From the IMG/VR virus record IMGVR_UViG_3300038393_001263, positions 9,616 to 73,615 of that record: a stretch of DNA of 64,000 bases, one strand, 5' to 3'. The notes under the pieces were generated by a model. The model had not been told where the DNA came from, searched no databases, and saw only the letters and a program-made list of their open reading frames with translations. Of this stretch, positions 1 to 64,000 are shown piece after piece; positions within the stretch are counted from its first letter, which is position 1; each line of letters begins with the position of its first letter. The translations under genes were made by a program, and so were the position numbers. Origin of the DNA: a virus. Its lineage: Duplodnaviria; Caudoviricetes.

Positions 1-103
1 GGGACTACAGCCTTAACATCGCCGGGCCTCGCGAATCGACGCAGCCTGGAATCGGCGAGCGAGCGGAAGCGTTCCTGGTCGAGTTGTTCAAGGAACTGGC
101 GAA

Positions 104-460
104 GTGAAGCTATTCAATAGGCGTCCCCTGCTCTCCGAACTTCGCAAACTCGCGGACCTTGAGGCCAACTGGGATGGCTATCAGGCCGACCCGATCGACC
201 CCGACATCCTCAAGGCGGCCGAGCGGATCGCCGAGACGATGCCGCTGTTCGCCGGGTTGCCGTCGGTGGTGCCGATGACGCGCGGGCGTCTTCAGTTCGA
301 GTGGCACAAGGGGAGTCGATCACTGGAGATCGAGGTCGAAGACCCGGAAACTATCCACTGGTTGAAGTTCGACACCGAAGGAATCGAAGAGGAGGCTACG
401 GCGTCCTCGTATGACACGCAGGCTATTTACGACCTGCTCAACTGGTTCATCTCTTCCTGA
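104..460 (+). CDS. hypothetical protein
   Basis: 118-aa ORF with coding-like composition; no motif recognised. Confidence 0.6.
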   Translation: MKLFNRRPLLSELRKLADLEANWDGYQADPIDPDILKAAERIAETMPLFAGLPSVVPMTRGRLQFEWHKGSRSLEIEVEDPETIHWLKFDTEGIEEEATASSYDTQAIYDLLNWFISS

Positions 461-472
461 AAGGTAGTTCTC

Positions 473-709
473 ATGCTTGTCAAGCTCGGCAGTCATTGGA
501 TCGATCCATCCAACGTCCGGTATATCAAGTGTTACGAAGCGAACAGTGATTGGGACGTCAAGCAGGGGACGAATGGCCCGCGAGTTGTCGTCGCCATGAA
601 GGACGCCAACGAGAACATCGTCATGCTCGGTGCCCAAGAACTCGCCGACGTGTATGCCGAGAGAGTCAACCTGGAGTTGAGACGCAGGGAGAGCCTGGAC
701 CCAAGTTGA
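473..709 (+). CDS. hypothetical protein
   Basis: 78-aa ORF co-directional with neighbours. Confidence 0.55.
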   Translation: MLVKLGSHWIDPSNVRYIKCYEANSDWDVKQGTNGPRVVVAMKDANENIVMLGAQELADVYAERVNLELRRRESLDPS

Positions 710-769
710 CTCGCAGCGATCTGTTTTTCTCTCGAATTACCATCCCAACGTTTTCTGAAAGGATAGAGC

Positions 770-1405
770 ATGAGTTGCCCTAATTGCGGATGCCAGGAAC
801 TCAACGCCTACGTTTTGCTCGACCGCAGCGGGTCGATGGCGAGCCGTTGGTCTGAGGCTCTGGGGTCTATCAACGCCTACGTCAAGGAACTAGCCAAGGG
901 ATCGGCGAAGGTGACGCTGGCGACGTTCGACACCGTCGACACCCTGAAGTTCGACGTGCTTCGCGACGCGGTTCCGGCCGGCGACTGGAAGGACGTGACC
1001 GATCAGGACGCGGTGCCGCGCGGCGGAACTCCCCTGTTCGACGCCCTGATTCGCGCCGTCTCGCTCGCCGAGTCTGCGAACTCGGGCAAGACGGTTCTCG
1101 TCGTCATGACGGACGGTGCCGAGAACACCAGTCGCGAGGCGACCAAGGCTACGGCGAAGGCGGCGATCGACCGCTGCAAGTCGAAGGGCTGGGAGGTCAT
1201 CTTCCTTGGTGCCGACTTCAACGCGTTCGGCGAGGCGTCGTCGGTCGGCGTCGGATTCTCGAAGGTGATGTCCATGAGCGCCGGCAATTACGTCCAGACG
1301 ATGTCGGATCTCGGTGCCAAGTCGAGAGCCTACGTCGAGGCGAACGCCGCGATCGACTTCACGGACGAAGACCGTCTTGTAGCGACGGGCGGCGGGTCGA
1401 AGTAG
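770..1405 (+). CDS. stand-alone von Willebrand factor A (vWA) domain protein
   Basis: MIDAS motif DRSGSM, GGTPL, VVMTDG.EN; short N-terminal CPNCGC. Confidence 0.85.
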   Translation: MSCPNCGCQELNAYVLLDRSGSMASRWSEALGSINAYVKELAKGSAKVTLATFDTVDTLKFDVLRDAVPAGDWKDVTDQDAVPRGGTPLFDALIRAVSLAESANSGKTVLVVMTDGAENTSREATKATAKAAIDRCKSKGWEVIFLGADFNAFGEASSVGVGFSKVMSMSAGNYVQTMSDLGAKSRAYVEANAAIDFTDEDRLVATGGGSK

Positions 1406-1439
1406 GAAGTCCAGTGACCGCGAAATCTTGATCCATGAC

Positions 1440-1474
1440 CCTCGCCGCGATGGACCGCCGCGAGGTTTTCTTTT
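1440..1474 (+). terminator. putative intrinsic terminator
   Basis: CCTCGC...GCGAGG stem followed by TTTTCTTTT. Confidence 0.55.
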
Positions 1475-1583
1475 GGATAGTCATTTCAGTCTTAACTGAA
1501 ACTACAGACAGTTCAGAAATTTCTAAAATCAGTGATAAGTGGCATTGATGAAACGACTTGCGAAATCGAAAATGTAAACAAGC

Positions 1584-2147
1584 TTGTTCGGAAAGCGAAT
1601 TCGACCCCTTAGAGGTATAGGGAGGTCGCGGAATTTGGCTAGTTGGATTCGCAAGAACAAGGGTGCAGTCAGTCGCTTCCACGAGGAAGACGACGAGGAC
1701 TCGCGCAACGTTCATGCGGGCCACGACCCCGACGACGGCGAACAGATCGACCGCCCCGACGGCATCGAGCCGCTTGAGGCTGACGCCTTCCTTCGCCTGC
1801 GGGCGCACCTCTGGTCCGACCTGCATTCGATCGGCTGCTCGTACCGTCGCATCGCCAAACTGTTCGGCGTCTACAAGGAACTGGTTGAACAGGCGATCAA
1901 GGACGTCCCCGACTTCATTCGGGTGGATCGCCGTCCCGCCGAGCGATACTTCGACCGCCTTCGCGCGGTGATGGCTCAGGAGCCGAAGAACATCGCCGAG
2001 TTCGCCGAGTTGATGCAACGCCAAGCCGGCACGCTCGGCCTCGAAGGCGGCATCCTCGGCGGCATGGGTATCCGCAGGAACTCGGTCGAAACGATCATCG
2101 GCTCCCCGCGCAAGTCGCAGGCCAGGAAGTTCAAGGCGAGCGAATGA
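1584..2147 (+). CDS. putative HTH DNA-binding protein (start uncertain)
   Basis: SYRRIAKLFGVYKELVEQAIK is HTH-like; follows an AT-rich region. Confidence 0.45.
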   Translation: MFGKRIRPLRGIGRSRNLASWIRKNKGAVSRFHEEDDEDSRNVHAGHDPDDGEQIDRPDGIEPLEADAFLRLRAHLWSDLHSIGCSYRRIAKLFGVYKELVEQAIKDVPDFIRVDRRPAERYFDRLRAVMAQEPKNIAEFAELMQRQAGTLGLEGGILGGMGIRRNSVETIIGSPRKSQARKFKASE

Positions 2148-2536
2148 AATACAAGAATCCGTTCGCGAACTTCGAGCCGCCCGCGCCGCCCGTTCCGGGG
2201 CCGCAACTCACGCCCATGTTCGGCTCGTCCGGCAAGGCGTTGAAGTTGTTGAAGTGCACCGACATTCACCCGTGCCGGTGCTTCCGGGCGAACGGCGTCG
2301 CGGATCGCAAGTGCGAACTCTGCGGTGGAACCGGGGTCGCGGAGATCCCCAAGGGATCTCGCCTCTACTGCCCGGTCGACGGCTGCGACAAGTCGGGCAT
2401 GGACCACCTGCCGATCATGCAGCGCGATCCCGCGACCGACCCCAAGCCAGAGCCCAAGAATCCCGCCCCGGACGCCTCGTCCGAACCGAACAAGCCGAAC
2501 CGCAAGGCCAAGCGGAAGGCTCTCCAGCCCGCCTAG
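2144..2536 (+). CDS. hypothetical Cys-rich protein
   Basis: CxC, CxxCxGxG and CPxxxC motifs; ATGA overlap with previous ORF. Confidence 0.55.
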   Translation: MKYKNPFANFEPPAPPVPGPQLTPMFGSSGKALKLLKCTDIHPCRCFRANGVADRKCELCGGTGVAEIPKGSRLYCPVDGCDKSGMDHLPIMQRDPATDPKPEPKNPAPDASSEPNKPNRKAKRKALQPA

Positions 2537-2540
2537 TCCA

Positions 2541-2644
2541 GAGCCGGCGCAGCCGGCGTTCGTTACGCCGCGCTTTTAGATCTCGCGCGCCTTTATACAG
2601 CGGGGATATGTTGTCGGCCGACCGAGCGTCGGCTGCGCCGGCTC
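2541..2644. repeat. 18-bp inverted repeat upstream of the late operon
   Basis: GAGCCGGCGCAGCCGGCG (2541-2558) vs CGTCGGCTGCGCCGGCTC (2627-2644); 17/18 Watson-Crick plus one G:T. Confidence 0.75.
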
Positions 2645-2671
2645 CACGTCAACACCAAGAAGGTGAACGTC

Positions 2672-2881
2672 ATGGCAGTTTTTGAAGACCGCATCGCTGA
2701 AATCAAGGCCGAGTTCGGCAACTACAAGAACCGCGTCGCCGCCTCGATCGCGGACAAAGAGTCGCAGATCGCCGAGGCCGAAAAAAAGTTGCAGGATGCT
2801 GCGGCCTCTGCCGTGCCGTTGGACGCGTTCGTCGCCTTCTGCGACGAATTGCTCGCGGACATCAAGGGGGCCTCGTCATGA
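2672..2881 (+). CDS. small coiled-coil protein
   Basis: heptad-like RIAEIKAEF...IAEAEKKLQ. Confidence 0.6.
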   Translation: MAVFEDRIAEIKAEFGNYKNRVAASIADKESQIAEAEKKLQDAAASAVPLDAFVAFCDELLADIKGASS

Positions 2882-3450
2882 GCGATCCCGCTCCGACGCC
2901 TGCGCCCGTCCAGGTCAGGACGTTCAGTTGGTACGACGAACTGAAGTCGGTCGTCATGGGGTTCGCGCTGGGCGTCGCCCTTTCGGGCCATGTGACGCCG
3001 GCCCCGACGCCCATTCCCGTTCCGCCGCCCGTCCCGTCTCCGACTCCGATCCCCGCGCCGATCCCGCCGCCCGTCCCCGAATGGGGGCCTCTGGCGAAGA
3101 TCATCATCATGTATGAGTCGAGCAAGTTGACCGGCTATGAGGTCTTCTACACTCAGACCGTCCGCGACGCCCTGAACCAGATCGCGCCGCCCGACTCGAC
3201 GCAGACGCCCTCGTGGCGGATCTGGGACCAGAACGTGGACGCCAGCCGCGAGCCGACGTGGGCCGACGCAGTCACCAAGGCCAAGGCGGATTTCGCCGCC
3301 CTGTCCTTCAATATCGTCAGCGTGTTCAGCGCCTCATCCGACCCGATCCTCTACGCGTTCGACGCGTCCGGCAAGATGAAGTCGATCCCGCTGAAGGGCC
3401 TGTCCGACGCGGACGCCGTCGCGAAGATCAAGGCCCTTGGGGGGAAGTGA
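2878..3450 (+). CDS. membrane-anchored protein with Pro-rich linker
   Basis: hydrophobic VVMGFALGVALSG, PTPIPVPP linker, C-terminal globular domain. Confidence 0.65.
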   Translation: MSDPAPTPAPVQVRTFSWYDELKSVVMGFALGVALSGHVTPAPTPIPVPPPVPSPTPIPAPIPPPVPEWGPLAKIIIMYESSKLTGYEVFYTQTVRDALNQIAPPDSTQTPSWRIWDQNVDASREPTWADAVTKAKADFAALSFNIVSVFSASSDPILYAFDASGKMKSIPLKGLSDADAVAKIKALGGK

Positions 3451-3451
3451 C

Positions 3452-4234
3452 GTGTCGAAGCTTTTCGTCATCGACGACTCGACCCCCATCGACAAGATCG
3501 CCCACCCCGAGTTCGGATGGAACTCCGGTCGCGGTCTCGACCTGTCTGCAAGGGGCGCCGAAGGCTACGCGGGTGTCGCCGATCCGTTCCCCGCCGATCT
3601 CGTGATTCCCCGATCCGAGTGGCAGGCGCGGATCCAGGAACGACAGGAACGCAAGGCGACGCTCAAGGGCAACCTTCGGGCGGCCGGGATCAAGGTTAAG
3701 AACCAGCAGCAGACCCCGTATTGCTGGGTCAACGCCCCGACCTTCGCCACCGAGGCCGTTCGGTTCCTCCAGGGACAGAAGTATGTCGTGCTCTCGCCCG
3801 CCAGCGCTGGGGCGCAGATCAAGAACTTCCGCGCCGTCGGGGGATGGGGCAAGGAAGCCCTCGAATGGATCGTGGCCAAGGGGCTCGTCCCCGTCGACAA
3901 GTGGCCCGCCAACGCGATCGACCGCCAGTACGCGACGGCCGAGAACAAGCAGATCGCGCTCAACTACCGGGTCGACGAGTGGTGGGAGCTTGAGCCCGGC
4001 AACATCGACCATCTCGTCTCGGTCCTGCTGCGCGGCCTGCCTGTGCCCATCGGCCTGAACTGGTGGGGCCACGAGGTCACGGCCGTCGACCCGCTCTGGG
4101 TCGATGGCGACATCGCCATTCAGTTCGCCAATAGTTGGGGCGAGGCTTGGGGCGACAACGGGTACGGCGTGCTGCAAGGCCGTCGAATGTACCCGGACGA
4201 CGCCGTGGCTCCTCGAACCGCGATCGCCGCCTAA
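3452..4234 (+). CDS. papain-like (C1) cysteine peptidase, candidate lysis enzyme
   Basis: Q-x5-CW (NQQQTPYCW), GHEV catalytic His, NSWG..WGDNGYG catalytic Asn. Confidence 0.8.
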   Translation: MSKLFVIDDSTPIDKIAHPEFGWNSGRGLDLSARGAEGYAGVADPFPADLVIPRSEWQARIQERQERKATLKGNLRAAGIKVKNQQQTPYCWVNAPTFATEAVRFLQGQKYVVLSPASAGAQIKNFRAVGGWGKEALEWIVAKGLVPVDKWPANAIDRQYATAENKQIALNYRVDEWWELEPGNIDHLVSVLLRGLPVPIGLNWWGHEVTAVDPLWVDGDIAIQFANSWGEAWGDNGYGVLQGRRMYPDDAVAPRTAIAA

Positions 4235-4247
4235 CCCCACGGTGCGT

Positions 4248-4535
4248 ATGGCGCTCAACGTCAACGTCAACGTTTACCACTCCCTCTCGCCAGCACTGGA
4301 AGCCATCGTCATGGGAAAGATCGACGACCTGAACGCGAAGTTGGACGCTCTTGACGCCGCGCTGGATCAAGAGAAGTCCGAGGCCGGCGGGCTGACGGCC
4401 GAGATCGCCGACCTGAAGGCGAAGCTCGCCAGCGGCCTGAGCGCCGACGAGGCGGCTGCGGTCGAAGCCAAGATCGACGCGCTGCTCGCCAAGGTTCCCG
4501 GCACCGTCACCCCCGACGCGCCGCCCGCCGCCTGA
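4248..4535 (+). CDS. small coiled-coil protein
   Basis: KIDDLNAKLDALDAALD heptads. Confidence 0.6.
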   Translation: MALNVNVNVYHSLSPALEAIVMGKIDDLNAKLDALDAALDQEKSEAGGLTAEIADLKAKLASGLSADEAAAVEAKIDALLAKVPGTVTPDAPPAA

Positions 4536-4647
4536 TCTTACATCCCCGCCGATTTCGATCGTCGGGCAGCGCCGGGTTCGTCGGGATCGCCGATGAGCCC
4601 GGCAGCTTTCATTTCCAGTTCATCCATGCCCGACAGGAGAGTCCGCA

Positions 4648-4857
4648 ATGTGGATCAAGGTCGCTCAGTTCGCCCTGCAAATCGCCATCATGGCCGTCGG
4701 CAAGGTGTCGCCCGCGCAGTGGGCTCAACTTGGGGTCGTCATCCAGTCCTGGCTCCAGACGATCATCGAGAAACTGCCGGTCGGCCATCCCCTGATCACG
4801 ATGACGAGTTCCTTCCGCGCCCCGCTCTCGAAACTCCAGCCGCCCGACAAGGGTTGA
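4648..4857 (+). CDS. small amphipathic protein (holin-like candidate)
   Basis: AGGAGA SD before ATG; hydrophobic helices. Confidence 0.5.
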   Translation: MWIKVAQFALQIAIMAVGKVSPAQWAQLGVVIQSWLQTIIEKLPVGHPLITMTSSFRAPLSKLQPPDKG

Positions 4858-4858
4858 C

Positions 4859-5041
4859 GTGGACGTCCTCGTGCTGCTCGCCCTGATGGTCCTGATAGCC
4901 GTGTACGTGCCGGCGATCGACATGATGGGCGAGCCGTGTTTCAACGCCGATGTGTTCTGGATGGCGGTCCTGATCGGTCTCCTCGCTGCAATCACCTGCT
5001 ACGTGATTCGCGCGGTATGGCGTCGGTCGACGGGGAGATGA
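4859..5041 (+). CDS. small 2-TM protein (holin candidate)
   Basis: two hydrophobic segments and basic C-terminus VWRRSTGR. Confidence 0.5.
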   Translation: MDVLVLLALMVLIAVYVPAIDMMGEPCFNADVFWMAVLIGLLAAITCYVIRAVWRRSTGR

Positions 5042-5044
5042 ATC

Positions 5045-5455
5045 ATGGAGTCGATTTCGAGCGGCAAGGCTTTCCTGGCCAGCCTCGTCACCGGCATTCC
5101 GACGGGCGTGTTCGCCGCGATCAATGGAGAGTCCGTGTCCGTCGCGATCGGAGCGGGAACCGCCGTCATCATGTTCCTGTTCTCGATCCGCAACACGGCG
5201 AACGACCAGTACATCAAGGGCCTGAACACGCAGATTCAGGAAGCCTCCGAGGCCCGGCGCAAGGAGAGCGAGGCGCATATCGCCGAGTTGGCCGCGCTCC
5301 GCATGGAAATCTCGGACTTCAAGGTCCAGGTCCACTCAATGCAGACCAACGGCGACCAGGCGAAGAAGACGCTGGCGGCCCACTCCTGCCCGCAAGCCGC
5401 CGACCCCGCCGCCAAGTGCCGACTGCCCGAAACCCTCGCCTCGATCCTGTCGTGA
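5045..5455 (+). CDS. 2-TM plus coiled-coil protein (holin/spanin-like candidate)
   Basis: N-terminal TM segments followed by a long coiled coil. Confidence 0.5.
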   Translation: MESISSGKAFLASLVTGIPTGVFAAINGESVSVAIGAGTAVIMFLFSIRNTANDQYIKGLNTQIQEASEARRKESEAHIAELAALRMEISDFKVQVHSMQTNGDQAKKTLAAHSCPQAADPAAKCRLPETLASILS

Positions 5456-5467
5456 TGGGGTGACGCG

Positions 5468-5692
5468 ATGAACGAAGTCGAACGACAATGGCTGACGCTC
5501 GCCCTGATGGTGTCCATCGCCGCGTTCATTATCGCGTCCGACGTCTGGCTGACCAAGTTCTACGGCGTCAACTCGACGTACAGCCGCGTAGCCGCCGGCC
5601 TGTTCGATCGATATCCGGTGGCCCTCGTTGTCGTCGTGTTCGCCATCGGCGTGCTGATAGGCTACACGCTGCTCCCGACGCAATCGCGATAG
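5468..5692 (+). CDS. small 2-TM protein (holin candidate)
   Basis: two clear hydrophobic helices. Confidence 0.5.
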   Translation: MNEVERQWLTLALMVSIAAFIIASDVWLTKFYGVNSTYSRVAAGLFDRYPVALVVVVFAIGVLIGYTLLPTQSR

Positions 5693-5696
5693 CCCT

Positions 5697-6458
5697 ATGA
5701 CGCTGAACCACTACCAGCGACTCTTCCTGCACTACTACCTCGGCGACGCCAACGGCGACGAGGTCAAGGCCGCCGAGATGGCGGGCTATGGGCGCCCCGC
5801 GTTGATGGGGCCTCGGCTGCTCAAGAGCCGGTCGGTCTGCGCCGAACTCGCGAAGAAACTCGACGACGCCGGCGCGATGTCGAGCACCGAAATCCTCGCC
5901 AGGCTGTCGGCCATCGCCTCGCTGGACGTGATGGAGTTCGTCGAGTTCAAGACCGAGAAGAACCGCGCCGGCGAGGACGTCGAGAAGCCGTTCGTCAACC
6001 TCAAGAAGATCAAGAAGCTCAAGAAGGGCGGCTTGATCAAGGATCTCAAGATCCGCCCGAGCGGCGAGATCGAGATCAACCTCCACAACGCCGTGGACGC
6101 GATGGACAAACTGGCCAAGTACCACGGCCTGTTCAAAGAGCGGATCGAGATCGAGCATATTGGCGGTGGCATCGGGAATGACCGAATCATTGCAATCATT
6201 GGCGGGTTCGCTCAACTCGCGGGAGCGGTTGGCCCTGGAGCGGCATATCGCGAACCAGAGCCCGGCGGGCTACGCGGTGGTGGCGAGCAATGGGAAGTGG
6301 ATGCCCGCCCCGCACTTGAGGTTGATCAACCAACTCCTGCTGTGGATCGACCAGAGGGCGGTGGATCGCCTTGTGATCACCCTCGGCCCGAGGCACGGGA
6401 AATCCGAGCTGATCTCGAAATACTTCCCGGCATGGACGATCGGCCGGAAGCCGAATGA
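5697..6458 (+). CDS. terS: terminase small subunit
   Basis: N-terminal HTH (YQRLFLHYYL...KAAEMAGY), EILARLSAIA, EINLHNAVDAMDKLAKYHGLF; directly before TerL. Confidence 0.8.
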   Translation: MTLNHYQRLFLHYYLGDANGDEVKAAEMAGYGRPALMGPRLLKSRSVCAELAKKLDDAGAMSSTEILARLSAIASLDVMEFVEFKTEKNRAGEDVEKPFVNLKKIKKLKKGGLIKDLKIRPSGEIEINLHNAVDAMDKLAKYHGLFKERIEIEHIGGGIGNDRIIAIIGGFAQLAGAVGPGAAYREPEPGGLRGGGEQWEVDARPALEVDQPTPAVDRPEGGGSPCDHPRPEAREIRADLEILPGMDDRPEAE

Positions 6459-7023
6459 CCGCTACATCCTCGCCAGTTACGAGTCCGATTTCGCCGCCGA
6501 GTGGGGCCGCAAGGTCCGTGACCTGATCGACGACAACGGCCAGCGTTTGTTCGGCGTCAAGCTTCGCCAGGACAGCAAGGCGGCCGACCACTGGATGGTC
6601 GAAGGCGCGGTCGGCGGCATGCAGACATGCGGCGTCGGGGGAGCCTTGACTGGAAAAGGCGCAGACATATTAGCCATCGATGATCCATTTAAGAGCATCG
6701 ACGAGGCGAACAGCGAGACGATCCGGTCCAAGAAGATGGACTGGTTCCGCACCGCCGCCTACACGCGTCTTGAACCGACCGGCGCGATCATCATGGTCGC
6801 GACGCGGTGGCACGAGGAAGACATCACCGGCACCGTTCTCGAAGAGATGAAGGACGGCGGCGACCAGTGGACCTACCTCCATCTTCCTTCGCTGCACGAG
6901 GGCAAGGAGGTCTGGGCCGAACTGACGATCCCCGGCGAGCACGCCGAGCGGATCAAGGCTCACGAGGGGATGACGTTCAAGCAACTCAATACCTTCCTTG
7001 AGCACTGCCAGGCTGCGGCATGA
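6178..7023 (+). CDS. terL: terminase large subunit, N-terminal ATPase part
   Basis: Walker A LGPRHGKS, Walker B ILAIDDP, coupling motif ATRWHEED. Confidence 0.9.
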   Translation: MTESLQSLAGSLNSRERLALERHIANQSPAGYAVVASNGKWMPAPHLRLINQLLLWIDQRAVDRLVITLGPRHGKSELISKYFPAWTIGRKPNDRYILASYESDFAAEWGRKVRDLIDDNGQRLFGVKLRQDSKAADHWMVEGAVGGMQTCGVGGALTGKGADILAIDDPFKSIDEANSETIRSKKMDWFRTAAYTRLEPTGAIIMVATRWHEEDITGTVLEEMKDGGDQWTYLHLPSLHEGKEVWAELTIPGEHAERIKAHEGMTFKQLNTFLEHCQAAA

Positions 7024-7916
7024 GCGTCGAAATCGAAGACGACGACATCGAGACGCTGAAGCCTGTTAAGATCCGCATCAAGGTCCATGACGACGGGCCG
7101 GCGCTGTGGCCCGAGCGATTCTCGGCCAGGAAACTTCGCCAGACGGCGAAGACGATCGGGTCGTATTTCTTCGCGGCGCTCTACCAGGGTTCACCTTCGC
7201 CCGAAGGCGGCGGCCGGTTCAAGCGTTCGTGGTTCAAATACTACAAACTCCAGAACGGCTATCTCCGTCTCGACGGACGCTCTTTCCAGTTGGCCCACTG
7301 CCGAATATTCGGCTGCGTCGACCTCGCATTCGCGCTAAAGAAGGATTCGGACTACACGGTGATCGGTGCGTTCGCCGTCACCCCCGATTGCGACCTCGTC
7401 CTGCTCGATCTTCATCGTGAACGCATGACCGGAGACCAACTGGTCCCCGCGTGCCGGGCGATGGAGACGAAGTGGGGTTTCGTCTATATCGGGATCGAGG
7501 ACGTTCAGGCCCAAACGCTCGTCGTCCAGACGGCCCGAAAGCAAGGGCTTGTGGTCCGACCGCTCAAGGCCAACATGGACAAGGGCGAGCGGGCTATACC
7601 GTTGCAAATCTACATGGAAGCCGGCCAGGTTTGGTTTCCGTCGTCGCATCCCGAACTCGCCAACCTCGAACACGAACTCCTCACGTTTCCGCAGGGCGCG
7701 AAGGACGACACGGTCGACGTGCTCGCCTATGCCGGGCTCCAGATGCAGAAGTACGGCGCGGCCGCCATTCCACCTGAAGAACGAGCCCGCCTCGAACGCG
7801 AACGCCTCGAACGCGAGTGGCAGGCCAAGGTCGAACGCGACAAGGCCGCGCAAGCCGACTACGAACACCCCCGATGGTGGCAAGACGCATGGAGCGGAGA
7901 CGAGCATGACGATTAG
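7020..7916 (+). CDS. terL: terminase large subunit, C-terminal lid plus RNase H-like nuclease part
   Basis: ALWPERF...ALYQGSP lid segment; acidic motifs VDLAF, IEDVQ, DDTVD; ATGA overlap with the N-terminal part. Confidence 0.9.
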   Translation: MSVEIEDDDIETLKPVKIRIKVHDDGPALWPERFSARKLRQTAKTIGSYFFAALYQGSPSPEGGGRFKRSWFKYYKLQNGYLRLDGRSFQLAHCRIFGCVDLAFALKKDSDYTVIGAFAVTPDCDLVLLDLHRERMTGDQLVPACRAMETKWGFVYIGIEDVQAQTLVVQTARKQGLVVRPLKANMDKGERAIPLQIYMEAGQVWFPSSHPELANLEHELLTFPQGAKDDTVDVLAYAGLQMQKYGAAAIPPEERARLERERLEREWQAKVERDKAAQADYEHPRWWQDAWSGDEHDD

Positions 7917-7918
7917 TA

Positions 7919-7947
7919 TTGACTTTTGGCTATGATATAAGGATAAT
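7919..7947 (+). promoter_or_regulatory. sigma70-like promoter for tnpB
   Basis: TTGACT-17 nt-GATAAT. Confidence 0.65.
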
Positions 7948-9193
7948 CGAGTTCTCTCTATGGGCGCGGGGTTGTTTTCGGCATAGGAAAAACCGTGGCG
8001 ACGTACACATACAAGTTCCGGATATCACCCAACGCCGATCAAGCCTCTCGGCTGTCCCGGAATTTCGGCGCATGCCGGTTTGTGTACAACTACTTTCTCG
8101 CCAAGAGACAACAGGTATACCGAGAGAACGGGAAGGGGTCAACGTATTACAAAGACTGTGCCGACCTCACCCAATTGAAGAAAGAACTGCCGTGGATCAA
8201 GGACGCAAATTCCCAGTCCTTGCAGAAGGAGTTGAGGAACCTTGACACCGCCTATAGTCAGTTCTTCAAGAAGAAGGCCCGCTTTCCCAAATTCCACTCC
8301 AAGCACAAGGACAAGCAATCTTTCCATGTTCCCCAAGGAACACGGTTGAAGAACGGGCGGTTGTATATCCCGAAGTTTAAAGAGGGTATTCGGCTCAAGC
8401 AACACCGCCCTATCGATGGCGAGATCAGGCATGCGACGGTCATCCGGAACCGATCTGGCCAGCACTTTGTCTGCATCTGTGTTGAGCGGGATTTGCCGAA
8501 ATTCGAGACGAACTCCAACATGGTTGGCGTCGATCTCGGCTTGAAGGACTTGGCGACGTGTAGCGACGGCGAGGTCTTTGAGAACATCCGACCCTATCGC
8601 AACCTGCACCGCCGTCTCCGCCGACTACAGAAGTCGGTCAGTAGAAAGGTCAAGGGGTCGCACAGCTATATCAGAGCCAAGCAGTTGGTGGCTAAGTGCC
8701 ACCAGAAGATCGCCGACATCCGGAACAACCATCTCCATCGGGTCAGCAAGTCACTGGTCAACGAGAATCAAGTGATCGTGCTTGAAGACCTCCATGTCAA
8801 GGGGATGATGGCAAATCGGAGGTTGGCTAAGTCGGTGGCGGACGTGTCATTTCATGAATTGGCGAGACAGATCGAGTACAAGGCGGGGTGGTATGGGCGG
8901 GAAGTGATCCGGGTGGACCGCTGGTATCCTTCGTCCAAGACCTGTCATGCGTGCGGATTCATCAATGAAGGATTGACGTTAGAAGACAGGGAATGGACAT
9001 GCCCGATTTGCAAGAAAGAACATGATCGAGACTTCAACGCCTCGATGAATATCCTTGCCGAAGGCATGCGCCAACGAAGCACAACCGTGGGAACCACGGG
9101 GGTAGCGTGTGGAGAGGGTATTAGACTTCCATCGGGAAGCTGCTCTCGTCGAAGCACAGAAGCCGCTGGATATTTAGCCCAGCGATAGTTCAC
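7924..9193 (+). mobile_element. tnpB-only (IS1341-like) element; left end uncertain, no tnpA in the window
   Basis: right end GAAGCC...TTTAG...AGTTCAC ending at 9193; lower GC than flanks; candidate target motif TTGAC at 7919-7923. Confidence 0.65.
7995..9188 (+). CDS. tnpB: IS200/IS605-family RNA-guided nuclease TnpB
   Basis: N-terminal YKFRISP HTH; RuvC D (VGVDLG), E (IVLEDL), D (HDRDFNA); CxxC...CxxC zinc finger. Confidence 0.95.
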   Translation: MATYTYKFRISPNADQASRLSRNFGACRFVYNYFLAKRQQVYRENGKGSTYYKDCADLTQLKKELPWIKDANSQSLQKELRNLDTAYSQFFKKKARFPKFHSKHKDKQSFHVPQGTRLKNGRLYIPKFKEGIRLKQHRPIDGEIRHATVIRNRSGQHFVCICVERDLPKFETNSNMVGVDLGLKDLATCSDGEVFENIRPYRNLHRRLRRLQKSVSRKVKGSHSYIRAKQLVAKCHQKIADIRNNHLHRVSKSLVNENQVIVLEDLHVKGMMANRRLAKSVADVSFHELARQIEYKAGWYGREVIRVDRWYPSSKTCHACGFINEGLTLEDREWTCPICKKEHDRDFNASMNILAEGMRQRSTTVGTTGVACGEGIRLPSGSCSRRSTEAAGYLAQR

Positions 9194-9213
9194 CAGGGCG
9201 AGCGAGACCGCGT
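9085..9213 (+). ncRNA. TnpB omegaRNA (reRNA) overlapping the tnpB 3' end; predicted guide 9194-9213
   Basis: hairpin CCGTGGGAACCACGG, right-end hairpin, TTCAC boundary; guide CAGGGCGAGCGAGACCGCGT. Confidence 0.7.
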
Positions 9214-9252
9214 CTCCGCGCGTTGCGCCGCAGCACTCAGGGCCTTGCAGTC

Positions 9253-9696
9253 ATGAGCATCGAAGCCAAGCGTCGCGGTCGTCCGCCGAAAGCGCGAGCC
9301 GAGTCCGTCGAAGAGATCGCCGAAGACGTCGTCGAAGACGAGGTCGTCGAAGAGGACGCCCCGGACGAAGCGGTCCCGGTGGTCGTCGCGAACGGCCCGA
9401 AGTGCAAGTTCTGCGGCCGTCCGATGATGAGGTCGACCAAACTGCTCAAGCGGTACGAACTGGTCGCCGTCCGCTGCTCGCGGTGCCGCACGCTCGGGAT
9501 CGAGCACGACGACTACGGCCCGTTCGACGAGAACTCGGCGATCGTCGGCAGCCCCCCGCCCATCGTCGTCCGGGCGCGGACGCTGTACGCCGAACGACAC
9601 GCCGTCGCGCCGCCCCCGCCGCTCCAGCACGACCCGGTCTACGCCGCGATCACGAGCGATTGGGACGACGGACGCTGGGCCGAGATCGAAATGTGA
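9253..9696 (+). CDS. acidic protein with zinc ribbon
   Basis: CKFCG and CSRC pairs. Confidence 0.6.
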   Translation: MSIEAKRRGRPPKARAESVEEIAEDVVEDEVVEEDAPDEAVPVVVANGPKCKFCGRPMMRSTKLLKRYELVAVRCSRCRTLGIEHDDYGPFDENSAIVGSPPPIVVRARTLYAERHAVAPPPPLQHDPVYAAITSDWDDGRWAEIEM

Positions 9697-9781
9697 TTAA
9701 GGCCGCGATCGGGGTTGAGCCGAAGACCAGAATGCGATATCATTGGCATTTGTCAGTGATCTGACGCCCGCCGGAATCACC

Positions 9782-10018
9782 ATGCACCGCAGACGCCGCG
9801 ACGCCATCGAAGACTTCCTCGTCGTCACAGCCGGCCCCTGGCTTCCCGCCGCGATCGATTTCGCGTGGAAGACCCTGCTCGGCCTGGCGGCGATCCCCCT
9901 GGCGCTGATCGCGTTTATGGGGCTGAAAGTCTTCCGGTGGATCCTTCGGCTGCACGACTTCGGCGAGAGGACGCAGAACGCCATCAGCCTCTTCATCAAC
10001 CCCCGGCGCGACGCATGA
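9782..10018 (+). CDS. small membrane protein
   Basis: hydrophobic LLGLAAIPLALIAFMGL. Confidence 0.5.
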   Translation: MHRRRRDAIEDFLVVTAGPWLPAAIDFAWKTLLGLAAIPLALIAFMGLKVFRWILRLHDFGERTQNAISLFINPRRDA

Positions 10019-10281
10019 TCGAAACGACGAACGACGCCGAGACGTATTGCTCGGACTGCGGCTGCATCTCCGACGACGAGATTTGCCCGCGATGCCGCGC
10101 GGAGATCGCCGACGCCCAGAGCCGGAACCCGGACTATCGCGGCGACCGGCGCTGGAACGGGCAGATCATGTCGCGACGCAACGACGAACTGGACGGAACC
10201 GTACTGTCCGACGTAAGGGAGATGCCGGGGTTCTCGATGTCGAGACGATGGCGGATTAAAGGAAATCGCCGTTTCCTTTAA
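10015..10281 (+). CDS. small zinc-finger protein
   Basis: CSDCG...CPRC; ATGA overlap. Confidence 0.5.
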   Translation: MIETTNDAETYCSDCGCISDDEICPRCRAEIADAQSRNPDYRGDRRWNGQIMSRRNDELDGTVLSDVREMPGFSMSRRWRIKGNRRFL

Positions 10282-10332
10282 TACAAACGCTCGGATGAAA
10301 GCCTTGTCATCGGGTCATGAAATAAGGAAGCC

Positions 10333-10578
10333 ATGAGCGTCATCCATCGGCAGGTCATCGACCACGACCACGGGCTGAAGTGCAAGCGGTGCGGCTGTCG
10401 CTATGAGGCCGAGCACGTCGAGACGTATTCGCATCGCTTCGACAATCGCTTCGATCCGAAAAGCGACGCGCCGCCCACGCCGAACGCCTCCCATGTCCAA
10501 CTGAAGTGCGTCGACTGCGGCGAATCCGAATGCTATCCGTCGATCGAATACGCGGTTTCGGTGGAGAAGACGTCATGA
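10333..10578 (+). CDS. small zinc-ribbon protein
   Basis: CKRCGC...CVDCG. Confidence 0.55.
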   Translation: MSVIHRQVIDHDHGLKCKRCGCRYEAEHVETYSHRFDNRFDPKSDAPPTPNASHVQLKCVDCGESECYPSIEYAVSVEKTS

Positions 10579-10718
10579 TCCCTCTCTATACGTTCAGCGT
10601 GGCGATGTTCCCCGGCCATGCGACGATGGCCCTGCCGCGATTCCGCGAGATGAATCACTATTACTGTGTGAACGCCGCGATCTATGCGGAACTGTCGTTC
10701 GCCGAAGCGACCAACTGA
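10575..10718 (+). CDS. small hypothetical protein
   Basis: 47-aa ORF, ATGA-coupled to previous gene. Confidence 0.4.
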   Translation: MIPLYTFSVAMFPGHATMALPRFREMNHYYCVNAAIYAELSFAEATN

Positions 10719-10725
10719 TACACAC

Positions 10726-10825
10726 GCCAGGGCGAGGTGGCTCAGCCTCCGAAACAGTAGAACAGGCTGGCGCCAGCCTGGGATTCACGTCGGATGTGCA
10801 GCAGGTTCGAAGCCTGCCCTTGGTT
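10726..10825 (+). ncRNA. tRNA-like structured element (non-canonical)
   Basis: T-arm GCAGG-TTCGAAG-CCTGC, acceptor-like GCCAGGG/CCTTGGT, TGGCTCAG D-arm-like start; no canonical 7-nt anticodon loop. Confidence 0.5.
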
Positions 10826-10909
10826 CTCTACGTCCCGCCATGCTTCCCTTGCTGAGTCATCGGCGAGGCCCGTGGCGGGTTTTCTTTGACAATTCGGAGC
10901 CGGCGTGCC

Positions 10910-11140
10910 ATGCGACACCGCCTCAAGCCGTCCTTCGACGACATGGAGGATCGGATCAGCCCGAGCACGCTGATATCCGACCCCACGGTGCCGCGTCCTC
11001 CGACGAATCCCGATCCGACGCCCCCGCCGACGCCGACTCCACCGCCCATGCCCGAGCCGTCGCCCGGACCGTATCCCGGCGACGACCCTCCGATCGTGTA
11101 TCCGCCGCCACCCGAAGGCGGACCAGTCGGACCCGCCTGA
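10910..11140 (+). CDS. Pro-rich mini-protein with planctomycete extracellular (LEPR-XLL-like) N-terminal motif
   Basis: RHRLKPSFDDMEDRISPS resembles RxRxxPxxExLExRxxxS; remainder is poly-Pro/Thr. Confidence 0.6.
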   Translation: MRHRLKPSFDDMEDRISPSTLISDPTVPRPPTNPDPTPPPTPTPPPMPEPSPGPYPGDDPPIVYPPPPEGGPVGPA

Positions 11141-11168
11141 ATCACCTTCCTCGGCTGCCGGATCAACC

Positions 11169-12809
11169 TTGCCCACCCTCAGCGAGCGAATCGACGGAGC
11201 CCTCTCGGCGTACGGGTTCGAGCGTAAAAGCTCGCCCGGACCTGCGGGGGGATACTCCTTCGGCACCACGTTCGTCGGCGGCCCGAACTACACCGACGCG
11301 TGGAAGTCGAAGCGAGCCCCGTCGCCGGCCGAACTGGTCGAGCACTTCAAGTCGCTCGTCTTCTCGTGCGTCATCACGAACGCCGACGCCGTTAGTTCGG
11401 TGCCGCTCAAACTCTACATGAACGTCTCCGACGGCCGCAAGCCGAAGGACGGACTGGGGTCGCAGGAGATCACCAAGCGGCAGGTCGAGCATCTTCGCTC
11501 CACGCAGTACGTCGGAGGCTCGGCGGGCGTCTCGGACATCAGGGAGGTCCGCGACCATCCCTTCCTCATGGCGCTGGACCAGCCCGATCCGCAGGGCATC
11601 CTCAGCCGCACGCAACTTCTCAAACTGATATCGATGTACTGCGACACGGTCGGCGTCGCGTACGTCCAGCCCGAAGGCCGCGTCAGTGCCCCGTACCGCT
11701 GGCTGTGGATCCTCGCCAGCCAGTACATGCTGCCGGTGTTCGACGGCTCCAGTCCGATCCCGTCGTCGTACAACTACGGCAGCCGGAACTTCAAACCCGA
11801 AGAACTGATCTGCTTCCGAACCAGCCTCAGCCTCAAGAACTCCTACGGGTCGAACTACTCGCCGCTCTACGCGGCCGTCGAGTACGCCAAGCTCGAAGAC
11901 AAGTTCGTCTCGATCCAGGAACAGTTGATGGCGCAGGGGCCGCGTCCCAACCTTTTGGTGACGCCGTCGAACCCCGACCTGCCGCCCGGCCAGGACGAGA
12001 AACTTCGGTTCGAGCAAGACCTGAACCGGAAGCACGCTCGCGGCGCGCAGGGCGGCGTGATCGTCGCCAACGGCGCCTGGGACGTGAAGCCGATCACGTA
12101 CAGTCCGACCGACCTGACCGGCCTGAAGATCGCCGAGTACGACCTGGAGCGGATCTGCGCGTGCTTCGGCGTGCCGATCACGCTGTTCCTCAGCGAGACG
12201 AACCTCGCCAACCTCCAGGCGGCCGAGAAACTTCACGCCGTCCGCGCCGTCAATCCCCGCTGCAAGGCGATCGCCGACCGCCTGACGCAAGTCGTCCGCC
12301 AGTGGGATCGACGCCTGTTCTTCGCGTTCGACAACGCGGTGGCCGCCGACCGCGAGTTGGAGGCGAAGCTTTTCGACATGGAGATCAAGAACGGCTCCAC
12401 GACGATCAACCAGGCGAACCAGGAGACCGGGAAGCCGCCCGTGCCGTGGGGCGACGAGCCGTGGTTCCAGAACACGATGGCCCAGCCGTCGGCGATCAAG
12501 GAATTGAACCAAGCTACTATTACGGCAAGCACCCTCGCTGCGGTAGGATCGAAGGAAGGCGGCGGCAGTGCGGCCGTCGGCAACAAGGACGCGAAGAAAG
12601 CCAAGGGCGGCTCGCAGAAGGGCGGCTCCGATGCTAAGCGGAATCTTGAGCCTGGCTATCCCGATCTTCCTGGCGTTGTTCGTAGCCTTCACGATCAAGC
12701 CGATGAGGCGGTTCTTGCAGTCGAAGGATTGACGCTGGAGGGTGAGGATGGCGACCCTTTCGCCTTCCTGGCCTGGGACGAGGAAAGCCGCTCGGCGGCG
12801 AACGGCTGA
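11169..12809 (+). CDS. phage portal protein (HK97-type)
   Basis: VFSCVITNADAVSSVPLKLY, ERICACFGVPITLF, TINQANQETGKPPVPWGDEP. Confidence 0.9.
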   Translation: MPTLSERIDGALSAYGFERKSSPGPAGGYSFGTTFVGGPNYTDAWKSKRAPSPAELVEHFKSLVFSCVITNADAVSSVPLKLYMNVSDGRKPKDGLGSQEITKRQVEHLRSTQYVGGSAGVSDIREVRDHPFLMALDQPDPQGILSRTQLLKLISMYCDTVGVAYVQPEGRVSAPYRWLWILASQYMLPVFDGSSPIPSSYNYGSRNFKPEELICFRTSLSLKNSYGSNYSPLYAAVEYAKLEDKFVSIQEQLMAQGPRPNLLVTPSNPDLPPGQDEKLRFEQDLNRKHARGAQGGVIVANGAWDVKPITYSPTDLTGLKIAEYDLERICACFGVPITLFLSETNLANLQAAEKLHAVRAVNPRCKAIADRLTQVVRQWDRRLFFAFDNAVAADRELEAKLFDMEIKNGSTTINQANQETGKPPVPWGDEPWFQNTMAQPSAIKELNQATITASTLAAVGSKEGGGSAAVGNKDAKKAKGGSQKGGSDAKRNLEPGYPDLPGVVRSLHDQADEAVLAVEGLTLEGEDGDPFAFLAWDEESRSAANG

Positions 12810-13579
12810 TCGCCAAGCCGGCGTCGGCCGAGGCGATCCTCGCCCACGTCCTCAAGAAACTCGGATGGACCTCGCGCTACAAGAAGGGATCGCTCGATGA
12901 GCATGAGCGTCTTCGCCTCCTCGCAGCGATTCGCGCTTTTTCAAAAGCGTGGATCCGACATGAGGCTGAACAGTGGGCGCGGCAGCAACTCGACTGGCAA
13001 GAGAAGCGGAGTCTTCTCGGCGCAGCCGAAGTTGAGCAAGTTGGGCGGTCTCTACGTGAACAAGCGGAGCGGTTCTTCCGGCGGATGAAAGGGTTCGTCC
13101 GCGAGTCGATCGTCGCGGGCGTCATGGGTCTGCTCGGCCCGCGTCCGATGACCGGCGAAGAACTCCAGCACGCCGAACGCCTCGCGACCGTCCAGGACGC
13201 GTACCTCGATCGCTTCAAGGCCGACCTGCTTCGTCCCCAGCCGTTCCCGCCCGACAAGACCTACCAAATCTTCATCGGCCCCGCGCCGATCACCGCCAAT
13301 CAGTTCATCGCCCGCGCGGAGTCCTACGGCGCGACCGTCTGGGGCGACGCGCAGGAGATCGCCCGAGCGTCCTACGCTCGCGAAGGCGTGTTCGACGAGG
13401 AACGGCTGGTTCTCGGCGACGCGGAACACTGCCAAGGCTGTATCGACGACAATGCTCGCGGCTTCGTCCCCATTGGAACGCTGGCTCCGATCGGGTCGCG
13501 CGAGTGCAGGCAAAATTGCCGGTGTCATTTCAGCTACCGCAGACGTCCGATCAACACGGTTTTTCAGGCGACGCCATGA
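12746..13579 (+). CDS. minor head protein (MuF/SPP1 gp7-like); frame open from 12746, first ATG only at 13085
   Basis: C-terminal HCQGC...ECRQNCRC motif; coding-like sequence continues upstream to the in-frame TGA at 12743-12745. Confidence 0.65.
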   Translation, partial: GWRPFRLPGLGRGKPLGGERLIAKPASAEAILAHVLKKLGWTSRYKKGSLDEHERLRLLAAIRAFSKAWIRHEAEQWARQQLDWQEKRSLLGAAEVEQVGRSLREQAERFFRRMKGFVRESIVAGVMGLLGPRPMTGEELQHAERLATVQDAYLDRFKADLLRPQPFPPDKTYQIFIGPAPITANQFIARAESYGATVWGDAQEIARASYAREGVFDEERLVLGDAEHCQGCIDDNARGFVPIGTLAPIGSRECRQNCRCHFSYRRRPINTVFQATP

Positions 13580-13815
13580 GCAGCGAACTCGGCAGGATCA
13601 TGAGCGGCCGTAAGCTCGGCGACATGATCGTTGAAGCCTTGGGCATCACTCATCCCGTTCGCAGCATCAAGATCGAACTCGACTGGCGCGGTGAGCCGGC
13701 ACTCGTGACGATCGAGTCGTTCGTTCGCGACGAGCAAGGGAAGAAACTCGCGATCCTCTTGACCGAAGGCTTCGAACTTCGCAAGCGGAGCGAGGAGCAA
13801 ACGCCGCTGGTGTAG
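13576..13815 (+). CDS. hypothetical protein
   Basis: 79-aa ORF, ATGA-coupled. Confidence 0.55.
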   Translation: MSSELGRIMSGRKLGDMIVEALGITHPVRSIKIELDWRGEPALVTIESFVRDEQGKKLAILLTEGFELRKRSEEQTPLV

Positions 13816-13817
13816 CC

Positions 13818-14372
13818 ATGCCGATCTCGTGGAATCCGACGAGTTGGATCGACCGGCTCGTCGAGCAACGGATGCACGTCGCCGGCCAATCAATGGTCGC
13901 GATGGCCAAGGCGTTGGTTCCCGTCGACACCGGATTGCTCAAGTCGAAGATTTACTACACCTACGCGCCCGCCACCAAGACGCTGACGCTGCACGCGGAT
14001 ACCGGCTACAGCCTCTTCGTGGAGCAGGGCACGCATAAAATGGCGCCACGGCCTTATCTAAGGCCAGCCATCAACGCCTTCGCCCCCGCCTTCCTGACCG
14101 GGAAGTTCACGGGCGTCTCCACCCAGATCATGGGCGGGACGTTCAACGACGAATTCCACGTCCCGCTCAAGATCCAATCCAAGATTCGCCCCCATATCGC
14201 CGCCGCGAACGCCATGCACAACGTCGGCGCGGTCGCGAGGACGAAGTTGACCGCCGTCCATATGACCCGCGACAACGAGCCGCGACGTCACAACGTCGGA
14301 CTCCAGCAGAAGAACAAGGTCATCCTTTCGAGCCTGTCCAAGCTCAACCGCATGCGCAAGGCATGGAATTAA
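13818..14372 (+). CDS. HK97 gp10-like neck/tail-completion protein
   Basis: AKALVPVDTGLLKSKI...YSLFVEQGTHKMAPRPYLRPA. Confidence 0.85.
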   Translation: MPISWNPTSWIDRLVEQRMHVAGQSMVAMAKALVPVDTGLLKSKIYYTYAPATKTLTLHADTGYSLFVEQGTHKMAPRPYLRPAINAFAPAFLTGKFTGVSTQIMGGTFNDEFHVPLKIQSKIRPHIAAANAMHNVGAVARTKLTAVHMTRDNEPRRHNVGLQQKNKVILSSLSKLNRMRKAWN

Positions 14373-14632
14373 TGATCTCTCCTCCCCTGCTCGTCTCCCC
14401 CCTCGTCGCCCTCACCGACTCCGAACGCGAAGAGTTCACCGGCGAAGTCAAGGACATTTCCAAGGCGACGGACGGATCGGTGATCTCGATCCCGTTCCCG
14501 ATCGCGATGCACCACCGGATCGACGGGATCTGGCTCCCCGTCTCGGACCTCGGCTCGTTCCACGCACCGCCCGATCCCAAGGCGAAACCTGAGCCGGAAG
14601 AGTCGAGTTACGTACCGGACGAGTTCGCCTGA
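14372..14632 (+). CDS. hypothetical protein
   Basis: TAATG-coupled ORF. Confidence 0.5.
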   Translation: MISPPLLVSPLVALTDSEREEFTGEVKDISKATDGSVISIPFPIAMHHRIDGIWLPVSDLGSFHAPPDPKAKPEPEESSYVPDEFA

Positions 14633-14663
14633 GCGACCGCCTTTCCGAATCACGAGGCTTGAA

Positions 14664-15635
14664 ATGGATCATCTACGCCGGTCGTTCGCCGCCACGATGG
14701 ACGACGCCAATCCTGCGGAACGAACCATCGTCGCGAAGATCAGCGTCGGGGACGTCGATCGGCATCGCACGCTCATCGACTCCAGGGGCATCGACCTGAC
14801 GAACTTCCGTCAGAACCCCGTGGTCCTGTTCGAGCACGGGCTCGACCCGACGCGCGGCGCCGTCCCGATCGGACGCTGCCTCTGGGTTCGCCACGACGGA
14901 AGCGGGAACGGCCGGCTGATCGCCAAGACCCAGTTTTCCCGCGATGCCTTTTCGCAGACCCTATTCGACTTCTACCGCGACGGCACGATGCGGGGCTGGT
15001 CGATCCAGGGCGGGCGAAAGGACGCGAGCCCGCCGACGCGGGAGGAGATCCGCAGGCGTCCCGAACTGGCCGACTGCGAACTGATCTACAGATCAATCGA
15101 TCTATACGAGTACTCGGCCGTGTCAGTGCCGAGCTGCGCCTCGGCCTTGTCGGACCCCGAACTCCGCTCCCTCTCGAAACTCGTCGTTCGCGGCTTCTGG
15201 TCCCCGAGCGAGGAAGTCAAGCCGTTGATCGACAGCCTGTGCGTCGAAGTCGACCCGGAAACGGAAGAGGCCCCCGCCGACGAGACGCCCGCCGAGGAAG
15301 TCGCGACCGACGCCGAAGTGGCCCGCGACGCGCCGACCGAAGACGTGGTCGAAGCCGTTGTCGAGACCGATCCGGAAACGGCCGAGCCAGTCGTCGAAGA
15401 GACGGTCGAGCGTTCGGCGCCGGAAGCGGAACCGATCGCGGAAGCCTCGCCCGAACCCGAGAAGGAAGTCGAGCCGGAACCCGTCGTCGAGCCCGCGAAG
15501 CCCGAACTGCCGCCGCTCGTCGGCCGGACACTGGAAGAGGTCGTGAAGTCCGCCGTCGATCCGATCGGCGCATTCGAGCGGGCGTTCGCGGAGAAGATGA
15601 AGGATCTCCAGGGCTGGCTTCGCGGCGAAGCTTGA
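14664..15635 (+). CDS. prohead maturation protease (HK97-type) with acidic C-terminal extension
   Basis: NPVVLFEHG (His), RGWSIQG (Ser), LYEYSAVSVPS; E/P-rich tail. Confidence 0.85.
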   Translation: MDHLRRSFAATMDDANPAERTIVAKISVGDVDRHRTLIDSRGIDLTNFRQNPVVLFEHGLDPTRGAVPIGRCLWVRHDGSGNGRLIAKTQFSRDAFSQTLFDFYRDGTMRGWSIQGGRKDASPPTREEIRRRPELADCELIYRSIDLYEYSAVSVPSCASALSDPELRSLSKLVVRGFWSPSEEVKPLIDSLCVEVDPETEEAPADETPAEEVATDAEVARDAPTEDVVEAVVETDPETAEPVVEETVERSAPEAEPIAEASPEPEKEVEPEPVVEPAKPELPPLVGRTLEEVVKSAVDPIGAFERAFAEKMKDLQGWLRGEA

Positions 15636-15680
15636 TCAGTCGGCGTCATCACGTTCTTTGAAAATCCGAGGCATCGCACC

Positions 15681-16751
15681 ATGTCAACCGCACCGAGCGG
15701 AATCGACGCCGCCGTCCGCCTGTTCGGCGACATCAGCCGGTCCATCGTCGACCGGGACGCGCCGGAAGCCGTCCGTCGCGGCTGGAACACCTACGGCGGC
15801 GGCCCCAACGGCGGGTTCCTGCTCGACACGGATTTGATCGGCGGGATCTTCGACAAGGCCCGCGCGATCGACGGACCGCTGGCGCGATGCCTGCTCCTGC
15901 CGACCACGAAGCATACCGCCGAGTGGCCGGTGTTCGACGAGACCAGCCGCGCGAACGGATCGCGGCTCGGCGGCATCAAGGGCCGCTGGCAGGGGACGAC
16001 CGACGACCAGTCGATGACGCCCTACGCCAGCCAGCCGTCGGTCGCGATGAACCAGTTCGTCCCCAAGCGGTTCACGATCCTCTCGCAGCCGTACTCGCGC
16101 GACCTGCTCGAAGACGCCCCGATCGCCGAGGCCGCCCTCGAATACGCGGCCAGACAGGAAGTCCGCTACGAGATCGTCAACGCGATGATCAACGGGCAGG
16201 GCGCCACCCACCCCTACGGCGTGCTCAACTCGCCCTCCACGATCGCCGTCTCCCGCGCCACGCCGAGCACGATCAGCCAGGCCGACGTCGACAACGCGTG
16301 GTCCCGCATGTGGGGCTTCAGCCGCCGCAACGCGGTCTGGCTGGCGAACGACGACACGCTGCTCAAGATCGACGCGGTCGCGACGACGCTCGGCTGGCCC
16401 GCCGCCACCTATCTCCCGCAGGGCGTCGCCGGAAACCCCTATCCCTTGCTCAAGGGACGGCCGCTGCTCCCCTGCGAGCAATGCGCGGTCCTCGGGTCGA
16501 CCGGCGATTTGATCCTCGGCGACTGGAGCCAGTACGCCCTGGTCGTCCGCACGGTCGACGACGAGGCGACGCTCTCCTATGCGTCGCCCGAAGCCTTCAT
16601 CGAGAAGCGTTCGGCCGACCAGTTCATGTTCGACACGGATTCCATCGTCTTCCGGTTCAAGATCCGGATCGACGGCATGCCGCTCTGGAAGAAGCCGATC
16701 ACCATCGCGGACGGTTCCCAGACCGCTTCGCCCTTCGTCGTCATCGCCTGA
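15681..16751 (+). CDS. HK97-fold major capsid protein paralog 1 (no delta domain)
   Basis: GGFLL, SRDLLED, INGQG...PYGVLN, GDLILGDWSQY, FRFKIRIDG. Confidence 0.9.
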   Translation: MSTAPSGIDAAVRLFGDISRSIVDRDAPEAVRRGWNTYGGGPNGGFLLDTDLIGGIFDKARAIDGPLARCLLLPTTKHTAEWPVFDETSRANGSRLGGIKGRWQGTTDDQSMTPYASQPSVAMNQFVPKRFTILSQPYSRDLLEDAPIAEAALEYAARQEVRYEIVNAMINGQGATHPYGVLNSPSTIAVSRATPSTISQADVDNAWSRMWGFSRRNAVWLANDDTLLKIDAVATTLGWPAATYLPQGVAGNPYPLLKGRPLLPCEQCAVLGSTGDLILGDWSQYALVVRTVDDEATLSYASPEAFIEKRSADQFMFDTDSIVFRFKIRIDGMPLWKKPITIADGSQTASPFVVIA

Positions 16752-16914
16752 CGACGCATTTCCCACACGCTCCCCGCGTGCCCTTCGGTGCGAGTAATCA
16801 GGTCTCCCGGTTCGACCCTCCTTCGAGGTGCGGCGGACGTCAGGCGGGCTGGAGATTCACCGCGCTCATGTCCCACCCTTCCCACGTCCCACCTCCATCG
16901 AGGGTTCCCCGCCC

Positions 16915-18378
16915 ATGTTTATCAAGCTGAAGTCCGACGCTGGCGGCCACAAGGCCGGCGCGGTCATCGAAATCCCGGATGAGGCCGTCGCTCGCGGCTA
17001 CATCGCATCCGGTCTCGCCGAAGAGTCGGACCAGAGCGGCCTCGTCGCCAGCCTGGTCGAAGCCCGACTCGGCGCGATCAACGAGAGCGTCGCCAGCACG
17101 CTCGACGAGTTCAAGCGGACGTTCCTCGACAAGACCCCCAGCAACGGCCCCCCGGCCGCGCCGGACAAGGGCGTCGAGTTCGACGGCGAGATCGAAGGGA
17201 CCGAGTCGCCCTCCGATCGCGGGGTCGACGGCAAGAACGTCTCTCGCGGCCTCGGCGAGATCCTGCAACTGATCGCCCGGACCAGCATCCACCAGCCCCA
17301 GGCCGATCGCGAGCACGCCGACGAACGGCTCGTCCGGCACTTCGAGTTGCCGAAGGTCAAGAACTCGGAAGGCGTGGTCTCCCGAACCGGCACCGAGTCG
17401 ATGAGCGGAGGCGCGACCTACGGCTACTTCATCAAGCCGGAAATCCTGAGCGGGTACTTCGAGATCGCGATGGAAGACTCGCTGATCGAGCCGTACGCGT
17501 TCAACGTCCCGGTCGGAACGACCAACGAGGTGAACTGGCCGGCCCTCGACCAGTATTTCACCCCGACCGCCGGGCAGTCGGCGGCGACGGCCGGCGTCCA
17601 GGTCTATCGCAAGAGCGAGATCCGCCAGCGGCAGGCGTCCGACGCCAAACTGCGGAACATCACGCTCAAGATCAACGACCTGACCGCATTCACGAGCGTT
17701 TCCCGCGACCTCGTGGCCGACAACTACATCGCGATCACGACCCTGCTGCCGAGCCTCTTCATGAAGGCCATGGCCTTCACGAAGGACTACGAGTTCCTGA
17801 ACGCCCAGGGCGGCGACCGCCCGATCGGGCTCCGCAACAGCGCGGCCCTGCTGACCGTCAATCGTGGAACGGCGAGCCACATCTACTTCCCGGACCTGCT
17901 CAAGATGCTCAGCATCTTCGACCAGAGCCGGCTCAAGAGCGCGATGTGGATCGCCCACCAGTCGACCTACACCGAACTGGCCGCGATCAAGGATTCGTCC
18001 GGAACTTTCGCGTTCCAGCCGAACGCCCTCATCACCCAGGCCGCGATGTTCTCCGCGATCAGCGGGACGAAGTCGGGCGGGATGAACTTCGCCGCGCAGG
18101 GAACCCTGCACGGCCTGCCGATCCGGTTCACCAGCGACAAGCTGGAAATCCTCGGCACGGCGGGCGACCTGATGCTGATCGACCCCAGCCAGTACGGCGT
18201 CGCCAACCGCTCGGGGATCGAGGTCGGCGTCAGCGATCAGTTCCTCTTCGACCAGGACCAGCTTTGCTACAAGTGGAAGCTCCGCAACGACGGGCAGTCG
18301 CTCTGGTCCGGTCCTCGCCTGTCGACGACCCCGGCCGGCGGCCTGTTCAAGACCTCGCCGTTCGTCACCCTCGTCTGA
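16915..18378 (+). CDS. HK97-fold major capsid protein paralog 2 (long N-terminal extension)
   Basis: GYFIKPE, SRDLVAD, PIGLRN, GDLMLIDPSQY, YKWKLRNDG; about 165-aa N-terminal region. Confidence 0.9.
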   Translation: MFIKLKSDAGGHKAGAVIEIPDEAVARGYIASGLAEESDQSGLVASLVEARLGAINESVASTLDEFKRTFLDKTPSNGPPAAPDKGVEFDGEIEGTESPSDRGVDGKNVSRGLGEILQLIARTSIHQPQADREHADERLVRHFELPKVKNSEGVVSRTGTESMSGGATYGYFIKPEILSGYFEIAMEDSLIEPYAFNVPVGTTNEVNWPALDQYFTPTAGQSAATAGVQVYRKSEIRQRQASDAKLRNITLKINDLTAFTSVSRDLVADNYIAITTLLPSLFMKAMAFTKDYEFLNAQGGDRPIGLRNSAALLTVNRGTASHIYFPDLLKMLSIFDQSRLKSAMWIAHQSTYTELAAIKDSSGTFAFQPNALITQAAMFSAISGTKSGGMNFAAQGTLHGLPIRFTSDKLEILGTAGDLMLIDPSQYGVANRSGIEVGVSDQFLFDQDQLCYKWKLRNDGQSLWSGPRLSTTPAGGLFKTSPFVTLV

Positions 18379-18403
18379 TCACTCATCCCGGAGGTTTACC
18401 CTA

Positions 18404-18862
18404 ATGTTCGCATCTCGCAAGTTCCGGGACGTGTTCAGCGAGCTGAACGCCGGACTCTCGCCCGCCGTCTATGCGGCCGGCTCCTCGATCGGCTCGGCCA
18501 TCCCCATGACCGGCCGAAGCAAGATCGCCTTCCACCTGGACATGGGTTCGGGCGGGGCGGCCTCGGTCCAGATGTTGATCTACGCCGCGCCGACCTCGGC
18601 CGGCACCGGGTCGATTCTCGTCGGCTCGACCGGGCTGGCGTACGCCTCGGCGACGTCGGCCTCGGGCGGAACCTACGTCACGGAAGTCCGGGGCGAATAC
18701 CTCGGCGACCGTAGCGCGGGCACGTGGGTCTTCCCGGTCCTGTCAGTGTCGGGTGCTTCGGTCGTCGCCGCCGTCCACGCCAATGGTTTCGTTGAGCGTT
18801 ACACCCCGGCGTACAACCAGGACACGCCCGCCTACGTCAAAGGCGAAACCTTGCTATATTGA
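18404..18862 (+). CDS. probable head decoration protein
   Basis: A/G/S-rich beta protein directly after the capsid genes. Confidence 0.5.
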   Translation: MFASRKFRDVFSELNAGLSPAVYAAGSSIGSAIPMTGRSKIAFHLDMGSGGAASVQMLIYAAPTSAGTGSILVGSTGLAYASATSASGGTYVTEVRGEYLGDRSAGTWVFPVLSVSGASVVAAVHANGFVERYTPAYNQDTPAYVKGETLLY

Positions 18863-18887
18863 TTAGCTTCCATCATTAGTTTACAAT
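18859..18887 (+). promoter_or_regulatory. sigma70-like promoter of the HNH-AP2 gene
   Basis: TTGATT-17 nt-TACAAT; downstream GGTGCCAGG...CCTGGCACC hairpin. Confidence 0.6.
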
Positions 18888-18980
18888 GATGGTTGTCAAT
18901 GAAATGCCGAAGCTGATCCCTTCGGTTTAGGTGCCAGGTCGAGTGGTCGGCCTGGCACCGCCCTTACCACTGAGGAAGAT

Positions 18981-19640
18981 ATGGCCCTGTTGCCGCTCTA
19001 CCGCAGGATTGGAACTATTTCCAACCGGTACGCCAAATTCCCAGAAGACTACGAAATAGCCGGGCATTCCCAGATCGACGACGACGCAGCCGAACTCGAA
19101 GAGATCCAAAAAAGAAGATGGCTTCTTGCCGAAGCCAAAGGCGTCAGCGTCAAGTACGGACGATCGTTTGAGCGCATAGATGGCAAGTATAAGTCCGTGT
19201 TGCTTCATAGGCTTGTGTGGACTCTGCGTCGGGGTTTGATTCCTCGAAACATGGTGATCGATCACATCAATCACGACGGTCTTGACAACAGAATTGCCAA
19301 TCTGCGGGTCGTCACCCAGGCCGACAACAGCAAGCATTGCCGCCTCCAGTCGAACAGCAAATCCGGGTACATCGGCGTTGATTCGGCAAAGCACCGCTCG
19401 CACCTGTATAACTGCCATTCGGCCTACATTTGTCCCAACGCCAAAAAGAAATCCCTTGGATGTTACCCGACTCCGCAGGAGGCTGCGGTCGCCCGAGACA
19501 TCGCCGCGTCAATCCTCTATGCCGAATTCTTCGTATCCAACGACATCCCCAAAACGGAAGTCTCGGTGGAGCGGCGAGAGGAAATACGCATGGTCGTCGA
19601 GAAGCATCTGAGAAGGCACTCGCTGATCGCATCGTCCTGA
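18981..19640 (+). CDS. free-standing HNH endonuclease with AP2 domain
   Basis: IDHINHDGLDNRIANLRVVT; SGYIGV...LGCYPTPQEAAVARD. Confidence 0.85.
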   Translation: MALLPLYRRIGTISNRYAKFPEDYEIAGHSQIDDDAAELEEIQKRRWLLAEAKGVSVKYGRSFERIDGKYKSVLLHRLVWTLRRGLIPRNMVIDHINHDGLDNRIANLRVVTQADNSKHCRLQSNSKSGYIGVDSAKHRSHLYNCHSAYICPNAKKKSLGCYPTPQEAAVARDIAASILYAEFFVSNDIPKTEVSVERREEIRMVVEKHLRRHSLIASS

Positions 19641-19671
19641 TCGGCATTCCCTTCCCTCTTGAGAGCCCCTT

Positions 19672-20637
19672 ATGCATCCGAAGCTCACGGTCGGCGTCCC
19701 GCACCTGGACCGCACCGAATTCCTCGGCAAGACGATCGACTGCCTGCTGAATCAGGTGGTCCCCTGCAAGATCCTCGTCGCGGACCAGGGCAAGACCGAC
19801 GCCACGTTCGAGCTGATGCAGACCTACAAGGACAATCCGCTCGTCTCCCACGTTCCCACCGAGGCCACGTGCCTCTGGGAGAACTGGCAGGCCGCCGCCG
19901 ACTCCGCGATGGAGGACGGGGCCGAATACTTCGCGTGGTGCCAGGACGACGACATCGTCCACCCGCGCTATTCCGAGCGGATCGTCGCCGCCTTCGACAC
20001 CTTCCCTGACGCCTCGACGTGGACGGCCGTCCTGTCGATCGCCGAATACGAACACCTGGCCATGTGGTGGACCGGCGTCGGGCCTCCGATCCCGATGGAT
20101 CTGCTCCGCAATCGGCCTACCGTCATTGACGGGATGATGCTCGTCCCCTTCTCGTACTGCTCCAGTTGGGCCTTGTCGCCGGCCGCCGCGTTCCGTTGCG
20201 GCGAGGGTTTCAGGGAAGCCCTCCGCGAAGTGCCGACGCACTGCGACCTGTACACCGAGCGGACGATCCTCGCGGCGATGGGCCGCAAGGGCAAGGTCGT
20301 GTGCGACCCCGTCCGCATCGGCTACTGGCGACACCACGGCAAGAACGAATCCTACCGCCAGAACCTCGTCGAGAGGCCCCGGCAGCAGGAAGCGTTCCTC
20401 GAATACACCGACCGGCTGATGGACGACCTGCCGAACTGGCGCGACCAGTTCGAGGAATGGGCGAAGATCATGCCGAACCCGAGTCTTCGCGGCTACCTGG
20501 CGAGCATGGAAGGCTTGGAGTCGAGATACATCTACGCGGTGGCCGATTGCCTTACGCGATCGATGCGAGAAGAACGGCTATACGACGATCTCAGGGCCGA
20601 GATGTTTCCGGAGCTGGACGCTCCTCTGGTGGTTTAG
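19672..20637 (+). CDS. glycosyltransferase family 2 (GT-A)
   Basis: LTVGVPHLDR...ILVADQG...FAWCQDDD. Confidence 0.85.
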   Translation: MHPKLTVGVPHLDRTEFLGKTIDCLLNQVVPCKILVADQGKTDATFELMQTYKDNPLVSHVPTEATCLWENWQAAADSAMEDGAEYFAWCQDDDIVHPRYSERIVAAFDTFPDASTWTAVLSIAEYEHLAMWWTGVGPPIPMDLLRNRPTVIDGMMLVPFSYCSSWALSPAAAFRCGEGFREALREVPTHCDLYTERTILAAMGRKGKVVCDPVRIGYWRHHGKNESYRQNLVERPRQQEAFLEYTDRLMDDLPNWRDQFEEWAKIMPNPSLRGYLASMEGLESRYIYAVADCLTRSMREERLYDDLRAEMFPELDAPLVV

Positions 20638-20833
20638 GCTCCCAGAGGACGCAGCCAAAATCCTCGTGCACGCAAAGCGACGCCCTTGCGTTTGGCGCTT
20701 CATGCAAGATGATTACGGCTAATCCCTTGGGAACAGGGCGTTTTTCGTCGCCGATCATGCCACAGAATCCTTCCTCTTGACAATAGGTGCTTCGATAGAA
20801 ACACCTGCACGTCCCGCATCTTTTTTCAGCCAT
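20591..20833 (-). CDS. small Cys-rich protein, paralog 3
   Basis: CGTC...GFC...DFGCVLWE. Confidence 0.7.
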   Translation of the reverse strand: MAEKRCGTCRCFYRSTYCQEEGFCGMIGDEKRPVPKGLAVIILHEAPNARASLCVHEDFGCVLWEPKPPEERPAPETSRP

Positions 20834-21089
20834 TCTTGGACTCCCACAAGACGCAGCCGAATTCGGGGCGTACGTTCAGCGATGCCGAATAGTCTTCGAT
20901 GTCGGTCGTGAAGGCAAGGCAATCGGGCTCGGGCTTGTTTTCGTGGTCATACGGAAGCCTATTGAGTTTGATCGCCCGGCATTTCCCGAAGGCGTATCGA
21001 TCGCCGGGCTCCATGATGTCTGCTCTCATGAAGTCCTTCCTGAGAAGGCCGCCGAACCATTTGCACGTCCCGCATAGCTTGTCAGTCAT
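20826..21089 (-). CDS. small Cys-rich protein, paralog 2
   Basis: CGTC...GKC...EFGCVLWE. Confidence 0.7.
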   Translation of the reverse strand: MTDKLCGTCKWFGGLLRKDFMRADIMEPGDRYAFGKCRAIKLNRLPYDHENKPEPDCLAFTTDIEDYSASLNVRPEFGCVLWESKNG

Positions 21090-21318
21090 TCTTCTGCTCC
21101 CACAAGACACACCCGAAGTCGCGTTTGCACACCAAGTCCGACCGTTCTCTGCTGATCGTGTAGACGATACGGTCAAAAAAATCATCAAACGGCTCGTGTT
21201 CCATGACGTCGTATTGATCTATATTGCCGATCCGCTTACAGAAACCCCAAGTGGCCGGCGGCTGATAGTCTTCGTTCTTGGTCTCGTAGTGTTTGCACGT
21301 CCCGCATAACTTCTCCAT
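21082..21318 (-). CDS. small Cys-rich protein, paralog 1
   Basis: CGTC...GFC...DFGCVLWE; TGATG-coupled to the upstream methyltransferase-GT gene. Confidence 0.7.
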   Translation of the reverse strand: MEKLCGTCKHYETKNEDYQPPATWGFCKRIGNIDQYDVMEHEPFDDFFDRIVYTISRERSDLVCKRDFGCVLWEQKND

Positions 21319-22997
21319 CACTTTCCCACCTCCTTCAACTCGGGCAGCCTCTCGAACAACTGACTCTCCAGTTCCGCCTTCTCGTCCAGCAACTTGTTGA
21401 ACCAGTCGGCCCGATTGCGGTAGTGGCCGGCGAGCATGCGGTTGTTGACGATGTTCGTATAGGCCGACTCGGCGGTGCCGCTGCGGACATGGTGATCCAA
21501 AGCATAGCGGATCATCATCTCGGGGTGTCCCGTTCCCAAATTGAGTACGGTGCGATCCCCGAGAATCCACGGGTCGCGGTCGTTTCTTAGCACCGCCACG
21601 CCCTCTGCCCCGCACTCGATCTGAGTGATGTCGCTCTTGCACCGATTGAGCCGCGTGTCGCCAAGGGCCAAAATCGCCACGTCGCACGTTCTTAGCAACG
21701 CCCGGTATTTCTCGTAGGGCTGGAACGCATAGAACGTCTTATGCTTCGTCTCAAGGGCGTCGTAGAGATCCCGGTCATGAACGACGACGAAGTGGCACCG
21801 ATCGGGGCGTCCGGCGACAACCTCGTTGACGATCTTGACGACGTCCCCCCAGTCCTCACGCTTCCGTTGCCCTCCCATATAGATGCGGACGACGTCGGAT
21901 TCGACGTACTCTCGTTTTGGTCCGATGGCCTTGATCTGATTCGGGAACACCGCGACATTCGGGTTGATCGGACGGACGAGTTCGGCGATCGCCTCGGTGC
22001 TGACGCTGATCGCGTGGCAAGCCTTCAACGCCCATTCGACGCTCGGAACCTTGAGCTTGCTTCGGAACCCTTCGTACCACGGGTCGTCGTCCCACTCGCC
22101 GACGATGAGGCAGCCGTCCTTCAGATGCTTTCGCACGGCTTCCTCTGCGATATTGAAGCGTTGGCGTACAACGACTACGGCTTCCCCCGGCTCGACCTCT
22201 GTCGGGACTTCCGAATAACGGAATCCGGGAATGGTCGCGAGGAATTGACCGGGTTCGGTGAGACGCGGGCGGGCGCAGCAGGCTTCGGCGGTGAAGCCAC
22301 GAATGAGGATGCGTCGGGAAACTGGATCCGCCTTGAACCCGTGAATGATCCACTGGTACGCCTGGCACCCCTCGCGGAACTTCGCGACGTCGGGAGCAAG
22401 GCCGAACTGCTTGACCGCGTCGATCAAGACCGAGCCGCCTGGGTCCAGATTACGCGGGACGATCTTGGCGACGCTTAGGCCAGCCGCCTCGAACATGTCG
22501 ATCAGCGACTTCTTCGTGAACCAGCGGAGATGAGTCCGGTCGAAAGTCCCGGAGTCCATCAGAGGCCATTCGCCGTGCAGCAGCGCGGTGATCGCCCGCC
22601 AGTGCTGGATGTTCGGCACGCAGGCGACGATGGAACCGCCGTCGGCCAAATAGTTGTCGACGCAGGCTTTCAGGACCGCGTGTGGATCTCGCAAGTGTTC
22701 TAGGACATCGCCAAACGCCAAGGCGTCGAATCGCTCGTCATCGTCGCAGCCGTATTCGTCGAGAAACCGTTCGATCGGCAGCGAGTAGACCGACGACAAT
22801 CGGCCGCTCTTTTCAGCCTCGGTCGCCGCCTCATAGTTCGCCTCGACCCCGATGTAATGGCACTTCGGATTGATGAGGCGATACCTCGCCGCCAGCGCCC
22901 CGGTTCCGCATCCGACCTCCAGAACGCGTTTCGCGTCGGGCGGCAGCATGGCGAGAAGGTCGAAATTCACGTTGTTGTAATAGTCGGGGACGGCCAT
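21318..22997 (-). CDS. class I SAM methyltransferase fused to a GT-B-like glycosyltransferase
   Basis: VLEVGCGTG, FGDVLEHLRDP, HLRWFT; C-terminal ISVSTEAIA...VFPN and NRCKSDITQIE. Confidence 0.8.
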   Translation of the reverse strand: MAVPDYYNNVNFDLLAMLPPDAKRVLEVGCGTGALAARYRLINPKCHYIGVEANYEAATEAEKSGRLSSVYSLPIERFLDEYGCDDDERFDALAFGDVLEHLRDPHAVLKACVDNYLADGGSIVACVPNIQHWRAITALLHGEWPLMDSGTFDRTHLRWFTKKSLIDMFEAAGLSVAKIVPRNLDPGGSVLIDAVKQFGLAPDVAKFREGCQAYQWIIHGFKADPVSRRILIRGFTAEACCARPRLTEPGQFLATIPGFRYSEVPTEVEPGEAVVVVRQRFNIAEEAVRKHLKDGCLIVGEWDDDPWYEGFRSKLKVPSVEWALKACHAISVSTEAIAELVRPINPNVAVFPNQIKAIGPKREYVESDVVRIYMGGQRKREDWGDVVKIVNEVVAGRPDRCHFVVVHDRDLYDALETKHKTFYAFQPYEKYRALLRTCDVAILALGDTRLNRCKSDITQIECGAEGVAVLRNDRDPWILGDRTVLNLGTGHPEMMIRYALDHHVRSGTAESAYTNIVNNRMLAGHYRNRADWFNKLLDEKAELESQLFERLPELKEVGK

Positions 22998-23080
22998 TTT
23001 TTCCTCGCTCTGTTGACGGCTGAAAGACACGGCCAACAACAATATCAAACGGCAATGATTTTTGCAAGTGGAGCCGCCTC

Positions 23081-23323
23081 GTGGACCTACGCTGCACCAT
23101 CACCCCCGTCCCCGGAGCGGTGAGCATCCCGTTCGCCGAGGACTTCCTCGTGTCGGTGAAGTTCATCGACTCGGAGACCGGCGCGGTCGTCGGTGATTAC
23201 TCGGGCGACAAGGCCGTTCTTGTCTCCACGCTGCTCGCCTCGATGCCGGCCGAAGTCCTCGCCCAACTCGTGAACGAGACCGCCGTGAGAATGGTCGCTA
23301 TCGCAAGAGGCGTTCCCATGTAG
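23081..23323 (+). CDS. hypothetical protein
   Basis: 80-aa ORF resuming the + strand structural block. Confidence 0.5.
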   Translation: MDLRCTITPVPGAVSIPFAEDFLVSVKFIDSETGAVVGDYSGDKAVLVSTLLASMPAEVLAQLVNETAVRMVAIARGVPM

Positions 23324-23411
23324 TGGTTGTTCGACTCGACAAAATCAATGACATTTGGTATTGTCATCAACCAGTGACGATCATCAAATGCCTTGGATTT
23401 TGGAGAGACGA

Positions 23412-24026
23412 ATGGGCAAGTTGGGGGCCGATGTGGCCGGGCAGAGGTTCGGTCGACTTACTGCAATTGAAAAGGTTCGCAATAAAAGAAACGAGCCGGC
23501 GTGGCGATGCGTCTGCGACTGCGGCAAGGAGAAGATTGCCGTTGTTCACAAGTTGACTTCCGGCCACACGGTCTCCTGCGGTTGCGCTCGGACGAAGCAC
23601 GGGACGAGCCATACACGCGCGTATGAAGCGATCAAGAACGCCATTAAACGGTGTTCCAATCCAGATACGCCGGGATGGGATCGCTACGGCGGACGAGGGA
23701 TCACAGTCTGCGAAAGATGGCTCCGTGATCCCGCCGCGTTTGTGGCTGACATGGGCGAACCGAAGGAAGGCTTCACCCTTGAAAGACTCGACGTTCACAA
23801 GGGCTACGAACCTGGAAACTGCGTCTGGGCTACAAGGCAAGACCAAGCCAGAAACAGAGAAAACACTCTGATGGTCTCGTTCCGCAACGAGACCAAAAGC
23901 CTGGCCGAGTGGGCCGACATTCTGAATGTTCGCTACCTCACGCTCTACAAGAGGCTAGGGCGAGGCTGGAGCGTCGAACAGGCGTTCACGATCCCAATGG
24001 GTCAACGACTGAAAAGGATCGAGTAG
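23412..24026 (+). CDS. free-standing HNH endonuclease
   Basis: GQRFGRLT, CVCDCG, SCGC, YGGRGITVCERW, TLERLDVHKGYEPGNCVWAT. Confidence 0.85.
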   Translation: MGKLGADVAGQRFGRLTAIEKVRNKRNEPAWRCVCDCGKEKIAVVHKLTSGHTVSCGCARTKHGTSHTRAYEAIKNAIKRCSNPDTPGWDRYGGRGITVCERWLRDPAAFVADMGEPKEGFTLERLDVHKGYEPGNCVWATRQDQARNRENTLMVSFRNETKSLAEWADILNVRYLTLYKRLGRGWSVEQAFTIPMGQRLKRIE

Positions 24027-25138
24027 TGACCGCGTATTATATATCGACGACTGGCTCGGACTCGACTGGAGACGGGCTTAGTCCGTCCACAGCCTGGGCC
24101 TCGTTTTCGAAGGCTCTCTCCATCACCGCTTCGGGTTCCGGCGACACGATCTACGCGGCCCCCGGAATCTATCGCGGCGTGGCGACGATGAGCGTCACGC
24201 CGACGTCGTCGAGCCCGCTCTTGATTATCGGCGACAACACCGGGTCGATCTTCGGCGTCTCGCCCGGCGTGGTGGACTGGCGGGCTTGGACGAACGACAC
24301 GACGCCGATCGGCACCAACACGCTCGCGGCGGTCGGCAAGTCCTACGTCACGATGAAGGGCCTGAAGATCACGGGTGGAAGCGGCTCGTGCGCCTTCCTG
24401 TCGGCCGACTGCACGAACTGGACGATCCAGGACTGCATCTTCATATCCTACCTGAACAACCAGTGCCTCCAGTATTCCGGCGCGACGTCGGGCACGGTCT
24501 GGAATTCCATCGTCGACCGCTGCGACTTCATCGCCAGCACGAGCAACTGCATCACGTTCGCCGTCCCCCTGAACGCCTCCGAGTACAGCGCCAACATCAC
24601 GGTCCAGAACAGCCGCTTCTGGACGCGCGGCAACGGAGTCGTCCTGCAATCGGCGGCGACGGGTTCGTTCCTCGGGACCGGCGTCGCGATCCAGAGTTGC
24701 GATTTCCATTGGGCGAGCACGGCGGTCAACGTCTACGCGTCCAACGCGATCAACATGACGACGCCGATCAGCATCCGGGGCTGCTACGTCCACGGGGCGC
24801 AGACGGGGTTCGGGGCCAACAATACGACGCAGGTCGCGGAAGATCGGAACATCATCCTCGCCTCGACGCCGCGATCCAGCGTCAGCATCGGGGCCAACTC
24901 GACGACCGTCGCCGCCTCCGCGTTCAACATCAACGACGAGCGGCTGACCGGCGCCCAGATCCGGCCGTTCTTCGAGCCGATGGCGACCAGCCCGTTCCTC
25001 GCCTGGTTCACGGACGGGGCGACGCCCGCCGTGGACGTCTGGAACCAGAACCGCCCCGCCACGGCCTCGGCGGGAGCCCTCGAACGCGACACGTTCCCCA
25101 CCGGCACCGTCATCAACATCTTCCAGTCCGAGAGCTGA
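24026..25138 (+). CDS. right-handed beta-helix (pectate-lyase-like) virion protein
   Basis: YYISTTGSD...GDTIYAAPGIY followed by I.DC.F / V.N..F coils. Confidence 0.7.
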   Translation: MTAYYISTTGSDSTGDGLSPSTAWASFSKALSITASGSGDTIYAAPGIYRGVATMSVTPTSSSPLLIIGDNTGSIFGVSPGVVDWRAWTNDTTPIGTNTLAAVGKSYVTMKGLKITGGSGSCAFLSADCTNWTIQDCIFISYLNNQCLQYSGATSGTVWNSIVDRCDFIASTSNCITFAVPLNASEYSANITVQNSRFWTRGNGVVLQSAATGSFLGTGVAIQSCDFHWASTAVNVYASNAINMTTPISIRGCYVHGAQTGFGANNTTQVAEDRNIILASTPRSSVSIGANSTTVAASAFNINDERLTGAQIRPFFEPMATSPFLAWFTDGATPAVDVWNQNRPATASAGALERDTFPTGTVINIFQSES

Positions 25139-25144
25139 GGTCCA

Positions 25145-26356
25145 ATGGCCGACAATATTGAACTGAGCCCCGGCGCAGGCGGCGCGAAGATGCGGGCCTA
25201 CAAGGACGCGTCGGGCAACACCTACGCCCCGGCCGCCGTCGTCTACATGACCTCGACGACCGACGGCGCGGCCGTCGCGCAGCCGGTGCAGGTCGGCCAC
25301 GGCCTCCCGGTCCAGCAGGACGGGACGTTCGTCGTGAACCCCGGCGACACGCCGAACACCAATCCCTGGCTGACCTCCATCGCGCAGGGCGGCAACACGG
25401 CGATCGTCAACGGCAGCGGCCAGTTGACCGTCCTCGCGGCGATCGACGGCACCGTGGCGGTCGGCTCGATCGCGTCGATCACCAACCCCGTTACGGTGGT
25501 CCAACCGACTCCCGCAAGCCTCACCTGCACCGCGAACATCGCCGCCGGCCAGACCCTCGCGACGGTGACGAACGTCGGCTCGGTGACGAGCGTGACCAAT
25601 CCGGTCACGGTGGCCCAGAACACCCCCGGCAACCTGCTCGCGACCGTCTCGATCGCGTCGGCCCAGACCCTCGCGAACGTGACCACGGTGGGGACGATCA
25701 CGAACCCGGTCACGGTCGCGCAGGCGACGGCCGCGAACCTCAAGGCGACGGTCAACATCGCGGCGGCTCAGACGCTCGACACGGTGACGACCGTCGCCGC
25801 CGTGACCAGCATCACGAACCCGGTGACGATCGTCCAGGCCACCGCCGCGAACCTGAACGCGACCGTGTCCATCGCCGCCAACCAGACGGTGGCCAACGTC
25901 ACCACCGTCAGCACCATCACCAATCCCGTGACCGTGGCGCAGGCGACCGCTTCCAGCCTCAACTGCACGGCGATCATCGGGGCCGGGACGAACCTGATCG
26001 GCAAGGCGGCCGTCGGCCAGGATACGAGCGCGATCTACAACGGCGCGACCGCCCTGACGCCTTCGTACGCGGTCATCTCGGCCAGTTCGTCCGGCGACAA
26101 CCAGATCGTCGCGGCGCAGGTCGGCAAGAAGATCCGCGTGCTCCAGTGGAGCCTGACGTCGAACGGCACCGTCTCGGCGACCTGGCGATCGGGCACGACG
26201 CCGATCACCGGGGCTCGGCCGCTGATCCAGTACGCCTCGTGCGGCGGCTCGTTCTCGCCGATCGGGCGGTTCGAGACGGCGGCGGGTTCGGCGCTGAATC
26301 TGAACCTCTCGGGCGCGACCGCCGTCGGCGGGGAGATCGCCTACGTCCTGATTTGA
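25145..26356 (+). CDS. Thr/Ala/Val-rich fibre protein with about five 35-38-aa tandem repeats
   Basis: repeated ITNPVTVxQxTxxxLxxTxxIAxxQT. Confidence 0.75.
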   Translation: MADNIELSPGAGGAKMRAYKDASGNTYAPAAVVYMTSTTDGAAVAQPVQVGHGLPVQQDGTFVVNPGDTPNTNPWLTSIAQGGNTAIVNGSGQLTVLAAIDGTVAVGSIASITNPVTVVQPTPASLTCTANIAAGQTLATVTNVGSVTSVTNPVTVAQNTPGNLLATVSIASAQTLANVTTVGTITNPVTVAQATAANLKATVNIAAAQTLDTVTTVAAVTSITNPVTIVQATAANLNATVSIAANQTVANVTTVSTITNPVTVAQATASSLNCTAIIGAGTNLIGKAAVGQDTSAIYNGATALTPSYAVISASSSGDNQIVAAQVGKKIRVLQWSLTSNGTVSATWRSGTTPITGARPLIQYASCGGSFSPIGRFETAAGSALNLNLSGATAVGGEIAYVLI

Positions 26357-26369
26357 CGGAGCAACCGCG

Positions 26370-26504
26370 ATGTTCGTCTACTTCCTCTCGAACCTCGGCA
26401 TGGGCGCGGGCGGCGTGGTCGACCCGATCCTCTGCTCGCTGCCGTTCGACGCCTGCACGCTGGCGTCCGCGAACCCCGCCGATCCGTGCGGCTGCAAGTC
26501 CTGA
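26370..26504 (+). CDS. small Cys-containing protein (44 aa, below ORF-track cutoff)
   Basis: MFVYFLSNLGMGAGGVVDPILCSLPFDAC...PCGCKS; GGAG SD upstream. Confidence 0.45.
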   Translation: MFVYFLSNLGMGAGGVVDPILCSLPFDACTLASANPADPCGCKS

Positions 26505-26525
26505 CCCTTCGTCCGAGGCCGATTC

Positions 26526-27773
26526 ATGTTCACGTGGACCGTCGTTCAAGGGCAGGCCGCGAAGTTGCCCATCGTCGTCTCGGCCTGCCCGTTGACGACG
26601 GCCTCGGTCATGGCCGCGTCGGTCTCGACCGGGCTCACCGACGCGGCCCTCGTCACGTTCACTCCGACGTTCGCGGCGTCCGGCCCCCCGAACGTCGTGC
26701 TGTCGATGACCTCGGCGCAGACCGCGACGCTCCAGCCCGGCGCGTACGTTTGCCACGTCCGGCTGGCGTCGAACAGCGGCGAGATCGCGTTCGGCGTCGT
26801 CCAGGTCGTCGCCGCCCCAGGATACACGCCGACCTACGACGTCCTGGCGACCCCCGCGCAGGCGATCCTGCTGAACCCCGAGCTGGCCAATGGACCGGAA
26901 GGCCCCGGCAAGGTCGCCGCCCTGCCCTTCATGCTCCAGAAGGCGACCGAGACGATCCGACGCCATTGCAACAGGGTCTTCACCAGGCGGACCTACACGG
27001 AGTACCTGTCGCCCTCGCTCGAAGGCGAGATCATGCTTCGGGAGATGCCGATCAACAAGGTGACGCGCATCCAGCGGACCCCGACGACGGCGATCACGAT
27101 CACGGCCGATCCGGCGACGTATCAGGTCGCCTACGTCGATTACAGCAGCGTCGACCTCGCCCTGCCCAACCCCTACGACGTCGCCTACACCGGGATCGTG
27201 CTCAACGCCTTCTCCAGCGGCGTCGCGTCCAACGTCCCGATCCTCTTCGCCGGCCTGACGACGATCAACGACCTGGCCGCCGCCGTGGACGCGGTCTCGG
27301 GCTGGAAGGCGACGGTCGCCGGGAACTACGGCCTGCTGCCGGTCTCCGAACTCTACTGCGACGGCAACTCGCAGGGGGCTCTCGACGACGGGATGCAAAT
27401 CTGCGTCTTCGCCGAGGACGTTTCGGAGTCGCGGCTCGATCGCAGGACGGGTCTGATCCAGATGCCGCGCTACGGCCGCAACTTCGGCCCCCCGTTCAAC
27501 TGGTCCTTCCTCGGATGGGATGACCAGTACGACGTCACCTGCGACGACCTGGTCCGCGTGACCTACGACGCCGGGTTTACCGTCGTCCCGGCCGTGATCC
27601 AGGAAGCCGCCGTCGAACTCGCCAAGGTCTACTTCGACCGCTCCGACGTCGACTACGCGGTCAAGAAGGAGTCGACCGGCTACTACTCCTACGAGTTGAA
27701 CGAGAACATCAGCCTGTCGATCCCCGACCCGATCCGCCAGGATCTCGCCCCCTACCGCATCCACCACGCATGA
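26526..27773 (+). CDS. head-tail adaptor (HK97 gp6/SPP1 gp15-like) with extra domains
   Basis: LQKATETIRRHCNRVF...VRVTYDAGF..VPAVIQEAAVEL...KKESTGYYSY. Confidence 0.8.
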   Translation: MFTWTVVQGQAAKLPIVVSACPLTTASVMAASVSTGLTDAALVTFTPTFAASGPPNVVLSMTSAQTATLQPGAYVCHVRLASNSGEIAFGVVQVVAAPGYTPTYDVLATPAQAILLNPELANGPEGPGKVAALPFMLQKATETIRRHCNRVFTRRTYTEYLSPSLEGEIMLREMPINKVTRIQRTPTTAITITADPATYQVAYVDYSSVDLALPNPYDVAYTGIVLNAFSSGVASNVPILFAGLTTINDLAAAVDAVSGWKATVAGNYGLLPVSELYCDGNSQGALDDGMQICVFAEDVSESRLDRRTGLIQMPRYGRNFGPPFNWSFLGWDDQYDVTCDDLVRVTYDAGFTVVPAVIQEAAVELAKVYFDRSDVDYAVKKESTGYYSYELNENISLSIPDPIRQDLAPYRIHHA

Positions 27774-28132
27774 AACGACCCTCCAGCCGCATGGCCCCGC
27801 ACGTCGTCACGATTACGCGGAATACGCAGGGGACGGAAGAGGACGGCGGCCGTCGCGTCGCCTCCGCGACCACGGCGACGAGCCTTCGCTGCTTCGTCCA
27901 GCCGGGCCTCGCGCGGACGATCATCGATACCAGCGACGCCACCGGGAACAGCCGCGTCACCGAGTTCAACCCGACGCGGATCTACTTCCTGGACGACGTC
28001 GGAATCTCGGTCCAGGATCTCATCTCCTGGGTCGACCACGCGGGCGTCACGCACACCTATCAGGTCGTCGGCTACATCGCCCCCGCCGCGCCGTTCGCCC
28101 AATGGCGGGCCGAGTGCCAGGAGAAGATTTAG
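27770..28132 (+). CDS. head closure protein (gp16-like)
   Basis: position after adaptor; size; TSLRCFVQPG, YQVVG. Confidence 0.7.
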   Translation: MKRPSSRMAPHVVTITRNTQGTEEDGGRRVASATTATSLRCFVQPGLARTIIDTSDATGNSRVTEFNPTRIYFLDDVGISVQDLISWVDHAGVTHTYQVVGYIAPAAPFAQWRAECQEKI

Positions 28133-28135
28133 AGC

Positions 28136-28888
28136 ATGCCGTTCTCCCTCGTCGAGAATTGGGACTCCGTCACCGCCCCCGCCGTGCCGGCCGGGTGGAA
28201 CAACGACGCGGGGATGGTCACGTCCACGTCCCAATCCAACACCGCGCCGAACTCCCTGGCGCTGACGAGCGGGACGGCGGGCGTCGTCTACTACGCGACC
28301 TACGCGACGGCCGACCCCGGCAACGGCATGACGCTCGACTACACCGCGTTCGTGTTCGTCGACACCTCGGCGTCGACCGGGCTCTACCGCGTCGGCCCGA
28401 CGTTCCGGTGCTCGTCCGCGACGATGAACAACACGTCGACCAGTTGCTATTGGGTCAACGTCGCGTTCAACAACGCCTTCACCGGGAACCGAATCCGGTT
28501 CTCGAAGATCGTCAATGGGACCGTGACGGATCTGTCCGAGGTCGCGAACACCGACCTGAGCTTCAATCGCGGAACCTGGTACTCGATCCGCACGCTCTGC
28601 TACGGCTCGGACACGTTCAACGTCACCCTCACGCGGATCACCGACGGCTACACGATGAACACGGCCGGCGTGTTCGGCCTGTCGTCGACCCCGGTCTTCT
28701 CGTCCCTCGTCGCCTCCGACATCGCGTCCGGGGCCTACTTCGGCCTCGCGGCGGCCGGCGCGAACACGGCGAGCAAGCTGTTCATGGACAGCCTCGGCGC
28801 GAACGCGTCCGGCGCGGTCGTGACGCCGCCCCCCAAGCCGAAGATCATTCGCATCCCCTGGGGATGCACCTGCTGGCACCCCGACTAG
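28136..28888 (+). CDS. beta-sandwich virion protein (lectin-like fold suspected)
   Basis: Thr/Ser/aromatic-rich beta composition; structural context. Confidence 0.5.
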   Translation: MPFSLVENWDSVTAPAVPAGWNNDAGMVTSTSQSNTAPNSLALTSGTAGVVYYATYATADPGNGMTLDYTAFVFVDTSASTGLYRVGPTFRCSSATMNNTSTSCYWVNVAFNNAFTGNRIRFSKIVNGTVTDLSEVANTDLSFNRGTWYSIRTLCYGSDTFNVTLTRITDGYTMNTAGVFGLSSTPVFSSLVASDIASGAYFGLAAAGANTASKLFMDSLGANASGAVVTPPPKPKIIRIPWGCTCWHPD

Positions 28889-28994
28889 CCCTCCACGTCC
28901 CCCTCCCTCCCCGAAGCACCGATCGGCCAGTTCCGTGCGGAACCCCGGCCCGCTCGCCCCACGTCCCATCCTCATTTCTGAGAGGTTCCCCGCA

Positions 28995-29453
28995 ATGGCA
29001 GGTCTCAACGGATACGCCGCCTGGCCGGTCACGAACTGCAACGCCAACACCCAGACGGTGATGCAGCTCGTCGCCCCGACCAACCAGCGGCTCCGCGTCA
29101 CGGCCCTCGAAATCAGCTTCGATGGCACCAACAGCGCGAACGCCCCGGCGGCCGTCTCGATCGAGCGGCAGACCGGCGGCACGTTCACCAACACCTCGGT
29201 CGCCCCCAAGAAGACCAACGACCCCTCGGGCACCGGCGAAACCCTCCAGGCCAACACGAAGAACACGCAGACCGTCGCGCCGACCTCGGGCGACATCATG
29301 CGGAACTTCTACATCCCGGTCTTCGGCGGGCTCGTGGTCTACCCGTTCGCCCCCGGCCAGGAAGTGATGGTCCCGGGCGGCACGACCCTCGGCGTCAAGG
29401 TCACGACCACGGCGCAGGTCAACTGCTTCGGCGGCCTCTGCTACGAGGAGTAA
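28995..29453 (+). CDS. virion structural protein
   Basis: T/A/N-rich beta protein in neck region. Confidence 0.55.
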   Translation: MAGLNGYAAWPVTNCNANTQTVMQLVAPTNQRLRVTALEISFDGTNSANAPAAVSIERQTGGTFTNTSVAPKKTNDPSGTGETLQANTKNTQTVAPTSGDIMRNFYIPVFGGLVVYPFAPGQEVMVPGGTTLGVKVTTTAQVNCFGGLCYEE

Positions 29454-29516
29454 TCCGCATCGGCGGGGGACGGGATCACCCCTCCCCCGCCCTTCCCATC
29501 GCCGCTCCCCGAATCG

Positions 29517-31172
29517 TTGTCCCCTGACGCCTTGAAGGCGGTGGTGTCGACCGTGTCGCTACGCTTCCAGGGCGGAAATCGACGCCGGCGCGTGCTCGTC
29601 GTCGCGTCGAACAACCCGAATTCGTCGCCGATCGTCACGGCCGCCGCGCGGAACCGCGTGGTGATCGTTCCCCGGCCCCCGCTCCGACCGACGCCCCCGG
29701 TCGATCGCGTCGTCGCGGTCCACACGGCCTACACCACGGGCGGCACCCCTCCCCCGAACAACAACGGCGGCGGCAGCCCGCGCCCGCTCCAGCCCAACTG
29801 GATCGTCGGAGCCCTCCGCGCCCGCTACCCGAAGCCGTTCGTCCGCGCGATCGTCGCGCACACCACGTACAAGCCGCCGACGAAGGACGGCCTGCCGAAT
29901 CAGGTCGTCGTGGTCGACCCGCAGCGCCGGCCCGTCGTCCGCCGGTCGGTCGTCGTCAGGCCCGAATTCAAGTGGGGGGTCAACCACGGCAAGACGCCGA
30001 TCGCCCCCGTCGTCGTGCGTCGCCCGGTCGGCCTCCGCGTCCCGCAGCCGATCGTCGTCGCGTCGCCGCCGACCAGCGGCCTCGGCTTCCTTCCGTCGCC
30101 CTCCCGGCCGATCGTCATCCCCCGGCAGAAGCCCACGCGGACGCGCGGCTCGTTGATGGTGCTCGGCTTCGCCGACGCGGGCGATCGTGTTCGCGCCAAC
30201 CCGATCGTCGCCGCTCGGCCTCCCCTGCGGAAGACCGTCCCGCATCCGATCATCGCCTCGACCGTCGAATCGTTCGCGATCCGGCCGACCCAGCCGCACC
30301 GGCCGATCATCATCCCCTGCGCCGTTCCCAAGCGGCGGCGCGGATCATTGATGGTCCTCGGCTTCTCCGACGCGGGCGAGATCCCGCCGGCCTCGGTGAT
30401 CGCCCCGACCGTCGTCGCGTTCCACCCCAGGCCGTCCGACCGCCGCCGCCCGCCGATCGTCGTCCGGCCCCTGCCCGCGTTCAATCCCAGCTCCGTCCCG
30501 CCGCCGATCGCGCACGTCGTCGCGATCCCGCGCGGTCGCAAGGCGGCTCCCTGGCGCTACGACTCGCAGTTCCTCAAGTTCGTCCCGCCGCCGCCGCGAC
30601 ACGACCCGATGCCGCGCATCCTCGGCGTGCCGATCCCGAGACGGAGGTCGCCGCTCATGTGGCCGACGCCGCAGGTGAGGACGTCGATCCTCCAGCCCGA
30701 CGACCAGCGGTACACCAAGCCGTGGGATCTGATCGCGGCGTGCATCGCGCACCTGCGTTCGGACCCGGCGATCGTCGCCGCGTTCGGCGACGCGAAGGGC
30801 GTCGCGGGCAAGGACAAGTTCGTCAGCGACGTCGAGCTGCCGAAGACCGACCTGCCCTACGCGATCTTCGACGAGCCCGACGAGTCCGAGGACTACGAGA
30901 CGCAGGACCAGACCAATCGGTACTCGTCGACCATCCGAGGCGTGTTCCACCTCACGGTCCTCGCGGACGAGAAGTTGGCCGCCCGCAGGCTCGGCGACAT
31001 GGCCGCCGCGTCGCTCAACGACGCCCCGCTGGTCTTCCAGGACGGCGTGCTGATGTACCTGCGCCGCTCGGAGCGACGCTTCCCCATCGTCGCCGCGACC
31101 GGCCCCGGCCCGAACGTGACGATGTTCAAGCGCGTCGTTGAATTCATGTACATGATCGAACGATTCTTCTGA
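29517..31172 (+). CDS. tail terminator (SPP1 gp17-like) domain with about 400-aa Pro/Arg/Val-rich N-terminal extension; start uncertain
   Basis: C-terminal DLIAACIAHLRSD...LPYAIF...AARRLGD...LNDAPL; directly before the tail tube gene. Confidence 0.7.
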   Translation: MSPDALKAVVSTVSLRFQGGNRRRRVLVVASNNPNSSPIVTAAARNRVVIVPRPPLRPTPPVDRVVAVHTAYTTGGTPPPNNNGGGSPRPLQPNWIVGALRARYPKPFVRAIVAHTTYKPPTKDGLPNQVVVVDPQRRPVVRRSVVVRPEFKWGVNHGKTPIAPVVVRRPVGLRVPQPIVVASPPTSGLGFLPSPSRPIVIPRQKPTRTRGSLMVLGFADAGDRVRANPIVAARPPLRKTVPHPIIASTVESFAIRPTQPHRPIIIPCAVPKRRRGSLMVLGFSDAGEIPPASVIAPTVVAFHPRPSDRRRPPIVVRPLPAFNPSSVPPPIAHVVAIPRGRKAAPWRYDSQFLKFVPPPPRHDPMPRILGVPIPRRRSPLMWPTPQVRTSILQPDDQRYTKPWDLIAACIAHLRSDPAIVAAFGDAKGVAGKDKFVSDVELPKTDLPYAIFDEPDESEDYETQDQTNRYSSTIRGVFHLTVLADEKLAARRLGDMAAASLNDAPLVFQDGVLMYLRRSERRFPIVAATGPGPNVTMFKRVVEFMYMIERFF

Positions 31173-31190
31173 GGCATCGAAGGAGCCGCA

Positions 31191-31613
31191 ATGGCGATCA
31201 CCAGCATCCCGGACAAGGTCACGGGGAAGGCGGGTTACATCCTCTACAACGGGACGCAACTCCCGATCCGGCGGTGGAACGCCCGCGTCACGCGCAACAT
31301 GGCGGACTGCACGGATTCGAGCGACTACGACTCGAATGCGGACATGGTCGGGCGGACCCAGATCCCCACCAGCGCAATCCTTGAGGCGTCGATCGAGGGC
31401 TGCTATCGGCGTTCCTCGACGGCCGGCGTGATCATCGCGAACCTGTTTACCGGCATCACGGCCGTTCCGTGCGTCCTCGGCATCGACCAGAACACGCCGT
31501 TCGGGTCCGGGACCGTCGACATCACCGACTACAACCAGGATTCGCCCCTCGAAGACGTCGTGAGCTTCACCTGCAACATCCGCAGCAACGGACTCTTCAT
31601 CCCGAGCCAGTGA
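31191..31613 (+). CDS. major tail tube protein
   Basis: VTGKAG, ADCTDS, DVVSFTCNIRSNG; canonical position before chaperone and tape measure. Confidence 0.8.
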   Translation: MAITSIPDKVTGKAGYILYNGTQLPIRRWNARVTRNMADCTDSSDYDSNADMVGRTQIPTSAILEASIEGCYRRSSTAGVIIANLFTGITAVPCVLGIDQNTPFGSGTVDITDYNQDSPLEDVVSFTCNIRSNGLFIPSQ

Positions 31614-31618
31614 GCCTT

Positions 31619-32146
31619 ATGAACGACCTGAAGATCCTGACCGCGCAGCCCCAGCCCTTGGCGATCGACGGCGAGACCTACATGGTCCACCCGCTGACCA
31701 TCGAGGATTGGGGCGCCCTCCAAGCCTGGGTCGACCGCCAGTTCGTCGATCCCTTCGACGTGGTGGCGAAGGCCATCGAGAAGGGCAAGTTCACCGTCGC
31801 CCAGCAGCAGTACATGCTGTCGGAGGCCCTCAAGGAATCGATCAAGCCGAAGGCCCCGCTCGGCTCGATCGAGGCCGACGCGCTCCTGATGTCGATGGAC
31901 GGCTACACGCAAGTCCTCTACCTGTCGATTCGCAAGGGCCGACCGGGCTTCACCGAGAAGGACGCCAGGAACTTGGCCCTGAAGCTGAGCGCCGCCGACG
32001 CGACGAAACTCGGCCAGGTCTCCACCCTGAATCTGGTCGCCTCCGACCCAAAAGACGAGCCGCTGAACGTGACGCCGCCCGCGCGGAAGAGTGGTTCGGC
32101 GGCATCCCTGAGACGGACGCGGGCGGCGAAAAGGACTGGTGGCTGA
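31619..32146 (+). CDS. tail assembly chaperone (gpG-like)
   Basis: between tail tube and tape measure genes; contains slippery heptamer. Confidence 0.75.
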   Translation: MNDLKILTAQPQPLAIDGETYMVHPLTIEDWGALQAWVDRQFVDPFDVVAKAIEKGKFTVAQQQYMLSEALKESIKPKAPLGSIEADALLMSMDGYTQVLYLSIRKGRPGFTEKDARNLALKLSAADATKLGQVSTLNLVASDPKDEPLNVTPPARKSGSAASLRRTRAAKRTGG

Positions 32147-32328
32147 TCTTCCACAAACTCGCCGCCGAGGCCGAGATGTCGTTCGACCAGATCGGCCGCC
32201 TGACGATCCCCCAGCTCGTGTGCCGCTTCTCCGAGAAGCCGCCCGACGGCAAGCAGAAGATCGCGTCGTTCGCCGAATACGAGGCGGCGATCCGTGAGCA
32301 CGAAGCCGCCTGGAACTCGCCGACATGA
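32047..32328 (+). CDS. -1 frameshift extension (gpGT-like)
   Basis: C CCA AAA heptamer at 32047-32053 in G frame; -1 frame reads PKRRAAERD...WWLIFHKL...EMSFDQIGRLTIPQL to 32328. Confidence 0.75.
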   Translation, partial: PKRRAAERDAARAEEWFGGIPETDAGGEKDWWLIFHKLAAEAEMSFDQIGRLTIPQLVCRFSEKPPDGKQKIASFAEYEAAIREHEAAWNSPT

Positions 32329-33857
32329 TGAACATCAATCAGTCCGTGCTCGCCAACGCGGTGATCAACATCACCGGCAATACGCGCGGATTCGATTACG
32401 CGATCAACCAGACCCGCAAGCAGATGCAGGGCTTCCTCGTCTTCGCCAACGCGATCGGCGGGAAGACCGGCGGCCTGCTCGCGAATGGCCTGGCGATGGG
32501 CGCGATCGGGCCGGTCATGAACTCGGTTCTCGGCCATAAACTCGGCGGCAAGGCCGGCGGCTTCCTCCAGAAGTTCGGCCTGACCAGCGACCCCATGAAG
32601 GACGTCGCCGACGCAATGGACCTGGCGCGGCGGCGGTTCGCCCACGAGACGTATCTCCACAAGCTGCGCGGGCTCGCCATCGCGCAGGGCAACATCTACA
32701 ACGGCCAGCGGCTCAACACGCCGATGGACGTGAGGCGGGCGCGGATCGAGCACGCGATGGCCGCGCCGAAGATGGCCGACATCTCGCAGCAGTACGTGGC
32801 CGGCGCGGCGTCGAAGGCCCAATCGCTCGCGCTGATGCTCGGGCAATTCGGCCTCGTCGTCACGGCCGCGACGACCGCCTTCAAGACGCTTGTCGCGTCG
32901 GGCATGGACCTGAACGAGAAGATGAAGAAGGCCGTTCGGGTCTTCGGGTCCAACGTTGGTTCCGTCGTCGGCGGATACGATCGCTTCGGCGCGTCGATGA
33001 GCCGAAGCCAGTACCTCTCTGGCGCGTCCGGAATCGGACTCGAACTCAACCACGCGGCCCTCGGTCGCGGCCCGACGTCCGCGATGGCGTCTGCGATGGC
33101 GCGGAGGGCGGGCGAACTCGCCGAGTCCAACGGCGACGATTTCGATGAAGTCGTCGGCAAGATGCAGTCGGCGCTCCACGGGTCGACCGACGCCCTGAAG
33201 AACCTCGGCGTCGTCCTGTCCGACGACCTCGTGCGGGCCTATGCGTTCAACAACGGGATGATCAAACTCGGCGAGCATATGTCCGAGCAGGTTGCGATTC
33301 AGGCCCGATACGCGCTGGTTATGAGCCAGACGAAGGACTCCGCGCAATCGGCCCTCGTCCGGTTCTTCGACGTCGGCGTGCAGTGGAATTCGTTCCTGTC
33401 GGGCCTCGGCAATTCGTTGAGCGCGATGGGGAGTTTCCTGGCCCCGATCACGGCCGGAATCCTGGGCGTGACCAACGCGCTAATGGGGCTGTTCGCGGTT
33501 ATTTCTCCGTTCTCCTATGTGCGAAAGTTCACCAACGCCATCGGCATCACGAGCGACGACCAGAACAATGCGGCCCTGGACCGTCAGAAGCTTCTCGAAC
33601 AGGCGAAGGACGACGCCAGCCGCGCCGACGACGTGATCCGTCGCGAACGCGCCAGGCAGTCGTCGAACGTCGGATACCACTCGCCGGAAGATTTCTACAA
33701 GCACATCCAGAAGGGCATATTCGGCGACCCGACCGAGTTCCAGAAGCGACAGACGGACCTCATGCACGAGTTCGTCATCGTGTCCAAGGAAACGCGCGAC
33801 ATCCTCCGCGACTTCGGCTACAAGGTCAAGGACGGCTCGGCCCTGTTGCAGCCCTGA
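32325..33857 (+). CDS. tape measure protein (510 aa)
   Basis: Ala/Gly-rich helical; GKMQSALHGSTDALKNLGV; follows the G/T chaperone. Confidence 0.85.
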   Translation: MMNINQSVLANAVINITGNTRGFDYAINQTRKQMQGFLVFANAIGGKTGGLLANGLAMGAIGPVMNSVLGHKLGGKAGGFLQKFGLTSDPMKDVADAMDLARRRFAHETYLHKLRGLAIAQGNIYNGQRLNTPMDVRRARIEHAMAAPKMADISQQYVAGAASKAQSLALMLGQFGLVVTAATTAFKTLVASGMDLNEKMKKAVRVFGSNVGSVVGGYDRFGASMSRSQYLSGASGIGLELNHAALGRGPTSAMASAMARRAGELAESNGDDFDEVVGKMQSALHGSTDALKNLGVVLSDDLVRAYAFNNGMIKLGEHMSEQVAIQARYALVMSQTKDSAQSALVRFFDVGVQWNSFLSGLGNSLSAMGSFLAPITAGILGVTNALMGLFAVISPFSYVRKFTNAIGITSDDQNNAALDRQKLLEQAKDDASRADDVIRRERARQSSNVGYHSPEDFYKHIQKGIFGDPTEFQKRQTDLMHEFVIVSKETRDILRDFGYKVKDGSALLQP

Positions 33858-33890
33858 TCGCACTGTCCATTCCACCGAGGCTTTCCGTTC

Positions 33891-34916
33891 ATGGCCAAGC
33901 TCTCTTCGAGCCCGTTCATCAGGTTCGCGTCCAGCGACGACCACTTCTTCGCGTCAGTCTACGTCGGACCGGACGCATCGAGCGGGCTCCGCGAGACGAT
34001 GCATTCCGACGTCGGGATGCAGGTCGAGATCGACTTCCGCGTGCCGTGGACGCGGCGACTCCAATTCCTCTATATCCTGCGCGGCTCGTGCGGATTCGAC
34101 GGCGACAACTACTGGCGTCAACTTCCTGTCTCGCTGCCGACGATCCTGTTCGATTCCGTCGCCGAGATGAACGAGAACGAGGACCAAGCCCCCTACGCAT
34201 GGGATCGGTATTACTGTACCTCGATGGGCCAGGGTAGGCCGCTCAAGATGAGGACGTCGGACGACCAGGGCGAGCCGACCGGATGGATTGGATGGCCCTA
34301 CGCCGAAGAGGTGATCATTCCGACCGTCTGGACGGTCCCAATGTATACCATCGCCGAGGACCCCTACGACCCCAAGACCGTGGGGATGGATCCCAGCGGA
34401 TTCCCCTATACGACGACCAGGTGGCGCACGACCGGCGAAATCTTCTCTCCTTATACAAACGCATATAAATTCGTTAACGACGTAACGCCGGCCAACGAAG
34501 CCAACATCGGCATCCTCCGCGCCAAGACGGAGTTGTCGATCACCCGGCACTTCATGCCGTTCGTCGACACCGTCACCCTCGACGCGATGATCGGCAAGGT
34601 GAACCTTGATCCCATCCAGATCGGCTCCGATACGAACCCATTCGAGTCTATGCTCTACTTGGGATACGAGACGGAGCAGTACGCCAACCCCTCGAACGGC
34701 AAGATCGTCTACGACATCACCCACCGGATCATGGTGAACGGACCCGTGCTCGACAAGGACGGCAAGCCCCAGGAGTCGTGGAACTACTACATGAATCGCA
34801 AGGGCTACTGGGACAAACTCGTGCTCAAGGACAACGAGACCCGCCGCGTCTACGACTCGACCGAATTCAAGTGCAAGATTTGGCCGGACTACGTCGACTG
34901 CGAGGACTCGCTGTGA
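33891..34916 (+). CDS. distal tail protein candidate
   Basis: first gene after tape measure; aromatic-rich beta composition. Confidence 0.5.
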   Translation: MAKLSSSPFIRFASSDDHFFASVYVGPDASSGLRETMHSDVGMQVEIDFRVPWTRRLQFLYILRGSCGFDGDNYWRQLPVSLPTILFDSVAEMNENEDQAPYAWDRYYCTSMGQGRPLKMRTSDDQGEPTGWIGWPYAEEVIIPTVWTVPMYTIAEDPYDPKTVGMDPSGFPYTTTRWRTTGEIFSPYTNAYKFVNDVTPANEANIGILRAKTELSITRHFMPFVDTVTLDAMIGKVNLDPIQIGSDTNPFESMLYLGYETEQYANPSNGKIVYDITHRIMVNGPVLDKDGKPQESWNYYMNRKGYWDKLVLKDNETRRVYDSTEFKCKIWPDYVDCEDSL

Positions 34917-35335
34917 TCGCCAAGCCGCAATTCAAGAAGGTTCGCAGGAGCAGCCCGTTCCGGCCCCTGTTCGACGACCTGAACCGCGCGATCGCCAACC
35001 AGAATCGGATGCCCGGAACCGGATTTGGCCTTCTCGGCAACGCGATCACGCGGACCAGCCAGGACTACATGGTGGGCGTCGTGTCCTCGTCGCCCGCCAT
35101 CGGGGGCGCGACGGTCAACGACGACAAGACGCGCGACGTCGCGATGGGCGTCGCCATCGAACAGACGCTCGAAATCAAGGATTCGGCGTTCCGGTTGGTC
35201 CCGGCCGGCGACGAGGATACGGCCTCGTTCACCTGCTACAACTGGTCCCGCGATCCGATCGACCAGGACACGCTGATCATCTGCGAGAAGTATTTCGGCA
35301 CGTGGGTCATCACCTGGGTTGAGTGCTCGTCTTAA
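34913..35335 (+). CDS. tail tip protein
   Basis: GTGA-coupled; structural context. Confidence 0.5.
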   Translation: MIAKPQFKKVRRSSPFRPLFDDLNRAIANQNRMPGTGFGLLGNAITRTSQDYMVGVVSSSPAIGGATVNDDKTRDVAMGVAIEQTLEIKDSAFRLVPAGDEDTASFTCYNWSRDPIDQDTLIICEKYFGTWVITWVECSS

Positions 35336-35589
35336 ACCGAAAGCAGATCGTCATGCAGATGCTCGCGAAATCTTCCTTCATCGGCGGTGCCGTCAAGGGA
35401 GACGATGAATCTCTGGTCCTCGGAATCGGGCACGCCTTCCCATTGGACCCGGAGACCGGAGCCGAGAAGTCGATCGATCCGATCCGGGTATGCAATGTGG
35501 ATAAGTCGCAGATCGAGCCAGGATCGAAGGTCGTCCTGCGTCAAATCTGCGGCCACTGGTTCGTGACCGGCGTCGTACCTCCGTATTAA
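35323..35589 (+). CDS. small tail-region protein
   Basis: context only. Confidence 0.45.
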   Translation: MLVLNRKQIVMQMLAKSSFIGGAVKGDDESLVLGIGHAFPLDPETGAEKSIDPIRVCNVDKSQIEPGSKVVLRQICGHWFVTGVVPPY

Positions 35590-35605
35590 CGAACGAGGTT
35601 TACTG

Positions 35606-37003
35606 TTGGGCATTCGCAACAGACAGGGTTGCTGCTGCGGGACGCCTCCCTGCGCCAACGCCTGTTCCGCGTGCGGCGGCGTCACGCTGAAGAACGGCGT
35701 CGTGAAGGACGCGAACGGCGAATGGCCGCTCAAGCAGCCGAGCACGCCCGGCGCGGCCTGGAGGACGGCCGCGATCCCGTTCCAGACCGATTCGTGGACG
35801 AACGGCGACTGCGTGCAGGCGAGCGGCCTGGCGTTCTACTACTACTACTTCGCCTGCGGGGCCGAGAAGACGCCGCAGGACGGGACCGTCACGCTGAGCA
35901 TCGGCTACTCGGCCGTGCCGTGCAGCGGGACCGCATTCTACACCGGGTCGAAGACGCCGGGCCTTGTTTTCGACAAGCAGTTGACGCCCTCGCAGTTCAC
36001 CTGCAACCCGCTCAAGGCGGCGGCCACCTTCGACTCGTACATGGGACTCGCGCCGCCTGCCCCCGAAGCGACCGTGACGCTGGAGATCGACGACGACACC
36101 GGGAAATGCCAGTGCCGCCTGTGCGAGAACGACTCGTACGGCAGCGGCGACATGATCCTGACGTACCATATCAAGGAAGGCGACGCCGATCCGATCGACG
36201 GCACGCTGACGCTCAAGAAGACGATCCTCCCGTTCTCGCCGGTGCTGCCCTACGCCTGGACGGGGAACGTCGATTGGTGGACCGGGCCGTCGTGCTCGAA
36301 TCCGACCGCCGACCCGAGCGGCGTCAACGTCTTCGCCCAATGCAGCAACCTGCAATTCCTGAAGTGGTGCGGCGGCGTCGATGATGGCTACCGCACGGCC
36401 CCCGGCATCCAGAAGCCGGACGACGTCAACTTTACGCTCTACGGACCCGACGGCGACAAGCAGGGTTGGGCCAGACTGAAGGACGCGCCGCTCGACGCCC
36501 CCTGGGGCGCATGCTGCGACCCCTGCAACCTGCCGAGGGCGGATCTGACCGCCACGGCGACGTCGCATTCGGTGCAGACGGCCCCGCCCGGCCCGACGAC
36601 GGACGAGACGATCTACAGTTTCGATCTCATCTACTCCGAGACGCCGTACGAAGTCCCCGTAGACATGTTCGACCCCACGACGATGGTCCCCGTCGGCCAC
36701 TGGCGATCCGAGGCGACCGCAGTCGACCCCGGTCACGGCATCCCCAATCCCGCCGTCGCCTATGTCGTCTGCTCCAACGACGGCGTCGAGCTTCTCCTGA
36801 CGGGAGTGTCGGAAGCATTTCCCTACGGGACGTCCGACAGCCTGTCGCCGTGGACTCCCCCCGAAGCCCTTGTCGCGACGACGGATTCGACCTGCGATCC
36901 CCTGCATATCCACGAACGGTACTACGGGTGCGCCGCGCTTCCGTCGCCGCCTCGCGTGATCTGCGTCACCGTCGACACCTACCTTGACGAGTCCGAATCG
37001 TGA
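35606..37003 (+). CDS. Cys-rich tail tip protein
   Basis: N-terminal RQGCCCG..CANACSAC; about 23 Cys counted by eye. Confidence 0.6.
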   Translation: MGIRNRQGCCCGTPPCANACSACGGVTLKNGVVKDANGEWPLKQPSTPGAAWRTAAIPFQTDSWTNGDCVQASGLAFYYYYFACGAEKTPQDGTVTLSIGYSAVPCSGTAFYTGSKTPGLVFDKQLTPSQFTCNPLKAAATFDSYMGLAPPAPEATVTLEIDDDTGKCQCRLCENDSYGSGDMILTYHIKEGDADPIDGTLTLKKTILPFSPVLPYAWTGNVDWWTGPSCSNPTADPSGVNVFAQCSNLQFLKWCGGVDDGYRTAPGIQKPDDVNFTLYGPDGDKQGWARLKDAPLDAPWGACCDPCNLPRADLTATATSHSVQTAPPGPTTDETIYSFDLIYSETPYEVPVDMFDPTTMVPVGHWRSEATAVDPGHGIPNPAVAYVVCSNDGVELLLTGVSEAFPYGTSDSLSPWTPPEALVATTDSTCDPLHIHERYYGCAALPSPPRVICVTVDTYLDESES

Positions 37004-37359
37004 AATGCCCCCACTGCCCCGTCCCCGACGGCGAAGGGTGTCGGTCCTACGCGAAGTTGTGCGAGAACCTGGCGAAGAACCCGTCGCGATGGCGTCCCGT
37101 CCTCGATCGCGTCAACGCCCCGCTCGAACCGTCGCCGCATTCGACGCCGATCGGCTACGCGCTGGAATCCGCCGTCGGCTTCGTCAAGTCGCGCGGTGCG
37201 GCTTCCGGCGATGACGAGGCCGAGAGGCGACACGCGATCTGCCGGTCGTGCCCGCACGATCTCTATGTCCCGGCGACCGACAAGTGCAAGAAATGCTCCT
37301 GCACAATGCGCAGGAAAGTTCGCGGCCTGGGTTTCAAGTGCCCGATGGGGGAGTGGTGA
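37000..37359 (+). CDS. small Cys-rich protein
   Basis: 10 Cys; C-terminal CKKCSC...KCPMGEW. Confidence 0.6.
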   Translation: MKCPHCPVPDGEGCRSYAKLCENLAKNPSRWRPVLDRVNAPLEPSPHSTPIGYALESAVGFVKSRGAASGDDEAERRHAICRSCPHDLYVPATDKCKKCSCTMRRKVRGLGFKCPMGEW

Positions 37360-37362
37360 TCC

Positions 37363-37893
37363 ATGCCGTTTTTCAAGACCGGCCCCGCCGTCGATCGCGT
37401 GTCCGGCAAGAGCGGCTACATCCAGGTCATGGAGAACGACCAGGCGATCCCTGTTCGGCTTCCGTTCTTCTTCTGGACCGCGCGGACGACCATTCAGTTC
37501 GCCGACCGGACGAGCAGTGTCCACTACAGCCAGGACGCCAAGTTGGTATTCGCGTCCAGTATTCCGACCGCAATGTCGATGTCCGGCGTCGTCCGGGGCC
37601 GATACCGCCGCAGCGCGACGCCGAAGCACGTCATTCAGCAATTGTTCAAGGGACGAACGCCGTTCCGCATGGAACTCGGCTTCAGCCCGAACGACAAATA
37701 CGTGGACCTCTACGCCTGGATCACGGAGTTCGAGATTCAGGTCGGCCTGGACGACGTCGTCGAGTTCTCGTGTTCGTTTCGGAGCGAGGGCGAGATCACC
37801 GACCTGACGAACCAAGACGAGTCGGAAGCGCCGGAAAACCCGGACGATCCTGGCGATCCGGAGGCTGATCCCGAGGACGATCTTGGGTCTTAG
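37363..37893 (+). CDS. second tail-tube-like protein (paralog of 31191-31613) with acidic tail
   Basis: VSGKSGYI, IPT...G.YRRS, LDDVVEFSCSFRSEG align with the tail tube gene. Confidence 0.75.
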   Translation: MPFFKTGPAVDRVSGKSGYIQVMENDQAIPVRLPFFFWTARTTIQFADRTSSVHYSQDAKLVFASSIPTAMSMSGVVRGRYRRSATPKHVIQQLFKGRTPFRMELGFSPNDKYVDLYAWITEFEIQVGLDDVVEFSCSFRSEGEITDLTNQDESEAPENPDDPGDPEADPEDDLGS

Positions 37894-38437
37894 ATTCTTT
37901 AAGAAGTTGTTCTTTCAACGTCGGCTCCCTCGGCGGCGCCGGCTTGACCTGGGCCTGCGAGTCCTCGGGGGTCTTGCGATAGCGGAACCGGCGCGAGAGT
38001 TTATTGTCGAGGACCAAGTATTTCGGCGTGAACCTGGTCTGGTTTCGCGCCCAATCAGGAACGTCGCCGATAAACCAGCGGTTCATTCCGTCCTTGACGT
38101 GATCGTGTTTCAGGGCGATCTCGGGGTGGTCCGTGATATACTTGAGAATGGACGTCTTCACCTTATAGGTTTCGCCAACGCGAGCCAGAGCCATTGAGGC
38201 CAAGTACTTCTCGCACTCCTCTTCTTCGCGGGCGAGGAACTTTCGCCGCTCTATGCTCAACTTGATGATCGTCTTCGACGGGAACCTGACTTTCGTCTCC
38301 GCTTTCGCCCACGCCTTGGCCGAAAGCGCCGCCTCGTAAATCTGCCTGATCTTCACGCCGTCCATCTTCGCGACGGCCTTGGCCTCGCTCGTCGTCTGCC
38401 CAGCCAACCCGACCACGAGCGCCAGCGTCCACATCAT
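37796..38437 (-). CDS. putative exported protein (moron)
   Basis: N-terminal MMWTLALVVGLAG signal-like segment; opposite strand at the end of the tail module. Confidence 0.5.
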   Translation of the reverse strand: MMWTLALVVGLAGQTTSEAKAVAKMDGVKIRQIYEAALSAKAWAKAETKVRFPSKTIIKLSIERRKFLAREEEECEKYLASMALARVGETYKVKTSILKYITDHPEIALKHDHVKDGMNRWFIGDVPDWARNQTRFTPKYLVLDNKLSRRFRYRKTPEDSQAQVKPAPPREPTLKEQLLKESKTQDRPRDQPPDRQDRPGFPALPTRLGSSGR

Positions 38438-38467
38438 CGCTCGATTCCTCCCTCTTGGTGGAATGCC

Positions 38468-38749
38468 ATGACCGAACGAGGCCGGATGATCCGCCGTCTC
38501 CAGCGGGCGATCGCCGCGTCCAGCAACCCCAACATCTCGAAGCGGGCTCGGCACACCGCCGCCCGCCGCGCCGCCGCATTGGCGGAAGGTTTAGGCTTGA
38601 TAGACCGCCCTGCGGTTTGTCAAGCCTGTTTTCATTCTAGGACGCTTTTCCGCCATCATCCAGACCATTCCCATCCGATCGCCGTCGTGTTCCTTTGCGA
38701 AGACTGCCACCGCCGGGCCGACATCCTCCAGAAGCGAAAGGGCGCATAG
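38468..38749 (+). CDS. small HNH-like protein
   Basis: CQAC...RHHPDHSHPIAVVFLCEDCH. Confidence 0.6.
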   Translation: MTERGRMIRRLQRAIAASSNPNISKRARHTAARRAAALAEGLGLIDRPAVCQACFHSRTLFRHHPDHSHPIAVVFLCEDCHRRADILQKRKGA

Positions 38750-39040
38750 ATGAAAGACGCGAGCGAGACCCCGCGCAGCGACCTCCCCGAAGGCGTCGAG
38801 CCCGTGGGCGACGAGTGCTTCGACGCGAACGAGGCCCACATCGAGAACCAGATCAGCGACCGGCTCTGGATTCGCTCGATCGCCATGCTGATCGAGACCG
38901 TCGCCGGCTCCAAGTGCGACGTGTCGCCTCGCATCAAGTGCTCGATCGAGGACATGGTCATCGCGGGGTGCGAGCGCGCCGCACGCATCTTCCGCGCCGA
39001 TCTCCCGGAATTCGACATTGACGACCCCGATGGGTATTGA
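38750..39040 (+). CDS. hypothetical protein
   Basis: 96-aa acidic ORF. Confidence 0.55.
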   Translation: MKDASETPRSDLPEGVEPVGDECFDANEAHIENQISDRLWIRSIAMLIETVAGSKCDVSPRIKCSIEDMVIAGCERAARIFRADLPEFDIDDPDGY

Positions 39041-39114
39041 CGTACAGTGTCGTGCTCACGCACAATATCAATGACGTTTAGTATTGATTTTGTTTTCCAT
39101 CGGAGGCTGGCGAC

Positions 39115-40419
39115 GTGGCTCGGCTCACACCCGAACAGAAGGCGGTCCTGCGGAAGTGCCGCAGCGAGAAGATGGCGTGCCGACCGGCCGGCGAACTGGC
39201 CGGCTGCGCGGCGAGCACGGCGCTGGCCTATTTCCACTGGCTGGAACGGAACGAACTGATCGACGAGGCCCCGGCGGCCCCCGCCCGCACGAAGTTCAAG
39301 GTCGTCGAATCGAGCGACGGGCAGACCATCGAGGGGATCAGCCCGACGCGGATCAGGACGCTGGAAGACGCGATCGCCTTCGCCGAGGTCGACACCAAGG
39401 TCTGGCGCGTCAAGACCTGGGAATGCACGTCCTGGGAAGTCGTCATGAAGATGAAGGGCGGCAAGGATCAGCCCGACCAGGCCGAGCGGCACGGGCTCTG
39501 GCGCGTGTCGCTGAAACTCGAACGCCTCGCGCCCAAATTCATCCTCGACGGCCTGGACGCCATCTTCGACAGGATGAAGGACGCGGCGAAAGGTTATCAC
39601 TTCGACCTGCCGCACGTCGCCCCGCGCGAGACGGGCGGGACGATGATGGAGATCAACATCCCCGACCTGCACCTCGGCAAGCTCTGCTGGGCTCCCGAGA
39701 CAGGCGGCGACTACGACCTCAAGATCGCCGAGGAGGTCTACGATCAGACGGTCGTCGACCTGCTCAAGCACGCGAAGACCTACGACCCCGAACAGATCGT
39801 CTTCCTGCTGGGCTCCGACTTCTTCCACTACGACACGCCGGCCGGCACGACGACCGCCGGGACGCCGCTCGACCGCGACGGGCGGCTCGCCAAGATGTTC
39901 GAGATCGGCTTCCAGATGCAGAATCGGTCGATCCGCCGCGCCCTCGCCGCAGCCCGTCGCGTGAAGGCCGTCCTGATGCCGGGCAACCACGACGCCGTCT
40001 CGTCGTTCTGCCTGGCCCGCGCCGTCGCGGCGCAGTTCCACATGGACGATCGCGTTTCCGTCGACTACGGGCCTTGCGTCCGCAAGTACGTCCAGTACGG
40101 CGTCAATCTGATCGGCCTCGCCCACGGCAATGGCGTCAAGAGGGCCGATCTGCCCCTGATCATGGCCACCGAACGGCCGAAGGAGTGGGCCGCGACGACG
40201 TGCCGGGAATGGCATCTCGGCCACCTCCATACGTCCAAGGCGTTCGAGACCAAGACGGTCGACGAGCACAAGGGGGTGATCGTGAGGATCATCTCGTCGC
40301 TTTCCGGCACCGACGCCTGGCATTATGAGAACGGATACGTCGGGAACCGTCGGGCGGGCGAAGCCTTCGTGTACGAGAAGGATCGCGGGTTCGTCGCCAA
40401 CCTCGTCGCGGCGGCGTAA
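39115..40419 (+). CDS. calcineurin-like metallophosphoesterase with N-terminal extension
   Basis: PDLHLG, GSDFFHYD, PGNHD, LAHG, HLGHLH. Confidence 0.85.
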   Translation: MARLTPEQKAVLRKCRSEKMACRPAGELAGCAASTALAYFHWLERNELIDEAPAAPARTKFKVVESSDGQTIEGISPTRIRTLEDAIAFAEVDTKVWRVKTWECTSWEVVMKMKGGKDQPDQAERHGLWRVSLKLERLAPKFILDGLDAIFDRMKDAAKGYHFDLPHVAPRETGGTMMEINIPDLHLGKLCWAPETGGDYDLKIAEEVYDQTVVDLLKHAKTYDPEQIVFLLGSDFFHYDTPAGTTTAGTPLDRDGRLAKMFEIGFQMQNRSIRRALAAARRVKAVLMPGNHDAVSSFCLARAVAAQFHMDDRVSVDYGPCVRKYVQYGVNLIGLAHGNGVKRADLPLIMATERPKEWAATTCREWHLGHLHTSKAFETKTVDEHKGVIVRIISSLSGTDAWHYENGYVGNRRAGEAFVYEKDRGFVANLVAAA

Positions 40420-40727
40420 GAACCCTCCGAAAACGCCTGGAACATCCGCGCCCCGGCCATAACGTTCCCCTCCCGCCCTCGCCGACAAGCCCAAATCGGC
40501 ATTTTTCTTGAAAATTTCACGCGAGATCCACGACGCGCGTCGGACGCCCTAAAGGGTTAGTGATCAATGATCTGCAACGCGGGTCGCGATCATTGACGGG
40601 GGCCGAAATAGGCGATATCCCCCTTGCAAAGCATCACGACCGCTTGCATCGTGAGTCGGTTTATATTAGTCTCTCCGAGTCTGATCAATCATTTCCCCTG
40701 CACGACGCAACAACGGAGGATACGTGG

Positions 40728-41033
40728 ATGGGGGCGATCGGTGTGAAGGCTCGGGGCGAAGAGGCTCAGGGGTTGGAATACTGGCGTCGCGAGGCGGCAA
40801 CGTGGGAAGAAAGGGCGACGATGCTCGAAGAAGAGATCGCCGCCCTCAAGCAGCCGCTTCGGCTGGTCTTCCGCAGTCTCGTGGACGGCGAGATCGTGAG
40901 CCGGGACGTGGTGAAGGCTGGAGAGGAGTTCTGGCCGGGCATGCAGGAGAAATACCCCTACCTGAAGGATTGGTCCTACGAGGTCGACTCAGGAATGGTC
41001 TACGCCGTTAACCCAATCCTTGAAGCTGACTGA
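40728..41033 (+). CDS. hypothetical protein
   Basis: GGAGG SD 8 nt before ATG 40728. Confidence 0.55.
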   Translation: MGAIGVKARGEEAQGLEYWRREAATWEERATMLEEEIAALKQPLRLVFRSLVDGEIVSRDVVKAGEEFWPGMQEKYPYLKDWSYEVDSGMVYAVNPILEAD

Positions 41034-41444
41034 ACTGCTCATGTCGTAGGGCAGTTTCAGGGTCCGCAGTTTCTTCTCCTTCTTCGGCGGCGGCAGCGCC
41101 CTCTTCGGGTCTTCCGCCGCTTCCGCTTTCCCGGCGAGCGTGAGCGCCTTGACGGGCCGCGCCGGCTTGACGTCCTCGCGGGCTATATCCCGGTTCAGCC
41201 GCCTCGCCCCGCTGTCCACGAGCGACGCGAGCACGCCGATCCGCTTCATCTCGCTCCAGTCGACGACCCCCTCGGCCTCGGCCTCGTACAATCCGACGAC
41301 CAGGCTGTTGACCAATGCCTGGATCGTAAACTTGCTGCCGTGCCAGTCCCTTCGCCGGTTGGTCGAGTCGACGAGTTCGTCCAGCATCTTCTTGACATGG
41401 GCGAACATTTTCACCTGGAGCGGCTTCTCGCTTTTCCAATGCAT
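40989..41444 (-). CDS. ribbon-helix-helix-like regulator, divergent from promoter 41499
   Basis: KPLQVKM strand plus two helices; paralog of 55580-55819. Confidence 0.55.
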   Translation of the reverse strand: MHWKSEKPLQVKMFAHVKKMLDELVDSTNRRRDWHGSKFTIQALVNSLVVGLYEAEAEGVVDWSEMKRIGVLASLVDSGARRLNRDIAREDVKPARPVKALTLAGKAEAAEDPKRALPPPKKEKKLRTLKLPYDMSSSVSFKDWVNGVDHS

Positions 41445-41498
41445 TCAGATTTCCCCCTCGGTTGAATCATTTTCTCTTCAATGATGATGCCAAAAGCA

Positions 41499-41527
41499 TT
41501 GACAGGCATCATTGAAATTTGTAATAT
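41499..41527 (+). promoter_or_regulatory. sigma70-like early promoter flanked by inverted TCAATGAT boxes
   Basis: TTGACA-17 nt-TAATAT; boxes at 41478-41485 and 41508-41515. Confidence 0.75.
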
Positions 41528-41766
41528 CGACTTCGGGTGGCGACGACTGCCGCCGGACTGCCCGATTCGACCCGCACCGACGATTTACGCTCGCCGGGGC
41601 GCCGTGGGTCCGCACAGGCCCCACGTACCATACTCCTCCCACATAGGCAACCTTACTATCTGGGTAGGTCGAATTTCAAGAGCGAGCCGGCGAAAATCGT
41701 GGCGAATCCCATTGTTTTTGTGAAACAGTCTAAGAAGAACAGCATTCGTCGGGAGTTAAACTCAAA

Positions 41767-42132
41767 ATGAGGATTGGGAGACACGCCGTCGATTTCGGGG
41801 CGCTCCAGGCCATCGACGACGGCAAGTTGAATCTCGTGCTCCAGAAGCATTTGCAGAGGGCGTGCCAAGACTGCCAGGATCGCCCCAACGACAACAAGCC
41901 CCGGAAGGTGACGGTCGAGATCGGCTTCACCCCGATCATTGAGCAGGACGGCGACGCCTGCGACGCATGGATGCAGGTCAAGCTCAAGAGCAGCATCCCC
42001 GACCACCAATCCAAGCCGTATTCGGTCGGACTCCAGAAGAACGGCCAGTTCGTCTATTCGCCGAATTCCCTGAACAACGTCAATCAGGAAACCTTCGGCT
42101 ACGACGACGACTATGACGGAGACGATCAATGA
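41767..42132 (+). CDS. hypothetical early protein
   Basis: 121-aa ORF, ATGA-coupled to next gene. Confidence 0.6.
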   Translation: MRIGRHAVDFGALQAIDDGKLNLVLQKHLQRACQDCQDRPNDNKPRKVTVEIGFTPIIEQDGDACDAWMQVKLKSSIPDHQSKPYSVGLQKNGQFVYSPNSLNNVNQETFGYDDDYDGDDQ

Positions 42133-42890
42133 TTCGTGACGCGCTGGAATTGGTGGGCGGACTGAAGGCGGAATCGCTGTGCCCGAAGACCGTCCACGAG
42201 ACGCGGACGCAGAGGTACGTCAAGCTCGGCGACGACATCGTCCCGTACGCCAAGGATCTCCCCGCGCGGGACCATGACGTCGACATTCTGAACGACCTGA
42301 TCGCTTTGGCGAACCGCTTCCACGAGGACGACCATCAGCCCGTCGTCTGGTTCAACGAAGACACGGTCGTGCTCGTCGTCAATGACGAGGGGGATCGCGC
42401 GGACGTCGCCACGATGAAACTGGAACGGAGCGATCTGTTCAAGGCGATCTCGAACCTGAACCCGGCGACGTGGTATCAGCCCAAGGATTTCGTCCGTCTG
42501 CTGCGGATCACGCTGTACGGGGCTCTGGAGCCGTCCGTGCTGCTCGATCCGGTGCGGAAGGTGAAGTTCGAGACGACGTCATCGGCTAGCTCCGAGAACG
42601 CTCGCACTCGCGAGAGCGTCGACAAGAGCATCCTCAACAGTATCTCGTCGGCGTCCGCGCTGCCCGAGTACGTGACGTTGACGCTCCCGGTCTACGTCAA
42701 CCCCGGCGCGAACATCAAGGTTTCGGTCGTGGCTGCGGTCGAGATCGATTACACGCGCCAGGCGTTCCAGCTCGTCATCCTCCCCGACGAACTGGAGAAC
42801 GCGAAGGATACGGTCATGCGGCATCTGGCCGACGTGCTGGGAGCCCAACTCGACGACGGCGTCCTGGCCTACCAGGGCTCGCCGTCCTGA
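42129..42890 (+). CDS. hypothetical protein (DUF2303-like suspected)
   Basis: WYQPKDFVRLLRITL, LPEYVTLTLPVY resemble phage DUF2303 proteins. Confidence 0.5.
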   Translation: MIRDALELVGGLKAESLCPKTVHETRTQRYVKLGDDIVPYAKDLPARDHDVDILNDLIALANRFHEDDHQPVVWFNEDTVVLVVNDEGDRADVATMKLERSDLFKAISNLNPATWYQPKDFVRLLRITLYGALEPSVLLDPVRKVKFETTSSASSENARTRESVDKSILNSISSASALPEYVTLTLPVYVNPGANIKVSVVAAVEIDYTRQAFQLVILPDELENAKDTVMRHLADVLGAQLDDGVLAYQGSPS

Positions 42891-42978
42891 TCATCCGAAC
42901 CGCTCGCCCTGCGATGGAGCGCGGGGCGGGATCATTGACGAGGAAGCCAGGGTATCAATGATGGGAAGGTGAGGTCTC

Positions 42979-43621
42979 ATGAATTTCCTTGCCGGCGCGA
43001 TGATGGGCAGTTCGACGGCGTTCCTGGTCGTCTTGTTGATGATCTCGGGATCGTTCAACGGGGTCGCGAAGAGGCTGGAATGGCTCGAAGCGACGGTTCG
43101 GGAGTTTCAGAAACGCGATCCCCGCGACGAGGCCGATTGGTGGAAGTCGGGCGCGGGCGAAGAAGAGGATGGTCCTGATGATTATTGAAACGGCGGAAGA
43201 ACGCAAGGCGCGGCGGTCGCGCAAGTGGATTCGCGAGTATCGCCGGGCGTGGGCGAACATCGCGGCCATGCCGACGCTGGACGAGGAAGGTCGTTCCTCG
43301 CTAGATACGGCCAAGGAACGGAATGGGCGGGTCATCGAGAAGAAGCCGGTGAAGCGTAAGCAGGCGTCGTAAAGTCAGGGGACCGCCGTCATGCAGTGTT
43401 CGGAGAAGATCCGCTATTTGTTCCACAAAGACGCCGTGAAGGCTGCGGACAGGACTAGGATGGCGAGCCAGTACAGCAAGGAAGCCGCGAGGGCTGCGGA
43501 GAGTCTGGAAGCGTACAAATGCTCGCGATGCACGTTCTGGCACGTCGGGCATCGCCCTTTGGATATGCGTGAAAGCTGCTATCAAATCCTCAAGAAAAAC
43601 CCATTGGTCGGCGTCGCCTAG
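42979..43621 (+). other. three small early ORFs (42979-43188 TM, 43169-43372, 43391-43621)
   Basis: co-directional short ORFs; the last has CSRC..WH zinc-like motif. Confidence 0.5.
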
Positions 43622-44028
43622 AAACCCCGAAAATCATCGTCCACCGGCTTCCTCAGCAAGCCGCTCAGGTAGCTGCCCAGAGACACGTTCTTTTGGGCAG
43701 CGTTTTTTTGCGCCTGCTGCACGATGAAGCGGTCGATCGGCACGTTGATATCGTTTCTCGGCGTATCCGCCGCCGCCAGGTCCAGCGTCGCGTGCTTGGC
43801 GATGAACTTCCGCAACACCGGCTCGTCGCGAAACCACTCGTTGACGTGGTGGATCGCCTTGAACAGTCGGTGCAGGGCGCGTTCCTCGAAGTTGTCCTCC
43901 GAGACGACGCCGAGGATTTCCAGCGGCTCCTTATGCTCGTAGCAGAGCCGGTCGTACCGCGATCGGAAGTAGTTCGTCCGGCCGATCTTGACGAGGTTCT
44001 TCGACGGCGAGCGCAGAAAGTAGATCAC
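43618..44028 (-). CDS. T5orf172/GIY-YIG-like domain protein with C-terminal RHH-like segment
   Basis: MIYFL...VKIGRT...EERALHRLF...EWF; INVPIDRFIVQQAQKNAAQKNVSLGSYLSGLL. Confidence 0.7.
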   Translation of the reverse strand: MIYFLRSPSKNLVKIGRTNYFRSRYDRLCYEHKEPLEILGVVSEDNFEERALHRLFKAIHHVNEWFRDEPVLRKFIAKHATLDLAAADTPRNDINVPIDRFIVQQAQKNAAQKNVSLGSYLSGLLRKPVDDDFRGF

Positions 44029-44123
44029 GCCTCCCTCCTTTCAAGGAAATCCTAGCCTACGTCGCGATTCGAAATCAAGGTCCGTCCCGAAGCCGCCTCG
44101 CCCAGAATCATTGATAATTGGCA

Positions 44124-44152
44124 TTGACTCTCGCATTTCAAACGGGTAGCAT
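44124..44152 (+). promoter_or_regulatory. sigma70-like promoter for the recombination/replication operon
   Basis: TTGACT-17 nt-TAGCAT; ATCATTGA box at 44107-44114. Confidence 0.7.
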
Positions 44153-44198
44153 TGGACCCGTGGGAACAATGATGACCGCAAGGGGACGGAGACGAGAC

Positions 44199-44680
44199 AT
44201 GAGCCACGAGACGGCGAACCTGATGCTCGACGACGACGGCGACGTGTACGTTTTCGTCCCCTGCGGCGAGGAAGAACGGGACATTGAACGCCTGGGTCAT
44301 ATCGAGAGCGGCCCGCACATTATCCCCGACCACCTGCTCGACGAGTACGAAGAACTGGTCGACGTGTGGCGCGAATGGGAGCGGGAAGCCAACGGATATT
44401 ACGCCGGGGTCGACCTTGCATGGAGAACCGCGAAGGGATGCTGAAAGTCGGAGGCAGTGCGATGAATTTCGAGGCTTATCGCCGCGCCAGGAGGATCGAG
44501 GCGTTGTTGGACCGGCTCGACCGGCGCGGAAGTCGGTTGATGAACATGGCCATAGAGACCCGTGGAGGACCGGGATACGAGGAGTGCCTGAACGCCATCA
44601 AGATCATCCGTGATCGCTGCATCAAGATCGCCGTTTGTGTGAACCGTTTGTCTCGACCTGTTGCAAAGCGATCCGCGTGA
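44199..44680 (+). other. two small early ORFs (44199-44444, 44462-44680)
   Basis: short ORFs with SD-like sites after promoter 44124. Confidence 0.5.
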
Positions 44681-44732
44681 CATCGATTTGAAAGACGCTG
44701 AAACCACTAACAAACCCAAGAGGAGAACCACG

Positions 44733-45920
44733 TTGGCATCGACCGAGATTGCATTGAACCCCAGGGTCGTGGGCATGAAGAAATTCCTCATGTCCCAGGT
44801 CGACGAGATCAAAAAGGCGTCGCCGGAATCCCTTTCGCCGATGAAGTTGATCGAGGTCGCGAGCGTCTGCGCCTATCGCAACCCGACGCTGCTCGATTGC
44901 GAACCGGAGTCGCTGCTGACAGCCGTCTTGCAGGCCACTTCGCTCGGCCTGGACATCAACCCGACGACGGGCGAGGTCTATCTGATCCCTCGCAGGAACG
45001 GCCGGGCTAATGTCATGGAAGTCCAGTTCCAGCCCGGATATCGCGGCCTCGTGAAGTTGGCTCGCCAGGCGGGCGGAATCAAGTACATCCAGGCCGACGT
45101 GGTTTATGAGAAAGACGTTTTCGAATACTACCGCGATCCGGACCTGAAGTTCCGCCATGTGCCGTTCCGAGGCGCAGACAAGGGCGACGTCACCGACGTC
45201 TACGCCGTGGCGAAGTTCACCAACGACGAGTATCAGATCGTCGTTTTAGCGAAGGACGAAGTCGAATTGATCCGTGGTCGTTCGCAGTCGGCCAAGTCCG
45301 GCCCTTGGGTCACGGACTGGAACGAGATGGCCAAGAAGTCTGCTCTGAAAAGGCTGTGCAAGACACTGCCGGTCGGAACCAATTCCAAGGTCGCCGAAGC
45401 CTTGGCGCAAGCCATCGACATCGACAACAGCGACTACGACAACAGCGATTCCCATCACGCCAAGAACTTCGACAACAAGACCGGCAATGGGACCGGCGCA
45501 TACGCCAGCGCCGAGGACGTGAAGGCGTACGAGGCTTGGTACAAGGAAAAGGTCGCCGAGTTCAACAACAGGTGGATTGCGTTCAACACTAAGGCGGACG
45601 GCGAGATCGACCCCGAAGCCGGCGAGGTCTTAAACGCCTTCCAGGCCGCGACGCAACTCTATCGCTTCGCTCAATCCACCGGCCTCATCAACGCTCCCCT
45701 CGAACCTCGCGCCGGACAGCGAGACAAGTTCGCGGCCGTCGCCTTCGTCAATGACTTCGACGCGATGGACGCCGAGCTGACGCGGTTTGCCCGCGAGCAA
45801 GCAGCCAAGGCCAAGGCGAAACTCGGCAAGTCCAAGACAGCCGTCGAAGCCCCGAAGCAAGCGGGCGACGATGAGTACGTCGGCGAAGGGCGCGAGCCGG
45901 GGTGCGACGATGACAAGTGA
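44733..45920 (+). CDS. recT: RecT-family single-strand annealing protein
   Basis: LLTAVLQATSLGLDINP..GEVYLIP, PGYRGLVKLARQAG, EMAKKSALKRLCKTLP. Confidence 0.9.
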   Translation: MASTEIALNPRVVGMKKFLMSQVDEIKKASPESLSPMKLIEVASVCAYRNPTLLDCEPESLLTAVLQATSLGLDINPTTGEVYLIPRRNGRANVMEVQFQPGYRGLVKLARQAGGIKYIQADVVYEKDVFEYYRDPDLKFRHVPFRGADKGDVTDVYAVAKFTNDEYQIVVLAKDEVELIRGRSQSAKSGPWVTDWNEMAKKSALKRLCKTLPVGTNSKVAEALAQAIDIDNSDYDNSDSHHAKNFDNKTGNGTGAYASAEDVKAYEAWYKEKVAEFNNRWIAFNTKADGEIDPEAGEVLNAFQAATQLYRFAQSTGLINAPLEPRAGQRDKFAAVAFVNDFDAMDAELTRFAREQAAKAKAKLGKSKTAVEAPKQAGDDEYVGEGREPGCDDDK

Positions 45921-46419
45921 CAACGACACGATCCTGATCATCAAGGAAGCCGGCGGCGGCCATACGGTCGTCGTCGGTGGGCTCCACTACGCCGATGGAC
46001 TCGCGAAGGACGAATGCCTCGGTGTGGTGGCGTCCGTGCTCTACACCGGCAATGCGCCGTATGTTCGTTCGCCTCGCGACTACGCCAATGAACTCAAGAG
46101 GCGAACGGAACAGATGGCCAAGCCTGAATCATTCGACTTCACGATTTAGGAGCCGTTCATGGGCAACTGGAAGTGCCGACTCTTCGGCCATCGAGACATC
46201 GACCCGGAAGCGATCTACGATCCGTTCATCTGCAAGTGGTGCGGGGTTTGTGAATACGACGAGGATTGCTTCCAGCCGTGGCACATCGAGGTCTATCACC
46301 TGACGCGATTCCGTCTGAAGAACTGGCTCAAATCGTGGAAACTGTGGTTTCAACGTTGCCCGGACTGCAAGCGGCGGATCGGGCGATGCGACCAGAACAT
46401 CGATCACATCCCGTTCTAG
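45910..46419 (+). other. two small ORFs (45910-46149, 46159-46419)
   Basis: second is Cys-rich (CRLFGH, CKWCG, CPDC). Confidence 0.5.
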
Positions 46420-46427
46420 GAATTCAC

Positions 46428-46769
46428 ATGATTGACATTACGAAACTCAGGCCAGGCGATCGCATTATGTGGCCCACTACTGCCGCAGCGGTCCAGGGCC
46501 TCAAGCCTGGCGATGTGTTTACGGTCGACGATCCTCCGACGAAGTTGATTGCCGGGATGAGGATCGCGGTTCGCGGGATTGACGTCGATGGAGCGTCAAT
46601 CCTGATTGATCCAACGCACTTCGTTCTATGCTCCGAGTCGGATTCCTCGTTTGCCGACGGCCGAATTGAGAAAGGCCCATCATCGTGTTTCTGCGATCTC
46701 ATGTCCCTCATGCGAGTCGGCTGCCAGTGCGGCCATATGGCGCGGGAAAGGGAGGCGAGACTTGGTTGA
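46428..46769 (+). CDS. small beta-barrel-like protein, paralog A
   Basis: LRPGDRI...GDVFTVDDPPT. Confidence 0.55.
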   Translation: MIDITKLRPGDRIMWPTTAAAVQGLKPGDVFTVDDPPTKLIAGMRIAVRGIDVDGASILIDPTHFVLCSESDSSFADGRIEKGPSSCFCDLMSLMRVGCQCGHMAREREARLG

Positions 46770-47004
46770 TCTCGAAACCATCAGGCCGGGCGACCACGTT
46801 GCGGCGATCGTCCACGAGAAAAGCGTCTGTTACGCCGATTGCGACGGCCACCAATTCACCATCCAAAACGGCGAGGTCTTTGTCGTCGCCGATCCGCCGA
46901 CTGACAATCGGAGAAGGCACGCAAGGCTTATCGACGACCGTTCGCCGCGCGGATACTTCCTGTCCGCCCCTCATCACCTGAACCGCATGGAGCCTGCTGA
47001 ATGA
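46762..47004 (+). CDS. small beta-barrel-like protein, paralog B
   Basis: IRPGDHV...GEVFVVADPPT. Confidence 0.55.
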   Translation: MVDLETIRPGDHVAAIVHEKSVCYADCDGHQFTIQNGEVFVVADPPTDNRRRHARLIDDRSPRGYFLSAPHHLNRMEPAE

Positions 47005-47291
47005 ACGACATCTGCGAACCTCCGTTTGAGACGGCAGAGGAGTCATTCTTAGAGCCTATCTGGGGGCCATATCAACACACTGACAACGAACTCCGCTTGA
47101 TGTGGTCCTTGCTGTGGGTTCAATTCAAGAGCAGGAAGATGTGCCGGGAGTTTATGCATTACAACCGACTCTGCACGATCCCAGAATGGCGAGAAGCGTT
47201 ATCGATCGCCGCTTCGCAAAACCCTGATTTCTCCAGCCTGAGATACGTCGTGAGGATCGCACAGAACAGGCGATGGGAGGCGAGGCGATGA
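47001..47291 (+). CDS. DnaD-C-like replication protein, paralog A
   Basis: ELRLMWS..W...EWREAL..A...LRYVVRIAQN. Confidence 0.5.
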   Translation: MNDICEPPFETAEESFLEPIWGPYQHTDNELRLMWSLLWVQFKSRKMCREFMHYNRLCTIPEWREALSIAASQNPDFSSLRYVVRIAQNRRWEARR

Positions 47292-47572
47292 AACGCGACA
47301 CGTCGACTCCTCTCTTCTCGCTCATCGACCACCTTCCCGCGACGGACCCGAACGTTGCGACCGACGCCCGACGACGATTGTCGGGCCAAAACAAGAAAAT
47401 CCTCGATCGACTCAAGGAAGGCCCCGTGCGCCTTCGCGAGTTGTGCTCGATCGCCGCCAAGTACACCAGCCGGATCAGCGATCTTCGCAAGGCCGGTTGT
47501 GTAATCGAGTGCAAGCCTCAGCCCGACGGCAACTCGATCTACACGCTCGTCAGCAGTCCGTCTTACCTCTAA
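47288..47572 (+). CDS. winged-helix DNA-binding protein
   Basis: KILDRLKEGPVRLREL...YTSRISDLRKAGCVIEC. Confidence 0.75.
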   Translation: MKRDTSTPLFSLIDHLPATDPNVATDARRRLSGQNKKILDRLKEGPVRLRELCSIAAKYTSRISDLRKAGCVIECKPQPDGNSIYTLVSSPSYL

Positions 47573-47642
47573 GCCTTCCTCGTGCATTCATCCCGATCCC
47601 ACATCAAGCCCCGCTCACACGGGGCTACGGGGGCGCATTGTC

Positions 47643-48170
47643 ATGTCGGCAGTATTGAAGCCGAAAACCATCCCCATTCGCGCCGTCGAGCCTTTGCCCG
47701 ACGAGCCGCCGTTCATCACCGACGCGGAGCGGTTCTACCCTCCGGTCTCCGGGAAGTACGCGCATGACGAATCCGAACTGAGGACGATGTGGTCACGCAT
47801 CTGGCGATGCTTTCGCAACCGCAGGTTATGCGAGGGATTCCTGGACAGATGCCAACTCCATTCGATGGAGATTTGGGCGCAGGCGTTCGAGTATGTCCGC
47901 CAGAGGAAAGATCCGGGGTTCGAGATCATCGCCTACATCGATGCGATCGCCTACGGGTTCGAGCGGGAAGGCACGCCCGAACAGAAGGCCATAAAGAAGG
48001 CCGAGATGGAGGAGCAGGCCAGGAAGGCGGTTGGACCCCAGGTCATCGACCCCGAAGATCCCGACATCAAGGCGTTCGAGAAGCGGTACAACACGATGAC
48101 GCAGGAAACCATAGCCGAGAACCCGGTCTTCCTTCGTTACAAGAATCGCAACCGAGGCGTCAGCGAGTGA
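47643..48170 (+). CDS. DnaD-C-like replication protein, paralog B
   Basis: ELRTMWSRIW...EIWAQAFEYV...IAYIDAIAYG; directly before dnaB. Confidence 0.5.
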   Translation: MSAVLKPKTIPIRAVEPLPDEPPFITDAERFYPPVSGKYAHDESELRTMWSRIWRCFRNRRLCEGFLDRCQLHSMEIWAQAFEYVRQRKDPGFEIIAYIDAIAYGFEREGTPEQKAIKKAEMEEQARKAVGPQVIDPEDPDIKAFEKRYNTMTQETIAENPVFLRYKNRNRGVSE

Positions 48171-48177
48171 GCGAGCA

Positions 48178-49629
48178 ATGTCTTTCGATCGGCCTCGGTA
48201 TGGAGTCGTGCGCGATGAACGGAAAGATGATCTACGCAACGAAGCCGACCGGCTTCCGCCCCAGAACCTCGAAGCCGAGCGGTGCGTCCTCGGCGCGATC
48301 ATGCTCGACAACAACGTCTTCGACGACGTAATCGACCACATCAAGGGGCCAGACGATTTCTATCGCAAGGCCCATAAGGTCGTTTACGAGCAGATGCTCT
48401 GGATGCGCGAGAACGGCAGGGCGATCGACGCCGTCACGCTCCCCGACAGGCTGACCCAACTCGGCGAGTACGAACGCATCGGGGGCGATGAACTCCTCGC
48501 GGAGATATCCAACAGCGTCCCCCACGCCGCTAACGCGCGATATCACGCCGACATCGTCCGCCAAAAATCGGTCAGCCGCCAACTGATCCAGATGGCGACT
48601 GAAATCATCAAGGACGGTTATTCCAATGCCTACGCATCGGATGAACTCCTGGACAACGCCGAGAAGCGCGTCTTTTCGATCCGCGACAAGCAGGTTTCCA
48701 GGGGGACGGTGGGGATTATGCAGGCGGTCGACGAAGCATTGTTGATGATGGACAAGGTCAAGAACAGCGGCGAGGTCAACTGGCTGCTGACCGGGATACC
48801 ACCGCTCGACAAGATCCTCATGGGTCTCCACGGCGGTCAGCTCATCATCATGGCGGGTCGGCCCGGCGCGGGGAAGAGTGCGTTCGCGGCCCAGGTTTGC
48901 GCCCATATCGCCGGGGGCCAGCACGAGAGCACGCTCCTGATCAGCCTGGAAATGCTGAACGTCGAGTTCGCTCGACGGATGATCGCGGCCGGCGCGGGCA
49001 TCAACTCGAAGGTGATGAAGAGTCCCAAGAAGTTGAGCGACGCGCAGGCCGAGAAGATCAACGAAGCCGCCGGAAAGGTGGCGATCACCAGGCTTCGCAT
49101 CGACGACACGCCGGGACAGAGCCTTATGCAGATCGCCGCGAACGCACGGCGATGGAAGCGCAAGGACAACCTCGGCCTTCTCGTTGTCGACTACCTCCAG
49201 AAGATCAAGGAGCCCATGCAGAAGGGCGAGGGCCGCCATACGGTCGTCGGTCGGATCTCCACCGGCCTCAAGAATCTCGCCAAGGAACTCAACATCCCGA
49301 TCATCGCGCTGGCTCAGTTGAACCGCGACATGGAGAAGGACAAGCGGGCTCCGCAGATGTCCGACATCAGGGAGAGCGGTGATATCGAGGCCGACGCGGA
49401 CGTCATCCTCCTGCTCCACAACCGCACGCCGAAAGGTCAAGAGGTCGGCCCCGTCGACATCATCGTGGCCAAGAACCGCGACGGCGAGGAAGGCATCGTC
49501 GGCACGATCTTCGACCGACCGACAAGCACGTTCACGGCCATTGCGGCGTCGGGCCAGCAAGAGGCCGCCAGCCACAATCCTATCCTGGATTCCGGGTTCG
49601 ACGACAACGGCGAGTTTGCATTCCTATGA
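48178..49629 (+). CDS. dnaB: replicative DNA helicase DnaB
   Basis: PPQNLEAERCVLG, Walker A AGRPGAGKS, SLEM, VVDYLQ, LAQLNR, SDIRESGDIEADAD. Confidence 0.95.
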   Translation: MSFDRPRYGVVRDERKDDLRNEADRLPPQNLEAERCVLGAIMLDNNVFDDVIDHIKGPDDFYRKAHKVVYEQMLWMRENGRAIDAVTLPDRLTQLGEYERIGGDELLAEISNSVPHAANARYHADIVRQKSVSRQLIQMATEIIKDGYSNAYASDELLDNAEKRVFSIRDKQVSRGTVGIMQAVDEALLMMDKVKNSGEVNWLLTGIPPLDKILMGLHGGQLIIMAGRPGAGKSAFAAQVCAHIAGGQHESTLLISLEMLNVEFARRMIAAGAGINSKVMKSPKKLSDAQAEKINEAAGKVAITRLRIDDTPGQSLMQIAANARRWKRKDNLGLLVVDYLQKIKEPMQKGEGRHTVVGRISTGLKNLAKELNIPIIALAQLNRDMEKDKRAPQMSDIRESGDIEADADVILLLHNRTPKGQEVGPVDIIVAKNRDGEEGIVGTIFDRPTSTFTAIAASGQQEAASHNPILDSGFDDNGEFAFL

Positions 49630-50192
49630 AAACAACCAAGGCGAAGAAGCCGAAGAAGAAGCCGACGTACGCCCCCCTGCCCTGCGGCACCGTCCTGATG
49701 GCGTTGGACGTGTCGTCCAGCGTCACGGGTTGGGCGGTCGGCCTCATCACCGAAAACCGGCGCGTCGAGCACGTCGAGTTCGGCCTCCTCAAGCCGACTC
49801 AGTCGTGGCCGTCGACCAGGCGGATCGACTGGATGCGGGAGGAGATCCTGCGTCTCATCATGGATCACGAGCCGACCGCCGGCTGCCTCGAATGGCAGTC
49901 GCACAAGCGGACGCACGTTTCCGTTCAGGGACTTGCCGTGCTCGGACAAAGCCAGGGAATCTTGTTCGCCGCGATGTCGGATTGCATCCCGACGGACAGG
50001 GTCAGCGAACGCGAGTGGACCAAGACCAACGGCCGCAACATCTCGAAGGCGTCGAGATGCGAGTACGTCAAGGCCGTCGTCCCCGAGTACCTCCGGCGCA
50101 CGGAGGACGACCCCGGTTTCGACATCGGCAAAGACGCCGCTGACGCGCTCGGCCTCTTATTATGGAGAGCCAACGTCGGCGAGTCGAGTTGA
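49626..50192 (+). CDS. RuvC-like Holliday junction resolvase
   Basis: MALDVSSSVTGWA, GCLEWQ, DAADAL. Confidence 0.75.
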   Translation: MKTTKAKKPKKKPTYAPLPCGTVLMALDVSSSVTGWAVGLITENRRVEHVEFGLLKPTQSWPSTRRIDWMREEILRLIMDHEPTAGCLEWQSHKRTHVSVQGLAVLGQSQGILFAAMSDCIPTDRVSEREWTKTNGRNISKASRCEYVKAVVPEYLRRTEDDPGFDIGKDAADALGLLLWRANVGESS

Positions 50193-50271
50193 AACCAAGA
50201 AACACCAATGATCGAAAGGCACGATCAATGCTGCCGAAATCGGACTGGTTCTTTGACACAAGGGGCACGAC

Positions 50272-50778
50272 ATGAAACCGACGAAGGATTCCCGATCCAC
50301 CCTCTACGACGCACATTGCCAGGAACTCACGCCAGCCAACCGCAGCCAATACCGCCAGGTCGCCGCGATCGACAAGGCGAGCGGCGTCAGGACGACGACA
50401 TTCCAGGAATACAAGGACGAACTGCGCAAGCAGGGCAACATCGGCATCGCCATCAGCCTGGACGGCGAGATCGTCGGCTACGCGATGGTACGGCTGACCT
50501 CGATCAAGGTGACGCTCAATCACATGGTCGTCGCGCCGGAATACCGCCGGCGCAACGTCGCCCGCATGCTGCTGCGGTGCATCGACGAGAAGCTTCTGAA
50601 GGCGAAACGCGTACTGGAGTTCGTCGTTCGCGAGGACGACATGGACTCGCTGATGTTCCTGAAGGCGTGCGGGATCGAGGCGACGGGCGAGGTGTTGCCG
50701 GGGGTTGAGCGAGACAGTTTTGTGTTTGTCACGCGCGGTGGATTTAGCAAAGGGTTTCCCGAGTTCAAAGGAGAGTGA
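50272..50778 (+). CDS. GNAT (RimI-like) acetyltransferase
   Basis: GEIVGYAM, MVVAPEYRRRNVARMLL, FVVREDDMDSLMFLKACG. Confidence 0.8.
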   Translation: MKPTKDSRSTLYDAHCQELTPANRSQYRQVAAIDKASGVRTTTFQEYKDELRKQGNIGIAISLDGEIVGYAMVRLTSIKVTLNHMVVAPEYRRRNVARMLLRCIDEKLLKAKRVLEFVVREDDMDSLMFLKACGIEATGEVLPGVERDSFVFVTRGGFSKGFPEFKGE

Positions 50779-50780
50779 GT

Positions 50781-50987
50781 ATGGGCGTCAAGCGAGAGGT
50801 CGGCGCGGCGGAACAGGTTCGGATCATGTCCGACACGTACGAACTGCCGTGCGTCACGGTGGCGAGCGGGCATTGGCAGGACGGCGACCGCGTGAAGTCG
50901 CGGGATATGCGCGATCTGGCGAATGTGTGGGCCGAGATCAGGGTTCTGGCCGAGAATTTCGACTTCAATTCGCGATTGAATCAATGA
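50781..50987 (+). CDS. hypothetical protein
   Basis: short ORF with GGAG SD. Confidence 0.45.
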   Translation: MGVKREVGAAEQVRIMSDTYELPCVTVASGHWQDGDRVKSRDMRDLANVWAEIRVLAENFDFNSRLNQ

Positions 50988-50996
50988 TAAATGGTC

Positions 50997-51025
50997 TTGA
51001 AATGGAAGACGACCCTCGTCATAAT
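50997..51025 (+). promoter_or_regulatory. sigma70-like promoter for csrA
   Basis: TTGAAA-17 nt-CATAAT; TCAATGAT box at 50981-50988. Confidence 0.65.
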
Positions 51026-51071
51026 GGCGAGGGTTGTTTCATTGATGGAGATTCAAGAGCAAGGAGGTTCG

Positions 51072-51251
51072 ATGCTGGTTCTGAGCAGGCGTGAGCAAGA
51101 GGCGATTGTCATCGCTGGGTCGATCGTCGTGAAGGTCTTGGAAGTGCGCTGCGGCGTCGTCCGACTGGGCATCGTCGCGGACAAGGATATCTCGGTCCAC
51201 CGCGAGGAGATCGAGGAGAAGATCGTAAGGGAAAGGAGAATGTTGGATTGA
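51072..51251 (+). CDS. csrA: carbon storage regulator CsrA/RsmA homolog
   Basis: MLVLSRREQEAIVI...VRLGIVADKDISVHREEI; AAGGAGG SD. Confidence 0.9.
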   Translation: MLVLSRREQEAIVIAGSIVVKVLEVRCGVVRLGIVADKDISVHREEIEEKIVRERRMLD

Positions 51252-52093
51252 GCGAGTCGAGTTCGGCGTCGCGATCAAGACCCCTGATCGACTTGGAAAT
51301 CCCGGAGCATGCATACTTCTTCGGGTTCATATCCGGGGATGGCCATTTGTGCCAAGGGGTCGGGCGTAAAGGCAACCTCTCCATAGAAATCGCCGCACGC
51401 GATCGGCCTTTACTGGAACGTTTCGCGGATCTGTTTCCGGTGAACAGCCGACTCAGCGAAAGGACGCGAGACACAAACTTCAAAAGAGCGCACACCTCAT
51501 GTTGCCTGACGATCTGCGCGGTTGAGTTTCGCGAGAAACTCATCGAACTAGGACTGCCGCATAGCAAGAAATCGGAAACAGTGGGAATTCCGAATGCGAA
51601 CTTCTCCGAGATCGATTTCTACCGAGGATTGATCGATGCGGATGGCTCTCTCGGGATGTCCAAGGAGGGTCGGCCATTCTTGACGCTGACGACGTCAAGC
51701 GACTCAATCGCCAGCCACTACAAGGAGTTTCTGCAAGGGATCACCGGAAAGCCCAGTAACACGAACAGGAACAAGCGAGACAATGTTTTCAACATCATGG
51801 TATGGCGAAATGACGCCAAGACGGCTGCCGAGCGTCTTTACTACAATGGTTGCTTGGCGTTACCGAGGAAACGCCTGATGGCTCAAACCATCAAGGAGTG
51901 GGTCAAGCCAAAAAGAGAACCTCAAGGCTCATATCCAAAGTGGACAGCCCAAGAGGATTCGATTCTGTCATCGAATTCGCTGCTGGATTGCCAACAGATG
52001 ATGTCCCATAGAACGCCCGCTGCGGTGCGGCTTCGGCATTACAAGTTGAGGCGTGCTGCGTACAAGGATATCAAGGATCCTTATAAGGACTGA
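51248..52093 (+). CDS. free-standing double-motif LAGLIDADG endonuclease
   Basis: YFFGFISGDG and FYRGLIDADG; lower GC. Confidence 0.85.
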   Translation: MSESSSASRSRPLIDLEIPEHAYFFGFISGDGHLCQGVGRKGNLSIEIAARDRPLLERFADLFPVNSRLSERTRDTNFKRAHTSCCLTICAVEFREKLIELGLPHSKKSETVGIPNANFSEIDFYRGLIDADGSLGMSKEGRPFLTLTTSSDSIASHYKEFLQGITGKPSNTNRNKRDNVFNIMVWRNDAKTAAERLYYNGCLALPRKRLMAQTIKEWVKPKREPQGSYPKWTAQEDSILSSNSLLDCQQMMSHRTPAAVRLRHYKLRRAAYKDIKDPYKD

Positions 52094-52096
52094 GCC

Positions 52097-52300
52097 ATCA
52101 TCCGTCAACCAATCCTCGGTCGCCTGGCCCGCCTGCATTACGCCGCGAAGAAGGTTCCGTTCTTCCCGCACCACGGGAAGGTCGGCCGCATCGTCATCGT
52201 GTCGCGCGGCAAGGGGCCGAGGAATGTGGGCGTGTTGATCGAGGGAAGGATCGTTTGCGTGGGCAGGGGGAATCTCGTGGCGGTGGAGGAAGAGGTGTGA
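52097..52300 (+). pseudogene. start-less coding-like ORF after the LAGLIDADG stop
   Basis: IIRQPILGRLARLHYAAKKVPFFPHHGKVGRIVIVSRGKGPRNVGVLIEGRIVCVGRGNLVAVEEEV; stop overlaps the methyltransferase GTG; no standard start in its N-terminal half. Confidence 0.45.
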
Positions 52301-53094
52301 GTCATCTGTTCGCGAAGGCTGACGCATGTCGTTTGCCCCTGGAATCAGGAAGCGTCGACCTGATCATCGGCTCGCCGCCGTACATGGATCGCCGAACCTA
52401 TGGCATCGGTGCGACGCGCCAGTGTGAGGATTGGGTCTCGTGGATGCTCGACGTGACCGAGGAAGCCTTACGCGTCACGAAGGGCGCGGTGATCTGGATC
52501 GTCGGCGGATCCACGAAGAAGCGTCGGTATCAGCCCGGCCCGGAAATGTTGCTCGCGGACGGATGGAGGCGCGGCTGGGGCATGGAAGCCCCCTGTTATT
52601 GGCATCGCTTCGGCATCAGCGGGTCGGGCGGTGATCAGTGGTTCCGCAAGAACATCGAATACTGCCTGTGTTTCAAGGCGGTCGACAAACTGCCGTGGTC
52701 GGACAATCTCGCTCGCGGCCACGCTCCGAAGTGCAAGCCGGGCGGCGCGGTGTCGCATCGCAAGGTCGACGGATCGCGCGTCGCCAACGGCAAGCGGATT
52801 GAAGTGAAGATCGCCAATCCGGGGAATCTGATCAACACGGGAGCGAGCGGAGGCGGGAACATCGGCGACCAACTCGCGCACGACAACGAAGCGCCGTTCC
52901 CAGAAGAGTTGGTGGATTTCTTCATCGCTTCGCTGTGCCCTCCGGGCGGAATCGTGTGTGATCCATTCAGCGGAAGTTTTACGACGACAAAAGTTGCTGT
53001 AGGTCTTGGTCGCAAGAGTATTGGTTTCGACATCAGGCTTAGTCAGTGCGAACTCGGCAAGCGAAGGATGTCGACGTTTGCCGCCGTATCTTGA
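52297..53094 (+). CDS. DNA N4-C/N6-A methyltransferase (beta class)
   Basis: catalytic SPPY precedes SAM-binding DPFSGS; HEAPFP-like DNEAPFPEELV. Confidence 0.9.
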   Translation: MSHLFAKADACRLPLESGSVDLIIGSPPYMDRRTYGIGATRQCEDWVSWMLDVTEEALRVTKGAVIWIVGGSTKKRRYQPGPEMLLADGWRRGWGMEAPCYWHRFGISGSGGDQWFRKNIEYCLCFKAVDKLPWSDNLARGHAPKCKPGGAVSHRKVDGSRVANGKRIEVKIANPGNLINTGASGGGNIGDQLAHDNEAPFPEELVDFFIASLCPPGGIVCDPFSGSFTTTKVAVGLGRKSIGFDIRLSQCELGKRRMSTFAAVS

Positions 53095-53101
53095 GGTCCA
53101 A

Positions 53102-53701
53102 ATGGAATCCAAATCGAATTCACAAATCAACGGATTGGATAGCCGATGCAGGGTTTGTGGGGTGCCAACAACGCCATTATCAAGGACCAGGCCGAGAGCT
53201 TTCTGCTCTCGTGAATGCGATCGCGCCTGGAGATCGCAGTCTTTCAGAGGGAACAAACATCGCGTTGGGTTGAAGCCGGCACACTCATTTCCCAAGGGCA
53301 ATGAGCCTTGGAATAAAGGCATGAAAGGAGTTCATTTTAGCCCGGAAACAGAATTCAAGCCTGGTCATTCCGGAACACGAACTTGTGATCTTGGCACAGT
53401 GACCATCCGCAAGGACAAAAGCGGAAACCCTCGGGCCTGGGTCAAAGTTTCAACGCCTGATGTCTGGGTTCCGCGAGCCGTTCTGAATTGGATCGCCTCT
53501 GGAAACTCAATTCCTTCTGGATGTGTTGTTCACCACGACAATCGCGACACCTTGGATGACAGCCTGTCGAACCTGCGGTGTGGCGATAGAGCTTCGCATC
53601 TCGAAGAACATCGAGAGGAACATATGGCGATCAAATTAGCCAAACGGCAGGCCGCCGAAGAGGTCCAATCTTCCGACCTGCCGTTGCCGCTGTTTGATTG
53701 A
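53102..53701 (+). CDS. HNH endonuclease
   Basis: CRVC/CSREC, WNKGMKG...TEFKPG, VVHHDNRDTLDDSLSNL. Confidence 0.8.
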   Translation: MESKSNSQINGLDSRCRVCGVPTTPLSRTRPRAFCSRECDRAWRSQSFRGNKHRVGLKPAHSFPKGNEPWNKGMKGVHFSPETEFKPGHSGTRTCDLGTVTIRKDKSGNPRAWVKVSTPDVWVPRAVLNWIASGNSIPSGCVVHHDNRDTLDDSLSNLRCGDRASHLEEHREEHMAIKLAKRQAAEEVQSSDLPLPLFD

Positions 53702-53808
53702 CACCACGGAGGAGCATCTTGAGCGACGATTCAGAACGAATCCTGTCCGACGAAGAGATCCGGCGTATGTTCATGCTGCTGTTGATCCAGCGCGAGGTCA
53801 AAAAAGAG

Positions 53809-55089
53809 TTAGACCTCCTTCGGACCAAGAATCACGATCCTCAGCCAATCGATGGCGTCGGCGAACTCGGCGTCGGACGGGATGACGTACGCCTGCTTGG
53901 CGATCGTGTCGGGAGCGTGGGCTAGGAAGTAGTCCGTGTAGAACTTGTACTGAGGATGGGTCGCCAGGATCGTCGCCGCCGTCTTCCGCAGGTGCATCAT
54001 CGGCAGCCTCGCCTTTCCCATGCGCGTCCACGCCATCTGGATCGAATCGCTTCGGCAAAGTTTCTCGCCCTCCATGTCGTACTTTACTAGGGGCGTCCCG
54101 CGATTCGTGGTCAGCGTCAGTTCCCCGTCCGATCGATACCTTTTCAGTAGTTCCAGGGTCTCGGGCCAGAGTTTGTAGGTGACGACGGGGCTCCCTGTGT
54201 CTTTGGTCTTGGACCGCGCCCGCGTGATCGTCCCCTTCCTCCAGTCGATCTCGTCGTTGCGAAGGTCCGCCACGTCGCTCTGATAGAAACCAGCCTGGAT
54301 CATGAGGAGCAGGTAAAGCCTCATGCGTCCAGTCGCGCGATCAAGGATCTCCCGTACCTCATCGATCGTGAAGACCTCGATCTTGCCGGCCGACGAGTGA
54401 TTGAATCGAAACCGCCGTTCGTCAATGTTGGCCGGTAGCGGGATCAGCTTCTTCGACGCCATCCACTTGATGAACTGCTTGGCGGTCATGAACAGGTTTT
54501 TGACGTAGGACGGCTTGAACTCCTTGCGGCCGATCTTCGCGGACAGGTGGTTGAAGTAGCCTTCGACCTTATCCTCGTCGATCGTGTCGATCGCCGCGTC
54601 GGGTCCGATCCACTGCGCGAACTTGTCGATGTTTCGGAAGTAGGCGTCGTAGCGCCCGGCGCTGAGTTTCCCGGTGCTGCCGGACGACCGGAGCAACGTC
54701 TGCCACGTCGCGATTTGGGCTGCGATCGTCCGTTCGGGGGATGCGGCCGTGGCGAGCTTGGCGATCGACCTGGCCTGGTCGACCTTTTGGGCGTACTGGT
54801 CTTCCCCGAATATCTTTTCGAGGATTCGCTTCTGGCTGTCCTCGTCCATCGATTCGAATGCGTTGGCGAGGCGATCGGCATCCCTTGTCTTGCTTCGCTG
54901 CTCATCGAGGTCGGGCGACGCGGCCTCTTGCTGCTTCTTCTCCCACCACTCGACCATCGCCCTCCAGGACGCTTCCTTGGTCGGCGCGACGCCGAGTTCC
55001 TTGCAGGAGACCGTGTACCATTTCCCCTTCACGCACTTCCGCCACCGCGCGTTCTGGGGATACCACGTCATCGGGAGCTTCTTGGCCAT
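53809..55089 (-). CDS. int: tyrosine integrase
   Basis: HLRKT (HxxR), FLAH...AY (H, Y nucleophile), RSKT; AAAGGAGG SD; adjacent to attP. Confidence 0.85.
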   Translation of the reverse strand: MAKKLPMTWYPQNARWRKCVKGKWYTVSCKELGVAPTKEASWRAMVEWWEKKQQEAASPDLDEQRSKTRDADRLANAFESMDEDSQKRILEKIFGEDQYAQKVDQARSIAKLATAASPERTIAAQIATWQTLLRSSGSTGKLSAGRYDAYFRNIDKFAQWIGPDAAIDTIDEDKVEGYFNHLSAKIGRKEFKPSYVKNLFMTAKQFIKWMASKKLIPLPANIDERRFRFNHSSAGKIEVFTIDEVREILDRATGRMRLYLLLMIQAGFYQSDVADLRNDEIDWRKGTITRARSKTKDTGSPVVTYKLWPETLELLKRYRSDGELTLTTNRGTPLVKYDMEGEKLCRSDSIQMAWTRMGKARLPMMHLRKTAATILATHPQYKFYTDYFLAHAPDTIAKQAYVIPSDAEFADAIDWLRIVILGPKEV

Positions 55090-55158
55090 TGTCGCCTCCT
55101 TTAGCCAGAAATGCCGCACTCCTATGGTACGCATACGCATCTCCCGCCGCAAGGCGTC

Positions 55159-55509
55159 TGGCTAAAGTTCTGGCTAAAAACACGAGGTTTGGCTAACAGG
55201 AAGGGCAATCTGGATAACTGAATGCAAGTCGCAACGCCATGAAAATAAAAGCTTTGTGATCTATTTCTGCATAAACATAAGACTCCGGACGGCACTGGAA
55301 ATGCCGTGTACCTTAACCGGTACCGAGGGTTCGAATCCCTCCCTCTCCGCTAAAGCACTGAAAATAAAGGACTTATAGATAATCGATTTGACGTAAATTC
55401 TAATGGATTCTGGCTAATCGGACCTGGCTAAAGTCTTGGCTAAGAACCGATGGCTAAAGCGTCAGGCTGGCTCATCGACGAATGCGGCAGCGTTTTAGCC
55501 AGTGGCTAA
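55159..55509. repeat. TGGCTAA arm-type repeats flanking the att core
   Basis: exact copies at 55159, 55171, 55190, 55411, 55425, 55437, 55451, 55503 and inverted at 55495-55501. Confidence 0.85.
55287..55352 (+). other. attP core: 3' two-thirds of tRNA-Ser(GGA)
   Basis: anticodon arm CGGCA-CTGGAAA-TGCCG, long variable arm GTACC..GGTAC, T-arm GAGGG-TTCGAAT-CCCTC, 3' acceptor strand CCTCTCCG; 5' acceptor and D arm absent. Confidence 0.85.
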
Positions 55510-55521
55510 AGTCGATCGCGC

Positions 55522-55552
55522 AAAGAAAAGCCCCGGCCTTTTGAGCCGGGGC
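55522..55552 (-). terminator. intrinsic terminator for leftward early genes
   Basis: GCCCCGGC-7 nt-GCCGGGGC followed on the minus strand by TTTTCTTT. Confidence 0.75.
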
Positions 55553-55579
55553 GTTCCTGTTTCTGGCCTGATCACGCCC

Positions 55580-55819
55580 TCACTCCTCTTTCGCCATGTG
55601 CTTCTCGAACTCCCGCACCTTCGGCTCCATGAACTCCATGAGTTCCTGCTGATCGAGGTTGCTGATCCAGTGGAACAGCGCGTTTACGAAGACCGTCATG
55701 GAGAGCGGTCTGCCTCGAAATTGGATTTTATCTCCGGTTTTCTCGGTCGTCGCCCGGAACTTCTTGCCGACGTCGTTGAGAACCTTGAACTGCATCGGCT
55801 TCGCTTTCGTCCAGTTCAT
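55580..55819 (-). CDS. ribbon-helix-helix-like regulator (paralog of 40989-41444)
   Basis: MNWTKAKPMQFKV...FVNALF vs MHWKSEKPLQVKM...LVNSLV. Confidence 0.55.
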   Translation of the reverse strand: MNWTKAKPMQFKVLNDVGKKFRATTEKTGDKIQFRGRPLSMTVFVNALFHWISNLDQQELMEFMEPKVREFEKHMAKEE

Positions 55820-55852
55820 CGTCTGCCTCCTCTGTGTCTCGCTTTCACGGGT

Positions 55853-56212
55853 TTAGTCTTCGTCTTCTTGGTCGTCCTTCTTGGTCCACCTATTGAGATC
55901 GACGTCCATTCGTAGGGTCGGCAGTTGTCCACGGCCGCGAACGACCTGAAGGCGTTTTTCGCCCGACGGCGGAATCCTGTCTCCTTCCGAATCGGATTCC
56001 AAGAGCTTCTGGCCGTCCGCAATGATGGCGAGTTGGGTGTCCCTACTCAGCGACAGGAACCACCTCGCGACAAAGGCCATCATCGGCCCACGGTCCATGT
56101 CGTGGACTCGATCGACGGAGCCCGAATGCAATGCGGCGGTGATCCTCAGCGCGATGCGGACGTTTTCCGGTACGTCGATCTGGACTGAGTCCTCGCCTTT
56201 CTTTTGGCCCAC
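55853..56212 (-). CDS. ribbon-helix-helix-like regulator
   Basis: SVQIDVPENVRIALRITA; TTGTGA...TCACAA inverted repeat upstream. Confidence 0.55.
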   Translation of the reverse strand: MGQKKGEDSVQIDVPENVRIALRITAALHSGSVDRVHDMDRGPMMAFVARWFLSLSRDTQLAIIADGQKLLESDSEGDRIPPSGEKRLQVVRGRGQLPTLRMDVDLNRWTKKDDQEDED

Positions 56213-56280
56213 GGCCGCCTCCTGTTGTGATGCACTTCGGACGGGTCACAAAGTCAAAACTACAACGCCACGTGGTTCTG

Positions 56281-57195
56281 TCAACTTCCTGAATCGCCCT
56301 TCTTCTTCCTCCTCCTCCGTCTCTTCCACTCCCCTTCCGGCGGCACGTTCTTGAACCCCTCGTCGATCAACCAGCGTATCGCCTTCGACGCCGAACATCC
56401 CAGCGGGTCGATCGCTTCCAGGAACCGTCGCGTGTGCTCCAACTTCTCGTGCGACTCGTCGGTGAAGTAGTGGGCCGTCCGTTTGTTCCGGGGCTTGACG
56501 TTCGGCTTCCGGTTCTTGATCTTGTCGAACTTCTTGGCGTACCGCTCCGCGCACCGGCGGATCGCCTTTTCCCCCTGGATCTCGTTCGTGGTCAGCAGCC
56601 GCGTCCAGAGCACGTTGAGCTGTTCCGGCTCCAGTCCCTTCGGCGCTTCCTCGGTCAGACACCAGAGGCCGCGCCAGCCCTCCATCGTCATGAACTGGCG
56701 CACCGACCGTTCGGTCCTCACGTCGAACGCATGGATGCGGTAGTTCGGCATCTGGAAGCTGGGCTTGAGCCCGTGGAACTTCCGCACGAACGCGGTGGCG
56801 AATTCAATTGCCGACGCCTCGTCCTTCACCCTTTCTGCGCCGTCGCCGGTCCACCAGTGCCAGCGTTTCAGGATCGGATCGCCGAGGTATTCGGGCGGAA
56901 GCATGCGGAGCGGGACGGCGACCGCGTCCCATGTGTCGGACGCGAGGAAGATGTATCGGCCGAACTGAGCCGTCGGCGACTGGATCCGCAGTTGGTATAG
57001 CGCCCGTCCGTCGACCCGCTCGGGCGTCCAGCGATCCGAGAACTTGTCGTCGTCCTCGTAGGGCTGGATGTCCTCCAATTGCTCGGGCTCGACGCGCGGC
57101 GATTCGGGGATCGGTCGAGACAGGACGTCGGCGAGGAATTCGAAATCGGCGAGCTTGGCTAGGAGTTTGGGCGGGAGTTGCGGTTCGTCGGTCAA
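56281..57195 (-). CDS. hypothetical protein with C-terminal RHH-like segment
   Basis: RTAHYFTDESHEKLEHTR...SASKAIRWLIDEG. Confidence 0.5.
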   Translation of the reverse strand: MTDEPQLPPKLLAKLADFEFLADVLSRPIPESPRVEPEQLEDIQPYEDDDKFSDRWTPERVDGRALYQLRIQSPTAQFGRYIFLASDTWDAVAVPLRMLPPEYLGDPILKRWHWWTGDGAERVKDEASAIEFATAFVRKFHGLKPSFQMPNYRIHAFDVRTERSVRQFMTMEGWRGLWCLTEEAPKGLEPEQLNVLWTRLLTTNEIQGEKAIRRCAERYAKKFDKIKNRKPNVKPRNKRTAHYFTDESHEKLEHTRRFLEAIDPLGCSASKAIRWLIDEGFKNVPPEGEWKRRRRRKKKGDSGS

Positions 57196-59308
57196 CTCAA
57201 CTCTCCAGAGTCCTTCAAAAGCCTTGCGGTCAACTCATCGATCTGCTGGGGCGTCATCGGCCGACCTTGGATGAACTCGTTCTTGGCGATCGCGTAGGCC
57301 GTCGATCGGGCCTGCTGCGCCGTCATTCGCATTCGCGGTTCCCAGCCGTTATGCTTGGAAGCCTTGATCGTCTCGTTCTCCATCTCAACCTTTCTTCTGA
57401 TAGGGTGGCGTCAAACTGCCGTCCGGGCTCAAAATTCCCGCGCGGACGAGCATCGCCCGAAACTCTTCAGGCGTCATCGCCGCGAAGACCTTGGCCATCG
57501 ACTGAAGCAGTTCGTCGATCCCCATCATCGACTCGGCCTCGGCGATGCACCAAGGGCATTCCGTGGTTTCACTCTCCTCTTCGGACCACATCCGACGACA
57601 CACCGGGCATTCAATCTGAGGCATCACTTTCTCCTGTAAGGCTTGGTCAATTCCCCTCTCTCGTCGATGATACCAGCTTTCACCAGCGATTCGCGGAACT
57701 CGCCGGGCGTCATCGTCTTCGCGCGGTCAGAGATGATCTGCGCCGTCAGGGAAATAGAGAACGATCGGTCATCGTATGGCTGCGGCTTGTGCTGGTCGAA
57801 TCCATACCGGCAGTGGCGGCAGACGAGCCAACTCCCGGCCGCCGAGTCGCCGCGATGGTTCGATTCGCCGCACTTCGGACAGTCAACGTATGGCTTCAAT
57901 GGTCCTCCTCGTAGTAACGCTCCCAATCCTCGTACCGATCTTCCTCGTCGTGGTGTTCGTCCTCGCGCGACGGCTCGACGACGTACGATTCCCCGCAGAC
58001 CTCGCAGCACCAGAGGTCGGAACCATCGACGTCGGTTCCGTCCGGGAATCCGAATCCACCGCAATGCGGGCAGCCGTGCGGTCGCGGGAACGGGCCGTCG
58101 AACTCGAAGTGGGTGGTCATTGGTCGTCAGTACCCAAGCCGTCTCATCCGTTCCTTCGTTTGCTCCATGATATCCCGGATCAACTCACGTTGCCTCTGGC
58201 GTCGCTCTCGCTTGGCGTCGGCGATGATCTCGCGGGCCTTCTCCCGGTTCTCTTCCGGCTTAGGCCATCCGTAATAGCTGAAACTGGACGGTTCCCAGCC
58301 CAGCATCGACAGTTGGTTGATGCTCAGGTCTTTCGACTTGATCGTCCTGTCGATGATGTCGCGCGCGAGACGCAGGCGTTCCTTGTTGGATTCCTTGCGA
58401 TGCCTCTCGCACTCCTTCTCCCACGCCGCGATCTCCTCGGGCGTCTTGACGGGTTGCGGCTTGGGGTTGTTGAACTCCTCAAGCCTATCCCACGCTTCGT
58501 CGTACTCCCGATTGGAGATCGCGGTGTATTCCAGCATGTCGTCTAGGTCTTGCGGGTTCATTCGTCTTCCTCCATCGGTCCCCAAATCGCCTTGTCGAAC
58601 CACTCGGCGAACTGCCTCATGAAATCGGCCTCCGCACCGGACGATCGGTCGATCATCTGATCCAACCCGGTCTTGCCGGGCGTCCATGTGTTTCCCGTCT
58701 CCGCGCGGAACTCGTCCACGATGTTTTGCTGGCCGATCGCCCATTTCAGACACGAGAACCATATGACCGCAACCAACGGGTCTTCCGGCGCGATGCCATC
58801 GAAGATGCTGGTCTGGTCAGTCATAGTCCTCCTCCTCAATCTCGATGTCATCCTCCACGTTGTCGAAACCGTCCTCGATCTCCCATGACGTGAACGATTC
58901 GCCGCAGTCGTTGCAGACGAATTCGTCCTCGTAGTCCACGATGTTGCTCGACTGGCATTCGGGGCACATGATGATCGACATCAGTCTTTAGCATCCTCTT
59001 CCGGCGTGTCCCATCCCCACTCGATCACGTTGAACAGTTCCTCTCGACAGAACTCATTCCGTTCCTCCTGGCTCATGTCGGCCCACTCGTCGGCGTCGAC
59101 CTCAACGATTCGCTCGTCGTGGCTGTCGAGCTTCCACGTCCGCGCGTGAATCCTGACCTTGATCGTCCTCTCTTTCTTCTTCGCCATCTTCCTCTCCCTC
59201 GTACCACGAATCCACGAAACAATTAACGAACTCGCGCAACTCCTGATCGCGTTCCAGAACCTCCAGCGTCTCGGGCAAATTCACTCCTTCCCTTGTTTCG
59301 CCAGCCAT
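57192..59308 (-). other. cluster of small leftward early ORFs (57192-57383, 57385-57627, 57624-57899, 57896-58120, 58127-58561, 58558-58824, 58981-59187 and others)
   Basis: tightly coupled short ORFs with GGAGG SDs; several CxxC zinc ribbons. Confidence 0.6.
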
Positions 59309-60175
59309 TGTTCCCTGGCCTTGGTCGCCAGTTCGACGGCGCGTTCGAGGCTCACTTCGCTCCTGGAATGCGCCTCGGCGAACATTCGCCCGAACCGCGC
59401 ATCCATTTCGTGCTCATTGTAAATCCATGACGCGTCGTCGTGGCTGCGATCCTTGGGATAGCATTCCAACTTGGATTTTGATTCGACCCTCCCGGATTCA
59501 AGTCTGATTTCCGCCCTATGAACCATCCTCAATTCCAACGTGTCTCCGAGCGTTGATTCGTCCAGCACGAATTCTTGGACGCCGATCCAGCCGCGACTTC
59601 CATTCCCAAGATCCGGCCGTTCGTCCATCGCCGCTTGCGCCTTCTCGGGAGTCGAGTAGACGCCGTGGATCTCGAACTCGTTGTCGTCGCCGGTCGCGAT
59701 CACGTAGACGGTTTGCTTTTCGCTCACTTGTTCTTCCTCCATCCTGATCCGTGTAGAATTCGTTTCCCCGCTCCAGCCGCCTTCCGTCGCCACTCGCCGC
59801 TCTTGAACGCTCGAATCCGCCTCAGCCCCTTGCACTTGTCGCAAACCTCGTCCGGCCAGAGTCGGCCCTGTCCGCCGCAACGATCGCAGGGGACGATGGC
59901 GTAGGGGGTCAAGGTCGCTTCTTTTCGAGAAGATCCTTTGCCTCGCCGAACAGATGACGCGCGACCTCATCGTCCAGACGCCCCGAGTCCAGAACGTAGT
60001 ATTCGATGTTCTGTCCGCCGTCGAACGAATCGATGGCCAAGACGGTTCCATCCGTGAAGCGAACGCTTTCGGAAAATCCTGAATTCGCAGGCCGATAAGC
60101 CTGCGGTGTCCTTTCCTTCGCGAACGCGAGAGCGTCCAACAGCGTGACCTGTCGCCATTTCGGTTTGTCAGACAT
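59281..60175 (-). other. small leftward ORFs (59281-59727, 59724-59912, 59909-60175)
   Basis: coupled ORFs; 59724-59912 has CxxCxGxG repeats. Confidence 0.5.
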
Positions 60176-60704
60176 TCTCGTGCTCCTTCAAAACCAAAGC
60201 CGCCGTCTCCCGGACCATCGCGCTGCAATCCTTCAGTCCGCGCGTGCGGACCAGTTCCAACGCTTCGGGCGTCCCCGTATCGCCCAACGCCCAGAGAGCG
60301 GCATCACGTTTGTCGGGCGTTCCGTGGTCGTAGCAGATTTTGCAAAGCCTCATCACGCGTTCGCGGTCAAGATCCGATTCGCCTAGCGTTCGGAGCAAGA
60401 CGTAAATGACGTCGCCGTCCATCTTGTTCAGGCCGAACAGCCTCGCCCGCGTCCCGTCGATGTAGCGTTCGGCGAAGTCCAGAACAGGTTCGCCGATCTC
60501 CAGTAGCAGGCCCTTCGCCAGATCCAATCCGTCGTCGAAGACGATCTTCACGAACTTGTCTAGGATCGGCGCGATTAACGATCCTTTGTCCTCAGTTTCC
60601 CGGATCCGCTTGACCGCCTCATCGTAGGCGACGCGCCGCTTCTCGTGATCGCGGACCACGACGCAAGACAGGACGGACTCGAAAGAGAAGGTGTGGTTGA
60701 TCAT
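60168..60704 (-). CDS. HEAT-repeat protein
   Basis: RDAALWALGDTGTPEALELV...VRETAALVL. Confidence 0.65.
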   Translation of the reverse strand: MINHTFSFESVLSCVVVRDHEKRRVAYDEAVKRIRETEDKGSLIAPILDKFVKIVFDDGLDLAKGLLLEIGEPVLDFAERYIDGTRARLFGLNKMDGDVIYVLLRTLGESDLDRERVMRLCKICYDHGTPDKRDAALWALGDTGTPEALELVRTRGLKDCSAMVRETAALVLKEHENV

Positions 60705-62092
60705 TAGGCTTCGCCCAACTCCTTCAAGAACTTGCACAGCGTCTTCCGCTCGATCCGCCACCGCTCGTCACGCGCTGAACTTGCGTAGACGTATTCGCCG
60801 GGATCGGAAACCAGTTCGCGAATCCACTCGAACACCTCGTTGGCTTCCTCGCTGAACGGCGGTCGCCACCTCGGCCATTTCTGCCCGCGCTTCTCGAACA
60901 GCTTGTCGTAAAACCCCTTGTCGTCGGTCGGCTCGTCCACGCTGATGTACGTGCTCGGCGGGAAGTGATCCGGGTAGACGATCAACGGCTCGCCCGCGTC
61001 GAACGTCGTCTCTCCCATGTCGCCGGTTCCCGCGCCCACCCAATGGGCCTTGCCCGTCTCCTCGTCGATGTGGACCGTCCAGTAACTCGTCTCGTGTCGT
61101 TCGGGAATCATGAAACCCCCTGCTCTTTCAGGAACGCCGCTCGCTCATCCGAATCGAGAAAGACATACGCGTAGCCGTTGGCCTCGTTGCTGACTCCTGT
61201 TCTCGTCATGTCGCTGACCAGTTCATCTAGGACGGCTTGGGTTTGCGGGCCGGGTCGGCGCGGGATCGAATTCCAATCCTTGATCGCGTACTCCTCGTTC
61301 AACGATCCCGGCCCAGTCAGCCCGCATCTCGGGCATGTTCCGCGAAAGAGATCGCCGTGCGGTTGGACCAGCCATGCGGGGGACGGATCAATGCATCGCG
61401 GACAGTCTTGCAAACGCGCGTCTTGGCTCATCGCTTCTCCTCAGTCCCGGTCTCGTTGTTCGTCCTCAAGCCGCTCGATCCGTTGCTCAAGCTGCTCCAG
61501 ATACTTCGCGAGTTTGTGGTTGTCGCGGCAGCCGATCTTGTCGGCGAATTCCCTGAACTCCCTTTTCAAGCGGTATTCGATCTGGGTCTCTCGCCACTGA
61601 CGATGCCTCAGCAACTCCAGATAGTGATCCTCGAATCCTTCGGTGTCCTCCAGGTCCCAGCACGGATCCTCTTCCCAATTGCGTTTCAGTTCGTCGAGTT
61701 CTTCGGGGGTTTTCATCGATTTGCCTCCGCTCGATGCTTGACGGCTTCCCGTCTAGCTTTCTCTTGTTGGATAGCCCACCCCCAAGCCTCTAGGAATTCG
61801 TAGGCTCGTTGTTCCATGTGCCTACAGTTGGTCTCGCCGCATTCTTCACATTCGGGGCACGTGCATTCGTCGATCGGCTCTCCGCAACATTCGCATTCGT
61901 CGCTCATCGCTTTGCATCCTTCCCCGTCAGTCGAGAAATCTTGATCTCCGCTTTCGCCAGCCCGTCCGGTTTCGTGAACACGCGCGGATCGGTGCTCCAC
62001 TCCTGCTGGACGTAAGCCGACGCCGTGATTTCGCAGCCGGCGGACGATCCGCAGGCGAGGAGAAAGAGCGCGGTCGCAATCCATCGCTTCAT
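60704..62092 (-). other. small leftward ORFs (60704-61111, 61108-61431, 61441-61716, 61904-62092 and others)
   Basis: coupled ORFs; 61108-61431 has Lar-like CPRC...CPRCG...AIKDWN; 61904-62092 has lipoprotein-like LLACG. Confidence 0.55.
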
Positions 62093-62097
62093 CGTGG

Positions 62098-62376
62098 TCA
62101 GTCCCTTATTACCCGGTACACGAGTTCTTCGATTGACTCTTTCATGTCGAGAAGCAACGCCGCCAAGAGTGGATTGGAATTCAACCTGTATCGCGTCATG
62201 AACTCGCTGAATTCGCTTCCCTTGTCGCCCTCGGCCTTGTTTCGATTTTGGCTCGCCAGGAAATCCTCGAACGCTTTCTGCGCCATCCTGGACCAGTTCA
62301 CCGGCCCTTCGTAGGCGTCCATCTGCGCCTTGAGTTCAGCCGGAATCGAGATTGAGATTCGCGGTTGTTTGGTCAC
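62098..62376 (-). CDS. ribbon-helix-helix regulator (Arc/CopG-like)
   Basis: RISISIPAELKAQMDAY...NWSRMAQKAFEDFL. Confidence 0.75.
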   Translation of the reverse strand: MTKQPRISISIPAELKAQMDAYEGPVNWSRMAQKAFEDFLASQNRNKAEGDKGSEFSEFMTRYRLNSNPLLAALLLDMKESIEELVYRVIRD

Positions 62377-62389
62377 GGCTTGCCCTCCG

Positions 62390-63301
62390 TTAAGACGCCT
62401 TGGATTTTTTGTGCTCGCGGATCGCCTTGTGATAAGCCTTGATGTCCTCGTGCGTGATCTTGAACATCCTCTCGATCTTGTCAGGCTCGTATCCGGTTCC
62501 GGATCGTTCCTTGTAGCTGCACGCGATGACGCAGGGGACTTTCGTCTTGGTCCCGTCGATCTCGCGTTCGACCTCGCTGAAACTCGTCACCTTGACGAAC
62601 ACCTCTTTCTTCATGTCCTCGTGCCAGTAGAACCGCGCCCCCTCGTGAAGCCGAACCTGCTTCGATCCGCTTGAACGGATCTGTACGACGAACGGCTTGC
62701 GTCCGAGGTATTTCTCGATCGCCTGATAGGCCGATGGGTTCGGGCCGTGCTGAGCCTCGATCGCGCGAGCATAGCAGCCTTCGATGTGCAGCCAGTATTC
62801 CGGGCTGTAATCTCGCTTGATGACCTTGAAATCGTCTTCGCCGAATTGCATGCCGCTCTCGATGGCGAGTCGGATTGCGTCCTGCATCGCGGAGTTCAGC
62901 CTGCGCCACGAATGGCCGTGTCCGGCCGTCTCGCCCTGATTGTTCCAGACGTGGTCAAGAAGCAGGATGGCGGGAGACGTCGGCGAATCCCCGGTGATCT
63001 CTTCCCATGTGACCTGCTTGACCAGGCGGACGCGACGCGCGACGATCTCTCCCCAATCCGATTCCTCGATGACGTCGCCGCCGTACTCGACCTCGAAACA
63101 TTGGATCGACTTGTAATCCTTGATCTTGTTCGGTCGGAACGCCATCGGATCGGTCGTGAGGTGAAGACCGTTACGGCATCGCTCAAGCGGACCTTGGACT
63201 TCATGCCAATCGCCTGGCTTGCCGTCTTTCGGGAGCGACCATTTCAGGTTTCCGCCGTGATTCGATCGTCCGTTCCTCAGAATCTTGTAAACGGTCTTCA
63301 C
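62390..63301 (-). CDS. phage hypothetical protein
   Basis: 303-aa ORF; KTVYKIL...HGG...LERCRNGLH N-terminus. Confidence 0.6.
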   Translation of the reverse strand: MKTVYKILRNGRSNHGGNLKWSLPKDGKPGDWHEVQGPLERCRNGLHLTTDPMAFRPNKIKDYKSIQCFEVEYGGDVIEESDWGEIVARRVRLVKQVTWEEITGDSPTSPAILLLDHVWNNQGETAGHGHSWRRLNSAMQDAIRLAIESGMQFGEDDFKVIKRDYSPEYWLHIEGCYARAIEAQHGPNPSAYQAIEKYLGRKPFVVQIRSSGSKQVRLHEGARFYWHEDMKKEVFVKVTSFSEVEREIDGTKTKVPCVIACSYKERSGTGYEPDKIERMFKITHEDIKAYHKAIREHKKSKAS

Positions 63302-63341
63302 CGACTATTCTCCTGTCATCCCCAAAAACATGATCGTGGGC

Positions 63342-63988
63342 TCAGTACACAAAACTCGGATCACAGTCGATTCCACGCGCGTTCTTGACCGGGATCGGCG
63401 AACGCCTGGCCAGGACGATCCTATCGACGAACGCGCCGGGATGCGCCGAAGCCAACGCGGCTTTCGCCAACTCCCGCGCCTGCTCGATCGTCTCGGCCAC
63501 CACTCGCGCCGGCCCGTTTATCCGACCTCGCGGCGACTCCTTCCAAAAGAACGCGTAGATCGAATCCCGGTCGGCCGGCTCGACGCGTTCGGCCTCATCG
63601 CAGACGTCGACAAGTACCGCGTCCGGGTAAACGCTCTTGAGCTTGGCTTCGGCTTTGGATCGCGCGTCATCGACGCTGGCGGCTTCGACGATGCCGACCT
63701 TGGTTCCGGTCGCGACATGGTTCGGGCGGAAGTAGCAGGCGAAACGCATCGGTCAATCTCCTAAGACTTGGGTTTCGTGGTCGGTTCCATGTCGCCTACG
63801 ATCCAGTTAGGAAGCAGGTCATCGAGTTGATAGACCATCTCAAGAAACTCCAGTAGTTCGGGATAGGTTTCCCACAGTGGGTCATCCCGTCGGTTGCTTG
63901 CTCGCTCAAGCATTTCCATGAAAGTCCGGGGATCACCGGGGCGTCTGTATTCGTTCTCGCTGTTGAAATCGAAGAACGTGCATCCCAT
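63342..63988 (-). other. two leftward ORFs (63342-63749, 63761-63988)
   Basis: coding-like ORFs; 63342-63749 shows an internal duplication (A.T/S.++A...A...L.S.+P.A.+V). Confidence 0.5.
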
Positions 63989-64000
63989 GCCCTGCCAAAA

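Follow-up and report, generated by a model that had tools for sequence, protein, structure and literature searches.

Here we describe an uncultured phage with a large genome whose head operon carries two intact HK97-fold capsid genes in tandem, MCP1 and MCP2, the first of them a gene of foreign origin that was gained once, has long been retained and is separated from the second by a conserved RNA structure. On balance, we consider it probable that MCP1 fills the pentons of the head and MCP2 the hexons, by analogy with gp24 and gp23 of T4, the paired capsid proteins of phage Jabs and the satellite protein Ccm of SaPIbov5. Apart from the T4 group, tailed phages are nearly all thought to make pentons and hexons from one protein, and the solved exceptions are few: T4, the satellite Ccm and Jabs, the last from a 2026 preprint. 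A literature search for long-tailed phages with two capsid proteins returned nothing beyond these three.

The two-capsid arrangement is rare among tailed phages, with known precedents, and the lineage is a further, independent example whose history is clear: a foreign leaderless gene stands beside an ancestral gene that encodes a delta domain. Living sister clades still rely on the ancestral gene alone, and comparison with them offers a direct test of what a dedicated penton protein contributes, be it stability, size control or assembly fidelity. The contrast also bears on how a subunit of foreign origin comes to fit the lattice of a resident protein, and the conserved hairpin in the MCP2 leader is a candidate regulator of capsid-protein dosage.

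Two complete HK97-fold genes in one head module

The window (the whole stretch of viral DNA analysed, 64,000 nucleotides) encodes MCP1 at 15681–16751 (plus strand; 356 aa) and MCP2 at 16915–18378 (plus strand; 487 aa), downstream of the portal and prohead protease genes. Pfam searches at E 0.01 assigned PF05065 (Phage_capsid) alone to both products, in MCP1 at E 2e-24 over residues 44–342 (86.9 bits) and in MCP2 at E 4e-24 over residues 199–490 of a 516-aa reading (85.9 bits), against a curated cut-off of 24.2, and a search of the whole record for PF05065 recovered both genes. Each also matches phrog_10 and phrog_617, with phrog_2263 and phrog_15928 in addition for MCP2, all annotated as major head protein. 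The original prediction had described two full-length but strongly diverged reading frames with a short leader in the first copy and a long one in the second, and this description holds. Both frames are present at full length, the blocks it quoted (SRDLLED/SRDLVAD, GDLILGDWSQY/GDLMLIDPSQY, DQFMFDTD/DQFLFDQD and SPFVVIA/SPFVTLV) all occur in the translations, and the two proteins are 26% identical over 355 columns (BLASTP, E 2e-20). About 35–45 residues precede the fold in MCP1, which has no scaffold (delta) leader, compared with about 150–175 in MCP2, where they form an N-terminal scaffold-like leader.

Homology to the relatives begins at the ATG at 16915, as does the gene call in the protein collection (P0121, 487 aa), and we therefore place the start of MCP2 there. 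A GTG at 16828 was rejected as the start, since the conserved non-coding leader upstream of the ATG contains indels that are not in multiples of three. The ribosome-binding sites of the two genes are similar, both of the GAGG type.

AlphaFold2 models of MCP1 (pLDDT 81.6) and MCP2 (pLDDT 77.9) have HK97-fold capsids as their best Foldseek matches in the PDB (E 1e-10 to 1e-17, probability 1.00), the matches including RcGTA (6tb9), Mycofy1 (9lw6) and HK97 (1ohg). The elements of the fold (N-arm, E-loop, spine helix, P domain and A domain) are complete in both models, and the mature parts of the two proteins are similar in size. In the MCP2 model, residues 1–37 form a small confident domain that is followed by a long helix (residues 40–72) and by helices at residues 113–141, with the fold itself beginning near residue 176.

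Around the capsid pair, the window encodes terminase, portal, protease, neck and tail-completion genes. The head-assembly module starts with the portal gene (11169–12809, plus strand; PF04860 at E 1e-29 and phrog_2662 at E 1e-35), which is syntenic in all relatives. The prohead protease gene (14664–15635, plus strand) gave no Pfam match at E 0.01 and matches the protease part of phrog_617 at E 1.7e-6. In its product, an N-terminal domain of about 190 aa is joined by an acidic linker rich in Pro and Glu to a helical C-terminal tail. Relatives with the pair and those with a single MCP alike encode a protein 38–68% identical to it immediately before their capsid gene or genes. The phrog_617 family is one of protease–capsid fusions.

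Retention of the pair among relatives

The pair is intact in every relative whose MCP2 is at least 43% identical (L003, L004, L005, L016–L018, L027 and L103), and neither copy is missing from this close circle, a point that the original prediction had singled out for checking. All eight non-redundant paired loci retain both genes intact and in the same order, and ten contigs are common to the MCP1 and MCP2 protein families. L103 is a 119-kb contig that represents a complete phage genome, with which the window is syntenic over 62 kb. Identity to MCP1 is 44–74% in the paired relatives, and neither a stop codon nor a frameshift interrupts the full-length gene in any paired locus or in any of about 30 protein clusters. 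The two proteins diverge at about equal rates, with identities to relatives of 74, 62, 61, 46 and 44% for MCP1 compared with 62, 58, 55, 47 and 47% for MCP2.

Neither copy looks to be under relaxed selection, the second point raised at the outset, and MCP1 is not decaying: crude dN/dS values of 0.23–0.61 for MCP1 and 0.36–0.76 for MCP2 lie below 1 for both genes and are no higher for MCP1. Codon bias is stronger in MCP2 than in MCP1 in six of six genomes; in the window the two are nearly equal (ENC 31.8 for MCP1 and 31.3 for MCP2). In most genomes, the codon bias of MCP1 is at least that of the portal and protease genes.

In relatives whose MCP2 is at most 41% identical, MCP1 is absent and the gene order is otherwise kept (portal, MuF, gp10-like, protease, MCP2 and orf152), so that MCP2 orthologues stand alone at the same position in L019–L021 and L030–L045. 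Three of these single-MCP relatives have direct terminal repeats, genomes of 39–45 kb and one PF05065 match per whole record; the contig with L019 is 70 kb long, and genome sizes of about 87–100 kb follow from CheckV estimates for L033 and L036. As relatives with a single PF05065 match exist, MCP2 is able to build the whole shell by itself, which makes MCP1 an add-on. In the collection of deposited phage genomes searched, no cultured phage encodes a close relative, identities there being 32% or less.

MCP1 is of foreign origin

A diverged tandem duplication, the unstated assumption behind the original prediction, is contradicted by the phylogeny. In trees computed with FastTree and with IQ-TREE under LG+G4, several starred branches part the MCP1 and MCP2 families, with single-copy capsid genes between them, and MCP1 nests among capsid genes that stand alone in other elements. 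A sister relation of MCP1 and MCP2 is rejected by the AU test (p=0.007). Together with the single-MCP relatives that share the gene order, these results rule out tandem duplication as the origin of the pair. MCP1 is a horizontally acquired copy that was inserted upstream of an ancestral MCP2. As the pair is confined to the closer relatives and the distant ones have the same gene order without MCP1, MCP2 is the ancestral sole capsid protein of the lineage and MCP1 was gained once. The absence of MCP1 from distant relatives thus points to a later gain and is not an argument against function.

The nearest lone relatives of MCP1 are found in small integrated satellite-like elements, alongside an integrase gene, a primase-like gene and a split terminase. 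One locus with a lone MCP1-like gene, L022, has the MCP2-leader hairpin downstream of that gene, together with a gene that resembles one from the tail region of the window. These two downstream features weaken its reading as a satellite, and the locus looks like the remnant of a two-capsid-protein prophage.

A conserved hairpin in the MCP2 leader

The spacer between MCP1 and MCP2, with 78–82% nucleotide column identity, contains a conserved imperfect RNA hairpin of about 85 nt (16784–16869, plus strand) in the 5′ leader of MCP2, ending about 45 nt before the MCP2 ATG. The hairpin separates the two capsid genes, with MCP1 on its protease side. The covariance model R1 finds one match per locus, upstream of MCP2, in paired and single-MCP relatives. 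Changes occur on both sides of the stem at 27 of 30 pairs, and 89% of cells are paired compared with 33–47% in slid controls. The folding energy of the single sequence is unremarkable (z +0.73); as thermodynamic support is absent, the case for the hairpin is made by covariation. The hairpin has no Rfam match, an Rfam scan of 15500–18900 having given one below-threshold chance match only, and a scan for terminators and promoters found none in the spacer, its predicted sites lying elsewhere. We infer that the hairpin probably uncouples the expression of MCP2 from that of the upstream genes, for example as an mRNA processing or stabilizing site, which would place MCP1 with the protease in a part of the operon expressed at low copy, and MCP2 in a part expressed at high copy.

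A proposed division into pentons and hexons

We propose that the head consists of two HK97-fold proteins with divided roles, for which we infer the following lattice positions, stoichiometry and processing. MCP2, with its own N-terminal scaffold (delta-like) domain, would most likely form the hexons, the bulk of the shell. MCP1 came in a single capture from another HK97 lineage and lies between the protease gene and the hairpin-bearing leader of MCP2; it would most likely fill the eleven pentameric vertices, co-assembling on a lattice organized by the MCP2 delta domains, after which the protease would cleave off the MCP2 leader. The original prediction had offered a heteromeric capsid with penton and hexon specialization, two alternative capsid sizes, or antigenic or defence-evasion variants. 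A functional two-protein arrangement is supported by the intact, co-linear genes and by the dN/dS values, and among the three options the penton/hexon division is the best supported, by analogy with three solved systems.

MCP1 is assigned to the pentons because, in all three of those systems, the pentons are occupied by the additional copy, whose leader is shorter or absent. The stronger codon bias of MCP2 in each of the six genomes and the position of MCP1 on the protease side of the hairpin are consistent with this assignment. Pointing the other way are the similar GAGG-type sites, the near-equal codon bias in the window and the similar mature sizes of the two proteins. The gene order, with the short copy first, is the reverse of that in T4 and Jabs, and the MCP1 model has no reduced A domain such as that of Jabs MCPp, which argues against a penton role. 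The monomer model of MCP1 displays no discriminating penton hallmarks, and both models match the same PDB capsids. Across the fold, MCP2 of the paired clade shows no indel of three or more columns relative to its single-MCP orthologues, so there is no sign that it can no longer form pentons. Adaptation of MCP2 to hexons only, through clade-specific insertions like the Jabs turret, was also considered and rejected, as the fold contains none.

Comparison with known capsid systems

The genes display the gene-level features of two-protein shells, with two intact copies in one head module, each kept under selection, and a long leader in one copy compared with a short or absent leader in the other. 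A non-T4 precedent is Jabs, a Mycobacterium abscessus siphophage with a T=9 head in which MCPh (ORF72) forms the hexons and MCPp (ORF73) the pentons, MCPp having no propeptide and MCPh losing 266 residues (bioRxiv 10.64898/2026.07.24.740622). Going by that published description, both are non-T4 phages with the long-tailed type of head module, and in both the adjacent HK97-fold genes are of low identity (18% in Jabs and 26% here), with one long copy bearing a large N-terminal domain, which in Jabs is missing from the mature shell, and one short copy essentially without a propeptide. Occupancy is demonstrated in Jabs, whereas that proposed here is drawn by analogy. Besides the reversed gene order, the systems differ in that the Jabs penton protein has 257 aa and a reduced A domain, whereas MCP1 has the full-size fold, and in that the Jabs shell is disulfide-linked.

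T4 builds hexamers from gp23 and pentameric vertices from gp24, with a propeptide of about 10 aa in gp24 compared with about 65 aa in gp23. As here, the two HK97-fold shell proteins are encoded side by side; the T4 vertex protein has the much shorter propeptide, as MCP1, the proposed penton protein, has no leader, and a prohead protease processes the T4 shell. The likeness is functional, as MCP1 and MCP2 match PF05065 only in Pfam and fall outside the sequence family of gp23 and gp24, and the PHROG families that they match (phrog_10, phrog_617, phrog_2263 and phrog_15928) are presumably not T4 families. Moreover, gp23 and gp24 are paralogues of a different capsid family, produced by a duplication in the T4 lineage, whereas MCP1 is foreign, and T4 uses a separate scaffolding core, whereas the scaffold here would be the delta-like MCP2 leader.

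The closest match for the origin of MCP1 is SaPIbov5 Ccm, an acquired homologue with a delta domain of 87 aa compared with 128 aa in the helper CP, which forms pentamers exclusively (PMC8569155). As with Ccm and phi12, in which the resident CP forms the hexamers, a horizontally acquired HK97 homologue has the shorter delta domain, MCP1 being marked as acquired by its nesting in the tree, the AU test (p 0.007) and its absence from distant relatives. Ccm is, however, encoded by a satellite and shrinks the head of its helper, whereas MCP1 belongs to the head operon of the phage itself and is passed on vertically together with MCP2. The window itself is unlike a satellite, which lacks a full morphogenesis set, in having terminase, portal, protease, neck and tail-completion genes.

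In HK97, pentons and hexons are made of a single protein. As in heads of the HK97 gp5 type, the window has a protease gene and then a capsid gene with an N-terminal scaffold-like leader (MCP2), and both MCP1 and MCP2 match gp5 by fold and weakly by sequence. The single-MCP relatives L019–L021 and L030–L045 fit this type fully; the window departs from it in the second, leaderless capsid gene inserted between the protease and capsid genes.

Other roles for MCP1

Acting at the vertices or elsewhere, MCP1 could bias the triangulation number and so determine the size or shape of the capsid, giving one large head or two head sizes. Precedent for this comes from Ccm, a capsid homologue that the satellite acquired and that redirects head shape by occupying the pentons (PMC8569155). 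The complete paired relative, at 119 kb, is also larger than the three single-MCP relatives with terminal repeats (39–45 kb), and the nearest lone MCP1 relatives lie in small integrated satellite-like elements. Other single-MCP relatives nevertheless seem large too, such as L019, L033 and L036, so a large size does not need MCP1, and we consider this role unlikely, although it overlaps and is compatible with the penton/hexon division. Mixing of the two proteins within capsomers, or restriction of MCP1 to a special subset such as the ring around the portal, would suit two proteins that are alike in mature size and in the models both have the full HK97 fold, N-arm, E-loop, P and A elements included, as well as the near-equal codon bias in the window. 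We found no example of mixed HK97 capsomers, however, and the three solved two-protein cases segregate by capsomer type; for a protein from a different lineage with 26% identity, an intimate fit inside a capsomer is less likely than a separate capsomer, and this arrangement is distinctly unlikely.

MCP1 might instead be no virion component and act against other elements, poisoning MCP1-type assembly of a satellite or competitor or serving as a decoy. As its closest lone relatives reside in small integrated elements, the phage could meet such elements in its host. We nonetheless hold a role of this kind to be improbable, given that MCP1 keeps its place in the core of the head operon, between protease and MCP2, across a clade that has diverged to 44% identity, and that its codon bias is at least that of portal and protease in most genomes. 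We know of no interference system of the capsid-poisoning or decoy type. That MCP2 orthologues build capsids alone in relatives would also allow MCP1 to be a redundant passenger on its way to loss, but its intactness in all paired loci and about 30 protein clusters, dN/dS below 1 and not above that of MCP2, and divergence at about the rate of MCP2 have already largely refuted this, and we regard it as most improbable.

The penton/hexon division also admits a more speculative extension, to which we give some chance of being right: MCP1 may be a domesticated Ccm-type gene of small satellite-like elements, now an obligatory vertex or geometry-setting subunit in a large-genome lineage, with a lineage-specific leader RNA holding the two proteins at a ratio of about 1:10. 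If so, the sister clades with one and two capsid proteins would constitute a natural experiment on how penton specialization arises in HK97 shells.

Directly after MCP2 lies orf152 (18404–18862, plus strand), a conserved gene of 152 aa found at the same position in paired and single-MCP relatives alike, with 34–76% identity. Its product has no Pfam or PHROG match and may be a head decoration or accessory protein.

Two capsid genes in one head-assembly module

The source IMG/VR record is 73.6 kb long, with a completeness of 78% (CheckV estimate). The capsid pair belongs to a + strand head-assembly module comprising a portal gene (11169–12809; PF04860, E 1e-29), a MuF-like gene (13085–13579), a gp10/tail-completion-like gene (13818–14372), a prohead protease gene with a long acidic linker (14664–15635), MCP1 (the 5′ capsid gene; 15681–16751, 356 aa), MCP2 (the 3′ capsid gene) and orf152, a conserved 152-aa gene (18404–18862). 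A GTG at 16828, tried as the MCP2 start, was replaced by the ATG at 16915, giving a 487-aa product identical to the database call P0121. Directly 3′ of the capsid block is an HNH endonuclease gene (18981–19640, +; PF13392, E 2e-16), followed by genes for a GT2 glycosyltransferase (19672–20637) and a methyltransferase fusion (21318–23048, −). The glycosyltransferase gene adjoins the capsid block in relatives L019–L021, which have MCP2 alone, as well.

Both proteins match PF05065 at about 86 bits (cut-off 24) and are 26% identical to each other along the entire fold (E 2e-20); every shared motif quoted in the original prediction is found in the translations. AlphaFold2 models of MCP1 (pLDDT 81.6) and MCP2 (77.9), confident in their fold regions, have the same PDB matches among HK97-fold capsids (RcGTA, Mycofy1, HK97, T5 and a cf-PICI among them), and sequence profile searches recover the same relatives. 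MCP1 has about 35–45 poorly ordered residues N-terminal to the fold. In the MCP2 model, a small confident domain (residues 1–37) is followed by a helix (40–72), two helices (113–141) and a disordered link, with the fold beginning near residue 176; this leader is predicted to be a delta-like scaffold.

Conservation of the pair and gain of MCP1

Each protein, as well as an alignment of the MCP2 family, was used to search viral contigs, and all retrieved loci were then compared by tblastn; in the protein collection, ten contigs, matched by length, are common to both families. An intact MCP1 lies directly upstream in every locus in which MCP2 is at least 43% identical, the paired loci being L003, L004 (where the contig ends inside MCP2), L005/L029, L016/L025, L017/L026, L018/L028 and L027. 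Across these relatives, identities range from 74 to 44% for MCP1 and from 62 to 47% for MCP2, indicating divergence at similar rates. Co-occurrence of the two copies holds among close relatives and breaks down further out: in L019–L021 and L030–L045, with MCP2 30–41% and portal 34–46% identical, tblastn of the fetched loci found no second capsid gene. Gene order there is as in the window (portal, MuF, gp10-like, protease, MCP2, orf152). In five single-MCP records, PF05065 matches just once over the full length; three of these records (39–45 kb) carry direct terminal repeats.

In trees, MCP2 proteins from loci with both genes group as one starred clade inside a wider set of single-copy proteins, which makes a single gain of MCP1 the most parsimonious history. 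From these sequence comparisons, we infer that MCP2 is ancestral and that MCP1 was gained. An origin of MCP1 by duplication of MCP2 was rejected, as MCP1 falls within a group of lone HK97 capsid genes present in single copy and the sister group of MCP2 is another one; a tree constrained to unite the two families is worse by 72 log-likelihood units (AU p 0.007, for a group named after the tree was seen).

The closest lone relatives of MCP1 (38–48% identity) lie in small chromosomal elements. One, on a 2.68-Mb bacterial contig (L024, 389–14839), carries a DUF3987 primase-like gene, a split terminase, a lone capsid gene and an integrase; another (L023, 4629–10250) carries a split terminase, a lone capsid gene and proteases. 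The capsid genes encode 400–407 aa, no portal was seen in either element, and tblastn found no match at E 1e-3 or better between their split terminases and the window. Both look like integrated satellites. A third locus (L022, ENA contig k141_56179, 78 kb) has a lone MCP1-like gene (7001–8210; 48% identity), flanked by replication initiator and HTH genes on one side and by bacterial genes (SBP_bac_10) on the other, neighbours that hint at a planctomycete host. Because the MCP2-leader hairpin (54 bits) directly follows this gene, with MCP2 absent, the locus is probably what a deletion left of a two-capsid-protein prophage, rather than a donor.

A conserved leader hairpin upstream of MCP2

Conservation of the 163-nt spacer between MCP1 and MCP2 exceeds that of the coding sequence: its column identity is 78% in loci where the identity of the capsid proteins is 54–74%. 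RNAalifold predicts a long imperfect hairpin (16788–16865), and a covariance model trained on six sequences places an element of about 85 nt at 16784–16869 (+). Each locus has one match, whose 3′ end is in every case about 45 nt from the MCP2 ATG that follows; matches occur both in paired loci (L003 4260–4345, L016 5875–5960, L005 7893–7979 and L111 16488–16573 (−)) and, with falling scores, in the single-MCP loci L030 (3448–3532), L045 (4874–4955), L037, L041 and L020. In the model-fitted alignment, a procedure that favours structure, both partners vary in 27 of 30 pairs, and pairing holds in 89% of cells, compared with 33–47% with partners slid; an independent MAFFT alignment already contains 11 compensated pairs. 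Searches found no Rfam match and no terminator-like U-run at the hairpin, and its single-sequence stability is not unusual. Its presence in single-MCP and paired loci implies that it is an element of the ancestral capsid gene and that MCP1 was inserted upstream, on the protease side. A possible role is in processing or stabilizing the capsid gene's mRNA. In L005, a 240-aa ORF resembling a GIY-YIG homing endonuclease (7068–7790, −; motif read by eye) separates the two capsid genes and lies 5′ of the hairpin.

Roles of the two capsid proteins

Two-protein HK97 shells are rare and already known. In T4, gp24 is the penton copy, as opposed to gp23. In the Mycobacterium abscessus siphophage Jabs, MCPp forms the pentons and MCPh the hexons (bioRxiv 10.64898/2026.07.24.740622), and Ccm, an acquired homologue of the satellite SaPIbov5, occupies pentamers exclusively (PMC8569155). 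In all three solved shells, the extra copy with a shorter or absent leader makes the pentons. By this analogy and from genomic context, we somewhat favour a penton/hexon specialization of MCP1 and MCP2. MCP2, which carries the scaffold and evidently builds the shell alone in single-MCP relatives, fits the pattern, as do its codon bias (the strongest in six of six genomes), its position behind the leader element and the status of MCP1 as an add-on without a scaffold. Other features are less helpful to the analogy: the size of MCP1 is not reduced, MCP2 has no hexon-only insertion following the gain, the ribosome-binding sites look alike and, in the window itself, codon bias is nearly equal.

A variant of the penton/hexon idea, in which MCP1 determines capsid size, seems unlikely, and some other structural mixing of the two proteins slightly more so. 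We judge it improbable that MCP1 acts not in the virion but in conflicts with other elements. Decay of MCP1 is the least credible reading: crude Nei–Gojobori dN/dS values, rough given high divergence, a GC-rich genome and strong codon bias, are 0.23–0.61 for MCP1 and 0.36–0.76 for MCP2, which still shows that relaxed selection does not single out MCP1.

A complete 119-kb relative

JARLIC010000137.1 (L108–L113; 119,133 bp) carries both capsid genes and a single leader hairpin, and is syntenic with the window over 1.9–63.8 kb (protein identity 24–78%, most above 35%). Because its ends overlap exactly over 141 bp, the assembler's k-mer size, we read it as a complete circular assembly and as the entire genome of a phage from this lineage; its binning in a Candidatus Paceibacterota MAG is likely wrong. 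T5 has a genome of about 122 kb and T=13; by this similarity, a large head of roughly T=12–13 is plausible.

Among deposited phage genomes no close relative was found, the best matches being at most 32% identical with one capsid gene per record. To the known two-protein shells, this lineage would add a single, dated acquisition of a gene of foreign origin, sister clades that have MCP2 alone and an RNA element conserved in the capsid-gene leader. The hairpin, which lacks an Rfam family, occurs once per genome in phages of the lineage, whether they carry one capsid gene or two. Elsewhere in the window, a TnpB/IS605 OrfB-type gene (7995–9188, +; PF01385, PF07282, PF12323) lies between the terminase and portal regions, and the large terminase is seemingly split into two adjoining genes (6160–7916, +), with Terminase_6N in 6160–7023.
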